Below are positions 1-64,000 of a stretch of DNA of 64,000 nucleotides, piece after piece. The notes under the pieces are model-generated. The model searched no databases, was not told the origin of the DNA, and saw nothing but the letters and a program-made list of their open reading frames with translations. This DNA is from Octopus vulgaris (taxonomy: Eukaryota), in NCBI GenBank assembly GCA_951406725.2, contig OX597822.1:58528001-58592000 (forward strand). The letters run 5' to 3'. How positions within the stretch are numbered: position 1 is the first letter of the stretch; every line of letters starts with the position of its first letter. The position numbers and the translations under genes were made by a program.

Positions 1-228
1 GTTACCGTGGTCTTTTCCGTAGGCTTTTCTTTCCACGGATAAACCTTATCTGTTCCCCCTTTACACTTTACATTTAACATTCGTGATGCACGATCCCTAT
101 TGATCGCTTTTTTTTTTACGATCCCTTTTAATCGAAAACCTATCCCCCCCTTTTCTCCCCCAAAAGAAAAGCTCTACTTTGTAATTTGTCCCCTCTGTGT
201 TCAGCCCTGTGTGGCTAATAAAGAAACA
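1..228 (+). mobile_element. 3' UTR fragment of an L1/Tx1-like non-LTR retrotransposon (same family as 46826-47024)
   Basis: Shares CGATCCCTATTGATC...CCCAAAAGAAAAGCTCTAC...CAGCCCTGTGTGGCTAATAAAGAAACA with 46826-47024 and resembles the 3' end after the ORF remnant at 41555-41990. Clade is inferred. Confidence 0.5.
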
Positions 229-317
229 TTTTGAAGGGAAACCGAGCGCTGTAGACTAAGGAGCTGGACGTGTATAATTATTACCGTACTCTTTGAGTAT
301 ACGCAAGATAAATTTGT

Positions 318-478
318 GGAGGCCCAGTGGTTAGGGCAGCGGACTCGCGGTCGGAGGATCGCGGTTTCGATTCTCAGACCGGACGTTGTTTGTGTTTATT
401 GGGCTAAACACAGAGGGGACAAGCAAGGACAGACAAACGGATTAAGTCGATTATATCGGCCCCAGTGCGTAACTGGGG
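318..478. mobile_element. tRNA-derived SINE head (family S4, +) fused to an S2 SINE tail (-)
   Basis: GGCCCAGTGGTTAGGGCAGCGGACTCGCGGTC..GGTTTCGATTC (A/B boxes) matches 52076-52200; 405-478 is the reverse complement of the S2 tail. Confidence 0.65.
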
Positions 479-789
479 ATCTTTTCTAAAAGAAGGCCAG
501 ATTTTTCTAGTTAACTAAATAATTTGAAACTTCGTATACTGGTAGAATGTGTCAAAAGAAAACATTAATTTCAATTAGTTTTTTGGAGAAAAATGTATTT
601 TCTAACTTTTACGTAGTTTAATTCTTCGAATTTTAACCAATCGTATTCTCTATTTTGACCTCAATTCATTTACTGCCGTGTTATTCATCCTTATCAGTCT
701 TCTGTTATCTGTCTTCAAAGGCTTGTTTATTTCAATGTCATCCCTGACTTACGGACCGATTACCTGTGTGTGTGTGTTTTTGTTGTGTA

Positions 790-820
<31 letters not shown>

Positions 821-1489
821 GTGTTTGTTGTGTATGTGTGTGCGTGTGTGTGTTTGTTGTGTGTGTGTGTTATTGTTGTGTATGCGTGTGTGTGTTTTTT
901 TGTTGTGTATGTGTGCGTGTGTGTGTGTGTCTTTACAAGACACGCACACATACACAACAAGCACACACACATACACAACAATAACACACATGCATACACA
1001 TATACGAAGGCTTCTACACGTTTCCCTCCCTCCATTAATTTCACTCATAAGGTACTAGTCACCCCGGAGCTATCGTAGAAGAAATCCTACCCCAAATGCG
1101 GCGTATTTATGAGCAAAGCGAACGTCTTAACTGCACAGCCTCCCCTGCTGCCTATGACATCTTTTGCAAAAAGAGGGCAGTAGATAGAGCGCCGAATGAA
1201 ATGTCTTGTGGAGTTTGTTCCGGCTCTTAATGCAGTGAGTTTAAACCGTACCTAAGTCAACGATGCCCCCTTCATCCTCCACTGGGGTCGACAAAATGAA
1301 GTAGCAATCAATCAAGTACTGTAATCAATAAAATCGACTAATCCCATTACCCCACAAATCTTCTTGCTTTGTGTTGAGGTAAGATATCACTAATATCCGA
1401 AGATCTTCACCAACTTTATAGGATTCTACTGTTTCACATTGTCCTGCAAGGCACACCTACAGTGTGTATAAAATTTACAATTAAATATA

Positions 1490-1686
1490 CAACAGTTAAT
1501 ACACTACAGCCTCACCAGTCAACAAACTACACTCACATAAGTCAACAAACTTTAGTCAACACATTACAATCACACCAGTGAATACACTACAGTTACAACT
1601 GCCAATACATTTTTGTCAACATGCTACAGTCGCACCAGTCAACAAACTTTAGTCACACTAGTCACTACAGTACGAAATCACTACAG
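1490..1686 (+). repeat. Degenerate ~24-bp minisatellite (ACACTACAGTCACACCAGTCA-like) that resumes at 3671-3760
   Basis: Repeated CTACAG/CAGTCAAC units on both sides of the hAT insertion. Confidence 0.6.
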
Positions 1687-2014
1687 CAGTGGTTTTCAAC
1701 CATGTTTTTACCTTTGGATCTCTTTGATTTTCGTCCATAGCCATACGATGTATATAAAAAATAATCCTACTGTTTTATTTTATTAAATATTATTAGGAAT
1801 TCTTTTATTCTTCTATTCTTTTACTCGTTTCAGTCATTTGACTGCGGCTATGCTGGAGCACTGCCTTAAAAGGTTTTAATCGAAGAAACCGACACCAGGA
1901 CATATTCTTTGTAAAACTAGTACAGTGGTTCCCAACCTTTTCCCTACCAAGGCCCCCTTTTATTTAAATGAGTTTTCTCACTGACCCCTTTTAATTAGCT
2001 TATCCTTATATATG

Positions 2015-2070
<56 letters not shown>

Positions 2071-2209
2071 TACTTGGAGAAGAGAAATAACGCGTGCGTT
2101 CGGTCATATAATAATATAATAAATAAGTAAAATATATGCACATATACATACATATATGTACATACTTACATCTACTTACATCTACTTACATCTACATGTA
2201 TATATATAT

Positions 2210-2260
<51 letters not shown>

Positions 2261-2417
2261 TACAGGACACCACAAATAAACGTAGAACACAACGAGAGAC
2301 GAAAACATAAAATCAAACGAGGAAACAGACTTTTTTAAACAACGAAAAAACAAGGAAACGGACTTTTTTTAAAACAACGAAAAAACAGAGTACAAGACAA
2401 ACAATACAAGGAAAATT

Positions 2418-2479
2418 CCCCTTCATCAGCTGCCCCTGGTTCGACTCAATGCGTGTTTCGAAGGTAAGGGCAGAACACG
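2418..2479 (-). ncRNA. Hammerhead ribozyme, non-circularly permuted (copy A)
   Basis: Sense CGUGU-U-CUGCCCU-UAC-CUUC-GAAACACG-(15 nt)-GGGGCAG-CUGAUGA-A-GGGG. Stem III CGUGU/ACACG, stem I CUGCCCU/GGGGCAG, weak stem II GGGG/CUUC. Predicted cut after GUU (2474/2473). Confidence 0.75.
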
Positions 2480-2736
2480 GCCAGGCCGAAGCAATCCTTC
2501 TTGCAAAAGGAATTAAATAAAATTATTTTGCAGAGGGTAAAACAAGTGACAAGAACAGGACGTAAAAGCAATACAAATGAAGTAAAAACAGTAGAAAAAA
2601 CAGTTCAAATAAAGAAATAGGACAGGGAACCAACAATAAAGGCTTTTTTTGCCTAGACGGTGGAAAATTTAGTTAGAACGCATGTGAAAAATCGGCTTGC
2701 GAAGGACAGAGAAATCGATCTATACTTGTTGAAGCA

Positions 2737-2798
2737 CGTGTTCTGCCCTTACCTTCGAAACAGGCATTGAGTCGAACCAGGGGCAGCTGATGAAGGGG
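2737..2798 (+). ncRNA. Hammerhead ribozyme, non-circularly permuted (copy B)
   Basis: Same as copy A except GAAACAGG, giving one G-G mismatch in stem III. Confidence 0.7.
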
Positions 2799-3038
2799 AA
2801 TTTTCCTTGTATTGTTTGTCCTGTACTCTGTTTTTCCGTTGTTTTAAAAAAAGTCCGTTTCCTTGTTTTTTCGTTGTTTAAAAAAGTCCGTTTCCTCGTT
2901 TGATTTTATGTTTTCGTCTCTCGTTGTGTTCTACGTTTATTTGTGGTGTCCTGTACTTATATATATATGCATGTATATATACATGTAGATGTAAGTATGT
3001 ACATATATGTATGTATATATGCATATATTTTATTTATT

Positions 3039-3099
<61 letters not shown>

Positions 3100-3101
<2 letters not shown>

Positions 3102-3159
3102 ATTAACAGACGCTCAGGGAAGGGGAGAAGGTTGGTTTAACGTTTCGAGCAACGCTCTT

Positions 3160-3160
<1 letters not shown>
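3100..3160 (-). mobile_element. Truncated pLTR-like fragment with the 3' part of a minimal type I HHR
   Basis: Minus strand AAGAGC-GTT-GCTC-GAAACGTT-AAACC; the CUG start of the core is lost at the (CA)n junction; related to 21091-21128. Confidence 0.5.
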
Positions 3161-3195
<35 letters not shown>

Positions 3196-3272
3196 TTGTA
3201 TGTATGTATGCATGCATGCATGTATATATATGTATATATATGTATATATATATGTATATATATATACATATA

Positions 3273-3407
<135 letters not shown>

Positions 3408-4491
3408 GACGGGCTCCTTTCAGTTTCCGTCCACCAAATCCACTCACAAAGCTTTGGTTGGCTTGAGACTATAGTAGAAGATACTTGCTCAAGGTGCCAC
3501 AAAGTAGGACTGGACTCGGAACCATGTGGTTGGGAAGCAAGTTTCTTACCACACAGCTACGCCTGCATCTGTGTACAAAAGAAAGTGTTAAAATAAATTG
3601 CACATAAGTTTTATCAACAAACTCTTATATGGAACCTCAAGACTATATAGAGCCCGGTTGAGGACTACTGCACTACAGTCAACATATTTTAGTCAACACA
3701 CGGCTGTCAATTTACTAATCTTACCACAGTTTTACTACAGCCTGCACACCACAATCAACACGTTATTCTATCTCTCACACTCTTCTTTCGGACGCCATTT
3801 TGCTTCTATGTTCTTTCATTGATATTCGTAGTTCATTACTCACTTTCGTTCGCGAACATTTTTTGTTACTCTTTCTAAATTTTCGTCTTTCTTAATCATT
3901 CTTCATTTTGCATTCTCATTCATTCTTTCTTCATCTATCTCTTTATTTCCAACTGATTTTCTTTCTTTCTTTTTTAATACTCTTTATCTTCTTCACACTT
4001 TTTCTCAGTTATTCAAAATTTACACTCAGCTTTATTATTCTCTTTCTTAATCTTACACCTAAGATGCGTCTCTCGCTTTTATTCTTTTCTTTCTCTTTCT
4101 TCTTCTTTATATGCCCTCCCCATTATTTCTCCTTCCCTCTCGCTCTTTCCTTCCCTCCCTCTCTCTTTCTCCCCCTCTTTCAGTCTGTCTGTCCTTCTCT
4201 CTGTTTCTGTCTTTCTCTCTTTAATTTCGTCTACTCCTGATAGGTCGCATCTGTCTCTTTCATACTCCTGGTCGACCTAGTTCTCTCTCTCCCTCTCTCT
4301 CATTTTTTTATCTGCTCCCCACTAACACATTCTGTCTCACACCCTCTTTTGTCCTACATACGGCCTTATAAAAACACTAAAGTACATTATGTCATATTCT
4401 TCTGATTTCTCCCCACCTTCCCACACTACTTCCATCGGTCTGTTTTTCGTTCACTCGTTTCTCCTGTTTTTCTCATTCAACCCGACTGACA

Positions 4492-4492
<1 letters not shown>

Positions 4493-4568
<76 letters not shown>

Positions 4569-4573
4569 CATAC

Positions 4574-4605
<32 letters not shown>

Positions 4606-4619
4606 ATATCAATCCATAC

Positions 4620-4703
<84 letters not shown>

Positions 4704-4735
4704 ATATCTATCTATCTATCTATCTATATATATAT
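4493..4735 (+). repeat. (TATC)n microsatellite
   Basis: Direct reading. Confidence 0.95.
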
Positions 4736-5532
4736 AAACTTACTTGGAGGAAACGAAACGACGCGAGGGCGCTCAGTCATACAATAGTGTAATAAATAAA
4801 ATATATGCATACATACATACATATATGTACGTACCTACATCTACATGTATATATACATGCATATATAAATATATATACGTGAGTACAGGACACCACAAAT
4901 AGACGTAGAACTCAACGAGAAACGAAAACGTAAAAACAAACATGGAAACGGACCTTTTTTTTAACAACGAAAAAACAGATACAAGACAAACAACACAAGG
5001 AAAATTCCCCTTCATCAGCTGTCCCTAGTACGACTCCATGCGTGTTTCGAAGGTGAGGACAGAACACGACTCGTCGAACTAGCCCTTAAATAAAATTCCT
5101 TTGCAGAGGGGTAAAAACAAGGAATGAAAAAAATGTGACAAAACAGGACGTAAAAACGATACAAATAAAATTACAAAATAAAATACAAAATAAAAATACA
5201 ATTACAAAAAATACAGTACAAGAAATAAAAACAAACAAGAAAACAAACAATGAGGGCCTTTTCTGGCCTAGACGAGGAAAGATTTTCAAGAGCGCAGGAA
5301 GAAAGCGTGTTCACTGTTAGGAGGCCGCAAGCGAAAGGAAGTGGTCGCCTGGCTGTGAGAGAGATGAGGAGGAGTGAGAGAGAGAGAAAGAGAGAGGAAA
5401 GGAAACCAGAAAGGGTGAAAAAGAGAGACAGGCAAAGAGGAAGACAAGGAAGGAAGGGAAGGTCAAGCAAAGAGTTATAGAGTTTCGCGTCATAATTATA
5501 TATAAAAACTTACTTGGAGGAAACGAAACGAC
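4736..5532 (-). mobile_element. ~770-bp ORF-less HHR-bearing unit with a 27-bp terminal direct repeat (retrozyme/Penelope pLTR-like)
   Basis: AAACTTACTTGGAGGAAACGAAACGAC at 4736-4762 and 5506-5532; contains HHR copy C; homologous to 2066-2743 and 62720-63115. Confidence 0.75.
5007..5068 (-). ncRNA. Hammerhead ribozyme, non-circularly permuted (copy C)
   Basis: Sense CGUGU-U-CUGUCCU-CAC-CUUC-GAAACACG-(15 nt)-GGGACAG-CUGAUGA-A-GGGG; compensatory C-G to U-A change in stem I versus copy A. Confidence 0.75.
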
Positions 5533-5627
5533 AGCTAACTCGAATTTTTATTAAAACGGTATACCTTACATTTCAAATCATCAAAAGCAACAATAGTTAA
5601 ATAAATGTTGACTAGTGCACTAATATA

Positions 5628-6842
5628 TATATGCATAACAGAAGTAAATAGATACCTCATAAAACATTTTTTTGTTTTAACCTGAAAAGGTTTATATTTT
5701 TTAATAATTGACATTTCTTATGTTTCAGGTTCTATATGTGACTGCTTAATCATGCCACAAACAAAAGAAGCCTTGGAACTGTCTGAATTTCAAAGAGGCC
5801 GCATTGTGGGTCAGTCTGAAGGTGGAGTTAGCGTAAAATCGCAGAAAACCTTGGGACCTCGCTTTCTACAGTTTACAGAGAGATTGTACAATTCACCAGA
5901 GAGGGGAAGGAGTTCACATCACCTCGTCCAGGTCGACCAGAGCTCTCTGACAGGACTCGTCGCTTCGTTAGGAGCATAATCCTCATTGCAAAGCCTCTGA
6001 CATAGCAGTTGATGTCAGTCCTAGAGCAGCTGTCAGATATCTCCATAAACCTGGCTACTATAGCAGAGCAGCAAGAAGGAAGCCACTTCTTCGACCAGCC
6101 AATATCAAGCGGAGAAAAGGTTGGGCCAGTGAGATAGTGGAGAAGCGACTAGCAATTTGGGACACTGTCATATTCTCTGATGTGTCCAGATTTGCTGTAT
6201 TTTCTGACGATGGTCGAGGGCGGGTCTGGAGACCTTGTGATCAATAATTTGACATGAAAACAATGCAGCCAACAATGAAACACAGCAGCTATTCTGTGAT
6301 GGTCTGGGGAGCAATTTGGAGCAATGGTCGATCAGAGCTGGTGGAGTGTGAAGGAAACATAAACTGAGATAAGTGTCCATGCTGCAGAAAGGACTTCTTC
6401 CAATCTTCTCCAGTGGTGAAATGATTAAAGAAGACTCTAGTTATGAAAGATGTGGTTCCTTGTTACATGGTTAAAAAGACCCAAGATTGGTTGAAAAAGA
6501 ACGGCATTAAAAAGCTTACAGGGGCAAGCCAGTCACTAAATATGAACTCTATTGAACACCTCTGTGGCATAATGGACAGAACACTTCATAAAAAGAAAAA
6601 GAAAGCATCCTCAAAACCAGATCTTTTGAGATTACGCCATGAAATTTGGCAAGAAATTCCTCAAGAGAATATTCGTCATCTGATCAGTAGCATGCCTAAT
6701 GGAGTCCTTGCATTGAAAAATGCAAAGAGCATGTCTACTAAATATTAGATATTCACCTTATAGATAATTTGAATATATAATTTCAGATTTAAATAAATTT
6801 TAACGATTATAAGGGTGTCTATTTACTTCTGTCATGTCTGTG
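5628..6842 (+). mobile_element. Tc1-family DNA transposon, near full length, decayed
   Basis: Imperfect TIRs (..CATAACAGAAGTAAATAGATACC / GGGTGTCTATTTACTTCTGTCATG..) flanked by TA at 5626-5627 and 6843-6844. Confidence 0.9.
5752..6748 (+). pseudogene. Tc1 (DD34E-type) transposase pseudogene
   Basis: MPQTKEALELSEFQRGRIVG (paired-like HTH), AARRKPLL, VIFSDVSRF, MKDVVPCY, SQSLNMNSIEHL and terminal STKY; several stops and frameshifts. Confidence 0.9.
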
Positions 6843-6946
6843 TATATGTGTGCGTGCTTGTGCGTGCGTGAGTGCTTGTACGTGTGTGTTTGCATGCGTG
6901 CGTGCGTAGGTACTTACGTGCTTACCTACCTACCTATCTATATATC

Positions 6947-7037
6947 TATGTATGTCTATGTATGTATGTATGTATGTATGTATGTATGTATGTATGTATG
7001 TATGTATGTATGTATGTATGTATGTATGTATGTATCG

Positions 7038-7097
<60 letters not shown>

Positions 7098-7240
7098 GTC
7101 TGTCTGTCTGTCTGTCTATCTGTCTATCTGTCTACCTGTCTGTCTACCTGTCTGTCTATCTGTCTGTCTGTCTGTATCTACCTACCTACTTACCTATCTC
7201 CCTACCTACCTATCTATATCTGTCTATGTCTGTCTGTCTG

Positions 7241-7313
<73 letters not shown>

Positions 7314-7330
7314 GTCTACCTGTCTGTCTG

Positions 7331-7419
<89 letters not shown>

Positions 7420-7432
7420 GTCTACCTGTCTG

Positions 7433-7510
<78 letters not shown>
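6947..7510 (+). repeat. Compound (TATG)n/(TATC)n/(TGTC)n microsatellite
   Basis: Direct reading. Confidence 0.95.
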
Positions 7511-7639
7511 AATCCTTCAATCTAAACAATGTTCTTCATCTTGTCATTCTGACACTCTTTCCACTCCATCTTTCTCATTCCCTCTGTCTTTCTCTCTGAT
7601 TTCTCACCTCACCCCCATACATTTTTATGTCGATGACGA

Positions 7640-8575
7640 TGACCACCACCACCACCACAAGCAGCAGCAGCACCACCACCACCACCACCAGCAGTACCAT
7701 CACCACCACCGCCGCCGCCGCAGCCGCCGCCGCAGCCGCCGCCGCAGCCACCGCCGCAGCCGCCGCCGCAGCCGCCGCCGCAGCCGCCGCCGCCACCACC
7801 ACCACCACCACCACCACAACCACCACCATCGCGACAACTATCACGACCACTTCCACTACCACCAGCACCCCGCCACTGTTACAACCACCGCCACCAGCTC
7901 CACCAGCAGCTCCACCAGCAGCAGCAGCAGCAGCAACAGCGCATCAAAAACAACCATATGATCCACTCCTCCGTCGACCGCCACAGTCATCATCGTCACC
8001 ACCACCACGTCTCTCCTCTGGAGGTTGCAAACAGAGAGAAGCCAAACAAACGAAAGAAATATGTGCTTCCACCTATTTACATCGTTTCTTACCGGGGCCC
8101 CGTGGGTGGTGGTTCGCGTGCGCTACTCGTGTCGCCTCCGGAACAAGCTATTCACACGGTTCAAAACAGATAAAGAAGCGCGGGGAAACGTGAGGGGAGG
8201 GAGGAGGGGGAGATGTTTTTTTTTTTCCACGACTACCACACCACCACCACCAAAACCACCACCACCACAACCACCACCACCACCACCGCTTCTAACACTA
8301 CCACCACCGCCACTACCACCACCGCCACTACCACCACCACCTCCACCACCGCCACGACGACGACGACGACCACCACCACCACCACTACCACCATCAACAA
8401 AAACAACAATAACAACACCATCATCACAGCCAAAAACTCTCCCCGCCGCCGCCGCCGCCATCACCAGCATCATAGCAGGATTATCAGCCCCCACCCCTGC
8501 TACCGCAAACAAAAATAATAAAACCATCTTCATCCCCCACGAGCAGCAACAACAAGAACAACAATAACAACAAGC
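7640..8575 (+). repeat. Compound trinucleotide tracts (CAC/CGC/CAG/CAA) flanking a ~250-bp unique CpG-rich core
   Basis: Direct reading; unique core about 7945-8195. Confidence 0.85.
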
Positions 8576-8687
8576 AATGTTCTGAATCATCCGGGGGTGG
8601 GTGGGGGGTGGCTTTCTACACGGTTGCTCGGTCTGCAAGAAATAGCAGCCACGTCTCAACTCATGTTTCACCTCCTTAAGAAAAAGA

Positions 8688-8730
<43 letters not shown>

Positions 8731-8775
8731 ATACGTATAACCGCACACAGGTATGTACATTCATGCGCTGATATA

Positions 8776-9786
8776 TCTTTTTATATATAAAACTGAGAAT
8801 GTGTGTCTGTCTGTCTATGTGTTTCCCTAAAACTTGAGAACTACACAACCAATTTCATTCAAATTTTACACATGCCTTACTTAGGGCCCGGGGAGTGTCA
8901 TCGGCAAAAAAAATGTTCAACTTCTTGCCTAGAGCGAGCCCATAGCAATATCATATCTTCTCCACTATTTCAGTATTACGTGTTAAAAGTGAAACAAAAA
9001 CGTTTCTCTATTTTATGTCAGATACTTTCACTTTAACAATAAAAATAATAATAACAATTGAATTATATGTAGTAAGTAATAATTAAAATCAAACTAAAGT
9101 AACATAACAAAAGTAAAAATAGCAATTGGTATAAAATTGCATTAATGATTTGAACTTGAATAAGTGGTTTCACATGAATGGGAATAAATTAAAAATAAAA
9201 TTAGCGTGCAGAAATGGAATAGTCCAGATGGATAATAAAAAATTAAATTAAAGAAAATACTATTGTCTATAAAGTATACAATGTAGAGAAAAAAGAAGAT
9301 TTGGACACATGGAGGAAAGCACCATCGAAAAGTGTCTTGGTGCGACTATGAAAGGTATCTAATCAGAGGCGGTAAATTCACCACAATAGAAGCAAGGTTC
9401 GAGTCAACGGAGCGTGCAAAGGAGTACTCGACTCGAACTTACAAAGTGGAAATATCTTATTTTTACCTTTATATCTGGGACGTAGGACGTCCCGGAAAAA
9501 TTTTTTAATGCCATGAAGTAGAGGTAGGCTGGATTGTAGCCACACTTCTATACAAGAAGGAGGACAAGATACAATTGATCGAAATTACAAGAGACGGGCT
9601 AACAATTCCAGTCTGTTATATATTTTGAGTATTGTTATCACTAGCGATATCAAGATATAACTTTGTATTTTGTATTTTATGTGTAGATGTATATATATAG
9701 ATGTACATGTAATATGTACACATATATATACACATATATACATGCACTAGCACTATGACCCGGCAACGACGGGTCTTTAATGCTAG
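8776..9786 (+). mobile_element. Non-autonomous Helitron
   Basis: Starts A|TC (8776), has (TGTC)n near the 5' end, and ends with hairpin GACCCG-GCAACGA-CGGGTC (9757-9775) then CTAG|T (9783-9786); no TSD. Confidence 0.75.
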
Positions 9787-9829
9787 TACATAAATAAAAG
9801 GCGGGTACATGTATGCAAGAATGAATGTA

Positions 9830-10210
9830 TTATTCTTTTATTCTTTTACTTGTTTCAGCCATTTGACTGCGGCCATTCTGGAGCACCGCTTTTAGTAGAT
9901 CAAATCGACTCCAGGACTTACTCCCTGCACTTATTCTATCGGTACCTTTTGCCGAACCGCTAATTTACAGAGACGTAAGCACACCAGCATCGGTTGTCAA
10001 ACGATACTGGGGTCGGGACAAACACACAACCACAAACATGTATACATATATATATACGACAGGCTTCTTTCAGTTTCCGCCTACCAAATCCACTCACAAA
10101 ACTTTGGTCGGCCTAAGGCTTTAGCAGAAGACACTTGCCCAAGGTTCCACGCATTGGGGCTGAACCCGGAACTATGTGGTTGGGAAGCACGCTACCTACC
10201 ACACAACCAC
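9830..10210 (-). mobile_element. SINE family S1 (tRNA head, CORE-like CCTTGGGCAAGT, GTAAAAGA tail)
   Basis: Near full-length match to 37812-38213 and 57630-58066. Confidence 0.85.
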
Positions 10211-10266
10211 CCTGTATGTATGTATGCATGAATGCATGTATGCATGAATGAGTGTAGGTACGCATG

Positions 10267-10301
<35 letters not shown>

Positions 10302-10876
10302 ATGTATGTATACGTATAGGGATGCATATATGTGAGTATGTATGTATAAATGCATGCGTGCATGTATTCATGTATGTATGTGTGTATGTATATAAATAAG
10401 CTGAGTCGGGTGGGGGCAGAGGAGGAAAACAATCATTATTCGCTATGTCAGCTTTCGAGCTTATGTCTGAAGGTGTAAGGGTATGTATGTATGTGTGTGT
10501 GTGTATGTATGTATGTGTGTATATATATATATATGTGTGTATGTATGTATGTATGTATGTATGTATGTTTTTATGTATGTATGAATGTATGTATGTATGT
10601 GTTTGTATGAATGTACATATATGGCGGTGCCCCAGCAAAATGGCGGTGCCTCAGCATGGCCACTGCTTGTGAGCTGAAACTAAATAAATAAATATATATG
10701 TGTGTGTATGTATGTATATATGTGTGTATTTATGTATGTATGAATGCATGTATGCATGTGTTGGTATGAATGTACATATATATATGAGTATGTATGTATG
10801 CGTATATGTATGTGTACATAAGAATGTATATCTATGTATATGTGTATGTGTGTATGTATGTATTGGTATGTATATA

Positions 10877-11295
10877 TTAGGTCGTCCGGAAAGTTCTGAA
10901 TGTCCGGAAAGTTCTGAATATGCAAGAAGGGATATACTTCATGAACGGTACTTTTAGAAACTCCCAACTCCTCTGCAAGTTATCTTATCATGACATTTCA
11001 GTTTTCTTCGATTTTTGCCTTCAAAACATCTTCATCCAATTTTGAAGGTCTTCCACTGCAACTGCCATCTTCCAAGCTAAACGCTCCAGCTTTAAATTTT
11101 GTAAACCACCTTCGAACTGTCGAATCCCCTACAGCATTATCACCATAAACCTCACAAATGTTTTTGCAAGTCTTTGCAGCCTTTTCTCCTTTTTTATAAA
11201 GAAAAATATTACAACGCAAATATGAAATTTTTGGTTATCCATTTCAAATGTCAATAAGGAGTAACCAGAATGAATGATAAATCTATTTTTAGACC
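10877..11295 (-). mobile_element. Internally deleted mariner element (N-terminal transposase remnant)
   Basis: ATG at 11242: MDNQKFH..YKKGEKAAKTCKNICEVYGDNAVGDSTVRRWFTKFKAG..SGRPS..ELGVSKSTVHE, then directly a TIR-like end TA|TTAGGTCGTCCGGAAAG; the other TIR was not found. Confidence 0.75.
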
Positions 11296-11759
11296 TTAGT
11301 GGGCCGGCGGGGTTGGAATTACACAAAATGCCATTGGGATACCCTTTTATTTTTGCGCATTTCCGCACTATCCATAAAGTAATATTTGTTGAATCTTGTA
11401 TAAATGTGTGAGGGCATGATACAAAACAAGAAACTTAGCCCTTCTTTTTATAGTTTTATAAATTGTACTAAATAAAACTAAATATAAAATAAATATAAAA
11501 TAAATATTAAATATAAAATAAAACGAAATTATTTAGTATATCGATTCATACTAGTACAAATACAAGTACAAAGTACACAGCAACACAACTACGCAGAGGC
11601 AGCCATGGTTCAAACAAGAACAAGAATAGCAAGCGTTATTAAAAGAGAAAAGAAGCATGGTCATTCTTTATCCTTATCGCCCATCACTTGTTATGCCCTC
11701 ATAAATTAGTTTGATGGTTGAGCTCTGATTGGCCGTATGCAAATGAGTTCATAACTGGG

Positions 11760-11868
11760 GTCTAGAACTCGTGCGAAAAACATTTCGTCTCCCTCTCGGA
11801 CCAGGAATCGAAACCACAATCTTACGATAATGAGTCCAGCATCCTAACCACTAAATCATGCACCTTCA
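11760..11868 (-). mobile_element. Decayed tRNA-derived SINE head (S3-like)
   Basis: Minus strand TAGTGGTTAGGATGCTGGACTC..GGTTTCGATTCCTGG (A/B boxes). Confidence 0.5.
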
Positions 11869-12379
11869 TTATATTAAACCACATCTATATACAAATATGG
11901 TCGTCACACACCTACATGAGCCTTACATGCTTCATACTTATCTAAATCTCATTTAAATTATACGAAACATAAACTGCAGCCTTTCTTTATATCATCCTGA
12001 AAAATGGAAAAGGATTCTATGCAATGGGGCAGACAAATCCTGTAAAATGATCATAATTAATCACTCAGGTTTCAATGTAATCCCTGGTCAGTCCTGGCCC
12101 AACAAGTACACCAATGATCATTCCTGCTGCGGTCATCCTATCTTTTATTCAGAAGTGATAAACTCATCTCGAACTACAATTATCTAATGTATCATTCCCT
12201 TTTTTAAGCTAGTATATAATGTGAGTGGAAGGAAATTGGCTGCTGTATACAGTAGACAACTATTCAGAAGTATACGGTGGCTGTGGTGGGGATTCTTTCG
12301 TTAATTATTATGCTATTTAGGTAGAGACATGTGTCCACAGGTGTTCTCTTGACAATATGACTGTCCTTTTCCTCTAACT

Positions 12380-13600
12380 CGATAACATAAAGTACCAATT
12401 ATGACAGGAGTCGATGGTTGCCACTAACTCCTCTCCACTCAAATTTCAGGCCTTGTGCCAAAGTTAAAACCATTTTAAGGGTGGCGTGCTGGTAGAATCG
12501 TTACAGCATCGGATAGCGGCGTTTCTTTTGACACATGATGTTCTGAATTCAAATATGGCCATGGTAAACTCAATGGTATAATTTAACCTCTCCTAAAATT
12601 GCTGGCCTCGTGCTAAAATCTGGAATCACTAAGGCGGCGAATCGTTACCGTGTCGGATAAAATGCTTAGGCGCGTCTCTTTCGGCTCTTCACATTGTGAA
12701 TTCAGGTCCCGTCGATGTCAGGTTTGCCTTTTCATTATTTCGGCGTCCATAAGATAAAATACCGACGAACTGAAGAATCTACTTCCCCATCCCCTCAAAA
12801 CTACTCGTCGTCGTTGTCCTCTTCCTCTCCCTACCCTCCTCCTCCTTCTCCTCCTCTTCCTCCTCCTTTCTCATCATCATCATCGAGATGGCAAGCTGGC
12901 AGCACGCTGAGCGAAATGCTTAGCGGTATTTTGTCAGCCGCTACGTTCCGAGTTCAAATTCCGCCGAGGTCGGCTTTGCCTTTCATCCTTTCGGGGTTGA
13001 TTAAATAAGTACCAGTTACGCACTGGGGTCGATATAATCATCTTAATCCCTTTGTCTGTCCTTGTTTGTCCTCTCTGTGTTTAGCCCCTTGTGGGTAGTA
13101 AAGAAATAGGTATTTCGTCTGCCGTTACGTTCTGAGTTCAAATTCCGCGGAGGTCGACTTTGCCTTTCAACCTTTCGGGGTCGATAAATTAAGTACCAGT
13201 TGCGTACTGGTGTGGTTCCCCCAAAATTTCAGGCTTTGTGCCTATAGTAAAAAGGAATATTATTATTATTATTACAATCGTTAGCACGCCGGTCAAAAAG
13301 TTTAGAAACATTTTGACCTGCCGAGGTCAACTTAGCCTTTCATTCTTTTAGGGTCGATAAAATTAGTACCACTTGAACACCAGGATCGATGTAATCGACT
13401 TATCTATTCTCTCGAAATTGCTGGCCTTGTGTCAAAATTTGAAACCAATATAAGTCGACGAGCTGGCAGAATCGTTAGCATGCCGGGCAAAATGCTTAGC
13501 GGCATTTCACCCATCTTTATGTTCTGAGTTCAAATTCCGCCGAGATTGATTTTGCCTTTCATCGTTTTGGGGGTTGATAAATAAGTACCATTTGAGCCAT
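12380..13600 (+). mobile_element. Cluster of about 6 SINE S2 copies
   Basis: Recurrent GAGCTGGCAGAATCGTTAGC..GAGTTCAAATTCCGCCGAGGTCGACTTTGCCTTTCATCCTTTCGGGGTCGAT. Confidence 0.85.
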
Positions 13601-14163
13601 GTCTAATGCAGTTCACTTCTCAAGAAAAGTTTGAGCAAACCTGAACTACAGTGATGATATCGAATCTTATCTCCTCACAGAAGAATAAAACCTCAAACTA
13701 GCGTCTCCAACTTACCTAGGCAGGTGCATTCCAAGGAGTTTGTGTATGGGTGGCCGGACAACACTGTATAATTAACAAGTGATGGTCGGCAAATCTCTCC
13801 TTACACACACTCTCCCTATCATTTCTCCCGTCTCTTTCCCCCACCTCTCATTCTCTCACTCCCTCTATGTGTGTTTAACTACCATATTTCTTTTCTTGTC
13901 TTTCTCTCCTCTTGTCAGAGTTATACAAATTCACCAATTTTTGTACACACACACACACACACACACACGAACATACACTCACAAACGCACTTGCGTGCGA
14001 GAACACAGACGCATGCACGTTGAAGACATAGAGAAGCACACATTCTCAAGCACATACGTATTGTAACACAAACATCAGGAAGAATGGAAAGACAAAGAAT
14101 GGAATAGAAGAGAATGTAAGAGAAAAGAGGAATATGCGTATCTTTGAAAAACAGAGTACGTGG

Positions 14164-14215
<52 letters not shown>

Positions 14216-14506
14216 ATTAAAGTATATTCATATTGAGGCCCTCTCCCACATATATATATGTATGCATATGTATACACATTCGTATGTATTATGCATGAAG
14301 ATGTGTGTCTAATGTGTATATATATATACATACGTACATACATACATACATACATACATGCATACATACATACATATATACCTTCATACATACATATGTG
14401 CATATATAGGCCTGCATGTACATATATATATACACACAAACTCACAATATATGTGTATGCATATGCATGTATATACTCCCATATACTTGCATATATATTT
14501 ATATAA

Positions 14507-14586
<80 letters not shown>

Positions 14587-14890
14587 ATATATATATAAAT
14601 TAGAAAAAAACACCTTTTATCAATTCAAAATAAAAAATTAAATTACACTGTCTAGAAAATTACACATAATAGAAATATTAAATATAAAATAACAATAATA
14701 TGGTTTTTTTTCTAATTTATATATATATTATATTTTGTGAAATTTGATTTGGTATTTCTAAATTGAATTTTTCCCTGTAAGTTAGGAATAATATTCCCTC
14801 AAATTATATATATATATATATATATCAATATTATATATATATATATATATATTATGATATAATATAATATATATATAAATATTATATATA

Positions 14891-15127
14891 TGTAAATATA
14901 ATATGTAACAATTATTCAGTAGCCATGATAAAACTCCGAGTTTCGAATGTCGGGGCTGAAACCCACGTCGGCATCTCTTCGTTGGCTCGATAACTGAAGA
15001 GATACCGGCGTGGGTTTTACCATGGCTACAGAATAATTGTTACATATTATATTTACAGATAAATTCCTCTATTTACATGATATCGAGGTCTCTTTCATTC
15101 TTTTGTTGTCTTTCCATTTTATCAATA

Positions 15128-15130
<3 letters not shown>
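14891..15130. mobile_element. Fold-back pLTR-like element with two partial type I HHRs head-to-head
   Basis: 14891-15057 is an interrupted palindrome. The - strand has GAAGAGATGCCG..CGACATTCGAAACTCGGAGTTTTATC; the + strand has GATAACTGAAGAGATACCG. Confidence 0.65.
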
Positions 15131-15166
<36 letters not shown>

Positions 15167-15197
15167 TTAAATATGAATATATACATATGTATGAATG

Positions 15198-15259
<62 letters not shown>

Positions 15260-15264
<5 letters not shown>

Positions 15265-15445
15265 GTTTGTGTTTGTCCCCACTACTATCGCTTGGCAATC
15301 GATGTCGGTACGTTTACGTCCCCGCAACTTAGCGGTTCGGCAAAATAAGTACTAGGCTTACAAAGAATATGTCCTGGAGTCGATTAGTTTGACTAAAGGC
15401 GGAGCTCCAGCATGGCCGCACTCAAATGACTGAAACAAGTAAGTC
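15260..15445 (+). mobile_element. SINE S1 3' half
   Basis: TTTACGTCCCCG..GGTTCGGCAAAA..CAGCATGGCCGCA..GACTGAAACAAGTAA. Confidence 0.8.
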
Positions 15446-15451
15446 TGTATC

Positions 15452-15490
<39 letters not shown>

Positions 15491-15539
15491 GCTTGTATGT
15501 ATATAGACGCATATACGCTTGTATGTGTGTGTGTGTGTG

Positions 15540-15615
<76 letters not shown>

Positions 15616-16400
15616 CGTATGTATGTATGTATGTACGTATGTATGTATATGTGTCTATATCTTCACACTGCATACACCTAATCTCTTCTCTGTGTCGGTA
15701 GGTATAAAAGAGTGCTAGATAGAAAGGCTGTCAAGAAACATTTGTCGGTGAATTTACTACGACACGACTCGCGTCTGTTGTGGGACGGAGGCTTTTACCT
15801 GAATAGGACAATTGTATTCCACCAGTGAGATAAAGGGCGGAGGTGGGTGGGGTGGATGGGAGTTAAGGCTGAACAATTTATGAAAAAGAAAAAGAAAAAA
15901 AGAAAAAAGAAAGAACATCTCCCTGCTCCATCATCGTCCCACAACATATAAATAGATGAATAAATGAAATGAAATATAAGAAAGGTGATGGAGCGAAAAA
16001 AGAAGAAGAAAATCCTCGATAGAAAGCGAAACGATAGTAAGGTACCCATGTATGTATGTATGTATGTATGTATGTATGTATGTATGTATGTATGTATGTA
16101 TGTATGTATGTATGTATGTATGTATGGATGTATGTATGTATGTATGTATGTATGTATGGATGGATGGATGGATGGATGGATGGATGGATGGATGGATGGA
16201 TGGATGTAAACATGTATGGCTATGTGTGTGATTATGTGTGTTTGTATGTGTATGTGTGTGTGTTTGTGTGTGAGAGAGAGTGAGAGAGTACATGTGTGTG
16301 TGTGTGTGTGTGTGAGTGTCTTTATACACACGTACATACACACTTTCCAAAAGTGTGCTTCTGGTTTATATAAATATTTAAAGTTGAAAGTGTGCGTGTG

Positions 16401-16457
<57 letters not shown>

Positions 16458-16521
16458 CTCCATTTTCTCATTTTGTATATATATATGTGTGTGTGTGTGT
16501 GTGGGTGGGTGTGTATACACA

Positions 16522-16559
<38 letters not shown>

Positions 16560-16586
16560 CACACATAAATATATATATATATATAT

Positions 16587-16617
<31 letters not shown>

Positions 16618-18173
16618 CACACACACACACACATATATATATATTTATATACATATATATATATATATATATATACATACACACACAGATACACACACAT
16701 ATATATATATGTCTGTTATTGTTCATACAAACGGGTGTATATGGGCATGTGATTAATACTTATAGGTAAGCAAAGGGAGGAGTTTCCCTTTCGATGGATG
16801 TTCAAATGTTCAGCTGGTCTAACATCCCCTCCTCCGCCACATATACAGACGTAATAGTTGAAGTATAGGTTTGCCACGTGATCCTACGTGCCGTTCCCCA
16901 TCCCTTCTTTGTACTCTTGCATTATTGTGTGTTCATCATTTAAAGAATAGTCTTTAGTTATTCCCCAGGGATGCAATCTGCTACCTGCTTTTCCATTCCC
17001 TGATTTTTGCCAGTTCGCTTCACATATATCGTCTATAACCCTTTCTTTTATGCACTTTTATAATGCAAAAAAAAAAACAAACAAAAAATAAAACAAAAAA
17101 AACGTACTGGTCGCTTAGTCAGAAGTTCTACTAAATACGTACCAGCTGTGTACCATGACGATCTGGTATTGAGAACTGCATCGAGAACTGGACACTCTCA
17201 GACAGAAGTCACAGGTAGAGAATCTTGGAACAACGAACAGATCAAGCAGATGTATGATCGAAGGCGTTCCACCTGTGACCATCCTATCTCTTTGAGGAGG
17301 ATATGGGATTAAATCCTTTCATGTATTCTTCTCATTTTTAAAACAACAGGGTCTGATTTAGTTGCTGTTTTTGCCCGCTTGAGTCACTTCGCCGAAATTT
17401 TCTTCCACGGTCGGTGTTCCCGAGCATGGTCCGTTTTATCTAGGTCAGACTAATTAGTAACTTATCAGTCACTGATTACTGTATGTAAACCAATCAGGCG
17501 TGACTGCATCGGGTGTAGGGTGAGGTATTGAATGTTCTAAATTAGATCAGGTTCATAATTCAACAAAGCATCTCATAAAATGAGTGACCTATCCATGTAG
17601 AGGTAGTCGAATTGTTTGATAGTTCAATAGGAACTTTGTGTCAAGTATTATGAAATAACTTCCAGGAATGGCTTACTAGAGACAGTTTCAATATAACAAT
17701 ACACTCGAGTCGACGAGGGAGCTTCTACTTGCTAAAATAGCAACCAAATGTCCCTCAAATCACACGTTACTTATTAAAAAAAGAAAAGCATTGCATAATC
17801 TAATCCTACGTATATTATGAGATAAAAGACTAGAATGCCTTCGAACTCCTTTTACTAACCCTATGTACAAAACTCAATGTATAAGTCCCCTCCTACACCT
17901 GGATAGTGTTGCTTCCTCTCACACAGACATCCTAAACCGCATTCAAAGATAGAAAAACCAAACGACTGATCAATATGAGGTTGTTCACTGATACACTCCA
18001 GTGTTTGACTCGCAGATGATGTCTTTACGTCCAATTCTTTCTTCTTAGAAAGTCAACCGCTAGAGTTTCTTCAATTACTATGTTTTTTCTGCCTCTTTTG
18101 AGAACACACATCCTTTCGAGCTCATCCGTCTATGACGGCAGTGACGTACATGGCTACATATTATTACTCGAGG

Positions 18174-18560
18174 CAGTGTTTCACAAAGTAGGTTCCATAA
18201 AAAAAAAAAAATTCTGGCGCTCCACGAGAATAGAAGTGTCTTTTAATAAAATTTAATTTAAATGTATTTTGTAGAAAACATGGTATTTACTCTTCCAGAA
18301 TAATAAGTTATTTGTAGATAATGTCACACATAGTAGCGTTGAACAAAATATAATTACAATAATATCATATTTAAAAGGTTCAAGTGCATTCGGACATGAG
18401 AATGCCTTTTGCTGCGGAAATAGATCCGGAAGAAAATTTTTGTCATAGACATGTGGTATAATACATGTTAAACTGTGAATGGCGTTTCTGCATTCTACAA
18501 ACACTAGACCTCTCATTCACAACTCGATAAGAAAGAAATTATTTTGTATTAACCCTTTCA
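18174..18560 (-). mobile_element. Possible old hAT (Charlie-like) element end
   Basis: TIR-like CAGTGTTTCACAAAGT at 18174; the interior is too decayed to confirm. Confidence 0.35.
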
Positions 18561-18697
18561 TTCCTCTTTTACTCTATTGGTAAAATTATTTTTTATTAAA
18601 ACAGCACACGGTACCTTTTTTGATGTGAGTGAAGCCTTGGATTATTGTCGCAGCGGAAGGTTTTCTCACTTCCGAATGCACTCGAAGGGCTTTAAAC

Positions 18698-18964
18698 TAG
18701 TGGTTCTCAACCATTTTTTTAACCCATGGAGCCTTTTCATTCCTATTTTACTCTATTGGTTCCTTATAGCCGTTCGATATTTAAACAAATCATACTACAT
18801 TTTTATAATTAAACATTATTAGGTATTGTATAAAAAAAAAACAATTGTCAAAGTTAGAATCTTTCTATATTCTAGAAGTATAACCAATATATTCCACATA
18901 AATTAAAAGAAAAAAACTTTATCTAGACCGCCAGGCGTCATATGGACAAGGATGAGAACCACTG
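18698..18964. mobile_element. hAT MITE (same family as 1687-3670)
   Basis: TIRs TAGTGGTTCTCAACC / GGATGAGAACCACTG; decayed TSD CTTTAAAC/GTCTAATC. Confidence 0.7.
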
Positions 18965-19201
18965 GTCTAATCGAAACTGATTTTTATGAATTTTTATTGA
19001 GTAATTTCCTTTTCGAAAAAATTTGCGTTGGTTTCAAAACATATCGGCACAGGAGTTTGCGAAAATCTTCGAAGGATTTCGCTAGAAAATGAATTCGGGC
19101 ACCCTTGCGCTATACTAAAACATAAGTAAAAAAAAAAAAAAGTGAACCGAACTATGAGTGCATGCGCGCGCGTGTGTATGTGTGTGTGGTTCAAAGCAGT
19201 T

Positions 19202-19316
19202 TAATTTAAATTCGTTGGTACTCCGAGATTCAAGCGTGATGCTAGTCTTCAGCCATTTTGAATTTGAATGAAAGAAGTTGATTGTTATTAATGTATGGTG
19301 GGCTGTGATTAGTCGT

Positions 19317-19353
<37 letters not shown>

Positions 19354-19575
19354 CAATTGGAGCGTGGAATGTGTTTATGAGCCATTTAAGAAACACAAGA
19401 ACCGTTAGAATCATTTCAACATTTAAATTTAATTTGCCAAAATATTTTAGTCGCTTTGAGACAGCGACCCGTTCACTGACAAAATTCCGTGCTGCATCTG
19501 AATTTTTATTCAAATTCAAAATGGCTGGAGACTAGCATCACGCTCGAATTTCGGAGTACCAACGAATTTAAATTA
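19202..19575. mobile_element. Element with ~72-bp inverted arms carrying a decayed G3-C8 HHR (19433-19483, -)
   Basis: 19202-19273 is the reverse complement of 19504-19575; 19353-19500 is homologous to 30252-30400. Confidence 0.65.
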
Positions 19576-19682
19576 CAGCCGCAGCAGGAGATGTATTAGG
19601 ACATGAAATGTAAAAGCCGGACTAGATTATTTTATGCGCAACTCCATTGTCTACCGAGACAAAAGGATGCCATCAACAACAT

Positions 19683-19727
<45 letters not shown>

Positions 19728-19874
19728 AAAGAAAGGGTGTGAACCAAAGCAGAAACTAATGTTCATGAACAGGTTGATAACCTGATATTTCTTTCTCTCT
19801 CTTTTTTCTTCTTAAATTACAATCCGTGGAATTGAGTCGAACAAGTTATCTGTAACATATACATATATATATAT

Positions 19875-20380
19875 ATACGACGAGCTTCTTTCAGTTTCCG
19901 TCTATCAAATCCACTCACAAGGCTTTGCTTGGCCTGAGGCTATAGTAGGTAACACTTGTCCAAGGTGCCACGCAGTGGGACTGAACCCGGAACCATGTGG
20001 CTGGTTAGCAAGCTGCTTACCACGCAGCCACTCCTGCGCCTATATGTACATGTAGTTGATAGCTCTTTGCTTCTCAACCAGATCGTTCTGTGTTCAGTCC
20101 TACTGCGTGGCACCTTGGACAAGTGTTTTCTACTATAGCCTGGGGCCAACCAATGCTTTGAGAGTGACGGAAACTGAAAGAAGCTCGTCGTATATGCATA
20201 TGTGTGTGTGTGTGTGTGTTACGGGGACACTGCTTGTCCTAGGAACTTAGCGGATCGGCAAAAGAGAACGATATAAAAATGAAAATCGTGGTCGATTCAT
20301 TTGACTGAAAATACTTCAATGTTGTGTCCCAATGTGGTCATAGTCTTACAACTGAAACCAGTAAAATATAAAAGAAAGAT
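19875..20380. mobile_element. Two SINE S1 copies head-to-head (19875-20040 on -, ~20050-20380 on +)
   Basis: Match to the S1 copies elsewhere in the window. Confidence 0.75.
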
Positions 20381-20993
20381 ATGTAAATTCGTGCAATAGA
20401 AGCTGTAAGAGATTAAAATAACCATCTGTGTAATACACCTAATCCAAATACGTCCAAAAGATCAAATCACCAGCGTTATTTGTTCGGAGATAATATCTCT
20501 CAGGGACTTACTTTATGTAAAAACGGATACTTTATGTTTAAAAACCCATATGTATTAGTATCAGAAGAAAATCGTCGAAGAGATGTGGTGAGAAGCCCAT
20601 TTCTGCTTTGTCAGTAGTCTGTACAAACTGGCAGCCGTCGGCAGAGACAAAATCCGTCGCCACTGATATAGGATAATATTGATAGTAATACCGGTGAGTT
20701 TTTAGTCATTATTAAGTAAAAGTGAATACGTGCTACTGACAAAATCTAATAAGTCCGGAATTAGTATCTTGCGTTCTCATCACCACTGCTAAACGATTTA
20801 TGACTGATACTTATATATTTGTGTTTTGAACACAGTACGTCCATAAGAGATATCATCTCCGGACGAATGCCGCAGTTAATTTGGCGTTCCCGATATGTGT
20901 GCATTTAAGTATGATACATGCGCGCGCGCACACACATATTTATATATACACACATATGTATACATGCGTATATGCGTGTATATACATATATAT

Positions 20994-21202
20994 AACGGGA
21001 AGGTTTACGAAAATAAACAAAAGACGAAGGCAGGTGGAGTACAAACAAACAATGTATTAGTATGGCGCTCAGGAATAGAAATAAAACAAGTCTTTTACGT
21101 TTCGAGCCTACGCTCTTCGACAGAAAGATACACAGAAAAAAACAAGGAGAGAAACAAGGAGAGAAAAAAATTGCGTGTAGGGGCTAACGATCCAACATGG
21201 CG
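20994..21202 (-). mobile_element. ~210-bp pLTR-like non-coding element (second copy 63325-63536)
   Basis: The two copies are near-identical with the same ends and sit next to (TA)n; each contains a minimal HHR. Confidence 0.8.
21091..21128 (-). ncRNA. Minimal type I HHR, core variant CUGUCGA
   Basis: UCUUU-CUGUCGA-A-GAGC-GUAG-GCUC-GAA-ACGU-A-AAAGA: 5-bp stem I, 4-bp stem II, palindromic ACGU stem III. Confidence 0.65.
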
Positions 21203-21249
<47 letters not shown>

Positions 21250-21323
21250 CATATATGTATGCCGACATACATATGTGTATATATTCAAATTTACAATTAC
21301 ATCCATGTATATGTTCGGCTGAG

Positions 21324-21421
<98 letters not shown>

Positions 21422-21423
21422 TA

Positions 21424-21487
<64 letters not shown>

Positions 21488-22086
21488 AATATATATATGT
21501 ATATATATATAATACATACATACACATATCTAAGTATGTATCTGTTCGACTCTGTGTGTGTGTGTATACGTACATTCGATTTCCCCTCCTCTTCTCTCTA
21601 TCTTATTCTGTTAGCCATCCATATTGCTTTCTTCATCTATTCCATACGCCCTTTTCTCTCATACCTGCCCTCTATGCCTGCCTGCCTCCATCTAACCGTC
21701 CTTCTTTCCATCCTTACTTACCTCCTTCTCTTCAATTCATCTGATTGTCGTCTGTTTGTAGGCTTGAATTGTTTGTCGCACACAAGAAGAAAAAAAGAAA
21801 AGAAAAGAAAAAAACGGAAAACAACTATCTAAAGCAAAACCCCAAAAAAAGTTTTATCTGTCCACCTGTCAGACTGCGTGTCGTCTACCCAGTTTCTCTG
21901 TTTCTTTCACTATGACTATCTCAATTACTCCATCTCTATGAATAAGTTTTACAATGTACAGTCAATTACCGTAGGTACTGAGTACCGGCGTTCTGAAAGC
22001 GTTTCAAAGCGATCCCTCGCGTACGCTCGCCCCAATGGTTTCATTCAAATTGCCAAAATACGGTTGGGCTAGAAAGAAAGAAGGAG

Positions 22087-22134
<48 letters not shown>

Positions 22135-22749
22135 TACATACATACATATATATATATATATATTTGTAGCCAGAATTGAAGAAATACAGTGGTGTATATA
22201 TACTAACTACCACAGTACCGTCAATATTCCTTGAGATACAAAATTGAAAGAGTTGAAATGTCTTCACTGGCGACATCCCTATATTGGTGGTGGTCGTAGA
22301 GGTAGTGGTTGTGGTGGTGGTGGTGGTGGTGGGGAGTGGGGAGTGGATCCATTGTCACATCTTCTGAAAGGGTCGTATTACAGGAGCTACTTTTCTGCTA
22401 AATTGCTAACTAACCCAACCCGTTTAACAGTAGTACTGCAGGTGAAATCAAACCAAACTGGATGCTCTATCAGGCGATTTGGGTTTTTTTACTTGAATAA
22501 GGAAGATGAAGATAAAGATAAAATATTGGCCGACAAGAATATATAAGATTTGTTCCGAGTTTTCACGCTGTGCTTGTGAGTGTGTGTGTGTGTTACAAAA
22601 AATTGAAATAACATTACATTGAAAGTCTTCTAATTTTTGCGAATTGTGGGTTTTCCTCTACATTAAAAAATTTGGTTTATTTTCTGCGTGACAATAGATG
22701 AGTTCAATTCGTTCAGTTTATATGAGGGATGTTATGTTATCTTCTAAGT

Positions 22750-22914
22750 CTGTGGTTCCCGTCCTGTGGTCCGTGGACCCCTGGTGGTCCACAAAGGTAG
22801 TACTGAGGGTCCGTGAACATGTTAAGCTGACAGACCTTTCAATATCCTGGGGTCCGTGAGAAAACTCATTTAAATAAAACGGGTCCTTGGTAGCGAAAAG
22901 GTTGGGAACTACTG
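22750..22914. mobile_element. hAT MITE
   Basis: TIRs CTGTGGTTCCC / GGGAACTACTG; perfect TSD TTCTAAGT at 22742-22749 and 22915-22922; related to the partial copy starting at 1923. Confidence 0.85.
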
Positions 22915-22989
22915 TTCTAAGTATAGGGGTCAGTGTGTGTGTGTCTGGGAAGGTGTGTGGTTTGACATGCGTTGGTTTGTGGTTTGACA

Positions 22990-23470
22990 TGCGTTAGTTT
23001 GTTTACAGTCCCATTACCTAGTAGTTCGGCAAAAGAGCCATTGGAATAAGTACCAAACTTAAAAAAGAAAAGGACTGAAATCGAGTTGTTTGATTAAAAG
23101 GTTCTCAACTGGGGTCCATATAAGCTTTTGGTGCTAAACTTCTTATCTGCAATGAATCAGTTATCTTCAAGGTAGCGTGTTAGTACACATACATATGTAC
23201 ATACATGCATACATGTGTGTGTGTGTTTAAAACTGGAGTCGATGTAATCGACTTATCTCCTCCTTGGAAACTTGCTGGCCTTGTGCCAAAATTTGAAAAC
23301 ACTATTTAATTATAAAAACATGATATGATTTTTTAAAACATCAAATGTCTAGGAGGGTGCATGTGAGTAAAATAGGAGTCAACGGGGTCCATAGACAAAA
23401 AAATAGTTGAGAAACACTAAACAAGGCAGTGCCTCAGTATGGCTGCAGATCAAAGACTGATAAAAGATAA
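22990..23470 (+). mobile_element. SINE S1 3' half interrupted by a hAT MITE (~23097-23420)
   Basis: S1 motifs on both sides; GGTTCTCAACTGGGGTCC..GGGGTCCATAG..GTTGAGAAACACT inside. Confidence 0.6.
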
Positions 23471-23869
23471 GCGCGCGCGCACACATACACACACATGTCT
23501 GCATGTATGTACATATGTATGTGTACTAACACGGTACCTTGAAGATAGTGTACAGCACTTGACACTGTCTTATATTTCTTTGTGTACTTTTGCGTTGCGC
23601 TGCTTTTTTTAACCCCGACGTCGTCACTAAATGACCATACTTATAACCAAAGTCATATTGTTCAACCAGGCACAGTACTCTGAAAAGCACATTATCCAAA
23701 TGCGTCGTTATTTTGAGGAAGGTAGGGTGTAATTTGAGCGGGGTATGACTCTTCTTTGCAACAAACAAAAGACGGACAGACAGACACACACACACACGCG
23801 CAGATCACTGTTATCCCTTCATACCCACGCCTAAAGCCTATTTCTTCCTCTCCTGGTCATATTAGCATG

Positions 23870-24030
23870 CACTGACCATCTGATTGAGACAAGCTCGTTC
23901 TTTTTCCTTATTTCTCGCTCCCTTCATCTATCCTTTCCCTAGAAGAGCGTAGGCTCGGAACATTAAAGATATCTAATTTTCCTGTGTACCACCTAACATT
24001 TGTTTTGTATACTTCATCTTCATAGGTTAA
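23870..24030 (+). mobile_element. Decayed relative of the 20994-21202 element with a damaged HHR (~23930-23970)
   Basis: CCTTT-CCCTAGA-A-GAGC-GTAG-GCTC-GGAACATT-AAAGA. Confidence 0.5.
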
Positions 24031-24527
24031 AAATTTTTTTTTTCTACCATATATAGACAAATAGATAGATAAATAGATAGACAGAGGCATACATACATAC
24101 ACATTTATAAATACATATATATGTACACGTATACGGATATAAATGTGATACGTATATACTCTACAAACGATAATGAAATGGTGTATTATTTATGCGCGAG
24201 GACTTAAACATCCAAATGTGAAACTGCTGTATACTTAGCAAAAAAAAAAAAAACCCAGAAAACAAACGAACTTATAACGAAATAAAAAGCTTCACTAATG
24301 AGATTTAATTGACGTAAATTTAACTAATTGCTTAATGAAAGTTTTCTAAGTCGCTTGTAAACAATGGCGTGTATCACTTCGCAGATTAAATTTAAGTGAA
24401 ACGTATAGGTATGTGTATTTATAGAACAAGAAAAATGACGCTATACACGTATTACAAAGAAATACGAATTTTATTTGAGTGACAAATTTAGAAACAAAGC
24501 GATAAGACACGCGTGTGTTCAAAGGGA

Positions 24528-24543
24528 GCGGAAGTGACGTCAG
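24528..24543 (+). promoter_or_regulatory. Overlapping ETS-CRE composite site in a unique CpG-containing block
   Basis: GCGGAAGTGACGTCAG = ETS CGGAAGT overlapping the palindromic CRE TGACGTCA. Confidence 0.4.
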
Positions 24544-24771
24544 TGAGTATGGAGTTGAAAAATAAACGATAGCAAATCCCCCGAAATTATACCTGTGGAA
24601 CGATGCACAGACATGCGTGAATTGATTTAACTAAAGATTTTTCTGTGTGTACGAATGTGTATGTATATGTATGTGTGGAATGCGTATGTCTTTCTCTCCC
24701 TCCCTCCCTCCCCTCTCTCTTTCTCTCTATCTCTCTATCTATCTCTCTATCTATCTATATCTATATCTATG

Positions 24772-24856
<85 letters not shown>

Positions 24857-24869
24857 GTCTGTCTGTCTA

Positions 24870-24941
<72 letters not shown>

Positions 24942-25226
24942 TGTATGTATTTTGCACATACATATGCATGTTATATATTGTGTGCATTTGTATGTATATA
25001 TAATTTAATACATATAGTATTTAAATATTATATATTAAATACTATCTCTGACTGGATGAAGTATTTTCTTTCGTTGATCCTTCATATAGAAGAACAGTAA
25101 ATTGTATGTCCGTACGTTCGGATGTATGTATGTATGTATGTATGTATGTATGTATGTATGTATGTATGTATGTATGTATGTATGTATGTATGTATGTACT
25201 TGTGTGTATATTTGCATGCATGCGTG

Positions 25227-25260
<34 letters not shown>

Positions 25261-25856
25261 TGTATGTATGTATGTATGTATGTATGTATGTATGAATGTA
25301 TCTATATGTATGCATGTATAACATCGAAAACTTATCGAAAATGCTGTACAAGTTGACATGGGAAAGTCGCATGTCAACTTGTACAGCTTGTCAACTTGTA
25401 CAGCTACGAATGAATGTGTGTGTGTGTGTGTGTGAGAGAGTGTGTGTGTGTGTGTGAGTGTCTCTGTTTGCGCGCGCGCGCATAATTATGCACAAGTCAT
25501 CTTTAAGGAATATATGAAAGTTACACGAATTTGTAAGTGCATTGTCATCCGTTTGTTAAGACTTGTAGGCGTTTGACCAATGTTAGATAGTGCAACAATG
25601 TTGTGAACTCCCTCATGTGTAGGAGTATTAGTTACGTTATTTAAATATTGTTATCTTTTGCTTGTATATTTGCTGCTATATATTGTTTAAATGATGGCGG
25701 TAGTAAAATAAGAAAAGAAAAAGTATTCAATACGGTTGTTGATTACATAGATGTCAGACGAATGAGCCTACATGAGAACGATCGTTGTTGTTGATGTTGT
25801 TATTGTTGCTATTGTTGTAGCTACTGAGCCCCATATCATCACTGCGTACACACACA

Positions 25857-25894
<38 letters not shown>

Positions 25895-26034
25895 TACACA
25901 GAAGGATTTAATCTTCTTTATCTTCATTATTTACATTATTTTATATTTGACAGATATTTGTCCTCATCTTGTTTTTACATTTGATGGATATTTGTCCTCA
26001 TTTTTTCCTCATCTCTTAAATATAGAGCTGTATT

Positions 26035-26225
26035 TCTTTTATCTTTTACTTGTTTCCGTCATTGGACTGCAGCCATTAGTAGGGCACCGCCTTGAAGGGT
26101 TTAGCCTAACAAATCGACCACAGTGCTTATTGTTTTTAAAAGTCTGGTCCTTATTCTATCGTTTTCTTTTATCGAATCGCTAAGTTAGAGAGACGTAAAC
26201 AAAATACCGGTTGTCAAGTGGTGAC

Positions 26226-26263
<38 letters not shown>

Positions 26264-26405
26264 CACACACATACACATAATGTGTATATGTGAGGCTTCC
26301 ATACAGTTTCTGTTTACCAAATTTACTCACAAGGTATTGGCCGGTCTGTGGGATTGAACTAGAAGCCAAGCGATTGCAAAGCAGGCTTCTTAACCGCACA
26401 ACCAT
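26035..26405 (-). mobile_element. SINE S1, decayed
   Basis: Match to the other S1 copies. Confidence 0.7.
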
Positions 26406-28114
26406 ATCTAACAAAATAAGCACAATTTGGGTTACAAAGGGAAGTGGACACTGCTGAATCTTTTCCAATGCCCGGGTTACAATGGTGTATACAATAAATT
26501 TCAGCAGTTCTTTAAATATAAGATTTTTAGAAAAGGGTTATACTCAATACAGTTAAGGCCTCTGAGCTGGAAAAACTGTCTGAATGTCTTATCAGTTAGA
26601 TAAGGGAATGGTTGACAGGAAACTATTATTGGGCTGTGATTAGGGCATTTGTTGGTCATAATCTGGACAAAATTAGATACATATACCGTTTTAGGCAAGT
26701 ATATTTTCAGCTTCTACGCGGTCGATCGATTTATTTGAAATAACAACCAAATATTCCTCGAATCACAATTCACTATTTGTTTACAGACTTAATAAATCTA
26801 GGACTACATTATCTAATGCTATTTCTTTCTTTCTTTTTTTTTTCTAGGTCAATAAAGGTACGAATTGTGTAAGTTTTGGCTGCTTTATCTTCGAGACTAT
26901 ATATCGGTAGATGTGTCAAAGTACGATTGTTGGTAAGTTATATTAAGGCAGTCAAACACTTGTAAGTCTGTTTGCTAGACGACTGTTACAGATACCACCA
27001 GTGGTTCTGGTTCTCTTTTATACTGTAAACAAGCACTTGTCCTAACATGCACTGAAAGAGCAACTCATGATGAAGTCGTAATAGCACCATTGTGATTAAC
27101 AGCGTTTCTTTGGCGTTTTTAATCTTAGCGGTACACTTCGCTCTCCATGTTTGATCTCAATTGATTTCTTTTAAAGAGAAATAAAGATAGAAAAAAAAAA
27201 CGAACATTTTAAGAAATGACACCATTATATGACTACTACTTTATTCATCGATCCCGAAAAGACAAATGAGAAAGTTTTCCTCGGAGGAATTTTGATCTCA
27301 GAAAGCCCTAACAAATAACATGAAGAGCTACATCCCTCTCTCTAACTTTCCTGTTACTTTACCGCCTTCAGCAAGTTACTGTTTAGAAGCACCAGCGGTA
27401 ACCGATTCTGCCTTCAGGACAAACAAATTAGTGTTTATAATATCTAGTAACATTTTACTGTGAAAATCTCAACAGATGCAGTTGCAATCATTCATAATTT
27501 GAATCGTGAAATTATTTTCTTGTAAACTTCGAGCCGATGTGAGGCACGTTGCTCACATCGATTGCCTGTATAAATAAGTTTTTAAATTTCTGAAATGAAG
27601 AGATATTTTGGAATAAAATCAGTGCGCAGCTTCTTCAGAGGTAGCACAATTTGTGAGAAAGTAATCTAAATCGTGGCCAGTGGGAGCATTAACTTATGCG
27701 TCATATCAGGCCATGAAAGAAGTGTCTTTGAAATCCTGAAGAAGTGGGAGTAGCTTATAAGGAATATCAAATAAGAAAGAAGAAAATAAAAGAGAGATAC
27801 AAGTAAATCAGAAAGAAATAGGGACAAATGTCGGCTTTGAAGAGTTGGTAGCGGTTGAGGTAGGTGTAGCCATATTATAGTAAACAGCTGCCTACTTCTC
27901 CAAGTGTCATCAACACATTACCTTTCTATGAAGAATGATGTCATAGCAAAATCACCATATAATGTAATTCGTAAGAAAGTTAACTCAGAGAGCACATTGT
28001 CACATACACATTCACTGTCCTACAAACACTCACACACTCATACGTACGTACATATGCACACTCACACACGTACATAATTGCATGCATATATATATATATG
28101 CATATGTATATGTG

Positions 28115-28153
<39 letters not shown>

Positions 28154-28156
<3 letters not shown>

Positions 28157-28233
28157 GCTGGTGATTATGTATATATGTATGCTTGTATATATATATATAT
28201 ACAAGCATACATATATACATAATCACCAGCATT
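28154..28233. repeat. Perfect 80-bp palindrome centred on (AT)7
   Basis: AATGCTGGTGATTATGTATATATGTATGCTTGT-(AT)7-its exact reverse complement. Confidence 0.9.
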
Positions 28234-28298
28234 CACTTAGGGAGACACACAGACACACACACACTCCCCCCCCATATACATATAAACACGTGTATATG

Positions 28299-28350
<52 letters not shown>

Positions 28351-28721
28351 AGTGTGTGTGTGTATGTGTGTGAGAGTGTGTGTGTGTGTATGTTTAAAAA
28401 GGTATAGCGTTTAAAGGTATAATAATGCTTATAAACACAAGGACATGCGTACTTAGGCAGAAACACGCACACATGCGTACACGCACATTCACTCACCTTA
28501 CACATATATGTATATATACGAATATAGACATTGTTCGTGCAGCCAATCCTGTAAAGAAGGCGGTGAAGTGCGGGAAAAGCAGTTGAAGTGGTAGAAACCT
28601 TCTGGAAGTGAAAGTAGCGATCAGATTTGTACAGATACACAAGCCAGACTGTGTGTGTGTGTGTGTGTGTTAAACATACATGCATACATGTGTGTATTGC
28701 GTATGTGTGTATATCATATGC

Positions 28722-29130
28722 TCTTTTACTCTTTTATTTGTTGGTCATGTGACTGTGGCCATGCTGGAGCACCGCATTTGGTCGAGCAAATCGACCCCAG
28801 GACATATTCTTTGTAAGCCTAGTACTTATTCTATCGGTGTCTTTTTGCCGAACCGCTAAGTTACGGGGACGTAAACACACCAGCATCGGTTGTCAAGCGA
28901 TGTTGGGGGGACAAACACAGATGCACAAACATATACACAGACATACATATGCATATATATATATACATATATACGACGGGCTTTTTTCAGTTTCCGTCTA
29001 CCAAAGTTACTCACAAGGCTTTGGTCGGCCCGGGGCTATAGTAGAAGACACTTGGCCAAGGTGCCACGCAGTGGGTTGAACCCGGAACCATGTGGTTGGT
29101 TAGCAAGCTGCTTACCACGCAGCCACTCCT
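28722..29130 (-). mobile_element. SINE S1, full length
   Basis: Match to the other S1 copies. Confidence 0.85.
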
Positions 29131-29131
29131 T

Positions 29132-29337
29132 TCGTCACACCACCGACGTTATCCAAAGGTAAGGCAAAGGCCGAAACAGTTTGGCACCAGTAACGTCGCA
29201 ACTCATTTCTAGAGTTGAGTGAACTGGAGCAATGTGAAATAAAGTACCTTGGTCAAGAACACAACACAGCCCGGTCCGAAAATCATGATTTCCTGATTGT
29301 GAGTCCGACGCTCTAACCACTGAGCCATGCGCCTTCA
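29132..29337 (-). mobile_element. SINE S3 5' part
   Basis: Reverse complement of GGCGCATGGCTCAGTGGTTAGAGCGTC..TGTGTTCTTGACCAAGG, as at 55023 and 61604. Confidence 0.8.
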
Positions 29338-29431
29338 TTGTATGTGTGAGTGTGTGTGTGTGTATACTATATATATATATAGATTATATATATAATATAT
29401 ATATAAATGTATATACACACATACATATACA

Positions 29432-29480
<49 letters not shown>

Positions 29481-29484
<4 letters not shown>

Positions 29485-29694
29485 GTTGTCTACTCCTCAT
29501 GCAGAGTTTGACCACCTCCTATACCTACACTATGGAACCATCATGGCATAGGATGTGGCTTTTGAAAAGACACCCACATAGATTGCATATCCGATTAAGA
29601 TCACCAAGAACTGCAGATAGGTTTGGATATTTGTGGATCTTAAAATGTCTTTTGAGGCCTCCTTTAGATTTGCAAACCTTCTGGCATACATTGC

Positions 29695-29696
<2 letters not shown>
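29481..29696 (-). mobile_element. 3' end of the RTE-C2H2 LINE family (homologous to ~61340-61573)
   Basis: Minus strand encodes CNVCQKVCKSKGGLKRHFKIH..RICNLCGCLF-KSHILCHDGSIV* followed by the same 3' UTR (..TGCATGAGGAGTAGACAA). Confidence 0.8.
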
Positions 29697-29747
<51 letters not shown>

Positions 29748-29850
29748 CAATTAAGGATAAAGTCTTTAAAAGAAATTATCAGTAGTCAGCGTGAAAAACC
29801 TCGTAAGAGAAAAAATCCGTAAATTCTTCCTCTTTGAAAATATTCATTTA

Positions 29851-30240
29851 TATTATAATGAGGGTACTACTATTAGTAGATACCAACACGCTAAGAGGGA
29901 CCAATGCGGTCAGAACTACTAAAAATAAACAAAAAAAACATTTTCATAGATATGTAAGGATAAACATTCGTACATGCTACGATGAATTCTACGGTTGGCT
30001 ATCGAGTTTGTAATGTTATGTTTTTTCTTATATCTCTTGAGTTTGTTGCACTGACGAACATGAAATGCATATTCTGCATTAAATTCGAAATCACATGTGA
30101 TATGTAACTGAATTCTTTTTAAAATGATGTGTTTTGAAGTTTTGCATTCGGTAATATTTTGTTTATTTTTAGTAGTTCTGACCGCATTGGTCCCTCTTAG
30201 CGTGTTGGTATCTACTAATAGTAGTACCCTCATTATAATA
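29851..30240. mobile_element. pLTR-like element with perfect 84-bp inverted arms enclosing an HHR
   Basis: 29851-29934 is the reverse complement of 30157-30240. Confidence 0.75.
30045..30108 (+). ncRNA. Type I HHR with a 12-nt palindromic stem III
   Basis: GUUGCA-CUGACGA-..AAUGCA-UAUUC-UGCAUU..C-GAA-AUCACAUGUGAU-A-UGUAAC; the base of stem II is mismatched. Confidence 0.65.
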
Positions 30241-30251
30241 TATATATATAT

Positions 30252-30515
30252 CAATTGCAGCATGGAAGATGTTTATAAGCCATTCAAGAACACACAAAAA
30301 CCGTTAGTTTCATTTCAACATTTAAACTGCATTTGTGTCAAAATATTTTTGTCGCTTTGAAACACGACCTGTTAGACAAAACTTCATGTTGCATTTCCAA
30401 ATTTTGTCAGTGATCAAGTTGCGGTTTCAAAGCGACGAATTAAAAATGCTGAAGTGAAACTAACGGTTTTTGTGTGTTCTTCAATGGTTTACAAACATTT
30501 TCCACGCTGCAAATG
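30252..30515. mobile_element. Fold-back element with two partial G3-C8 HHRs
   Basis: Arms are reverse complements; + strand reads TTTGTCA-GTGATCA-A-GTTGC..GCGAC-GAA at ~30403-30439. Confidence 0.65.
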
Positions 30516-30572
30516 TTTTTGTTTCAGCCCACGATCTCATACCATGTCACTTGCTACGTCAGTACATCGCCG

Positions 30573-30641
<69 letters not shown>

Positions 30642-30659
30642 ATACACACACACACACAC

Positions 30660-30820
30660 ACGACATGCTTCTTTCAGTTTCCATCCAACAAATCCACTCA
30701 CAGGCTTTGGTTGGCCCCAGGCTATAGTAGAAGACACTTGCCCAAAGTACCACGCAATGGAACTGAACCTGGAACCATGTGGTTGGAGTGTAAGCTTCTT
30801 TCCACACAGCCACGCCTGCG
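30660..30820 (-). mobile_element. SINE S1 5' half
   Basis: Match to the S1 head. Confidence 0.8.
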
Positions 30821-31356
30821 ACTATTTACTTTAAATATGATTCTATTTTAATCTGATATTGCTTATGTTGCATATAGCAAGTTTTTTTACTCACCTGGTT
30901 ATTTGCAACACTGATGATTGTTTGTTCACTGTTATCCTATATATCGGTGGTGACAGACTTTGTCTAATCATGCTAAGTACATGCTATTGAAGATACCCAA
31001 CGAGACAGAAATACACATTTAAATATACGCAGTCAAATCATGCCTTAAGATTAACATTCATTCATAAATCAAATTGTTATATGACCGAATCTCTTAACAC
31101 TATTCTTAAATTGCTTTTGACAGGTTAAAAAATTGCCACTTTCTCAGTTATTCTTAGCAATAAATCAATTGAATTGTTGTTTTGTATACATATAAAAAAA
31201 TTCTGTCCAAATAAGTGACCCGTCCTTGTTTTGGTGACGAAAATTTAAAGAAATACAACTGACCATTCTCAAGTATTTAAAAAAAGAATATACATGCACA
31301 GGCATGTACTCATGCATACATACGCACGCAAACACACACACACACACACACACACA

Positions 31357-31402
<46 letters not shown>

Positions 31403-31419
31403 GACGCACACACAAGATA

Positions 31420-31569
31420 CATGTGTGGTAAGTAGCTTGCTTCTCAACCACATGGTTCCGGATTCATTCCTACTGCGTAGTACCATGGGTAAGTGTCTTC
31501 TACTATAGCCTCAGGCCGACCAAAGCCTTGTGAGTGGATTTGGTAGACGGAAACTGAAAGAAGCCCGTC

Positions 31570-31610
<41 letters not shown>

Positions 31611-31830
31611 CGCCCGCGCGCGTGTTTGTCCCCCATTACCGTTTGACAACTGGTGTTTGTTTAGTTTCCCGTAACTTATAGGGATTCGGTATAAGAAACC
31701 GATAGAATAAGTACCAGTCTTTAAAAAACAAGTACTGGGATCAATTCTTTCGAATGAAAGTTCTTCAAAGTGGTGCCCCAGTATGACCGCAGTCTAATGA
31801 CTGAAACCCGTAGAAGATAAAAGAAAAAGG
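31420..31830 (+). mobile_element. SINE S1, near full length
   Basis: Match to the other S1 copies. Confidence 0.85.
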
Positions 31831-32217
31831 TAAAGATAGATAAGAACAAAAAAAAAAACATCACGAAGCCTTTCCCCTTGCACATTTACGCGCATGTATA
31901 CAAATGTGAATACGAAAACAAATACAACACCCCTGTACACAAAACACACAAGGACTACCTAACACATAAACACGGAACTTAAACACCTTACGTACACACA
32001 TACATAGGACACAATAATATTGCACATAGGCGCTAAACGCCTGAAATAAATAATCTTTTCTACTCTAGGCACAAGGCCCGGAGCCTGAAATAAATAATAA
32101 TAATAATAATAATAATAATAAACTAACTCTTGAATTGCTAAGAAATCCTATTATGATTATTTTCTTAATTTGCTGATCCTTTAATAACTATACATACCAA
32201 TCCTTGATATATATATA

Positions 32218-33455
32218 TCAGGCTGAGTAAAAAGTAATCAACGTTTTGAAACATGAAATTCATCACAATATATTTCAACAATTGTGGAAATTTCAATCAT
32301 CAAAGTAAGTATCACTACAATCAACACAATTTTGCCAACGTGTTAAAAGTTTGTTTCTTCCGGTAACATAAAAATTTATAGTTCTGGAGCTGATGAACTA
32401 TTTAAACTCACTTTCAGCACCCGTTTGATTTTTGAACCCCTTCTCTCGCAGGAAACCATCAAGGTGTTTGGAAAAGTGGTAGTCGGTAGGAGAAAGGTCT
32501 GGGAAATAAGCTGGGTAATAAGCCACATCCTGGAGAATCATTAGTGAAACGTGTGATCAAGCATTTTGATGAAGAATGATTGACCCTTTTCTGTTGACTA
32601 GTCTGGGAGGGAGGAGTAGCAGATTTTCGTTCATTTTGGCAATTTCATGGCAATATCTTTCTGCAGTAATGGTTTTTCCGGGTTTTAAGAAGTCATAGTA
32701 GATGAGTTCAGCAGTACACCACCAAAACAGTCACCATAACCTTCTTTTTGAAGAGCTCGGGTTTAGGGAAGGTTTTCGGTGCTTTATTTTAGTCCAACTA
32801 CTGCGAAGAACGTCTTTTATTATTATACAGAATCCACTTTTCATCGCAAGTTATAATACGGTCGAGAAATGAATCGGTCTGGTTACGGAGAAGAAGCGAT
32901 GAGCATATTTCATATCTGCACATTTTCTGATTTTCATTCAAATCGTGTGGTATCCATTTGTCGAGCTTTTTTGATATTCCGACCGCATTGCAAATGGTTG
33001 CATGCAGTATTCTGGGTAACTTGAAGCTCTTTTGCCAGTTTTCGGGTGGTTTTACGTGGATGTTTCTCAATGACGGTCTTTAAGTGGCTGTCATAAATGA
33101 CAGATGGACGTCCACTACACGAACGGACATTAAGGCTCAGGTCTCCACTGCGAAATCGTTCAAACCATTTTCGAGCTGACCACTCACCGGCCATTTCCTC
33201 ACAAAACGTTTCGTTGATATCGCGATCAGTTTTTTGAAGTTGAATAGCAAAATTGCTCGAATATCGCGTTTTGATAGTTCCATTTCAGATGATTGTAACA
33301 ACGGTGAAAAAAATATCAATGTTAATTTATTGATGCATTTAAGCATATCTTTGTCTGTATTTGCTGACAATTACAAAAAAAAAAAAATGTTTAAAAAAAT
33401 TTTTAACTCTGCAAAAATCCGGTTCAAAACGTTGCTTACATTTTACTCAACCTGA
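32218..33455 (-). mobile_element. Mariner element, near full length, decayed
   Basis: TIRs TCAGGCTGAGTAAAAAGTAATCAACGTTTTGAA / TTCAAAACGTTGCTTACATTTTACTCAACCTGA with TA on both sides. Confidence 0.92.
32293..33283 (-). pseudogene. Mariner (DD34D-type) transposase pseudogene
   Basis: MELSKRDIR, KWFERFRSGD, WIPHDL, IITCDEKWILYNN, YFPDLSPTDYHF and WQNCVD..YFDD*; frameshifts and stops. Confidence 0.9.
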
Positions 33456-33457
33456 TA

Positions 33458-34200
33458 GTTCCGTTTGCAAACATTTGGAGGTGCCAGGTGTAATTTTATG
33501 TGTGTGTTTCTTTTCTAACTTCTCCGGGTGGTACTGAGTAAGCTTCATTTTATTTTCAACCACGCTCCATAATAGTGAGACCACCAAAGTGAGCACCGAT
33601 GTCGTCCACCTCTGATAAGTCGAGGTTTCTTCTCTCCAAGGTAATTTCCAATTAACTGTTATCTTCGTTGTCCTCCAGCAAGATATTGGTCGCGAAGTGG
33701 TTGGATGTAGAGGGCTCTGTAAATGCAGGTCAGATAGGTATACTATATGATCGAGCCAGGTCACTTAATCTATGCTTTAGTGTGGGTTAGATACTGTTGA
33801 TACTGGCTTGACAGGGAACATATGTGTAATCCAATCTCGCCTGGTGAGCGAAAGGATATTCTTGAAATAGAATCTTCTTGAAAAACTAAATGTGAAAGGT
33901 CCCGTGGTTTTAATTTTCGACTGTATATGGTTTATAACTTGTTCGTATGTAGTAGAATAGGAACGCAGACTGTCTGCTAGTCGATGATCTTAGTTTGGAG
34001 ACTGAGATATAATTTAGAAAGATTATCTTTCTGAGCCTTCAAAAAAAATAATGGGGTTGCATGAGGCTTTTTATATATCCTTGTCCTATGTGCAGCCATT
34101 GGAAATTGTAGTGCCTAGGTATATGAATTGCAAGATTGTCATTAGTTGTTGAGAAAGTGGGCCTGGCAGAAGGTGGTTCTTTGAAGATCTCCGATAGAAT
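33458..34200 (-). mobile_element. Old RTE-clade LINE fragment (end of RT/thumb region)
   Basis: Minus-strand remnants QFIYLGTTISN, SLQTKI, VCVPILL and TWLDHIV, in RTE order. Confidence 0.6.
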
Positions 34201-34385
34201 TTTATCCTACTATATTCATCTCTATTGTAGTCCGAAACACTGCATTAAGTAAGAAATTCTGAGAAGCGATTGGATAAATCGGCGGCTTCGTGTAGATCGA
34301 ACATTTGAACCCTAACATATACACGTTGTAACCTGTTCCTTTCTTCTCTTCATTCTTTTCTATGTTTCTTCTCGACTTTCTTCTC

Positions 34386-34421
34386 GTATCTGACGAAGTA
34401 CTGTATCCGAAACGTTACTAC
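34386..34421 (+). ncRNA. Decayed minimal type I HHR in a pLTR-like segment (~34260-34540)
   Basis: GTAT-CTGACGA-A-GTACTGTATCC-GAA-ACGT-T-ACTAC; core intact, stems damaged. Confidence 0.5.
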
Positions 34422-34640
34422 TTATACTTTACAACTATTATTCTTTCCTTGAACATCAACCTAATAGTATTAACTGTAAACGTCCCCTGTACTTTAGCTA
34501 TGTTTGTTTCTTTTTTTTCCCTGTTTGTATTTGCTTTTTATTATACATACATGTATACACGCACACACATTCATATATATATATATATACATACATATAC
34601 GTACACACACGCATACATATAAACACATAGACATTTATAC

Positions 34641-34688
<48 letters not shown>

Positions 34689-34695
34689 TTGTATA

Positions 34696-34729
<34 letters not shown>

Positions 34730-34947
34730 TAATCAATATAGGGTGGCAAAAAAATTTTGTAGAATTCTTTTGCCACCAGCATATATATATATATATACAT
34801 CTCTCTCTATCTATCTACATAGTATATATATATATATATATATATATACACGCACACACACACACATTCATCCATTCATTCATACAGATATACATACATG
34901 CGTACATAGATACATACAAAAGCAGGTGACCAATGTAAGGGGTATCG

Positions 34948-34978
<31 letters not shown>

Positions 34979-35713
34979 CACTCTTTATGTCAATGACATT
35001 ACATATATATTTTCTCTGGATGGGAGCAGCTGCTGTAGTTTTCACATCATTGCGTTGGTGGTGTAAGTAGTCGTGTGATGACGATAGTGATGGCGACTAT
35101 CTTCTTGATAGTGATGATGATGCTGGTGGTGGTGGCAGTGGTTTTATTGGTGAGAGTGGTGTTTGTAGTAGTTGTTGTTGTCGTTGGTAGTTGTGGTGGT
35201 GGTGGTGTTGGTGTTGGTAGTGCAGCTGATGGTGGTGTGAGCGTGGTGTTGATGGTATTGGTGACGTGAAGATGATTGAATAAAAAAAAGAGCGAAAGAG
35301 GAGGGCCAAGTGCGGGTGCGTGATGTGTTGTGGGTGTTGGTATGAGGGGTGGGGACAATGACAGAACAGAGGGCTGTTCTCGAGACTGGTGGTGGTGGTG
35401 GTGGTTGTGATATTGTTGCTGTTGTTGTCAGAAATACTTAGGTATCGTACCTGGTAAAGTGTGAACTGTGTGTGAGGGTGGGTGTGGGGGTGGGAGTGGA
35501 GATTGGGTTTTCGGGTGGCGGTGAATGATGAGGAACGAGGGGGTGGGGAACAGTGATCGTTAACCGGTGAAACCCTACATAATGAATGAATCAGACCAAC
35601 GGAATAAACCGTCTTGCGTGATCTGGGTACACATACACACGCGCACACATACACTTACATACATACACACTCACACCTAAATACACCTACATACATCACT
35701 CAAACACTTACAC

Positions 35714-35778
<65 letters not shown>

Positions 35779-35924
35779 CATCACACAGAAGCACATATAT
35801 GTATACACACGCACAACATTCGTATATCACAAACTTTTTTGAACCGTTACACGAAAGTACATTTCGATGTATTTCCAGAAAAATTTTTTGTATTACAGTG
35901 TTTTATATTATGTATGTATGTAAG

Positions 35925-36135
35925 GCAGCGAGCTGGCGGAATCGTTAGCACTCCGGACAAAATGCTTAGCGGCGTTTCATCCGGTTTTACGTTCCGTGTT
36001 TGAATTCTACCGATGTCGATTCTGCCTTTCATCCTTTCGGGGTCGATAAAATATATATCAATTGAACCTCCGGGGTTAATGTAATCGACTAGCAGCCTCC
36101 CTTGAAATTGCTGGCCCCATGCCAAAAATTAAAAC
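35925..36135 (+). mobile_element. SINE S2, full length
   Basis: GGCAGCGAGCTGGCGGAATCGTTAGC..CTTTCATCCTTTCGGGGTCGATAAA. Confidence 0.85.
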
Positions 36136-36300
36136 TATTATGAATGTATGTATGCATATACATGTGTGTGTGTGTGCGTGTGTGTGTATACATGCCTATA
36201 CATATATTTTTGTATACACACACACGCACATAAATATATATGATACATGTATACATCATATATGACACATACACACATATATATATATGAGAGAGAGAGA

Positions 36301-36345
<45 letters not shown>

Positions 36346-36439
36346 GACAGACAGATCGATAGAACAAAGTACTTCTATGAAAGAGCAGCCAAATAGATAG
36401 CTTTTTATTGTTTTACTCGGGGATGGCCTTTATTTTATT

Positions 36440-37530
36440 ATTTGCTAAGAATATATGAAAGCCGACCTAAGCTTTCAAATCTACCAACAAGTATAATTCA
36501 AGGCCCTTGAAACTGCATGAATATCCACCTTCGCTTCAACATTCCTACTAAAAGCATCAGTCAACACATCAGTCAACATTTTAAAAATAGATCTCACGCA
36601 CATAAAGGGTTGGATTGCTGAACCACAGCCATCTTCATCCTAGTTTTGAAGGGAACTAAGTAGCTTGCAATAAACTGCCGCCCAATCTCACGTTTCGTGT
36701 CATTAAAACTCTTGAGAGGGTTGTGAGATTGAGAGTGACTGACTTTCTGTAGAGCAACAATCTTCTAAATTTCAAAACAGCCTGTTTTTTGATGAGGCAC
36801 GGGCTGCTTAATAGAACTCCTATGATACTTTGCCGACATTTTAAAAGTTTTAGGAAAGAACTCAAACACAATTGTTAAATACTTCGACTTCAGTCAGGCC
36901 TTCGATCGTGTCGATTACAGCATTTTATTGTTAAAACTTACAACTCCCTGGAAAACCATTGCTCTATATTAAGTGTTTCATTGTAAGCAAAACCCAACAC
37001 GTTGTGATGGATGGAATCCACTCAAGTCGTTCAAAGTCACTAGTGGTGAGCTTACTTCTCGTTGTAATTCACGTATATGGCATCATGAGTGTAATCAGAG
37101 ACAGGTCTGTCGATAACACTCTGAAGCGACTCTTCTCTTCGGAAAATTATCAACTGAGCTGATGATAGGTTGAAACTCCAATCAGACCTACATGCTATAT
37201 CTCAATGGATGGACCTCCTTCCCACAAAATATAACAAAAACAAAGCAATATGGGGAGAAAAAGAACTCATCCAGTTTAGAAACAGACCATACTTAAACAG
37301 TCGTATTCTTTTTCCTCAAGATAAATATAAGAAACTCAGGAGTAACCGACAACGACTTCAGATGGCGTACCCATATCAACACTAAACTTGATAGGACTGG
37401 AAAGATGAGTTTTTGGGTCCTCAGAACTTTACACTCCAGAGATCCAGATGCTATCATCCTTCTATTCTCTGCCTTTACTCTATTCCACTAAATAAAATAT
37501 CATGAGAACCTTAGGCAAGTTGGACTGCAA
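36440..37530 (+). mobile_element. Highly decayed CR1-like LINE reverse-transcriptase fragment
   Basis: IKTLERVVR..FL*SNNLL, YFDFSQAFDRVDYSILLLKL, LQSDLHAISQW and WVLRTLHSRD, in CR1 RT order. Confidence 0.7.
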
Positions 37531-37811
37531 TTATAAAAAATATAAATAAATGGTTTCAAATTTTGGTTCAAGATCAACAGTCTTATGTGAGGGGATAAGT
37601 CAATTACACAGTATTTCACTGGTACTTATCTATTCGACCCCATAAAGTACTTTGTGGTACTTCGTCCGTCTTTACTTTCAACGGTCAAATGCCACCGAGG
37701 TCGACTTTGCCTTTCATCCTTTCAGGGTCGGTCGAATAAGTACCACTCAAGTATTGGGGGTCTATGTAATCGACTACTCCCGTCACCAAATTTCAGGCTT
37801 TGTGCCTATAT

Positions 37812-37974
37812 AGGCACAGGAGTGGCTGTGTGGTAAGTAGTTTGCTTACCAACCACATGGTTCCCGATTCAGTCCCACTGCGTGGCACTTTGGTCAAGCG
37901 TCTTCTACTATAGCCTCGGGCCGACCAAAGCTTTGTGAGTGGATTTAGTAGACGGAAACTGAAAGAAGCCCGTC

Positions 37975-38041
<67 letters not shown>

Positions 38042-38213
38042 TGTGTCTGTGTTTACGTCCCCGTGACTTAGCGGTTCAGCAAAAGTGACCGATAGAATAA
38101 GTACTAGGCTTACAAAGAATAAGTCCTGGGGTCGATTTGCTCGACTAAAGGCGGTGCTCCAGCATGGCCGCAGTCAAATGACTGAAACAAGTAAAGGAGT
38201 AAAGAGTAAAGAG
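37812..38213 (+). mobile_element. SINE S1, full length, inserted at the tail of an S2 copy (~37640-37810)
   Basis: GGCACAGGAGTGGCTGTGTGGTAAG..GTAAAGAG tail. Confidence 0.9.
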
Positions 38214-38700
38214 TATAATAGAATGAATTATTATTTTTAAAAACTCAACTGGCCCTGCTCTATTCCATGTCATCTCGTAACAAATCAAGGCGGAAAATGA
38301 CTCCCGAAAGTTCCCTAAACACAACTGGGCAAATTCCTCTGAGAACTACCAGGCAGTTCATTTCGCGACCAGGTGGTACCCATTTCGATCCTACAGTATA
38401 GTTTTAATTAATATTTTTACTATGGCTCCCGAACGACATGTTGTCATATGAATGAAATTACGGAAACTGTGTGGAAGTCCTTCAGATCCATTGTAACTGT
38501 AACTTTAAGGGCCAGCCTTATAACACAACGTTGCACTAGTTCTAGTTGAGAATTACGTTAAGGTGGATGTATTTGTGAAATACCCTGGCACTTTGCATAC
38601 AAATTCACATTATCGAGCAACTGGACGTTCATACGTCGACGTCGAAGGAGAAAGAGGTCATCACCTTCGTACACGCGCACTCACATACACATACAACAGC

Positions 38701-38775
<75 letters not shown>

Positions 38776-38776
<1 letters not shown>

Positions 38777-39297
38777 GCTTCTGATCTTAACTGATTGGAA
38801 GTGTTATCATGTACATTGTTTTGTCTTGGTATAAAAGATGGGCTACAGCAAATATTCTGCTCAATACCACAGATTTGCTTGTCAGTTGTTTGACCTTAAC
38901 CAGTTGAGCATGTCCCTTAGTGGCTGACGATATGTGCATCTCTGATCACGAGCAGAAGTAGTGGGGGAGCATCATAGCCATGTGTTGAGAGGGATTCTTT
39001 GGGGTTTGAATAATTCACCTCTGGAAACATGGGTGGTTCTTTCAACATCCTTAAACAACCCTTATTCAGGGACCTTTTGAGCGAGATGGGCTACTCAACC
39101 TGAAGAAATTTCTAACTGGGCCCCACCTGCAAGGTCATGTGCTGTTTATCTTGATATGAGATCACCATGTCGTGCACATATGGTTGTGATGCATGTGCCT
39201 GGTGTACCCTTATCAGACGGGCAGTCATGATGGGTATATTGGGCTTCGTATATTTTACCCCAGTGTCACTTTGATGGCATGAACTGCTCTCTCACTC
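38776..39297 (+). mobile_element. ~520-bp non-coding insert splitting an (AAT)n tract (probably the 3' UTR of a TAA-targeting non-LTR element)
   Basis: (AAT)n directly on both sides (38701-38775 and 39298-39324); no ORF. Confidence 0.5.
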
Positions 39298-39324
39298 AAT
39301 AATAATAATAATAATAATAATAAT

Positions 39325-39525
39325 GGTTTCAAATTTTGTCACAGGGCCAGCAATTATAGGGAGGTCAAACCAATGACATCGACCTTAATATTTGACTGGT
39401 ACTTTATTTTATCAATTTCGAAAGAATGAAAGGCAATGTTGACCTCCGCGGAATTTGAACTCAGAACGTAAAGACGGACAGAACACCGCTAAACATTTTG
39501 TCCGGAGCGCTAACGATTCTGCCAT
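39325..39525 (-). mobile_element. SINE S2
   Basis: Reverse complement of the S2 sequence. Confidence 0.75.
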
Positions 39526-39857
39526 TTTTCTTAGAATGTATCAAGATATATTTTCATGTAAACCTTTACCAAAGTGGTCTATAAATACGGATCAAAGATT
39601 TAGGGTTATGTATGTATGTATGTATGTATGTATGTATGTATGTATGTATGTATGTATGTATGTATGTATGTATGTATGCTTGTATGTATGTATGTATGTA
39701 TGTATGTATGTATGTATGCATGTATGTATGTGCATGTATGTATGTGAGTATAAATGTATGTATATGCATGCATGTATATATCTATATATGTGTATACATA
39801 TATAAGTGTATGCGTTTGTATGTATGTGTGTATATGTATAATATATTTCTCTCCCCG

Positions 39858-39915
<58 letters not shown>

Positions 39916-40964
39916 TCATGCACACACACACAAACTTTCATTCATACATTCATACACAGATACTTACACACACACACACATATATATATAAGTATGTATG
40001 TATACACACACGCATACAGAAATACAGACAGACAGACATACACGTTTGACCAGGAAGAACCTCCCACAAGCTGTCTCAAAGAAACCAGCTGCTCTACCCG
40101 GATGTTTCTACAGACCACCACCACCACCACCACCACCATCATCAACATCACCCGTCCACCTCATCCATACGGCAACAGCCAGCCACCCGCTACGTTACTA
40201 CATACCTCACTACCATCCGTTACGACAGCCCATAGCACCTTAATGGAAGCGCGGGCTGGCCAAAGAGAGAAAGAAAGGGAGGTGCGCACAGAATGAGGGA
40301 TGAAGGGACGAAGCAAGTAAGAAAGAAAGAAAGAGAGGGGGAGTCACAGACAAAGACGAAGAGAGAGGGAGACAAATAGAGCGAAATATAGGGAGATAGT
40401 TGAGAGAGATATAGGGAGTGATAGAGAGGAAGCATATAGAATAAAAGAGACAGAGAGGTGAGTGAGAGATGAGAGAGAAAGAGAGTGAGATGGAGAGAGA
40501 GAAAGAGAGAAAAAAGGAAAATCGAGGGAGAGAAACTGAGAGAAAGAACGGAAAAAAGAAAAAGAAAAAGTGAGAGAGTGAGGGAGATGAAAAGAGAGAG
40601 AGAGAGGGGGGGGGAGACAGACAGACAGCGAGGATCGTTTTTCCTTTCACAGTTATGCTTTGTCAATGTGATACCAATAAAAATCAAAGATGCTCTCTAC
40701 GCAAGAAGTTGTTTTGAAATAACGGTTTGTATGTAGATATGTGTGCATTCGTATTTTTGTGAATATACATGCAGTTCACTGTATATGTACTTGTCAAAGG
40801 GGAGCGCTATAGACCCTTGTATAGTATATGTAAATGAAGGTATGTATGAATGGATGTATGTTCTATAGTTTTTAAAAAAATTTTCAGCCATCATCGTTAA
40901 ACCTTAAGCAGGAGCACCACCTTCATTGTATTATATATGTGAGTGCATGCGTACGTATCTCTAC

Positions 40965-40995
<31 letters not shown>

Positions 40996-41554
40996 TGTAT
41001 GTATGTATGTATGTATGTATGTATGTATGTATGTATGTATGTGTGTGTGTATGTATGTATGTATGTATGTATGTATGTATGTATGTATGTATATGTCAGT
41101 GACAAGGGAGAAGTAGGGTTAGTCAATGAGTATGTGTGTGTTTGTAGTTGACCGAGAGATCTTGAAGGCGCGGAACATAAAGATCGTTCGTTCAATCCTT
41201 GCATAGGCTAGCGTGTTGTGTCCTTTGAACGACGAACTCATACCCAGATAAAATGGAACTCTTGCTAAGATGCTAGTGTAGTTCTTTCTCGCTCTGACTG
41301 TCACATGTTCAGCCGAGTCAGAAGTAAGAAAGCCGAAAAGATGTCTGTTTTTTTTTTTTTTTTTTTCAAGATCACAGAGGTCCGCTCCGAATTAAACTGG
41401 ACCTAAGGTACAGACTCTGATGAAACTACACTGACAATATTGTAAATTTGCATCTGCAACAGTGTACGGTCGCTGCAGTGGAAGTCATGGTACTACTATG
41501 CTGTAAATAACTGTAAAATAAATTATCGATGTGCAAATCTCCATTTCCCTTATC

Positions 41555-41990
41555 AGACACTTTCCTCTTTGGCCGAGGCCTCATCAACTTTTTCAAGTTT
41601 CACTTGAAAACAAAGATGAGAGTAGAGAGGGAAGTGCTGTCCGATAGCAATTTTGCTGAAAGGTGGATAAATGTCGCAAGAATGGCTAGTATGAAAGGAG
41701 CCATTCTGAGGTTACACCTGTGAATTAAAAAGGTAATATAAAAAGAGAAAGGGGCTCTCTACCCCCCTTTTGATTAGGCTCCCGTTGGCTTTTATGGATT
41801 TTTTCCACCAGGAACCTTTCGTAACGCCTCCCCCTATTGGGAGTTTTTCGTTGTTATATTTTCGTTGTTAAACTGCTTTTTACTCGTTTTTTCTCACAAA
41901 CGGACAAAACCCTTTGTAACCTTTCGTCCTGTTTTGTCCCTTTATGTAATAATTGATTTTTGTCAGCCCTTGTGGCAATAAAAGAATTAA
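41555..41990 (+). mobile_element. 3' end of an L1/Tx1-like LINE (ORF2 C-terminus plus 3' UTR)
   Basis: GRGLINFFKFHLKTKMRVEREVLSDSNFAERWINVARM..HL*, then a UTR ending CAGCCCTTGTGGCAATAAAAGAA and (ATT)n. Clade is inferred from the F..RW-type terminus. Confidence 0.55.
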
Positions 41991-42212
41991 TTATTATTAT
42001 TATTATTATTTTACATGCTGCGGAATATTTGCAGTCCTGAGTATGACACACGGAATTGCGCAACAAGGAAATTTATTCATGTCTAACAACTTATCATAGG
42101 CAAGGGCATAGAATACAGACCGTTGTGTTAGCCGATGTCTGGAACTGAACTGAGTGCAAGCACGGTATCCGCCTGGTATCCCTGCAAATTCACACACACA
42201 CACACACGACAC

Positions 42213-42283
<71 letters not shown>

Positions 42284-42574
42284 AATTTTGTCATGCAATC
42301 AGTATACCGAAACGTACAGTGATCATTAAGCTGTTGAATGATATTAACATCCTGTTATGTCATAAATGAAGGTTTCGTGCTCTTTTAATGTACCAAGAGC
42401 GAAATGCCTTAGTACGGATCAGTGCTCGACCGGTTATAGCAGCAACTTGGAGTTGGATTACTATTAATTTCTGATATGAAAATACGTATTTAGGATTCGA
42501 ATATGCCCTTGACATGATGCGTCATCGTTCAAATATTTTTGCTTATTTATGTGACTGATATCCTCTCTATGAAT

Positions 42575-42790
42575 ATTGATTTCAAATTTTGGCTCAAGGC
42601 CAGTAAGTATTAGGGAGGGGCTAAGTCTATTACATCAACCCCAGTGTTCAACTGATATTTATTTTATCAACTTCGAAATGATGAAAGGTAAAACCGACCT
42701 TGGCGGAATTTGAATTCAGAACGCAAAGACGGACGAAATGCCGCTAAGCATTTTACCCGGCGTACTAACGATTCTGCCAGCTCATCGCCG
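42575..42790 (-). mobile_element. SINE S2, full length
   Basis: Reverse complement of the S2 sequence. Confidence 0.85.
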
Positions 42791-43096
42791 TTATTTTCTC
42801 TATGAACTGGAGAAATTGGTATAATCTGTAAAACAATGCACATCATCATGGCCGTTTTAACAGCATTATAGTCCTCTGAGAAAATCAATGCGTTTGGGTT
42901 GTTAGTATTTACTTATTGACAGCATGATATAACTAACATACATGGATCAGAAATTGGCCCCTGAACTTGTTGGGAACTATGGGCAACTCTCCAGTGTACA
43001 CTTAAGACAGCACTGCTTACCATTTCACTGTATTTGACCAGAATGAATGTCTCTAGGCACACAGTACAGGGACAGCCTGATCGTCGATGTCTAGAA

Positions 43097-43428
43097 CAGT
43101 GGTTCACAAGCGGGGTCTATTTAAGGCTTTGGAGGTTCACACAGCAAAATAGTAAATTGGGGAGCCACAATAGTATTTTAAGGGCCTCTGAAAAATTATG
43201 CTTTAGATGTATGTATTGGTATGTACTTCAAGAAACAGCTAGGTTTCTTTATACAGTTCAACCTACACATGTTAATGTGTAAAAAAAAAACTAAGTGGGA
43301 ATTTCAAAGAAGTTTCTATAAAACTAATTTTAAACATCGAATGGCTATTTGGTGGGGGTGGGGGGTCTACCAGAATAAAATATTAATCAAAGGAGTCCAA
43401 AGATAAAAAAAATGGTTAAAAAACCCTC
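43097..43428. mobile_element. hAT MITE
   Basis: CAGTGGTTCACAAGCGGGGTC..GGTTAAAAAACCCTC; decayed TSD GTCTAGAA/ATCTACAC. Confidence 0.6.
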
Positions 43429-43991
43429 ATCTACACTATCAACATTCTGAATTTCTCCTTCCCCCATGAATCTCATTGATTTATAAGCTGAGAAACAAAC
43501 GTGACGATGCCAATAGTATTGACGTTCTTGTGAAAGTACTGTTCTTTTTTCCTGACTAAACCTTTCAAAAGAGTAATGTTCCCAAAGTAAATGTCTTACA
43601 CCAATTTTTTATGTCGCTTTATGAGTTTTTTTTAATGTTGAAAACCCTACCAGAGTTTCACGTTCCCTTTTATCTCTCTCTCTGAATCTTTATTAAGTTC
43701 CAATCAGATATCATACCCTATGTACAGCTTTTTTTTCTATTACTGTTGTGTCCTTTTGCCAATATGAGAGATCTATATCCACTCGCAATGTATTAGTCGA
43801 CTTGGGCTATTTAGTAGTAGACACTTGTCCAAACTGCTGCGCTTAAGACAATGTGAATGCAAAGCGAGCTTCTTAACCACACAGCCATGCCCGTACGTGC
43901 GGGCATCATCATCATCATCACCACCACCACCACCACCACCACCACCAAAACCACCACCACCACCACCACCACCACCACCACCACCACCACC

Positions 43992-44052
<61 letters not shown>

Positions 44053-44078
44053 CCACCATCATCATCATCACCACCACC

Positions 44079-44129
<51 letters not shown>

Positions 44130-44600
44130 GGCAGCTAGCTGGCAGAATCGTTTACACGTCGGACGAAATGCTTAGCGTTATTTCGTCTGTCTTCATGTTC
44201 TGAGGTCAAATTCCGTTGAGGTCGACCTTACCTTTCGTCCTTTCGGACTCGATGAAAAAACTACCAGTCAAGTACTGCGGTCTTTGTAATCGGTTATCCC
44301 TCTCTCTCCAAACTTCAGACTTTGTGCCTTCAATAGAAAGGATCATCATCATCATCTTCATCATCATCATCATTATTATTATTATTGCGACGAGCTGGCA
44401 GAATCATTAGCACGCCGAGCGAAATGCAAGCGATATTTGGTCTCCCGTTACGTTCAGAGTTCAAATTCCGCCGAGGTCGACTTTGCCTTTCATCATTTCG
44501 GGGTCAATAAAATTGGTAGCAGTTACACACTGGAATTGATGTAATCGACTTAATCCATTCCCCCAAATTTGAGGCCTTGTGCTTCCAGTAGAAAGGATTG

Positions 44601-44641
<41 letters not shown>

Positions 44642-45400
44642 GCGAGCTGGCAGAATCGTTAAGCACGCCGGGCGAAATGCTTAGCGGTATTTCGTCTGTT
44701 GTTACGTTTTGAGTTCAAATTCCGCCGAGGTCGACTTAGCCTTTCATCCTTTCGGGGTCGATAAATTAAGTACCAGTTACGCACTGGGGTCGATGTAATC
44801 GACTTAATACCTATGTCTGTCTTTGTTTGTCCCCTCTATGTTTAGCCTCTTGTGGGTAATAAAGAAATAGGTATTTCGTCTGCCGCTACGTTCTGAGTTC
44901 AAATTCTCCGAGGTCGACTTTGCCTTTCATCCTTTCGGGGTCGATAAATTAAGTACCAGTTGCGCACTGGGGTCGATGTAATTGACTTAATACCTATGCC
45001 TGTCCTTGTTTGTCCTCTCTATGTTTAGCCTCTTGTGGGTAATAAAGAAATAGGTATTTCGTCTGCCGCTACGTTCTGAGTTCAAATTCTCCGAGGTCGA
45101 CTTTGCCTTTCATCCTTTCGGATCGATTAAATAAGTACCAGTTACGCACTGCGGTCGATATAAGCGACTTAATCCGTTTGTCTGTCCTTGTTTGTCCTCT
45201 CTGTGTTTAGCCCCTTGTGGGTACTAAAGAAATAGGTACTTCGTCTGTCGCTACGTTCTGAGTTGAAATTCTGCCGATGTCGACTTTGTCTTTTATCTTT
45301 TTGGGTCGATAAATTAAGTATCAGTAAAACACTAGGTCGATGTAATTGAGAAGCTCCGTCCTCCAAGATTTCCGACCTTGTGCATATAGCAGAAAGGATT
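44130..45400 (+). mobile_element. SINE S2 cluster including a head-to-tail array of ~183-bp units (44686-45400)
   Basis: Units restart at GGTATTTCGTC at 44686, 44870, 45053 and (GGTACTTCGTC) 45235. Confidence 0.9.
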
Positions 45401-46576
45401 TTTATTATTTTTGTTGTTGTTGTTAAGGAGACTGGCAGTTGCTTCAGCTTATAAGTTTCCTTCTCAACGTCACCGATGTTATCCAGATGAAAGTCCATCT
45501 TAAGTCTAATACACCTTGACAACGGTGTCATCGCAAACATTGTCAGCATGCAAAGAGCTGGATTAGATACTCCAATGCTTCTTGCCCGACCCTTTAACAA
45601 TTCCGCCAATCCCCCGGCAAGCTGGCAGAATCGTTAGCACGGTTGGCAAAATGCTTAGCGGCATTTCTTCTAGATTTGCGTTCTAAGTTCAAATTCCACC
45701 AAGACCAAAATTGCCTTTTTATCCTTGCAAGGTTGATGTAATATATACCGGTTGAACTCTGGGGTCGATATTATCAACTAGACCTCTCCCCTTAAATTTC
45801 AGGACTTGTGCCTATAGCAGAAAGAGAAAAAAAAAGGTTGACGTCGGCCAGTAGCGTAGTTGGACTGGACAAGGACGACAGTGGTCTGCCCCAGGTGATG
45901 TTTTTACGGAGACGGTACTTCTGGGTCTGGTGTATAAAACAATATAGGACTTTGATTAGGCGGAAAACTCAAAGGCTCTCAACTCTAGCTATGTCATTGA
46001 CCTCAGCGGTATTTGAACTCAGAACGTAGAGGCATTCTATCTAACGCTCTATAACCGCCTTGTCAATTCGTCACCTTCTCGCCCTTAACTCATCTTGAAA
46101 AAAGAAAAGAAGTGGAATGGGTGAGATAAACATATAAAAGAAAAAGGCAGAAATACACAGTAAAAAAACAAAACAAAAAATAAGACAAGAACAACAATAA
46201 TATAAAAGCCTACAATAAAGACGTTGACAACAACGACAACAACAATAACAACAACAGGATAAAAATCAACAAGAACGGCCATAAAACCCCGAGTAACGCA
46301 GAAAAGAAAGTCTGATCTCGTGTTTTGGGTTCATTTTATTTCGTTAAGAATATAAAAAGTTATTCAATTGAATGGTTAATGAAGCGGAAAGATGAGAAAG
46401 TGTAACAAATCTACTCTCCCTAAGTATTTGAGTCATAAAGATTACAGAACAAAAGTAACGAGAGAATTATATAACGCTGTTTGCCATCCCACACATATGT
46501 CCCCGATACACCAATCAAATCTATCTATCTTTGTATGCTTGTATCTATTCACGGTACTCGTTTAGTAAACTGTCTG

Positions 46577-46628
<52 letters not shown>

Positions 46629-46687
46629 CCTTTTCTATCTATCTATCTATCTACCTTTTCTATCTATCTATCTATCTATCTACCTTT

Positions 46688-46787
<100 letters not shown>

Positions 46788-46825
46788 CCATTTCTATCTA
46801 TCTATCTATCTACCTACCATTTCTG

Positions 46826-47024
46826 TGATAACGATCCCTATTGATCCACCCCCCCCCCCTTTTTTAAAATTTTATTTTATCCCCCCCTTTTTTGTCCTCT
46901 TTCTTTCCATTTACGATCCCTTTTGATCGAAAACCAAACACCCTTCTTTTACCCCCAAAAGAAAAGCTCTACCTTGTAAGTTTGTCCTGTCTGTGTGCAG
47001 CCCTGTGTGGCTAATAAAGAAACA
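46826..47024 (+). mobile_element. L1/Tx1-like 3' UTR fragment embedded in (TATC)n
   Basis: Homologous to 1-228; (TATC)n upstream and TATCTATCTACC downstream. Confidence 0.55.
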
Positions 47025-47546
47025 TATCTATCTACCTTTTCAACACTGCGTCAACTGCCCGTCCCAGTTACTGCTCCTATTTTAGAGGTAAAGCCTTTTT
47101 TAAATACGCAAAACGCGGGGTGTGAATCAACTTTCTTAATCTTGTAACTGTGACTCATTTATAACCAAACAGCACAGCTATTCGTTCATTCACTAAATTT
47201 TAATTTATTTGAATTTACTACGATTCATTGGCTGGGATGTTTCTTTTTTTTTTAGGCGATTGTGTATACGTTTGTACGTTTATGTACGAGTTGGCGTTCT
47301 ACATACAGAAAAAGCGTGATGCATACATACATTTCTGCAAACTCACACACACTCATACACACACACACACACATACTCTCTCTCTCTCTCTCTCTCCACA
47401 CAACAGATTTTACATCTGTATCCATTTATATACGTAAACATATCTATCTATCTATCTATCTATGTATCTATGTATCTATCTATCTATCTATCTATCTATC
47501 ATCTATCTATCTATCTATGTCTGTTTGTCTGTCTGTCTGTCCGTCA

Positions 47547-47595
<49 letters not shown>

Positions 47596-47614
47596 TATAT
47601 ATATATTTTCATTA

Positions 47615-47652
47615 GAACTGTCTGACGAACGGGAACGTGAAAAGCTGAGTTT
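47615..47652 (+). ncRNA. Decayed minimal type I HHR at the start of a pLTR-like segment
   Basis: AACTGT-CTGACGA-ACG-GGAA-CGT-GAA-AGCT-G-AGTT; palindromic AGCT stem III, cleavage position damaged. Confidence 0.5.
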
Positions 47653-47989
47653 TTGTGATAATTTTGCAACTTTAATATGTGTGTATGTTTACTTTAATAA
47701 AAGTGTACATACATACATATTTGGATGGATCGGTGGTATTCCGTCTAATGTGACTCCGTTCAGAAGGTTGTGTTCTGGTTTGGTAGGAACCCGGTAAAGA
47801 AATAGACGGAACAAAAGCGATAACTTTAAATACGTTTATTGTGCCCACACGTATATATACACAAACTGAATGACAGTAGCTGATGGACATTTATTCATAT
47901 ATCTACATGCATCTGCGTGGGTTAGCTCACGAACATATATATATATGTATGTATGTATGTGTGTGTGTGTGTGTGTGTCTATGTGTATT

Positions 47990-48159
47990 AGTGTGTCTGT
48001 GTTTGTCCCCCAACATCGCTTGACAACCGATGGTGGTGCGTTTACGTCCCTGTAACTTAGCAGTTCGGCAAAAGAGACCGATAGAATAAGTACTAGGCAG
48101 TACTTCCAATTCCAGCATGGCCGCATCAAATGACTGAAACAAGTAAGAGAGTAAAAGAG

Positions 48160-48160
<1 letters not shown>
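47990..48160 (+). mobile_element. SINE S1 3' half
   Basis: Match to the S1 tail. Confidence 0.8.
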
Positions 48161-48205
<45 letters not shown>

Positions 48206-49439
48206 AGCTGTGACTATGACATTAAAGTATCACACACACACACAGTTACGAAAGCGATGTAGCTTAGAAATAAGTGTAAAATGAAACATTTTCTTTTCTT
48301 TTCTTTTTTTCCTTTCAACAGATGCAAAGGCCCTGGTGAACACTAATACTGCCATCTTCTAAAAAGCCTTTTACACTACCTTTCAACTATATATTGTTAT
48401 CACGTCGATGCAGAAGGTTTTCAAGCGTACTGAAAAGTTTTTTTTGTATATTTCAAATAAAATTTCCTTTTGTTAGAAATATTCAGTTTGTGTAGTAAAT
48501 ATGTAGTAAATACTGCAGTCAGCAATGGACGCTTTGTGTGTTGATTGTTAAGTGAAAAGGTTTGTTAAGGTCATCGCTGCATCGTGTTACGGTTGGTAGT
48601 CGTATTTTTGGGTGCAAGGCGTACTGCTCTATTCTGTTTGACAATACCACATGGCCCTCGAGTGCACTCAGTAGAGTTCGCTGTATTGCAAGTATTCGAA
48701 CCAGACTTCCGGCCTGAGGAGTTTCGTGACATTTCTGTGTACAACGACTCTCTACACTTCCCTCGATGGGCAAGACATTACAAGGTTCTAGTTAAAAACT
48801 GGTGAGATGGGGTTTCGTAGGAACCTGGTTCAATTAACTTTCTCAAGTTCAGCTAGAACTAAGCTAAAAAAAGAGATCAGGAAATCTTCTTTGTCTAAAG
48901 TGCATTTCGTACACACGTATGTACGTACGTACGTACGTATGTATGTATGTATGTATGTATGTATGTATGTATGTATGTATGTATGTATGTATGTATGTAC
49001 GTACGTATGTATGTATGTATGTACGTACGTACGCATGCGCACGCGCGAGTATGTTTGTGTCTTCTTAACATTGCAAATGAGTGTCACTGTCATACAAGCG
49101 GCGTCATCATCGGAAAATATTACCTTGCCTAGAAATAAGTGAGGGCTGTTTGGCGAAAGGAGGTGTCTAACTTTAGTAAATATGTGTCAGTACTCTCAGT
49201 TGAACCCCTGCAAACAAGGATAATTGAACAGTAAAACGACGATTATATCTGTCTATCAATCAATCAATCAATCAATCACTCACTCTATCTATCTTTCTAT
49301 CTATCTACACACACATATATTCGATAGATTTACCAAATGCCACAAGCCCTCACGCACACCTTAGTCATTACACACACATATAGATAGATCTAGATGTACA
49401 TACATATATATATATACATACATACGTATATATATATAG

Positions 49440-49522
<83 letters not shown>

Positions 49523-49659
49523 TATACAAAGTATGGGAGTTAATTCACAGGTTATCTAAACGACTAGGTACGCTGGGTGAGTGCTGTAACGGATTACCAG
49601 GGCTCCGAGGTTAGCCGAGACGGTAGTTATGGAGCCATTGCAGATTTTCGATATAGTGG

Positions 49660-49814
49660 ATATATAATTGTTAAAGAGGACAGCAAACATTAAGGCAAGG
49701 CAAACAACACAAGTCATATACTTTATTATTATTTTCCCAGTAATAATAACGTATATAACTAGAGATGTTTGTCTTGCCTTAACGTTTGTTGTCCTCTTTA
49801 ACAGTTATGTATAT
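49660..49814. repeat. Imperfect ~155-bp fold-back
   Basis: TGTTAAAGAGGACAGCAAACATTAAGGCAAGGCAAACA.. pairs with ..TGTTTGTCTTGCCTTAACGTTTGTTGTCCTCTTTAACA. Confidence 0.75.
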
Positions 49815-49835
49815 ATATAGATAGGTAGATAAATA

Positions 49836-50696
49836 TCAGGCTGAGTAAAAAGTAAGCAACTATGAGGAATTTGTACAGGGTTTTTGTACAGTATTGAAAT
49901 TTATTCAAACATTTTTTTGTAATTGCCTGATAATACAGATACAGACTTGCCCAAATTCATCAATAAAATTACATTGATATTTTATTCACCGTTGTGACAA
50001 TCATCTGAAATGAAACCGTCAAAGCGCAATATTCGTGCAATTTTGCTTTTCAACTTCAAAAAAGGATGGAAAGCATTTGAAACTGATCGTGATATCAATG
50101 AAACGTTTGGTGAGGGAATGACCAGGGAGTGGTCAGCTCGAAAAATGGTTTAAACGATTTCGCTGTGGAGACCTGAGCCTTGAAGATCGTAAGCATAGTA
50201 GACGTACATGTCATCGATGATGGTCAATTAAAGACCGTCATTGAGAAAGATCCACGTAAAACCACTCGAGAACTGGCAAAAGAACTTCAAGTTACCCAGA
50301 AAACTGCCTGCAACCATTTGCATGCGGTTGGAAAATCAAAACAGCTCGACAAATGTGTTTGAATGAAACAGCTCGACAAACGGTTTGAATGAAAATCATA
50401 AAAATGCGCCGATATGGAATTTGCTCATCGCTTCTTCTCCATAACCAGACCGATCCATTTCTCGACCGTGTTATAATTTGCAATGAAAAGTGGATTCTGT
50501 ACAATAATAAAAAACGTCATTCGCAATGGTTGGACCAAAAGGAAGCACCGGAAACCTTCCCTAAACCTGACCTCTTTGGCAAAAATGTGTTGGTTGCAAT
50601 GGTACTTACTTTGATGAATGAAGTTTCCGCAATTGTTGAAATATATTGTGATGAATTGTATGTTTCAAAACGATGCTTACTTTTTACTCAGCCTGA
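49836..50696 (+). mobile_element. Mariner element of the same family as 32218-33455, internally deleted
   Basis: TIRs TCAGGCTGAGTAAAAAGTAAGCA / TGCTTACTTTTTACTCAGCCTGA with TA flanks; ATG at 50010; DRVIICNEKWILYNN; jumps from KPDLF to the last codons. Confidence 0.9.
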
Positions 50697-50779
50697 TAGA
50701 TACATATATATATGCATACTTATAATTATGTATAGTTATGTATATTATCTATACATATACATGTATGTATGTGTGTATA

Positions 50780-50972
50780 GACGCAATCGTGACTGTGTGG
50801 TAAGCAGCTTGCTTCTGTGCTCAGTGCCACTGTGTCGCACCTTCGACAAGTACCTTCTACTATAGCTTTGGGCCGCCCAAAGACTTCTGAGTGGATTTAG
50901 TAGATGGAAACTGAAAGAAGCCTGTTGTATATATGTATATATATACACATACACACACATACACACACGCGC

Positions 50973-51008
<36 letters not shown>

Positions 51009-51322
51009 TCATGCCAACGGACGAAACTCTCGAACCTTGAGTCACTCTGTTGCTTCTGCTAAATATTAATAAATATGTGTGTGTGTGTGTATGTGTGTGT
51101 GTGTGTCTTTGTGTCGGTGATTCCCTTTCCTCTACCGCTTGACAACGAATACTGATGTGTTTACGTACTAGTAGCCTAGCGGCTCGTCAAAAAAGACAAA
51201 CAGAATAATTATCAGGCTTTGCAAAATAAGTACTGGTATCAATACCGTCATCTAAAAATCCTTGAAGGCCATGCTCTAGCATGGCGGCAGTCAAATAACT
51301 GAAACAAGTAAAAGGTAAAAGA
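50780..51322 (+). mobile_element. SINE S1 with an inserted HHR 3'-half fragment (51017-51047)
   Basis: S1 head and tail; insert reads GGAC-GAAA-CTC-TCGAACCTT-GAG-TC-ACTC. Confidence 0.65.
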
Positions 51323-51540
51323 TATATATACATATATACATATATATTTATTCACGCCAACATATACATTCATACACATCCGTTTTATTCACAAAGCTTT
51401 TATATTCACGCCCGTTCATTCATACTCGGTATTTCGTTATAGTAACGCAGGGTACAACCACGTCAGTCGCCATACAACGTTGTATTTATTGATATTAAAA
51501 GAAAATAACCTAGTATTCGATACATACATACATACATACA

Positions 51541-51576
<36 letters not shown>

Positions 51577-51581
51577 TATAT

Positions 51582-51649
<68 letters not shown>

Positions 51650-51791
51650 GTATATATGTATTTGTATTCGATTGACTGCGCTGTTTATAATATTTGCACT
51701 AAAGTATTCTTTATTACAAAAAGTGTTCGCATCTTTAACACACGCCTACACACGTTCAAGCGCGCGCGCACACACACACACACACTCACGC

Positions 51792-51846
<55 letters not shown>

Positions 51847-51894
51847 CACACGCACGCACACACACAAAGTATCTAGAACTCTAATATCAGTACT

Positions 51895-53580
51895 GTTACA
51901 ATTCCTGAAATTTTTGAGGGGAGGGGACTGCAGTGTTTCATTGTTACTTAACTTAACAACTCTGGAAGTTTGAAAGGCAAAGTCTACCCCGGCGGAATTA
52001 GAACTCAGAACGTAAAGCTGGGCGAAATACCGCTAAGCATTTCACCCGGCACGCTAACGATTCTTCCAACAAGTGGGGGCGCAATGGCCCAGTGGTTAGA
52101 GCAGCGGACTCGCGGTCGTAAGAACGCGGCTTCGATTCCCAGACCAGGCATTGTGAGTGTTTATTAAGCAAAAACACCTAAGCCCCACGAGGCTCCGGCG
52201 GGTTGGAGGAGGAGGAGGAGGAGGAGACAACAACAAAAACAGTAGTCCTTTCTACTATAGGCACAAGGCCTGAAATTTATTGGGATGGGGATAGTCAATC
52301 ACATCGAACCCAGTATTCAACTGGTACTTAATCTATCGACCTCGAAAGGAGCAAAGGTAAAGTCGACCTCGGCGGAATTTGAACGTAGCGATAGGCGAAA
52401 AACCGCTCAGCATTTCGCCTGGCGAGTTAACGATTCTGCCAGCTCGCCACCTTACAACAGCAACAACAACAAAATTTTGTCACAAGGGCAGCCATATTGG
52501 GAGAGGAGATAAGTTGACTATATTGACCCCAGTAGTCAATTGGTACTTAATTTATCGACCTCTAAACGATGAAAGGGAAAGTCGACCTCGGCGGAATTTG
52601 AACTGAGAATGTAACAGCTGACGAAATACCGCTAAGGATTTCGCCCGGCATGAACAACAACAATAATAATGTTGGCAATACTAGTTTGTAGTATAGGCAC
52701 AAGGCCTGAAATTTGCGGGGAGGGGGTAAGTCAATCACATTGACCCCACTGTTTCACTGGCACTTAATTTATCGACCCCTAAAGGATGCAAAGCAATGTC
52801 GACCTCAGCAGAATTTGAACTTAGATCGTAAACGCGGGTGAAATTCCGCTAAACATTTCGTCCAGTGATTTTGCTTGCTCACCACCTTTTTCCAGTTGAT
52901 CCGATCAACGGAACAGCCTGCTCCTGTAATTAACGTGCACTCCACAGACACGTGTACCCATAACGTAGTTCTCAGAGATTTTCAGTGTGAAACAGTGTGT
53001 GATAAGGCTGGCCGTTTGAAACACAGTTACTACTCGTTTTTGCCAGCCGAATGGACTGGAGTAACGTGAAATAAACTGTCTTGCTCAAGGACACAACACA
53101 TCGCCGGTAATTGAACTCACGACCTTTGCAATAACAAGCCGAATACCCTAACCACTAGGCCACGCGCTTTCAATAATAATAATGATCCTTTCTACTATAG
53201 GCAAAAGGCTTGAAATTTGTGGGGTGGGGACAGTCGATTAGATCGTAAGGATGAAAGGCAATGTCGACCTCGGCGGAATTGGCACTCGGAAAGTAGTGAC
53301 CGGCGAAATACCTATTTCTTTACTACCCACAAGGTGCTAAACACGGAAGGGACAAACAAGGACAGAAAAACGGATTAAGTCGATTATATCGACCCCAGCG
53401 CGTAACTGGTACTTATTTAGGCCTGAAATTTAGTAGGAGGGGAATAGTCGATTACATCGACCCCGAAAGGATGAAAGGTAAAGTCGACCTCGACGGAATT
53501 GGAACTCAGAAAGTAGTGACCGGCGAAATACCGCTAAGCATTTCGTCCAGCGTGCTAACGATCCTGCCAGCTCACCGCCC
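51895..53580 (-). mobile_element. Dense SINE cluster: several S2 (-), one S4 head (52076-52200, +), one S3-like (~52870-53170, -)
   Basis: Matches to the family copies elsewhere in the window. Confidence 0.8.
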
Positions 53581-53638
<58 letters not shown>

Positions 53639-53639
<1 letters not shown>

Positions 53640-54024
53640 TGCCCTGGGAATGATAGCGAAAGGGACTAATTGCTACCTAACTCAGATACCAGGAAACCCC
53701 AAAAATGGCAGAAATTCAAAAGATAGTGCTCATGGAAACTGCTCATATCCTACGCAAAATACTCTCTATGTAATCCCAAGGTTTAAAACAAACTTTTTAT
53801 TTATTTATTTATTTATTTATTTTATTTTGTTTTATTTTTTATTTATTTATTTATTTATTTATTTATTTTTTTAAAAATTTTATTTTTATGTATTAGACAT
53901 TCACTAGTACAACACCAACCCCCCCCCCCAAATATATGGCACAGAACTTCCAACCTGTTGTCTCTTGAGGTCTCTGAGTGAGACTTGGAGCCAACTTGTA
54001 CAGACATAAAGCAAAACTCAAACA
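53639..54024 (+). mobile_element. 5'-truncated R4/Dong-clade LINE, subfamily 1
   Basis: ALGMIAKGTNCYLTQIPGNP/MAEIQKIVLMETAHILRKILSM* is homologous to the C-terminus of the next element; (AAT)n on both sides. Confidence 0.8.
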
Positions 54025-54140
<116 letters not shown>

Positions 54141-54177
54141 TAATAATAATAATAATAACAATAACAATAACAATAAC

Positions 54178-54231
<54 letters not shown>

Positions 54232-54233
<2 letters not shown>

Positions 54234-55003
54234 TCAAAGCTTGTTTACCAGAAATTACCAGGCTAACGTTCTCCGAAACGGTACTGACCCTAAATGCAGA
54301 TTCTGTGACACATTTGACGAAACGATAGACCATCTCGTTTCGGGATGTCCTGTGCTGACACCAAACGAATTCAAAAATCGCCACGATAGGGTAGGACAGT
54401 ATATACATTGGAAGATATGTAAATACTACAAATTCGACACTCCTGCTAACTGGTATGAACACCATCCTCAGCCAGTTGTTGAAGGTAAGGATGTCACCAT
54501 CCTCTGGGATTTTCCAGTCAACACTGACAGAACGATCAAGGCTAATCGACCAGACATAATTGTTAAAGACAGGGAAGAAAATACCTGCAGACTAATAGAG
54601 GTAAGCGTCCCCACTGATAAAAATGTATCTGTAAACGAATTTGACAAACTTAGTAAATATAAGGACCTGGAAATCGAAATACAAAAGATGTGGAATCTTA
54701 AAACAAAAACTGTTCCTGTTATTGTAGGTGCCCTAGGTATGATAAAAAAGGGATGTCAGAAACACCTAGACAATATCCCTGGAGAACCATGTCTCAAGGA
54801 AATCCAAAAGATTGTGCTAACAAGTACTGCCCACATCCTTAGAAAACCCCTATCAATGTACATGTTTGTGTTTGGAGATATTTCTCTACTTCCCCTCCCC
54901 AAGCTTTCAACTATATTTCAACAACTCTTAACCTTCACTTGCCCTAGGGCGCTGGGTGTGCCCCGGCAAGTGATTGCATCAAACATGCAGATTAAAAGTA
55001 AAT
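54232..55003 (+). mobile_element. 5'-truncated R4/Dong-clade LINE, subfamily 2 (CCHC knuckle plus restriction-like endonuclease)
   Basis: DQSLFTRNY..KCRFC..ETIDHLVSGC..RHD..ILWD..NRPDII..IEVSVP..KLSKYKDL..PVIVGALG; uninterrupted frame; (AAT)n on both sides. Confidence 0.9.
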
Positions 55004-55022
55004 GACAATAATAATAATAGTC

Positions 55023-55355
55023 AGCGCATGGCTCAGTGGTTAGAGCGTCGAGCTTACGATCGTGAGGTTGTGAGCTCGAATCCCGGACCGGGCTGCGTGT
55101 TGTGTTCTTGAGCAAGACACTTTATTTCACGTTGCTCCAGTTCACTCAGCTGTAGAAATGAGTTGCGACATCACATGTGCCAAGCTGTATCGGCCGTTGC
55201 CTTTCCCTTGGACAACATCGGTGACGTGGAGAGGGGAGGCCGGTTTGCATGGACGACTGCTGGTCTTCCATAAAACAACCTTGCCCAGACTTGTGCCTCA
55301 GAGGGTAACTCTCTAGGTACAAACCCATGGTCAGTGTCTGACCGAAAGGGGTCAC
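55023..55355 (+). mobile_element. SINE S3, full length
   Basis: tRNA-like head GCGCATGGCTCAGTGGTTAGAGCG..TCGAATCCC; near-identical to 61604-61932. Confidence 0.9.
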
Positions 55356-55982
55356 CAATCATAGTTGAATATATAGTGCGTGTGTTTAATTGACAAAAGA
55401 TGACCATCCCCAAGTATAACAATATAAATGAATTAGTTATAAGAAAATTGACTTTTTCATCTTCAAATGTGAAATTATTTTTGTAGGGTATCCCTCATTG
55501 GAATTAATGGTGACAGTTTGATATTTTGATGGTTTATCTACTAATAGGTCTACAATATGATACACAGGAATATTTTCATGGGTTGTAATAGTTGTCTGGG
55601 GAGAAACAAAGAAGGAAGAATTTGGTGAGGATAGGGAAGGAGTAAGCTGTTAGAGAATAATGGAAATGACATCGTCACCCGACTAGCTTCTCCTTGTTGG
55701 TAAGGGAGTGGTAGCGAGACAAGGCAGAGGAGAATTTCGGTGTGTATTGGTTGCCTGTGTGTGCAGTGTGGGGGCCTGAAAGCAAAACTAGGTATCAAAT
55801 GCAATGGAATGCAAAATAAGAATATATTTAGTGAGGAGAGATCCAAGAATAGGAGGATGCAAGAATAGAGCAATTGCTAAACAAAAATAGAAAACACGAG
55901 TTTTTACTGAAAAATGTAATAAATATTCATTCACCTACATTTAAGACATAGTAGCTACGAATCAAAGAAGGGGCTTTTATGT

Positions 55983-56127
55983 CAGGCATGGGGAAGCTTT
56001 TTCGAGAATCAGGCCGCATAAGACGTGGTTCATCATTAGGCAGACCGCACAACGAAACATTCAAGATAATTTTTCGTTTAGGTGTGCCACTCAGAAAGTC
56101 CTAGAGGCCACCGCTTGCTTGTGACTG
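55983..56127. mobile_element. Short hAT-like MITE
   Basis: CAGGCATGGGGAAGC..GCTTGCTTGTGACTG; flanks TTTTATGT/TTTTAAGG. Confidence 0.45.
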
Positions 56128-56209
56128 TTTTAAGGGTTCACTCCAACTGCTAGAAATAATTGCGAAAAAATGGATACATTGGATGCTGTAATCAAAGAAG
56201 CATTATATC

Positions 56210-56240
<31 letters not shown>

Positions 56241-56304
56241 AATCAGACCAAGATGATTTTGGCTGAAACGCTTTTGATTATAAATTTGCTCATTCAGGGG
56301 ACTA

Positions 56305-56365
56305 AACAACAACAACAACAACAGCAGCAGCAACGACGACGACGATGATGATGATGATGATAATA

Positions 56366-56451
<86 letters not shown>

Positions 56452-56757
56452 AAGAAGAGCAGCAACAGCAGCAACAGCAGTAGCAGCAGCGGCAACAGCA
56501 GCAGCAGCAGCAACAGCAGCCGTTTAAGAATTTGGACCTGGAGATCTCCATTTCCAGCGACTTCGAGGGCCACCTCCCAGTGGTGTCGGGCGTCAACGGA
56601 GAGCCCTCGACTACAACAAGACGACCAAAGTTTTTTTTTTCCAAGGTCTGTGGTCTCCCGCCCCTAAGCCCTAGACCACCATCTAATCACCCTTACTCGT
56701 CTTGTTGCTTAACAACAACAACAACAACAACAACGACGACGACGACGACGACAACAA

Positions 56758-56807
<50 letters not shown>

Positions 56808-56810
56808 ACA
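56305..56810 (+). repeat. Compound trinucleotide tracts flanking a unique GC-rich core (56521-56710)
   Basis: Direct reading. Confidence 0.85.
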
Positions 56811-56935
56811 TTAAAAAAATTATTCAAGACAACATAAGTTTTCCAATCAAAAATATCTGAAGATAGAGAAGAATTTAATCAAGAACAACAACTGTCAGTA
56901 CAAAGTGTGTGTGTGTGTGTATGTATGTGTGTGTA

Positions 56936-56967
<32 letters not shown>

Positions 56968-57145
56968 GCGGGACAGAGGTTTAAGAAACAGAACAAATAA
57001 TTAGTGGAAAACAAATCATTCTTATATGAGAGAAGAAATATTTATAAGGATTTAACTAATAAGAAAAAAGAAAGTTTTTAAAAAAATCAAAAGCTAAAAA
57101 AACAAACTAGAAATAGCGAAGGGCAATCTTTCGTCTGTAGTAGAC

Positions 57146-57516
57146 CTTTCCGTCGATTTCCGTAAAAAAATTCTTTTTTTTTTACATATGGGCTTGCGGG
57201 AACTTTTGAGGTAATGAGAGCGAAAGAGACTAAGAGAAAGCGACTGTATGACGAGGGAAATTCTTTTGAAGTTACCGTGCATGGGAAGCATTGATGTACA
57301 TGTGTGTGTGTGTTTCATGGGGTGTGGGAGACAGACAGTATGTTGTGTAAGTGAAGTGCATCTGTTAGTGTGTGTGAAGAGACAGAGTAATGTGTGAAAG
57401 AGAGAGATAACTGAAATTTTTTACTCGGTGTATGTGTATATGTATGTATATTACTTCAAAAGTTCCCGCAAGCCCATATGTAAAAAAAAATTTTTTTTAC
57501 GGAAATCGACGGAAAG
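57146..57516. repeat. ~70-bp inverted repeat arms (57146-57215 and 57450-57516) in an unclassified element
   Basis: CTTTCCGTCGATTTCCGTAAAA..TTACATATGGGCTTGCGGGAACTTTTGAGGTAAT and its near-exact reverse complement. Confidence 0.75.
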
Positions 57517-57629
57517 ATCGCCATAGCGAAGTTCTCATCATACACACGCGCACGCAACGCACCACACACGCTCACGAGAACAGATCTGGCGTCGAATGAA
57601 TTATGTACTCGTTCAATTAACATTTAAAT

Positions 57630-58066
57630 ACTCTCTTTCTCTTTTACTCTTTTACTTGTTTCAGTCATTTGACTGTGGCCATGCTGGAGCACCGCCTTTA
57701 GTCGAGCAAATCGACCCCAGGACTTATTCTTTGTAAGCCTAGTACTTATTCTATCGGTGTCTTTTGCCGAACCGCTAAGTTACGGGGACGTAACCACACT
57801 AGCATCGGTTGTCAAGCGATGTTTGGGGGGGGGGGACAAACACAGACACACAAACGTATACACACATACACACATACACACGCGCACACGTACATACATA
57901 TATGACAGGCTTCTTTCAGTTTCCATCTACCAAATCCACTCACAAAGCTTTGGTCGACCCGAGGCTATAGTAGAAGACACTTGCCCAAGGTGCCACGCAG
58001 TGGGACTGAACCCGGAACCATGTGGTTGGTAAGCAAGCTACTTACCACACAACCACTCCCACGCCT
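57630..58066 (-). mobile_element. SINE S1, full length, well preserved
   Basis: Closely matches 28722-29130 and 58770-58922. Confidence 0.9.
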
Positions 58067-58637
58067 GAGTATTCCACACATACTTGCATACTTTACATAA
58101 TTCTTAAACCGAATCAATGCCAACCACTGGAATAGAACTCAGAACCTCATGATTACGAAGCACACTACTCGCCGATGCCTGAGTCCATTTCGTACACCAC
58201 ACAAACACATACACACACACACACACACACACACGCTTACACAAACGTAGTTACGTACGCGTAAAACACAATGTGTATAATCCGCTTGCACACATGCATA
58301 GTGCGCGGATATGTGTACGTGTGTGTGTGTGTGCATGCGCTCGCGCGCACGTGCATGTACGTGTGTGTATGTGTGAGTGAGCTAGTGTGTGCGCGCGTGT
58401 GCGTGTGTGTGTGTGTGTGTGTGTATAAGGAATATTAAGAACAAACATTGAATTCCTAAGAAAGGGTAGTAAGTTAGTGAGTTGTGAGGACCCTAGATAC
58501 CAAAGCTGTCACTCGGAAACCGAGAATTAGGGTTTCTATCAAGAATAATAAGAACGAATTACGTTTGTACTGGAAAGCCCTTCCTAATCTGGTGCATTCT
58601 TATATTGTTTGTCTGTCAGTTTGTCAGGTATTTCTCC

Positions 58638-58670
<33 letters not shown>

Positions 58671-58686
58671 AAAGAGAGAGAGAGAG

Positions 58687-58732
<46 letters not shown>

Positions 58733-58769
58733 CGCGCGCACAAACACAGAGAAATACGTGACAGACGTA

Positions 58770-58922
58770 TACTCTTTACTCTTTTACTTTTTTACTTGCT
58801 TCAGTCATTTGACAGCGGCCATGCTGGAGCACCGCCTTTAGTCGAGCAAATCGACCCCAGGACTTATTCTTTGTAAGCCTAGTACTTATTCGATCGGTCG
58901 CTTTTGCCGAACCGCTAAGTTA
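58770..58922 (-). mobile_element. SINE S1 3' part
   Basis: Match to the S1 tail. Confidence 0.85.
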
Positions 58923-59689
58923 CACACACGCGCACACAAACACATTTATATACATGTATGCATGCATACCTACACACGCATACATGTATACATATATATT
59001 TACACACGTACACGCATACTACCCTCTTATCTATGAAACAAATAACTAGTGAAGGCACCGCAAACGTATCAAGCATAATGGACATAGGAGAAGGCTCCCT
59101 ACATCAGCTGTCGATCTGGATGTCATGGCCATTTCTGCACTGAGGATAGTTTCGGTATCTCGAGTGGTGTCAGTAAATTCAAATTAGAGAATGGTCAATA
59201 AGGATAGAAGATACAGATAAAACGCTGGTTAGTGTGTGTATACTATCAATAGGAGAAAATGGTTACGGAAAATATTTGATTCCTTTTGAGAAGACGAAAT
59301 GACATTGTAGTCTTTTGACGGATACAAGACCACACCAGGGGCAGATGTGTATAATGCACATCTAAAGCTGGGAGAAAGGGAAATGGTTAACTGTTCGGAC
59401 ATTAATCCTTGAACAGTAAAGAAGCTGAGAAAGAAAGAGCGAAGTGGTATTATCGTAGGATCAAATCGAAGAAAGATAAAATTAGACAAGAGAGGAAGTA
59501 CAGAAGGTACGCACGATCAGCGAAATTCATCAGGAAAGCGTTCCTTAAGGTAAGTACATGTTGAACAGGGTTTCAAACATGTAATAACAGAATGGAAATA
59601 GGCAAACCAACTGACACCATCTTTGTAAATAGAAAAGAAAATCTCCTGCTAGGGTTGTTCAAAAGTAGAGAATCCCCTCCCCATCAGTA

Positions 59690-61573
59690 AAGTAGTGCCA
59701 CAGGCTGGGCTGTTGGGATGTGTGCACACTTCTAGATGATAATTTCAACAAGAGGCCAAAAAGGCGTACTGCACTTACTGCATGTAAGCTTTAAAATAAG
59801 CTTTAAAATATTCCCTTGATGTTGCACTCTCTGAAACTAGTCTCTGGTGAGGGGCAAATAAATGAACCTACTTATGGACATACTATCTTCTGTACGGGCC
59901 TACCTGAGGGTTACCGTAGAGAATCTAGTGTTGGGTTTGTTCTCAAGAATTCATTAGTATTCTCCATTGCAGAACTTCCAAGTGGTATATCTGAACGAAC
60001 TATGCTATGCCGTATAAAACTGACAAAAGGTAGGTTTCTTAACATTGTCAGTATTTATGCATCAACAATGTCTCATTCTGATGAAACTGTAGGACAGGTT
60101 TATGACGATGTAGTACAATTACTGAAGAAAGTACCAATTTCTGACAAGCTGGTCATATTGGGAAATTTCAATGCAAGAGTTGGAAGTGATTACATTTCAT
60201 AGCCTGTTTTAGGCCGACATGGGATTGGAAAATGTAATAAAAATGGAGTAGCTCTTTTGACGTTTTGTATTGAGAATAATACGGTTGTTACCAACACTCT
60301 GTTTAAGCAGAAAAGTAATATATAACTACCTGGATGCACTTAAGATCTAAGGACTGGCATCTCATAGATTATATTTTGATCAGAAAGCGTTATATGAAGG
60401 ATGTTTCTAGTGTTCGGGCCATGAGAGGAGCAGAGAGCTGGACTGACCATCGTCCAGTCCGTGCAAAAATGAATTTTTCGACAATGCCTAAAAGTGGACA
60501 GTTTGGTCCTAAGGTACACAAAAAGTTAAATTCTGCAAACTTTAAATGACCAAGCAACTTGGAAAGATTCCACGATGCTATAGAAAGTATCAATCTTGAG
60601 CCAAATAACATATGGGAAGATTTCAAAGCAAAAGTATTTCAGGCTGCAGGTTCTTCAGTGGAATTTAAATCGGATAAGGCCATGATCTACTTTGAGAAAA
60701 ACAGGAAATACACTTCTTTCTCAGTGCTTCAGCTTCAACTCAAACGAAGCTCACAGAAAGCTGAAAGAGAAAGTGCAGACTGCTCTAAGGAAAATTAAAC
60801 AGGAATGGGGGAATGGCATAGCAAAGGGGGCGCAAGAAGAAGCTGATAAAAATAATGCCAAGGGTTTGTACTCTTATGTAAAAGAGGTATATTACCTAAA
60901 ATATTCAATATCTCCAGTGAGAACAACAAATGGTCATTTGTTTTTGACTGACACCGCTTCTATTCATAAGCGCTGGGTAGAACATTTTTCTGTACTTTTG
61001 AATAAGGTTCAAAAGAAGTTCAAGGACGGCATAAGGACTGCCATGAAGTCAACTGGAATGGATCCCAAGGCCATAGAAACCTTTACTTCGGATCGAGCTG
61101 CATGGCGAACAAAAGAGTGGAGATGAGTGAAAGCGTTTGAAGATGCCAGGTTAACACGTGCAAGACTCAAGAGAGATTTTAAAGAAGAATATTGCGATCG
61201 AGAAGGTGAACTCAGTGATCTTTTTGTGTGCACAGTTTGTGACAGACCATGCCTTTCTTTTGTTGGGCTCAAATCTCATTTGCAGACCCATGAAAAACGA
61301 ACCTCCACCAACTATTTTGCCTATATATCTGTGCACACATTTCAATGCCATATATGCCATAAGGTCTGCAAATCTGACAGAAACCTCAGAAAACGTTATA
61401 AGATCCATAAAGATCAGAACTTAACTGCAACTCTTCATGGTCCAAATCGGATATGCAATCTATGTGGGTGTCATTTAAATAGATTGTCTAGTTTAAAAAG
61501 CCATATCAGACGCCACGATGGATCTAAGGTGTAGGTACAAGAGTTGGTCAGACTATGCATGAGGAGTAGACAA
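59690..61573 (+). mobile_element. RTE-clade LINE, decayed: APE endonuclease, RT deleted, three C-terminal C2H2 fingers
   Basis: RLGCWDVCTLLD..RPKRRTAL, SGEGQI..VGF, IVSIYAST, LVILGNFNARVG, WHLIDYIL, WTDH; RWVEHFSVLLNK joined to KKFKD..SDRAAWR; then CTVC..SHLQTH, CHIC..KIH and CNLC..SHIRRH. Confidence 0.88.
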
Positions 61574-61603
61574 AAACCGAAACGAAAAAAATATATACTT
61601 GAA

Positions 61604-61932
61604 GGCGCATGGCTCAGTGGTTAGAGCGTCGAGCTTACGATCGTGAGGTTGTGAGCTCGAATCCCGGACCGGGCTGTGTGTTGTGTTCTTGAGCAAGACA
61701 CTTTATTTCACGTTGCTCCAGTTCACTCAGCTGTAGAAATGAGTTGCGACGTCACTGGTGCCAAGCTGTATCTGCTTTTGCCTTTCACTTGGATAACACT
61801 GGTGGTGTGGAGAGTGGAGGCCGGTATGCATGGGCGACTGCTGGTCTTCCATAAACAATCTTGCCCAGACTTGTGCCTGGGAGGGTAACTTTCTAGGTGC
61901 AAACCCACGGTCAGTCATGACCGAAGGGGTTC
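61604..61932 (+). mobile_element. SINE S3, full length
   Basis: Near-identical to 55023-55355. Confidence 0.9.
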
Positions 61933-61938
61933 CTAAGA

Positions 61939-61978
<40 letters not shown>

Positions 61979-61979
61979 G

Positions 61980-62012
<33 letters not shown>

Positions 62013-62719
62013 TGTATGTATGTATGTATGTATGTATGTATGTATGTATGTATGTATGTATGTATGTATGTATGTATGTATGTATGTATACATACATAAA
62101 TGCATACATACACAGAGACATACACATATGTGTACATATATATATATATACATATATATACATATATATACACACGTATTTATATGAATATATATATATC
62201 CATCCATCCATGCACTTTCTATCTTTTCCTATTTTTTGAAGTTTATAGCAATGCGATCTAGGTTATTTTGTCAAAAATATTCATGATTTTTAGCTCACCA
62301 GATCTGGGGTCAACCAATGGACGGCTATGTACTCTCCACAGGAGAGATTGTTTCTTTGTTTAAGACTCTGGAAAATAATAGACGGTCTTCATATACATAT
62401 ATATTTGTGAGTGTGTGTATGAGCGCACAAGTATTTTTATGATATACTCATACACACAGACACATACAATGCATTCATGCGTGTATGCATGCATATATAT
62501 ATATATATATGTATATTTTCTATATGTTTTCACGTACCAACAAACACGCACAATCATAAGAGCATTTAAGCTTAAAGAAATTATTACACACAAAATTAGT
62601 GTGTAGAATTGCTTGCATACATTTAGATTATATACACGAATTCACGCGCATGAATACACACACATACATATATATACACACAATTACGTACAAGTGTGTT
62701 CATGTGTACATGCTAGCTT

Positions 62720-63115
62720 AGCAGCCCTTACTGTTTGTTTTCACTGTCCTGTTTTTGTAACCAACTTTGACCGTCCGCCAGTCTCAAATCTTATTTTGCT
62801 ATGCGGGACATATTTTGTCGCAATTGCTCGAAATGTGGAATAGATAAAACAGCCGACAACTGATGAAGGGTCATTCTTTATGTTACTTGTTTTATTTTCC
62901 ATTGTTTTCTTTCGTTGTTCGCCAAAAAGTTCGTATTCCATGTTTTCATATTTCGTATTTCATGTTGTTTACGTTTTATGACGTCTTGAACCCATATGTG
63001 CATATATATATTATTTATATTATTATAGGATTGAACGCCACGCATCCATTTCCAAGTAAGTTTATCATAATAATTCCGATGCGACTCTATCATGCATTGT
63101 TCTCTTTCCCTCGTT
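62720..63115 (+). mobile_element. Diverged member of the ~770-bp HHR-unit family
   Basis: Same motif order as the sense strand of 4736-5532: HHR, T-rich segment, GTC(C/T)TG(T/A)AC, CCAAGTAAGTTT and ..CG(A)ACTCTAT. Confidence 0.7.
62809..62871 (+). ncRNA. Hammerhead ribozyme, non-circularly permuted (copy D, diverged)
   Basis: CAUAU-U-UUGUCG-CAAUU-GCUC-GAAAUGUG-(16 nt)-CGACAA-CUGAUGA-A-GGGU. Stem III CAUAU/AUGUG, stem I UUGUCG/CGACAA, stem II GGGU/GCUC. Confidence 0.72.
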
Positions 63116-63324
63116 AGTCACATTGAACAAAAAAAGAAGTAAAAAGTTTCTTATTCTTTACTTTACTTGAAGTAATAGTTTGTCCTATACTTTTGCAGGT
63201 GTAATAACTTGTCCTGTACTTTTCCAAGTTTATAATCTTAAGAATATCACTTTTCATGCTCGCATTTTTCCATGTAGCATATATATATATATATATATAT
63301 ATGTAAGTATGTATATATATATAT

Positions 63325-63536
63325 AACGGGAAGGTTTACGAAAATAAACAAAAGACGAAGGCAGGTGGAGTACAAACAAACAAATGTTTTAGTATGGCGT
63401 TCAGGAATAGAAATAGAACAAGTCTTTTACGTTTCGAGCCTACGCTCTTCGACAGAAAGATACGTAGAAAAAAAAAACAAGGAGAAAAACAAAGAGAGAA
63501 AGAAATGCATGTAGGAGCTAACGATCTATCATGGCG
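63325..63536 (-). mobile_element. ~210-bp pLTR-like element with a minimal HHR (63423-63460, core CUGUCGA)
   Basis: Near-identical to 20994-21202. Confidence 0.8.
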
Positions 63537-64000
63537 TCGGGCACACACACAAATGCCGAAATATTTCTGGCTTTGGGTAATAGAAAATACAGAACGATCA
63601 ATTAATTACGATACTATTCAACATATTCCCATCTCAGATTCACTCATTTATTGCAGTTGTCCTTCAGTTTTTCTAAGCCCTGTGAAAGAACTCGGAAGGT
63701 TGGGCCGCTAACCAGGCCTTTCGTGACACCCTTAAAGCACTTCCTCGCATGTATGTATGTATGTATGTATGTATGTATGTATGTATGTATGTATGTATGT
63801 ATGTATGTATGCATGTATGTATGTGTATATATATATAAAGAGAGAGAGAAAGAGATCTATACTGAGAGCGAGTTATGTCCTTAAACGAACTTCAGCAATG
63901 GCTCACCTTGGGGTTTCCATTGTCCTTTTTTCCCTACCTATTGTGTTTGGATGAAGGGGCAAAACCCACGATTCTTTCAGACCCTCTGAAACGGGGGAGG

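Follow-up and report, generated by a model that had tools for sequence, protein, structure and literature searches.

An insertion without an ORF and with a non-circularly permuted hammerhead ribozyme in Octopus vulgaris: a likely derivative of a Naiad-type Penelope element

The insertion at 4736-5532 of the window (the whole stretch of 64,000 nt of Octopus vulgaris DNA analysed here), called copy C, is best explained as an ORF-less insertion of a Penelope-type element (PLE), most likely of the Naiad clade, made from a linear read-through RNA. On balance this reading as a whole is favoured. For its separate parts, derivation from a PLE seems hardly in doubt, derivation from a Naiad is quite likely, and a linear template is probable. 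Copy C carries a hammerhead ribozyme (HHR) in non-circularly permuted order, and such ribozymes are very likely the normal ones of Naiads across animal phyla. The features of copy C are as follows.

4736..5532, minus strand: copy C, a 27-bp upstream pseudo-LTR (pLTR) stub plus a 770-nt unit without an ORF
5506..5532, minus strand: 5' copy of the 27-mer (minimal pLTR), 19 nt of putative exon 1 plus the splice donor at 5513
5353..5513, minus strand: putative 161-nt spliceosomal intron over the unit boundary, donor 5513, CAG acceptor 5353
5306..5352, minus strand: exon-2 stub of 47 nt without ATG, the inferred place of the missing ORF
4736..5305, minus strand: 3' region/pLTR in common with copy A, from sequence comparison
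5069..5125, minus strand: periphery of the ribozyme, some 16 nt less than in copy A
5007..5068, minus strand: non-circularly permuted HHR, order S-G-C, from descriptor and covariation
5068-5064/5045-5041 and 5062-5057/5024-5019, minus strand: stems III and I of this HHR
5063, 5048-5045 and 5018-5012, minus strand: H17 (GUU), GAAA and CUGAUGA of this HHR; predicted cut 5063/5062
4736..4762, minus strand: 3' copy of the 27-mer, where the element ends, 8 nt into the putative intron; putative fixed RT start
4492..4735, no strand: target microsatellite, (CTAT)n and then short (TA)n at the insertion end

The 27-bp repeat is exact (4736-4762/5506-5532, period 770), and mismatches flank both of its copies. 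A second copy of the 27-mer arising by chance in the window has an expectation of about 1e-11, which rules chance out. A target-site duplication (TSD) is ruled out as well, as homologues of the 27-mer form the end of copy A and lie in the interior of copy D, described below. Copy D continues past the terminus into sequence like that of copy C. By this comparison, the sequence beyond the 27-mer is element sequence too, so that the 27-mer is no TSD and the boundary of the unit falls 8 nt into the putative intron. The 5' flank of copy C holds neither (TA)n nor a TSD. The lack of any other TSD is the one point in favour of a reading in which the repeat is a TSD or an accident and the ribozyme match is fortuitous. 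Together with the ribozyme evidence given below, the homologies and the chance expectation leave this reading a negligible probability.

The sense strand of copy C is the minus strand, with 341 T among 770 bases and a GC content of 37.7%. The longest ATG frame is of 80 aa in the linear unit, 91 aa if the unit is read as a circle and 86 aa as a circle after splicing. Pfam gave no family for the two longest sense stop-to-stop frames in the 5' half. A frame of 112 aa had no homologues among 68 candidates, and no other copies were found by way of spurious predicted proteins. Copy C is thus non-coding, as animal non-LTR retrozymes are. The unit did not fold better than its shuffles (z -0.99; 3/20). 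The exon-2 stub showed no detectable similarity to copies A or D. As judged from the sequence, copy C is an assembly of both end modules of an element without the ORF: the 5' module (donor, intron and acceptor) lies 47 nt from the 3' module. This means that it is more than the tail of some longer coding element; if such units were always just that, the original prediction would by its own terms have failed. The same prediction had described a unit of period 770 that starts and ends with the same 27 bp, lacks a credible ORF, contains one permuted HHR, shares its end point with copy A and was inserted at a TA microsatellite. It had also taken the unit for a non-autonomous, PLE-dependent element, and had considered a locus-specific TSD unlikely. 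The present analysis agrees with all of these points, with the lack of autonomy referring to the unit as it now stands.

Further copies were sought within the 64-kb window by blastn and with a profile of the ribozyme region. Four copies (A, B, C and D) were found with E of 1e-18 or better, the next match being at 0.031. The other three are as follows.

2066..2736, minus strand: copy A, 5'-truncated, with the 3' end as in copy C, in (TA)30
2479-2418, minus strand: HHR of copy A; its upstream partner is at 2540-2534, the hairpin at 2533-2501 and the stem-II partner (5 bp) at 2500-2496
2737..~3040, plus strand: copy B, inverted, head-to-head partner of copy A; starts at the first base of stem III
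~62720..63278, plus strand: copy D, a diverged member 57 kb from copy C; S-G-C HHR at 62809-62871 with compensatory changes
63056-63198, plus strand: putative intron of copy D, running beyond the terminus at 63063; then 80 nt and (TA)n

From the ribozyme downwards, the core identities are 169/185 for C and A, 216/220 for A and B, and 125/170 for C and D. In the 3' region common to C and A, the identity is 81% in the upstream part and 91% from the ribozyme downwards. The last base is the same in copies A (at 2066) and C (at 4736), and both then run into (TA)n, which is present at the 3' side of all four copies and at both outer ends of the A and B pair. At the junction of this pair (2735-2743) there is a 6-bp palindrome, and the first base of copy B lies 6 nt upstream of the predicted cut. 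An inverted 5'-truncated copy with a junction palindrome is a feature of PLEs; palindromes at inverted junctions, along with TATA/Inr-like motifs in pLTRs, were described by Arkhipova et al. (PMC3846280). The cleavage site is crossed by three of the four copies. No second full unit and no array were found in the window by blastn, on which the absence of an array rests, since Tandem Repeats Finder is blind to periods above 500.

No RT or GIY-YIG sequence, the combination of telomerase-like RT and GIY-YIG being the mark of PLEs, was found in the 64-kb window. Because there is no such ORF, copy C can be filed only as a non-autonomous or deleted derivative of a PLE. The protein features by which Naiads are defined, namely an N-terminal GIY-YIG, CxC and DKA motifs and an IFD in the RT, belong to a coding region that is absent from the window. 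At its 5' end, copy A has 44 nt unlike copy C upstream of the common part, and these lie in a stretch of 27 open codons up to a TAG at 2655-2653. The spacing of F, K/R-Y and S-F in this open frame recalls, by eye, the C-termini of Naiad RTs. The 31-aa frame had no match among 1.84 billion representatives, no Pfam family and nothing above 0.77 in the Atlas. A phage collection gave no match either. As far as its sequence goes, the open frame may be the end of a coding relative. The 44 nt of copy A showed no significant similarity to the acceptor region of copy C (340-917 of 1000 shuffles).

These observations bear on an alternative reading in which copy C was inserted as a full-length autonomous element, with an ORF of about 3 kb, and the ORF was deleted afterwards in the genome, between 5352 and 5306. 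Copy C would then be dead and its period of 770 an accident; this agrees with PLE anatomy and involves no mobile short unit. The differing 44 nt of copy A, with their open codons and RT-like spacing, fit such a history, as does the lack of ATG in exon 2 of copy C. So do the description of cephalopod Naiads as old remnants (PMC8557442) and the frequency of internally deleted PLE copies (PMC3846280). Against it, the peptide of copy A has no database support, and full-length PLE insertions are described as rare in comparison with truncated ones (PMC8557442). In addition, the deletion would have taken the start codon and nearly the whole ORF while sparing both cis modules, a result that is also expected from selection on a non-autonomous family. 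A later deletion is considered somewhat less likely than not. Within the preferred reading itself, the ORF may have gone before insertion, in a mobile non-autonomous family, or equally well after it, leaving a dead remnant; the readings overlap, and their probabilities are not mutually exclusive.

The boundary of the unit, in the preferred reading of a PLE derivative copied from a linear RNA, is spanned by a putative intron. The donor at 5513 fits the donor consensus at 8 of 9 positions. The last 13 nt of the 27-mer, which hold the donor part, are invariant in all four ends, while D and C are 73.5% identical. The last 110 nt of the putative intron in copy C are 90% pyrimidine, and the first AG downstream of the donor is that of the CAG acceptor. 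The distance from donor to first AG (161 nt) is the longest among 43 identical hexamers in the window. The first ~50 nt of the intron are homologous to the sequence that follows the donor in copy D (0/500 shuffles). Copy D passes the terminus, runs for about 50 nt in the homologue of the start of copy C and meets a consensus-like acceptor at 63198. This means that the signals of a boundary-spanning intron, as known in PLEs, are present in both C and D, with splicing itself putative. The partial tandem or pLTR organisation of PLEs is also seen, as the 27-bp stub in copy C and as the read-through junction in copy D.

The 80 nt after the acceptor in copy D did not match copies A and C (184-831 of 1000 shuffles under three scoring schemes). 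Therefore, the short-unit architecture is not established as common to the family. The 3' end of copy D may reflect a different RT start or a truncation. The flank of copy C at 5533-5640 was considered as diverged element sequence and set aside, with a score reached by 152 of 500 shuffles and no repeat match by blastn. A stem across the read-through junction (4775-4763 with 5532-5476; 63040-63085) was considered and rejected, as it was equalled in 57 of 300 shuffles in copy C. There it has 9 bp, with a pair probability of about 0.74, and holds the donor and the terminus in its loop. In copy D it has 6 bp with one compensatory change by eye and is not the predicted fold (227/300).

The blocks of the HHR in copy C stand in the order cleavage site, GAAA and CUGAUGA (S-G-C), and any tandem of the unit would keep this order. 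With a strict descriptor for all six orders, the S-G-C order was found three times in the window (copies A, C and D) and in none of 100 shuffled windows; with a loose descriptor, it was found in 2 of 100. Copy B misses the strict descriptor by one mismatch in stem III. An alternative G-C-S pairing in copy B was set aside, as it consists mostly of wobbles. In the alignment of the four copies, 55 of 56 cells are paired, compared with 39-55% in slid controls, and 5 of 14 pairs show two-sided change. All five fall in stems I and III (5 of 11 pairs). This covariation comes from four related sequences, and most of the changes are from copy D. A chance ribozyme match is ruled out by the shuffled windows and the compensatory changes, which also count against the reading of TSD and accident given above. 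Rfam gave no match at the gathering score in the window. At E<=10 the matches (74 rows and 19 rows) were microsatellite noise, with no HHR family among the 74. This silence is as expected, because the order of the HHR is non-canonical.

The ribozymes of the window have the defining traits of type SGC, namely the S-G-C order, an intact core and an NUH site. Type-SGC HHRs were validated in vitro by Eckert et al. 2023 (PMC10085705). As far as that paper reports, the type comes from metatranscriptomes only, among RefSeq, metagenome and metatranscriptome sequences, and no non-circular HHR is known from the genome of a known organism except for one bacterial GCS candidate. The intact CUGAnGA and GAAA, the NUH site and the covarying stems I and III are also as described there for types SGC and CSG. 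Several details differ. The link between stem I and GAAA is typically of 3 nt in type SGC, whereas it is of 4 nt in copies A-C and 5 nt in copy D, and the interaction stem I-II is not evident in the window copies. Unlike that of type SGC, their stem II either is rich in wobbles and has one more nucleotide behind A9, or is formed with an upstream strand that sits behind two inserted helices. The pseudoknot hammerhead of PMC13725137/PMC11300833 has, as presented there, a topology different from S-G-C.

The direct stem II has 3-4 bp of G-C and wobble pairs, is preceded by an extra A and shows one-sided change only. As a duplex it has 0.0 kcal/mol in copies A-C, in which a 5-bp alternative pairing also invades the ribozyme core. 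Single-strand folds gave the active structure in none of the four copies, with a program that does not model pseudoknots. The cleavage triplets GUU and AUU are counted against efficient cleavage, like the weak stem II and the competitor of the core. The other peripheral helices are weakly supported: they were chosen post hoc and are individually weak, the best being at 46/1000 and 76/2000 and the others not significant. In copy A, there are two upstream partners (40/1000 shuffles; 332/1000 for C and 433/1000 for D) with a hairpin of -5.5 kcal/mol between them, and the upstream stem-II partner is stronger than the direct stem II. In copy C, the 3' arm of this hairpin is missing, as is the G with which the upstream stem-II partner begins. 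Copy C keeps the helix between linker and loop (76/2000 shuffles) and, for the strand that follows CUGAUGA, a weak partner upstream. The ribozyme of copy C may thus have been crippled by a peripheral deletion.

The link to Naiads comes from File S5 of PMC8557442, in which the HHRs were judged by eye. Among the 54 Naiad consensi, at least 16 have an HHR of non-circularly permuted order at their 3' end. Eight are of S-G-C order (Obim, Ovul, Esco, Amil, Aacu, Anas, 2_Movir and Plae), from cephalopods, cnidarians and Pomphorhynchus, an acanthocephalan. All eight nematode records (Ppac, Parc, 1-, 2- and 3_Nbra, Hcon, Hpol and Asuum, with 1_Nbra and Asuum assigned through file order) are of C-S-G order. 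The nematode motifs have three intact stems (I of 5-6 bp, II of 4-5 bp and III of 6-12 bp) plus an extra helix. The GUU site of Hpol and the extra nucleotide after A9 in Asuum are like those of the window ribozyme. The ends of Dcar, Omin and Adux, all marked incomplete, and of 1_Skow were read fully and have no motif. The count covers 20 of the 54 consensi, 16 with the motif and 4 without, the other 34 being represented by the motif matches listed. Some motif matches in the region of the ctenophore, spider, ostracod and hemichordate records could not be fitted to an HHR by eye, and motifs split over two lines are missed in this count.

In most S-G-C Naiads, the strand in front of GAAA does not pair with the one behind CUGAnGA; its partner is an upstream segment, which supplies the G opposite C11.1. 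The strand behind CUGAnGA pairs with a segment further upstream, and a hairpin lies between the two partners. The loop between GAAA and CUGA is paired with the linker that precedes the cleavage block. This layout, recognised post hoc and by eye, is clearest in Plae, 2_Movir, Acropora and Obim/Ovul and is degenerate in Esco. Copy A fits the arrangement of upstream partner, hairpin and partner. The Obim and Ovul Naiads have, by eye, the same stem I as copies A and B, 14 consecutive bases in common with them and similar block spacing. Outside the ribozyme, the 3' UTR of Obim/Ovul showed no similarity by eye, except perhaps in the last few bases.

According to PMC8557442, Naiads have partial tandems, inverted 5'-truncated copies, tails and a preference for (TA)n, the last in five of five cephalopod Naiads. 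Obim, Ovul and Plae thus resemble the window family in (TA)n insertion, a partial tandem with a short pLTR and an inverted 5'-truncated partner. They further resemble it in the lack of a canonical HHR, in an S-G-C ribozyme in the 3' region and, by eye, in the stem I of the Octopus Naiads. The differences are the lack of an ORF in copy C, its length of 0.8 kb compared with 3.4-4.4 kb in Naiads, and the longer sequence 3' of the ribozyme. The boundary intron, in addition, is only suggested for Naiads, whereas it is described for Penelope and Chlamys-3. It should be mentioned that the Naiad motifs stand in that paper as 'HHR_core', 'HHR_half_core' or nothing; eight half cores and several cores are flagged in Naiads said to have no canonical HHR.

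Membership in another PLE clade (Neptune, Penelope/Poseidon or Hydra), with a permuted HHR gained independently or by pLTR exchange, has to be weighed here. (TA)n targeting, introns and pLTRs are not specific to Naiads; such targeting is described for the Neptune and Hydra clades too (PMC8557442). The ribozyme also lies 200-275 nt from the 3' end in the window copies, compared with about 80 nt in Obim/Ovul. On the other side, the same paper states that canonical HHRs occur throughout Hydra and the other PLEs and that Naiads have none. The non-circular HHRs found in its supplement were all in the Naiad file, the listed Hydra and Chlamys motifs being canonical. Hydra-clade elements, the Octopus one included, carry HHRs of canonical order, which weakens a Hydra-clade origin of copy C. 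Another clade is considered quite unlikely. The (TA)n insertion, not in itself clade-specific, and the lack of a canonical HHR are in keeping with the preferred Naiad origin. Non-circular wiring appears to explain why HHRs seemed absent from a whole group of animal PLEs.

The preferred reading further holds that copy C was made from a linear RNA. Transcription would start from a promoter at the end of one pLTR, and the RNA, left unspliced, would extend through the next pLTR. A PLE RT/GIY-YIG protein, acting in trans, would bind the uncut RNA and nick (TA)n. The cDNA would begin internally, at a fixed position 8 nt into the intron, where A and C end, perhaps aided by the TA-rich sequence beyond the terminus of the read-through RNA's unit. 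Synthesis would cross the uncut ribozyme and stop 27 nt past one unit, possibly at the 5' end of the transcript. The ribozyme would be a slow or regulated non-circularly permuted HHR, as in the 3' ends of the Naiad consensi. The boundary of the 27-nt overlap lies after a conserved CGC, at a pyrimidine-purine step in A, C and D. This step is as expected of a start site, so that the overlap may equal the distance from the start site to the RT start.

In Penelope and Chlamys-3, according to Craig et al. 2021 (PMC8557442), transcription starts within the pLTR, and an intron of the 5' UTR crosses the boundary of pLTR and body. D. virilis Penelope and Chlamys-3_cRei resemble copy C in this start site and in the retained intron, both putative in copy C, and non-autonomous Chlamys/MRC1 elements resemble it as derivatives with a common 3' end. 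Arkhipova et al. (PMC3846280) left undecided whether the PLE template is antisense or unspliced sense RNA. A purified PLE showed AT-rich nicking and a fixed internal RT start on read-through RNA in vitro, and accepted uncleaved RNA as a template (PMC11167929). Anolis Poseidon (PAc) is similar in its internal RT start and AT-rich target, but its RT starts 111-118 nt inside the ORF, whereas the window elements end 8 nt inside the intron. Unlike copy C, these Penelope, Chlamys and PAc systems have HHRs of canonical order or none. Partial tandems, inverted 5' copies, boundary introns and internal RT starts are all known in ordinary PLEs with linear read-through RNA, and such an RNA accounts for the overlap. 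The overlap would be a minimal pLTR, for which no circle is needed.

The main competing template is a circular RNA. Copy C would then belong to a retrozyme-like non-coding family, in which tandem loci elsewhere give a multimeric RNA that is cut to 770-nt monomers and ligated into circles. A PLE RT without RNase H would round the circle once and displace 27 nt of its own product. A more-than-unit copy with a 100% identical overlap is what this route would leave, and read-through of the cleavage site in three of four copies would be natural on a religated circle. Copy D resembles a permuted partial unit. A circular template has long been proposed for PLEs (PMC4209133), and retrozymes are described as PLE pLTR derivatives that occur also as solo monomers (bioRxiv 10.64898/2026.07.22.740005). 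Furthermore, head-to-tail arrays are reported in non-autonomous Chlamys elements (PMC8557442). The loci of the window, however, have one HHR each and none in the overlap, so that copy C could not release a monomer alone. The missing array or second full unit would have to exist beyond these 64 kb, together with an active ribozyme. The weak folding and the peripheral deletion in copy C also speak against circles. Copy A departs from C upstream of 5305 and lacks the acceptor region, so that it is not established as the same short unit.

Animal retrozymes, as described by Cervera and de la Pena 2020 (PMC7229834) and Li et al. 2026, resemble copy C in being non-coding, HHR-bearing and low in GC, in deriving from pLTRs and in needing a PLE RT (PMC7229834; bioRxiv 10.64898/2026.07.22.740005). 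As defined in PMC7229834, they are tandem repeats of 150-450 bp with a type I HHR, of C-G-S order, in each unit and demonstrated circles, whereas copy C is a solo unit of 770 nt with an intron and a non-circularly permuted HHR. The circular route is considered unlikely. The same holds for the combined proposal that the normal HHR of Naiads is non-circular and that copy C belongs to a mobile, intron-containing non-coding family that parasitises the Naiad RT via 770-nt circular RNAs. Of the circular or multimeric template in the original prediction, the multimeric part stands, in the form of a more-than-unit copy; the circle is dispensable, as a linear read-through RNA suffices. Its affiliation of the unit with retrozymes is so far not supported, in view of the single ribozyme, the lack of an array in the window, the size and an HHR that is not of type I. 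On the present sequence evidence, copy C is to be regarded as acting as a non-autonomous PLE outside the retrozyme family as defined.

Non-circular HHR permutations were until now found in metatranscriptomes only, with hosts unnamed (PMC10085705), and are here placed in an animal retroelement. The S-G-C order, so far reported from virus-like RNAs only, is placed here in a Penelope-type element. No paper in the open-access literature was found that places non-circularly permuted HHRs in Naiads, PLEs or animal genomes. If the assignment is true, the statement that Naiads lack hammerheads is overturned, and the argument that HHRs are dispensable for the success of PLEs falls with it. Surveys with descriptors of type I-III HHRs would undercount animal ribozymes. 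With its upstream partners, the layout described above would add a multi-helix architecture to those known for hammerheads. Copies A, C and D would place a fixed RT start 8 nt inside an intron that spans the boundary. That the overlap equals the distance from the start site to the RT start is a prediction that separates linear read-through from a circular template.

Other repeats surround these copies. A second repeat family, at 20942-21203 and 63279-63537 (minus sense; the pair 88% identical) with a fragment at ~3100-3160, lies by (TA)n and has a canonical-order hammerhead-like core variant with a 4-bp stem II and GAAA. It adjoins both B and D, and the terminal (TA)n of D is common to it; from its sequence, it is probably the pLTR of another PLE. 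Beyond copy C, unique sequence at 5533-5624 is followed at ~5625-6845 by a decayed Tc1-like transposon with diverged terminal inverted repeats and a match to Pfam HTH_Tnp_Tc3_2. Mariner-like transposase fragments are present at 11001-11434, 32801-33284 and 50389-50600, and a decayed LINE at 59800-61500 with endonuclease and RT-flanking pieces, both from frames judged by eye. Right after a long (AAT)n, at 54232-54861, lies the C-terminal part (210 aa, seemingly intact) of the ORF of a non-LTR retrotransposon; it is zf-RVT-like by Pfam, and 549 homologues reach E<=1e-30. At 44116-45346, Tandem Repeats Finder gave tandem arrays, of periods 255 and 183, of a SINE-like repeat, and many dispersed copies of this repeat and of a second SINE-like repeat occur across the window.

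Follow-up and report, generated by a model that had tools for sequence, protein, structure and literature searches.

The stretch of Octopus vulgaris DNA analysed here (the window; 64,000 nucleotides, positions 58,528,001 to 58,592,000 of the forward strand of contig OX597822.1) carries at 62809–62872, on the plus strand, the pieces of a hammerhead ribozyme in an unusual order, which raises the questions of how such an RNA would fold and whether this copy could still cleave itself. The reading favoured here, with a probability of about 0.7, is that the locus holds a deleted and likely inactive copy, and that its intact relatives fold as a split-core self-cleaving hammerhead.

The strands that a first-pass annotation had placed at 62809..62871 are all present when the sequence is read directly. 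These comprise the stem III 5' strand CAUAU (62809-13), U17 (62814, with the predicted cut at 62814/62815), the stem I 5' strand UUGUCG (62815-20), GCUC (62826-29), GAAA (62830-33), the stem III 3' strand AUGUG (62833-37), the stem I 3' strand CGACAA (62854-59), the CUGAUGA core (62860-66) and GGGU (62868-71), which that annotation took as a strand of stem II. Grouped by function, block S (62809..62820, +) contains the stem III strand, the triplet AUU (AUC in the family), the cut and the stem I strand; block G (62824..62837, +) contains the stem II 3' strand UUGCUC, GAAA and the stem III 3' strand; and 62854..62872 (+) contains the stem I 3' strand, CUGAUGA and AGGGUC, the 3' strand of a helix IV described below, which includes the GGGU. 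The hammerhead core of CUGAnGA, GAAA and NUH thus lies at the junction of stems I–III, with GUC, AUC, GUA, AUA or GUU as the NUH triplet in relatives and AUU in this copy. The block order of the four window copies (core positions 2429-, 2787+, 5018- and 62860+) and of their relatives confirms the proposed non-circular permutation, S-G-C with crossing stems, and the compensatory changes reported for stems I and III are real, 4/5 and 5/6 pairs being altered on both sides. The distances also agree with the annotation, the interval from GAAA to CUGAUGA measuring 26 nt in all four window copies and that from the cut to GAAA 14-15 nt; the former is fixed among these copies only, and ranges from 23 to 26 nt across families. 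The contrasts drawn with the other copies stand in part, since CUGCCC/GGGCAG does not describe stem I of the copy at 5018 (CUGUCC/GGACAG), and stem III of the copy at 2787 is broken (3 bp). Most members of the subfamily keep the pairings, stem III being even improved to CACAU/AUGUG: CACAU, found in 11/21 parsed family copies, is commoner than the CAUAU of this locus. The supposedly unchanged UU site, on the other hand, is a mutation of this copy at H17, where 20/21 parsed family copies have C17.

The strength of this motif lies in the combination of its parts. CUGAnGA alone occurs at chance level (29 observed vs 24.1 ± 4.5 expected); the core together with stems I and III gives 7 matches in 664 kb vs 0, 0, 0, 0 and 1 in five shuffles, one of the seven (L107) resembling chance. 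No Rfam family matched the window at its gathering score, and for five loci only microsatellite-driven miRNA-type matches were present among the 150 of 174 listed; the lack of an Rfam hammerhead match is expected because the strand order differs. A reading of these four copies in canonical C-G-S order was rejected, since the 60 nt following each core contain no CGAAA. When single copies are folded as nested structures, their stability is unremarkable (z from -1.1 to +0.7), which is uninformative for a triple knot. Minimal hammerhead-like motifs in normal C-G-S order were observed in other repeat families of the window at 34390 (+), 63455 (-) and 21123 (-), the last two with one core base changed.

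The central difficulty concerns stem II. Where copies are intact, the II' strand that precedes GAAA pairs with a strand 21-28 nt upstream of the cut, forming GAAGG/CCUUC in families A, A2 and C, GAGCAA/UUGCUC in family B, GGCUGG/UCAGCC in family D and GACACC/GGUGUC in the Naiad type. This upstream helix has 5-6 bp in 9/9 representatives, with five core-proximal Watson-Crick pairs, a count to be read with the fact that it was located by a best-partner search and that B2 and B3 were chosen by scans scoring it. Families C and D provide a fair test of it because they were first found on stems I and III alone, and the 5-6 bp upstream stem II appeared afterwards. The strand following CUGAnGA pairs instead with a strand farther upstream to form helix IV (4-7 bp in A, B and C, longer in D), hairpin V lies between helix IV and stem II, and a further helix, P6, 4-10 bp long and present in every family, would connect stems II and I at their outer ends. 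Helix IV and hairpin V fold in 10/10 copies, with gaps of 0-1 nt between IV and V and of 0-2 nt between V and II; helix IV is weak in B3 and not resolved in A4, and its covariation is low among A, B and C (1/5 pairs doubly changed). None of these three helices (IV, V and P6) figured in the first-pass model. An uninterrupted block C, in which CUGAnGA is followed directly by the stem II strand, is absent in family D and the Naiad type, and in A, B and C such a stem II is weaker than the upstream helix. Since the real stem II strand would lie upstream and helix IV after CUGAnGA, the chain appears to be opened between A9 and G10.1, which would be supplied by opposite ends of the motif.

Exchanging strands among the nine representatives gave concordant results for the five core-proximal pairs, own strands forming on average 5.0 pairs in stem I, 4.94 in stem III and 5.0 in the upstream stem II, and swapped strands 2.45, 2.42 and 2.2. 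Moreover, in an alignment of ten sequences of the A, B and C types, 94.8% of cells are paired under a model without P6, which was kept outside the computed pair count because the alignment shifts it. In that alignment, 18/28 pairs are changed on both sides, a value reached by 0/500 shuffles, although the rows are related sequences and shuffles overstate significance; slid partners pair at 40-46%.

These data bear most directly on the alternative that the repeats are ordinary type-SGC hammerheads, in which stem II would use the strand after CUGAUGA-A, the upstream helices would be inhibitory or incidental, and the copy at 62809 could cut. A downstream stem II of 4 bp is possible in A, A2, B and C, being 92.5% paired in the same alignment, and it leaves in place the bulged base that characterizes Penelope hammerheads (PMC4209133); in the deleted copy at 62809, it is the only stem II available. 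However, although this helix also passes the shuffle comparison (1/500), it does so through G-U pairs and with one double change, and its strands scarcely distinguish their own partners from swapped ones (2.56 vs 2.39, five positions scored). It has -4.1 to -5.6 kcal/mol and about half G-U pairs, compared with -8.7 to -12.2 kcal/mol for the upstream helix, and the strand after CUGAnGA forms a stronger helix IV. It also falls below 2 bp in D, D2 and B3 and has at most 2 bp in the Naiad type. The GGGU/GCUC helix of the first-pass annotation is itself about half G-U, with 1/4 pairs doubly changed, and is absent in family D. It is, thus, probably the wrong stem II as judged from pairing, and the ordinary type-SGC fold is considered unlikely.

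Under the favoured split-core reading, the damage at the locus becomes apparent. The motif belongs to a 5'-truncated copy of repeat family B, a non-coding, Penelope-like tail at 62716..63063 (+), of which blastn against long family-B copies covers 62716-63020 at 82-84%, the shared end motif of the repeat continuing to about 63063. The helix IV 5' strand at 62769..62774 (+) reads GACCGU vs GACCCU in family B, giving one mismatch in this helix, and hairpin V at 62775..62806 (+), which ends directly on G10.1 in intact copies, is partly decayed. At 62806..62808 (+), pairwise alignments reveal a deletion (19 nt vs L013 and L009, 18 nt vs L015) that took away both the upstream strand of stem II and the 5' strand of P6, leaving the P6 3' strand at 62846..62852 (+) without its partner. 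The missing strand is present in 25/27 family B copies fetched, loci that were chosen by a query that included the upstream sequence. Thus, whereas stem II with G10.1-C11.1 is built on the upstream strand in intact relatives, only a weak downstream strand is left here. The copy had been taken as a working variant; it is likely inactive, because its upstream stem II strand is deleted and AUU replaces AUC. Short internal deletions inside the ribozyme recur (window 62806-62808, the 5018 copy, L247, L364 and L385), some of them at microhomologies, and perhaps reflect template jumps during reverse transcription.

Among the four window copies, every helix is intact only in the family A2 copy at 2418..2536 (-), with its predicted cut at 2474/2473. 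Its inverted partner, an A2 copy at 2737..2799 (+) with the broken stem III, is 5'-truncated 6 nt upstream of the cut, and the family A copy at 5007..5105 (-) has lost the 3' half of hairpin V and G10.1 by internal deletion. All belong to a superfamily with thousands of copies in the 2.8 Gb genome (227 contigs), for which first-look searches returned 2793 candidates of family B, 2331 of A, 3013 of C and 1070 of D, rough and possibly overlapping counts of which 40 per family were scored. By blast, about 12 distinct copies with a core were counted in 664 kb, including the four inside the window, which scales to an order of magnitude of 10^4 core-bearing copies per genome. The repeat units are non-coding, 780-860 nt long, often tandem or inverted, and lie within (TA)n. 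Retrozyme units measure a few hundred nucleotides, so that the octopus units are longer. Family D is young (40/40 identical among the matches listed), with tandem units of ~844 nt, and family C is nearly as young, with 98-100% identity. In older D-like subfamilies (L025, L112, L026, L172 and L097), stem III and P6 are rewritten and helix IV reaches as many as 13 bp. Among sequencing runs, those of three other organisms contain 0.48-0.78 of the words of family D (L140 5845-6420), and no RNA dataset was found among the datasets listed as containing the repeat. One 874-nt contig closes on itself (843 + 31), as the abundant circular RNAs of animal retrozymes might, but tandem DNA also explains the closure. 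Elsewhere in the window, 44116-45346 contains tandem copies of a 180-255 nt SINE-like repeat, possibly akin to octopus tRNA-derived SINEs.

Self-cleavage should leave a trace in the 5' ends of young copies, and these were mapped relative to the predicted cut with queries confined to sequence 3' of the core, a mapping repeated for families C and A with queries placed further 3', about 115 nt from the cut (116 for C). Ends at 0..+42 were compared with those at -43..-1 among top-scoring matches only, after excluding internal deletions (L247, L266, L296, L327, L364, L374 and L385), two ends at the query edge and one duplicate (L314). Family C yielded 14 vs 2 ends across the cut, 3/29 lying exactly at 0, give or take one base owing to the TA flank. 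With the downstream query, whose set overlaps the former by about ten loci, the counts were 13 vs 2, and 13/20 of the ends between -85 and +115 fell in 0..+43 (22% of the span, p 4e-5). Family B gave 10 vs 2 and family D 6 vs 0, 14/30 of the family D rows extending to the end of the reference. In family A, the pile-up was not significant (5 vs 2; 5/13 with the downstream query, p 0.14). GUU is generally a slow hammerhead site, so that the GUU of family A fits its weak pile-up, a correspondence noticed after counting. The crowding of ends just 3' of the cut lends indirect support to self-cleavage, as far as genomic copies can reveal it.

The same ends could be read differently if the fold were kept as a binding or priming signal for a retroelement protein, with no cutting, and reverse transcriptase stalled in the knot. 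Penelope minimal hammerheads cut poorly in vitro (PMC4209133), three ends of family C fall between +49 and +55, where the fold has its 3' edge, and family A has spread despite its GUU site and without a clear pile-up. Nevertheless, the catalytic bases and the NUH triplet are all kept in families with fully rewritten stems, few ends fall in the equally structured 5' half, and several lie exactly at the cut, making such a signal improbable. Equally improbable is an active form assembled from two tandem units, or after splicing out an intron ending at the AG before G10.1, for although tandem arrays are common, a pyrimidine tract and AG end exactly before G10.1 in A, C and D (L035, L125 and L140), a donor-like motif closes the units of A, B and C (window 63050-63063) and the Drosophila virilis Penelope hammerhead adjoins an intron end (PMC4209133), all helices close inside about 130 nt of a single unit, the AG is missing from most B copies and the Naiad type, no good splice donor follows the core, and, as a weak point, the contigs of the four runs compared contain no spliced joint. 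Splicing between tandem units would take out helix IV and hairpin V.

Among the closest known relatives of the split-core fold is type SGC, the non-circularly permuted hammerhead HRIMA-1 and its variants, which cleaves in vitro (Eckert et al. 2023, PMC10085705). The octopus motif shares with it the S-G-C order of catalytic words, the core, a linker of ~3 nt between stem I and II' and, with P6, probably a helix that bridges stems I and II at their outer ends. However, it differs in that block C is split at A9/G10.1, with half of stem II moved to the 5' end, and in that the split is closed by helices IV and V. In the relevant sections of that paper, CUGAnGA was assumed to be inseparable from stem II, with no insertion of more than 1-2 nt known, and the examples were drawn from searches of metatranscriptomes, metagenomes and RefSeq; its supplement contains none of the terms octopus, Mollusca, nematode and Metazoa. 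Penelope minimal hammerheads are of type I (C-G-S), have almost no stem III, need dimers and tolerate one bulged base between A9 and G10.1 (Cervera and de la Pena 2014, PMC4209133). The location in terminal repeats and the tolerance of an insertion at A9/G10.1 (one base there) are common to both. In the octopus motif, by contrast, 5-7 bp make up stem III, the strands follow a non-circular order, and two helices that would keep the chain ends together take the place of the single base. Animal non-LTR retrozymes, proposed as Penelope-like derivatives, are non-coding tandem units with one hammerhead each (PMC7229834; bioRxiv 10.64898/2026.07.22.740005), an organization that the octopus repeats reproduce; retrozyme hammerheads, as characterized in these sources, are of type I, to which the non-circular octopus order does not correspond. 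In the literature searched, mostly outside subscription papers, non-circular hammerheads occurred only in PMC10085705 and citing papers, never in an animal or a retroelement, and no layout had its opening at A9/G10.1; the pertinent passages of PMC3088659, PMC11300833, PMC10162972 and PMC13725137 describe no non-circular hammerhead.

The octopus repeats also resemble Naiad elements, which, in the parts of Craig et al. 2021 (PMC8557442) that deal with their tails, have no canonical hammerhead, some tails being marked 'HHR_core' or 'HHR_half_core'. Naiad-like traits found here include (TA)n insertion, tandem and inverted partial copies, and placement of the motif close to the 3' end. A 21-nt piece of the published octopus Naiad tail occurs 225 times without mismatch in the genome, a control 0 times, and the genome's own Naiad-type copies fit the split layout by computation. 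By eye, this layout was recognized in the tails of Naiad_Amil, Naiad_Aacu and Naiad_Anas from corals (the last two from Acropora), Naiad_Obim and Naiad_Ovul, and in four further unnamed consensus entries of the portion of the PMC8557442 supplement considered, with a degenerate form in Naiad_Esco. Stem I of the octopus Naiad tails is identical to that of family A2. The entries Naiad-1, -2 and -3_Nbra, Naiad_Hcon and three unnamed ones in that portion are instead, also by eye, of type CSG with block C intact, a type of which two sequences were known to Eckert et al. 2023 (PMC10085705). A nematode and at least one other Naiad tail contain, on the same kind of inspection, clean type-CSG hammerheads with a long interaction helix. 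The present results differ from the account in PMC8557442, as far as its tail annotations go, in that half cores are given there without a structure and families A-D are non-coding.

No open reading frame with an N-terminal GIY-YIG and a C-terminal reverse transcriptase (RT) is joined to families A-D in the loci fetched, and 13 extended Naiad-type copies showed no RT or EN motif. Nearby GIY-YIG pieces were rejected as a parent because they are separate insertions, and the endonuclease upstream of the D copy in L173 because other repeats lie between. A very young Penelope-type family (L061-L090, and L008 2628-3209 on the minus strand) has RT followed by a C-terminal GIY-YIG, with more than 90 identical endonuclease copies and frames of up to 869 aa. 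It was discarded as the parent, as no hammerhead core was seen in those of its 3' ends that were inspected, and is a candidate mover of the non-coding families in trans. From their sequence organization, families A-D appear to function like non-autonomous Penelope tails.

What the sequence itself establishes is the strand order, the complementarity and covariation of helices I, II, III, IV and V across families, a P6 in each family, the deletion at 62806..62808 and the crowding of young 5' ends just 3' of the predicted cut. The intact RNA would run IV - hairpin V - II - P6 - [III NUH I] - [II' GAAA III'] - P6' - [I' CUGAnGA] - IV', so that A9 would have no link to G10.1, and the position that a single bulged base occupies in other Penelope hammerheads would be taken by helices IV and V, keeping the core halves together. 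P6 would play the part of the type-SGC interaction helix by tying stems I and II to each other at their outer ends. In a read-through RNA of a tandem unit, IV, V, P6 and III would form a nested frame that stems II and I would cross, completing the core. Such an RNA could be cut at NUH once per ~0.8 kb tandem unit, generating a template with a fixed 5' end, which a Penelope-type reverse transcriptase/endonuclease acting in trans might copy into (TA)n. This copying would often lose a few 5' bases, and full and tandem copies would arise from uncut or longer RNAs. The same fold may be the ribozyme of many Naiad elements, in which case it would have been missed because searches assumed the C-G-S order.

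It is considered fairly likely that the split layout falls outside the six block permutations and is active in vivo in spreading octopus repeats, that it or its CSG relative is the standard Naiad ribozyme from corals to nematodes and cephalopods, and that non-circular hammerheads are present in tens of thousands of animal copies. If this is true, hammerhead wirings would extend past an assumption of the paper that defined the permutations, the A9-G10.1 link being dispensable, and non-circular hammerheads would move from rare environmental RNAs to high-copy animal retroelements. Moreover, the view that Naiads spread without a hammerhead would be overturned. Young families of identical copies whose ends crowd at the cut would make it possible to test whether the reverse-transcription template is set by Penelope ribozymes.
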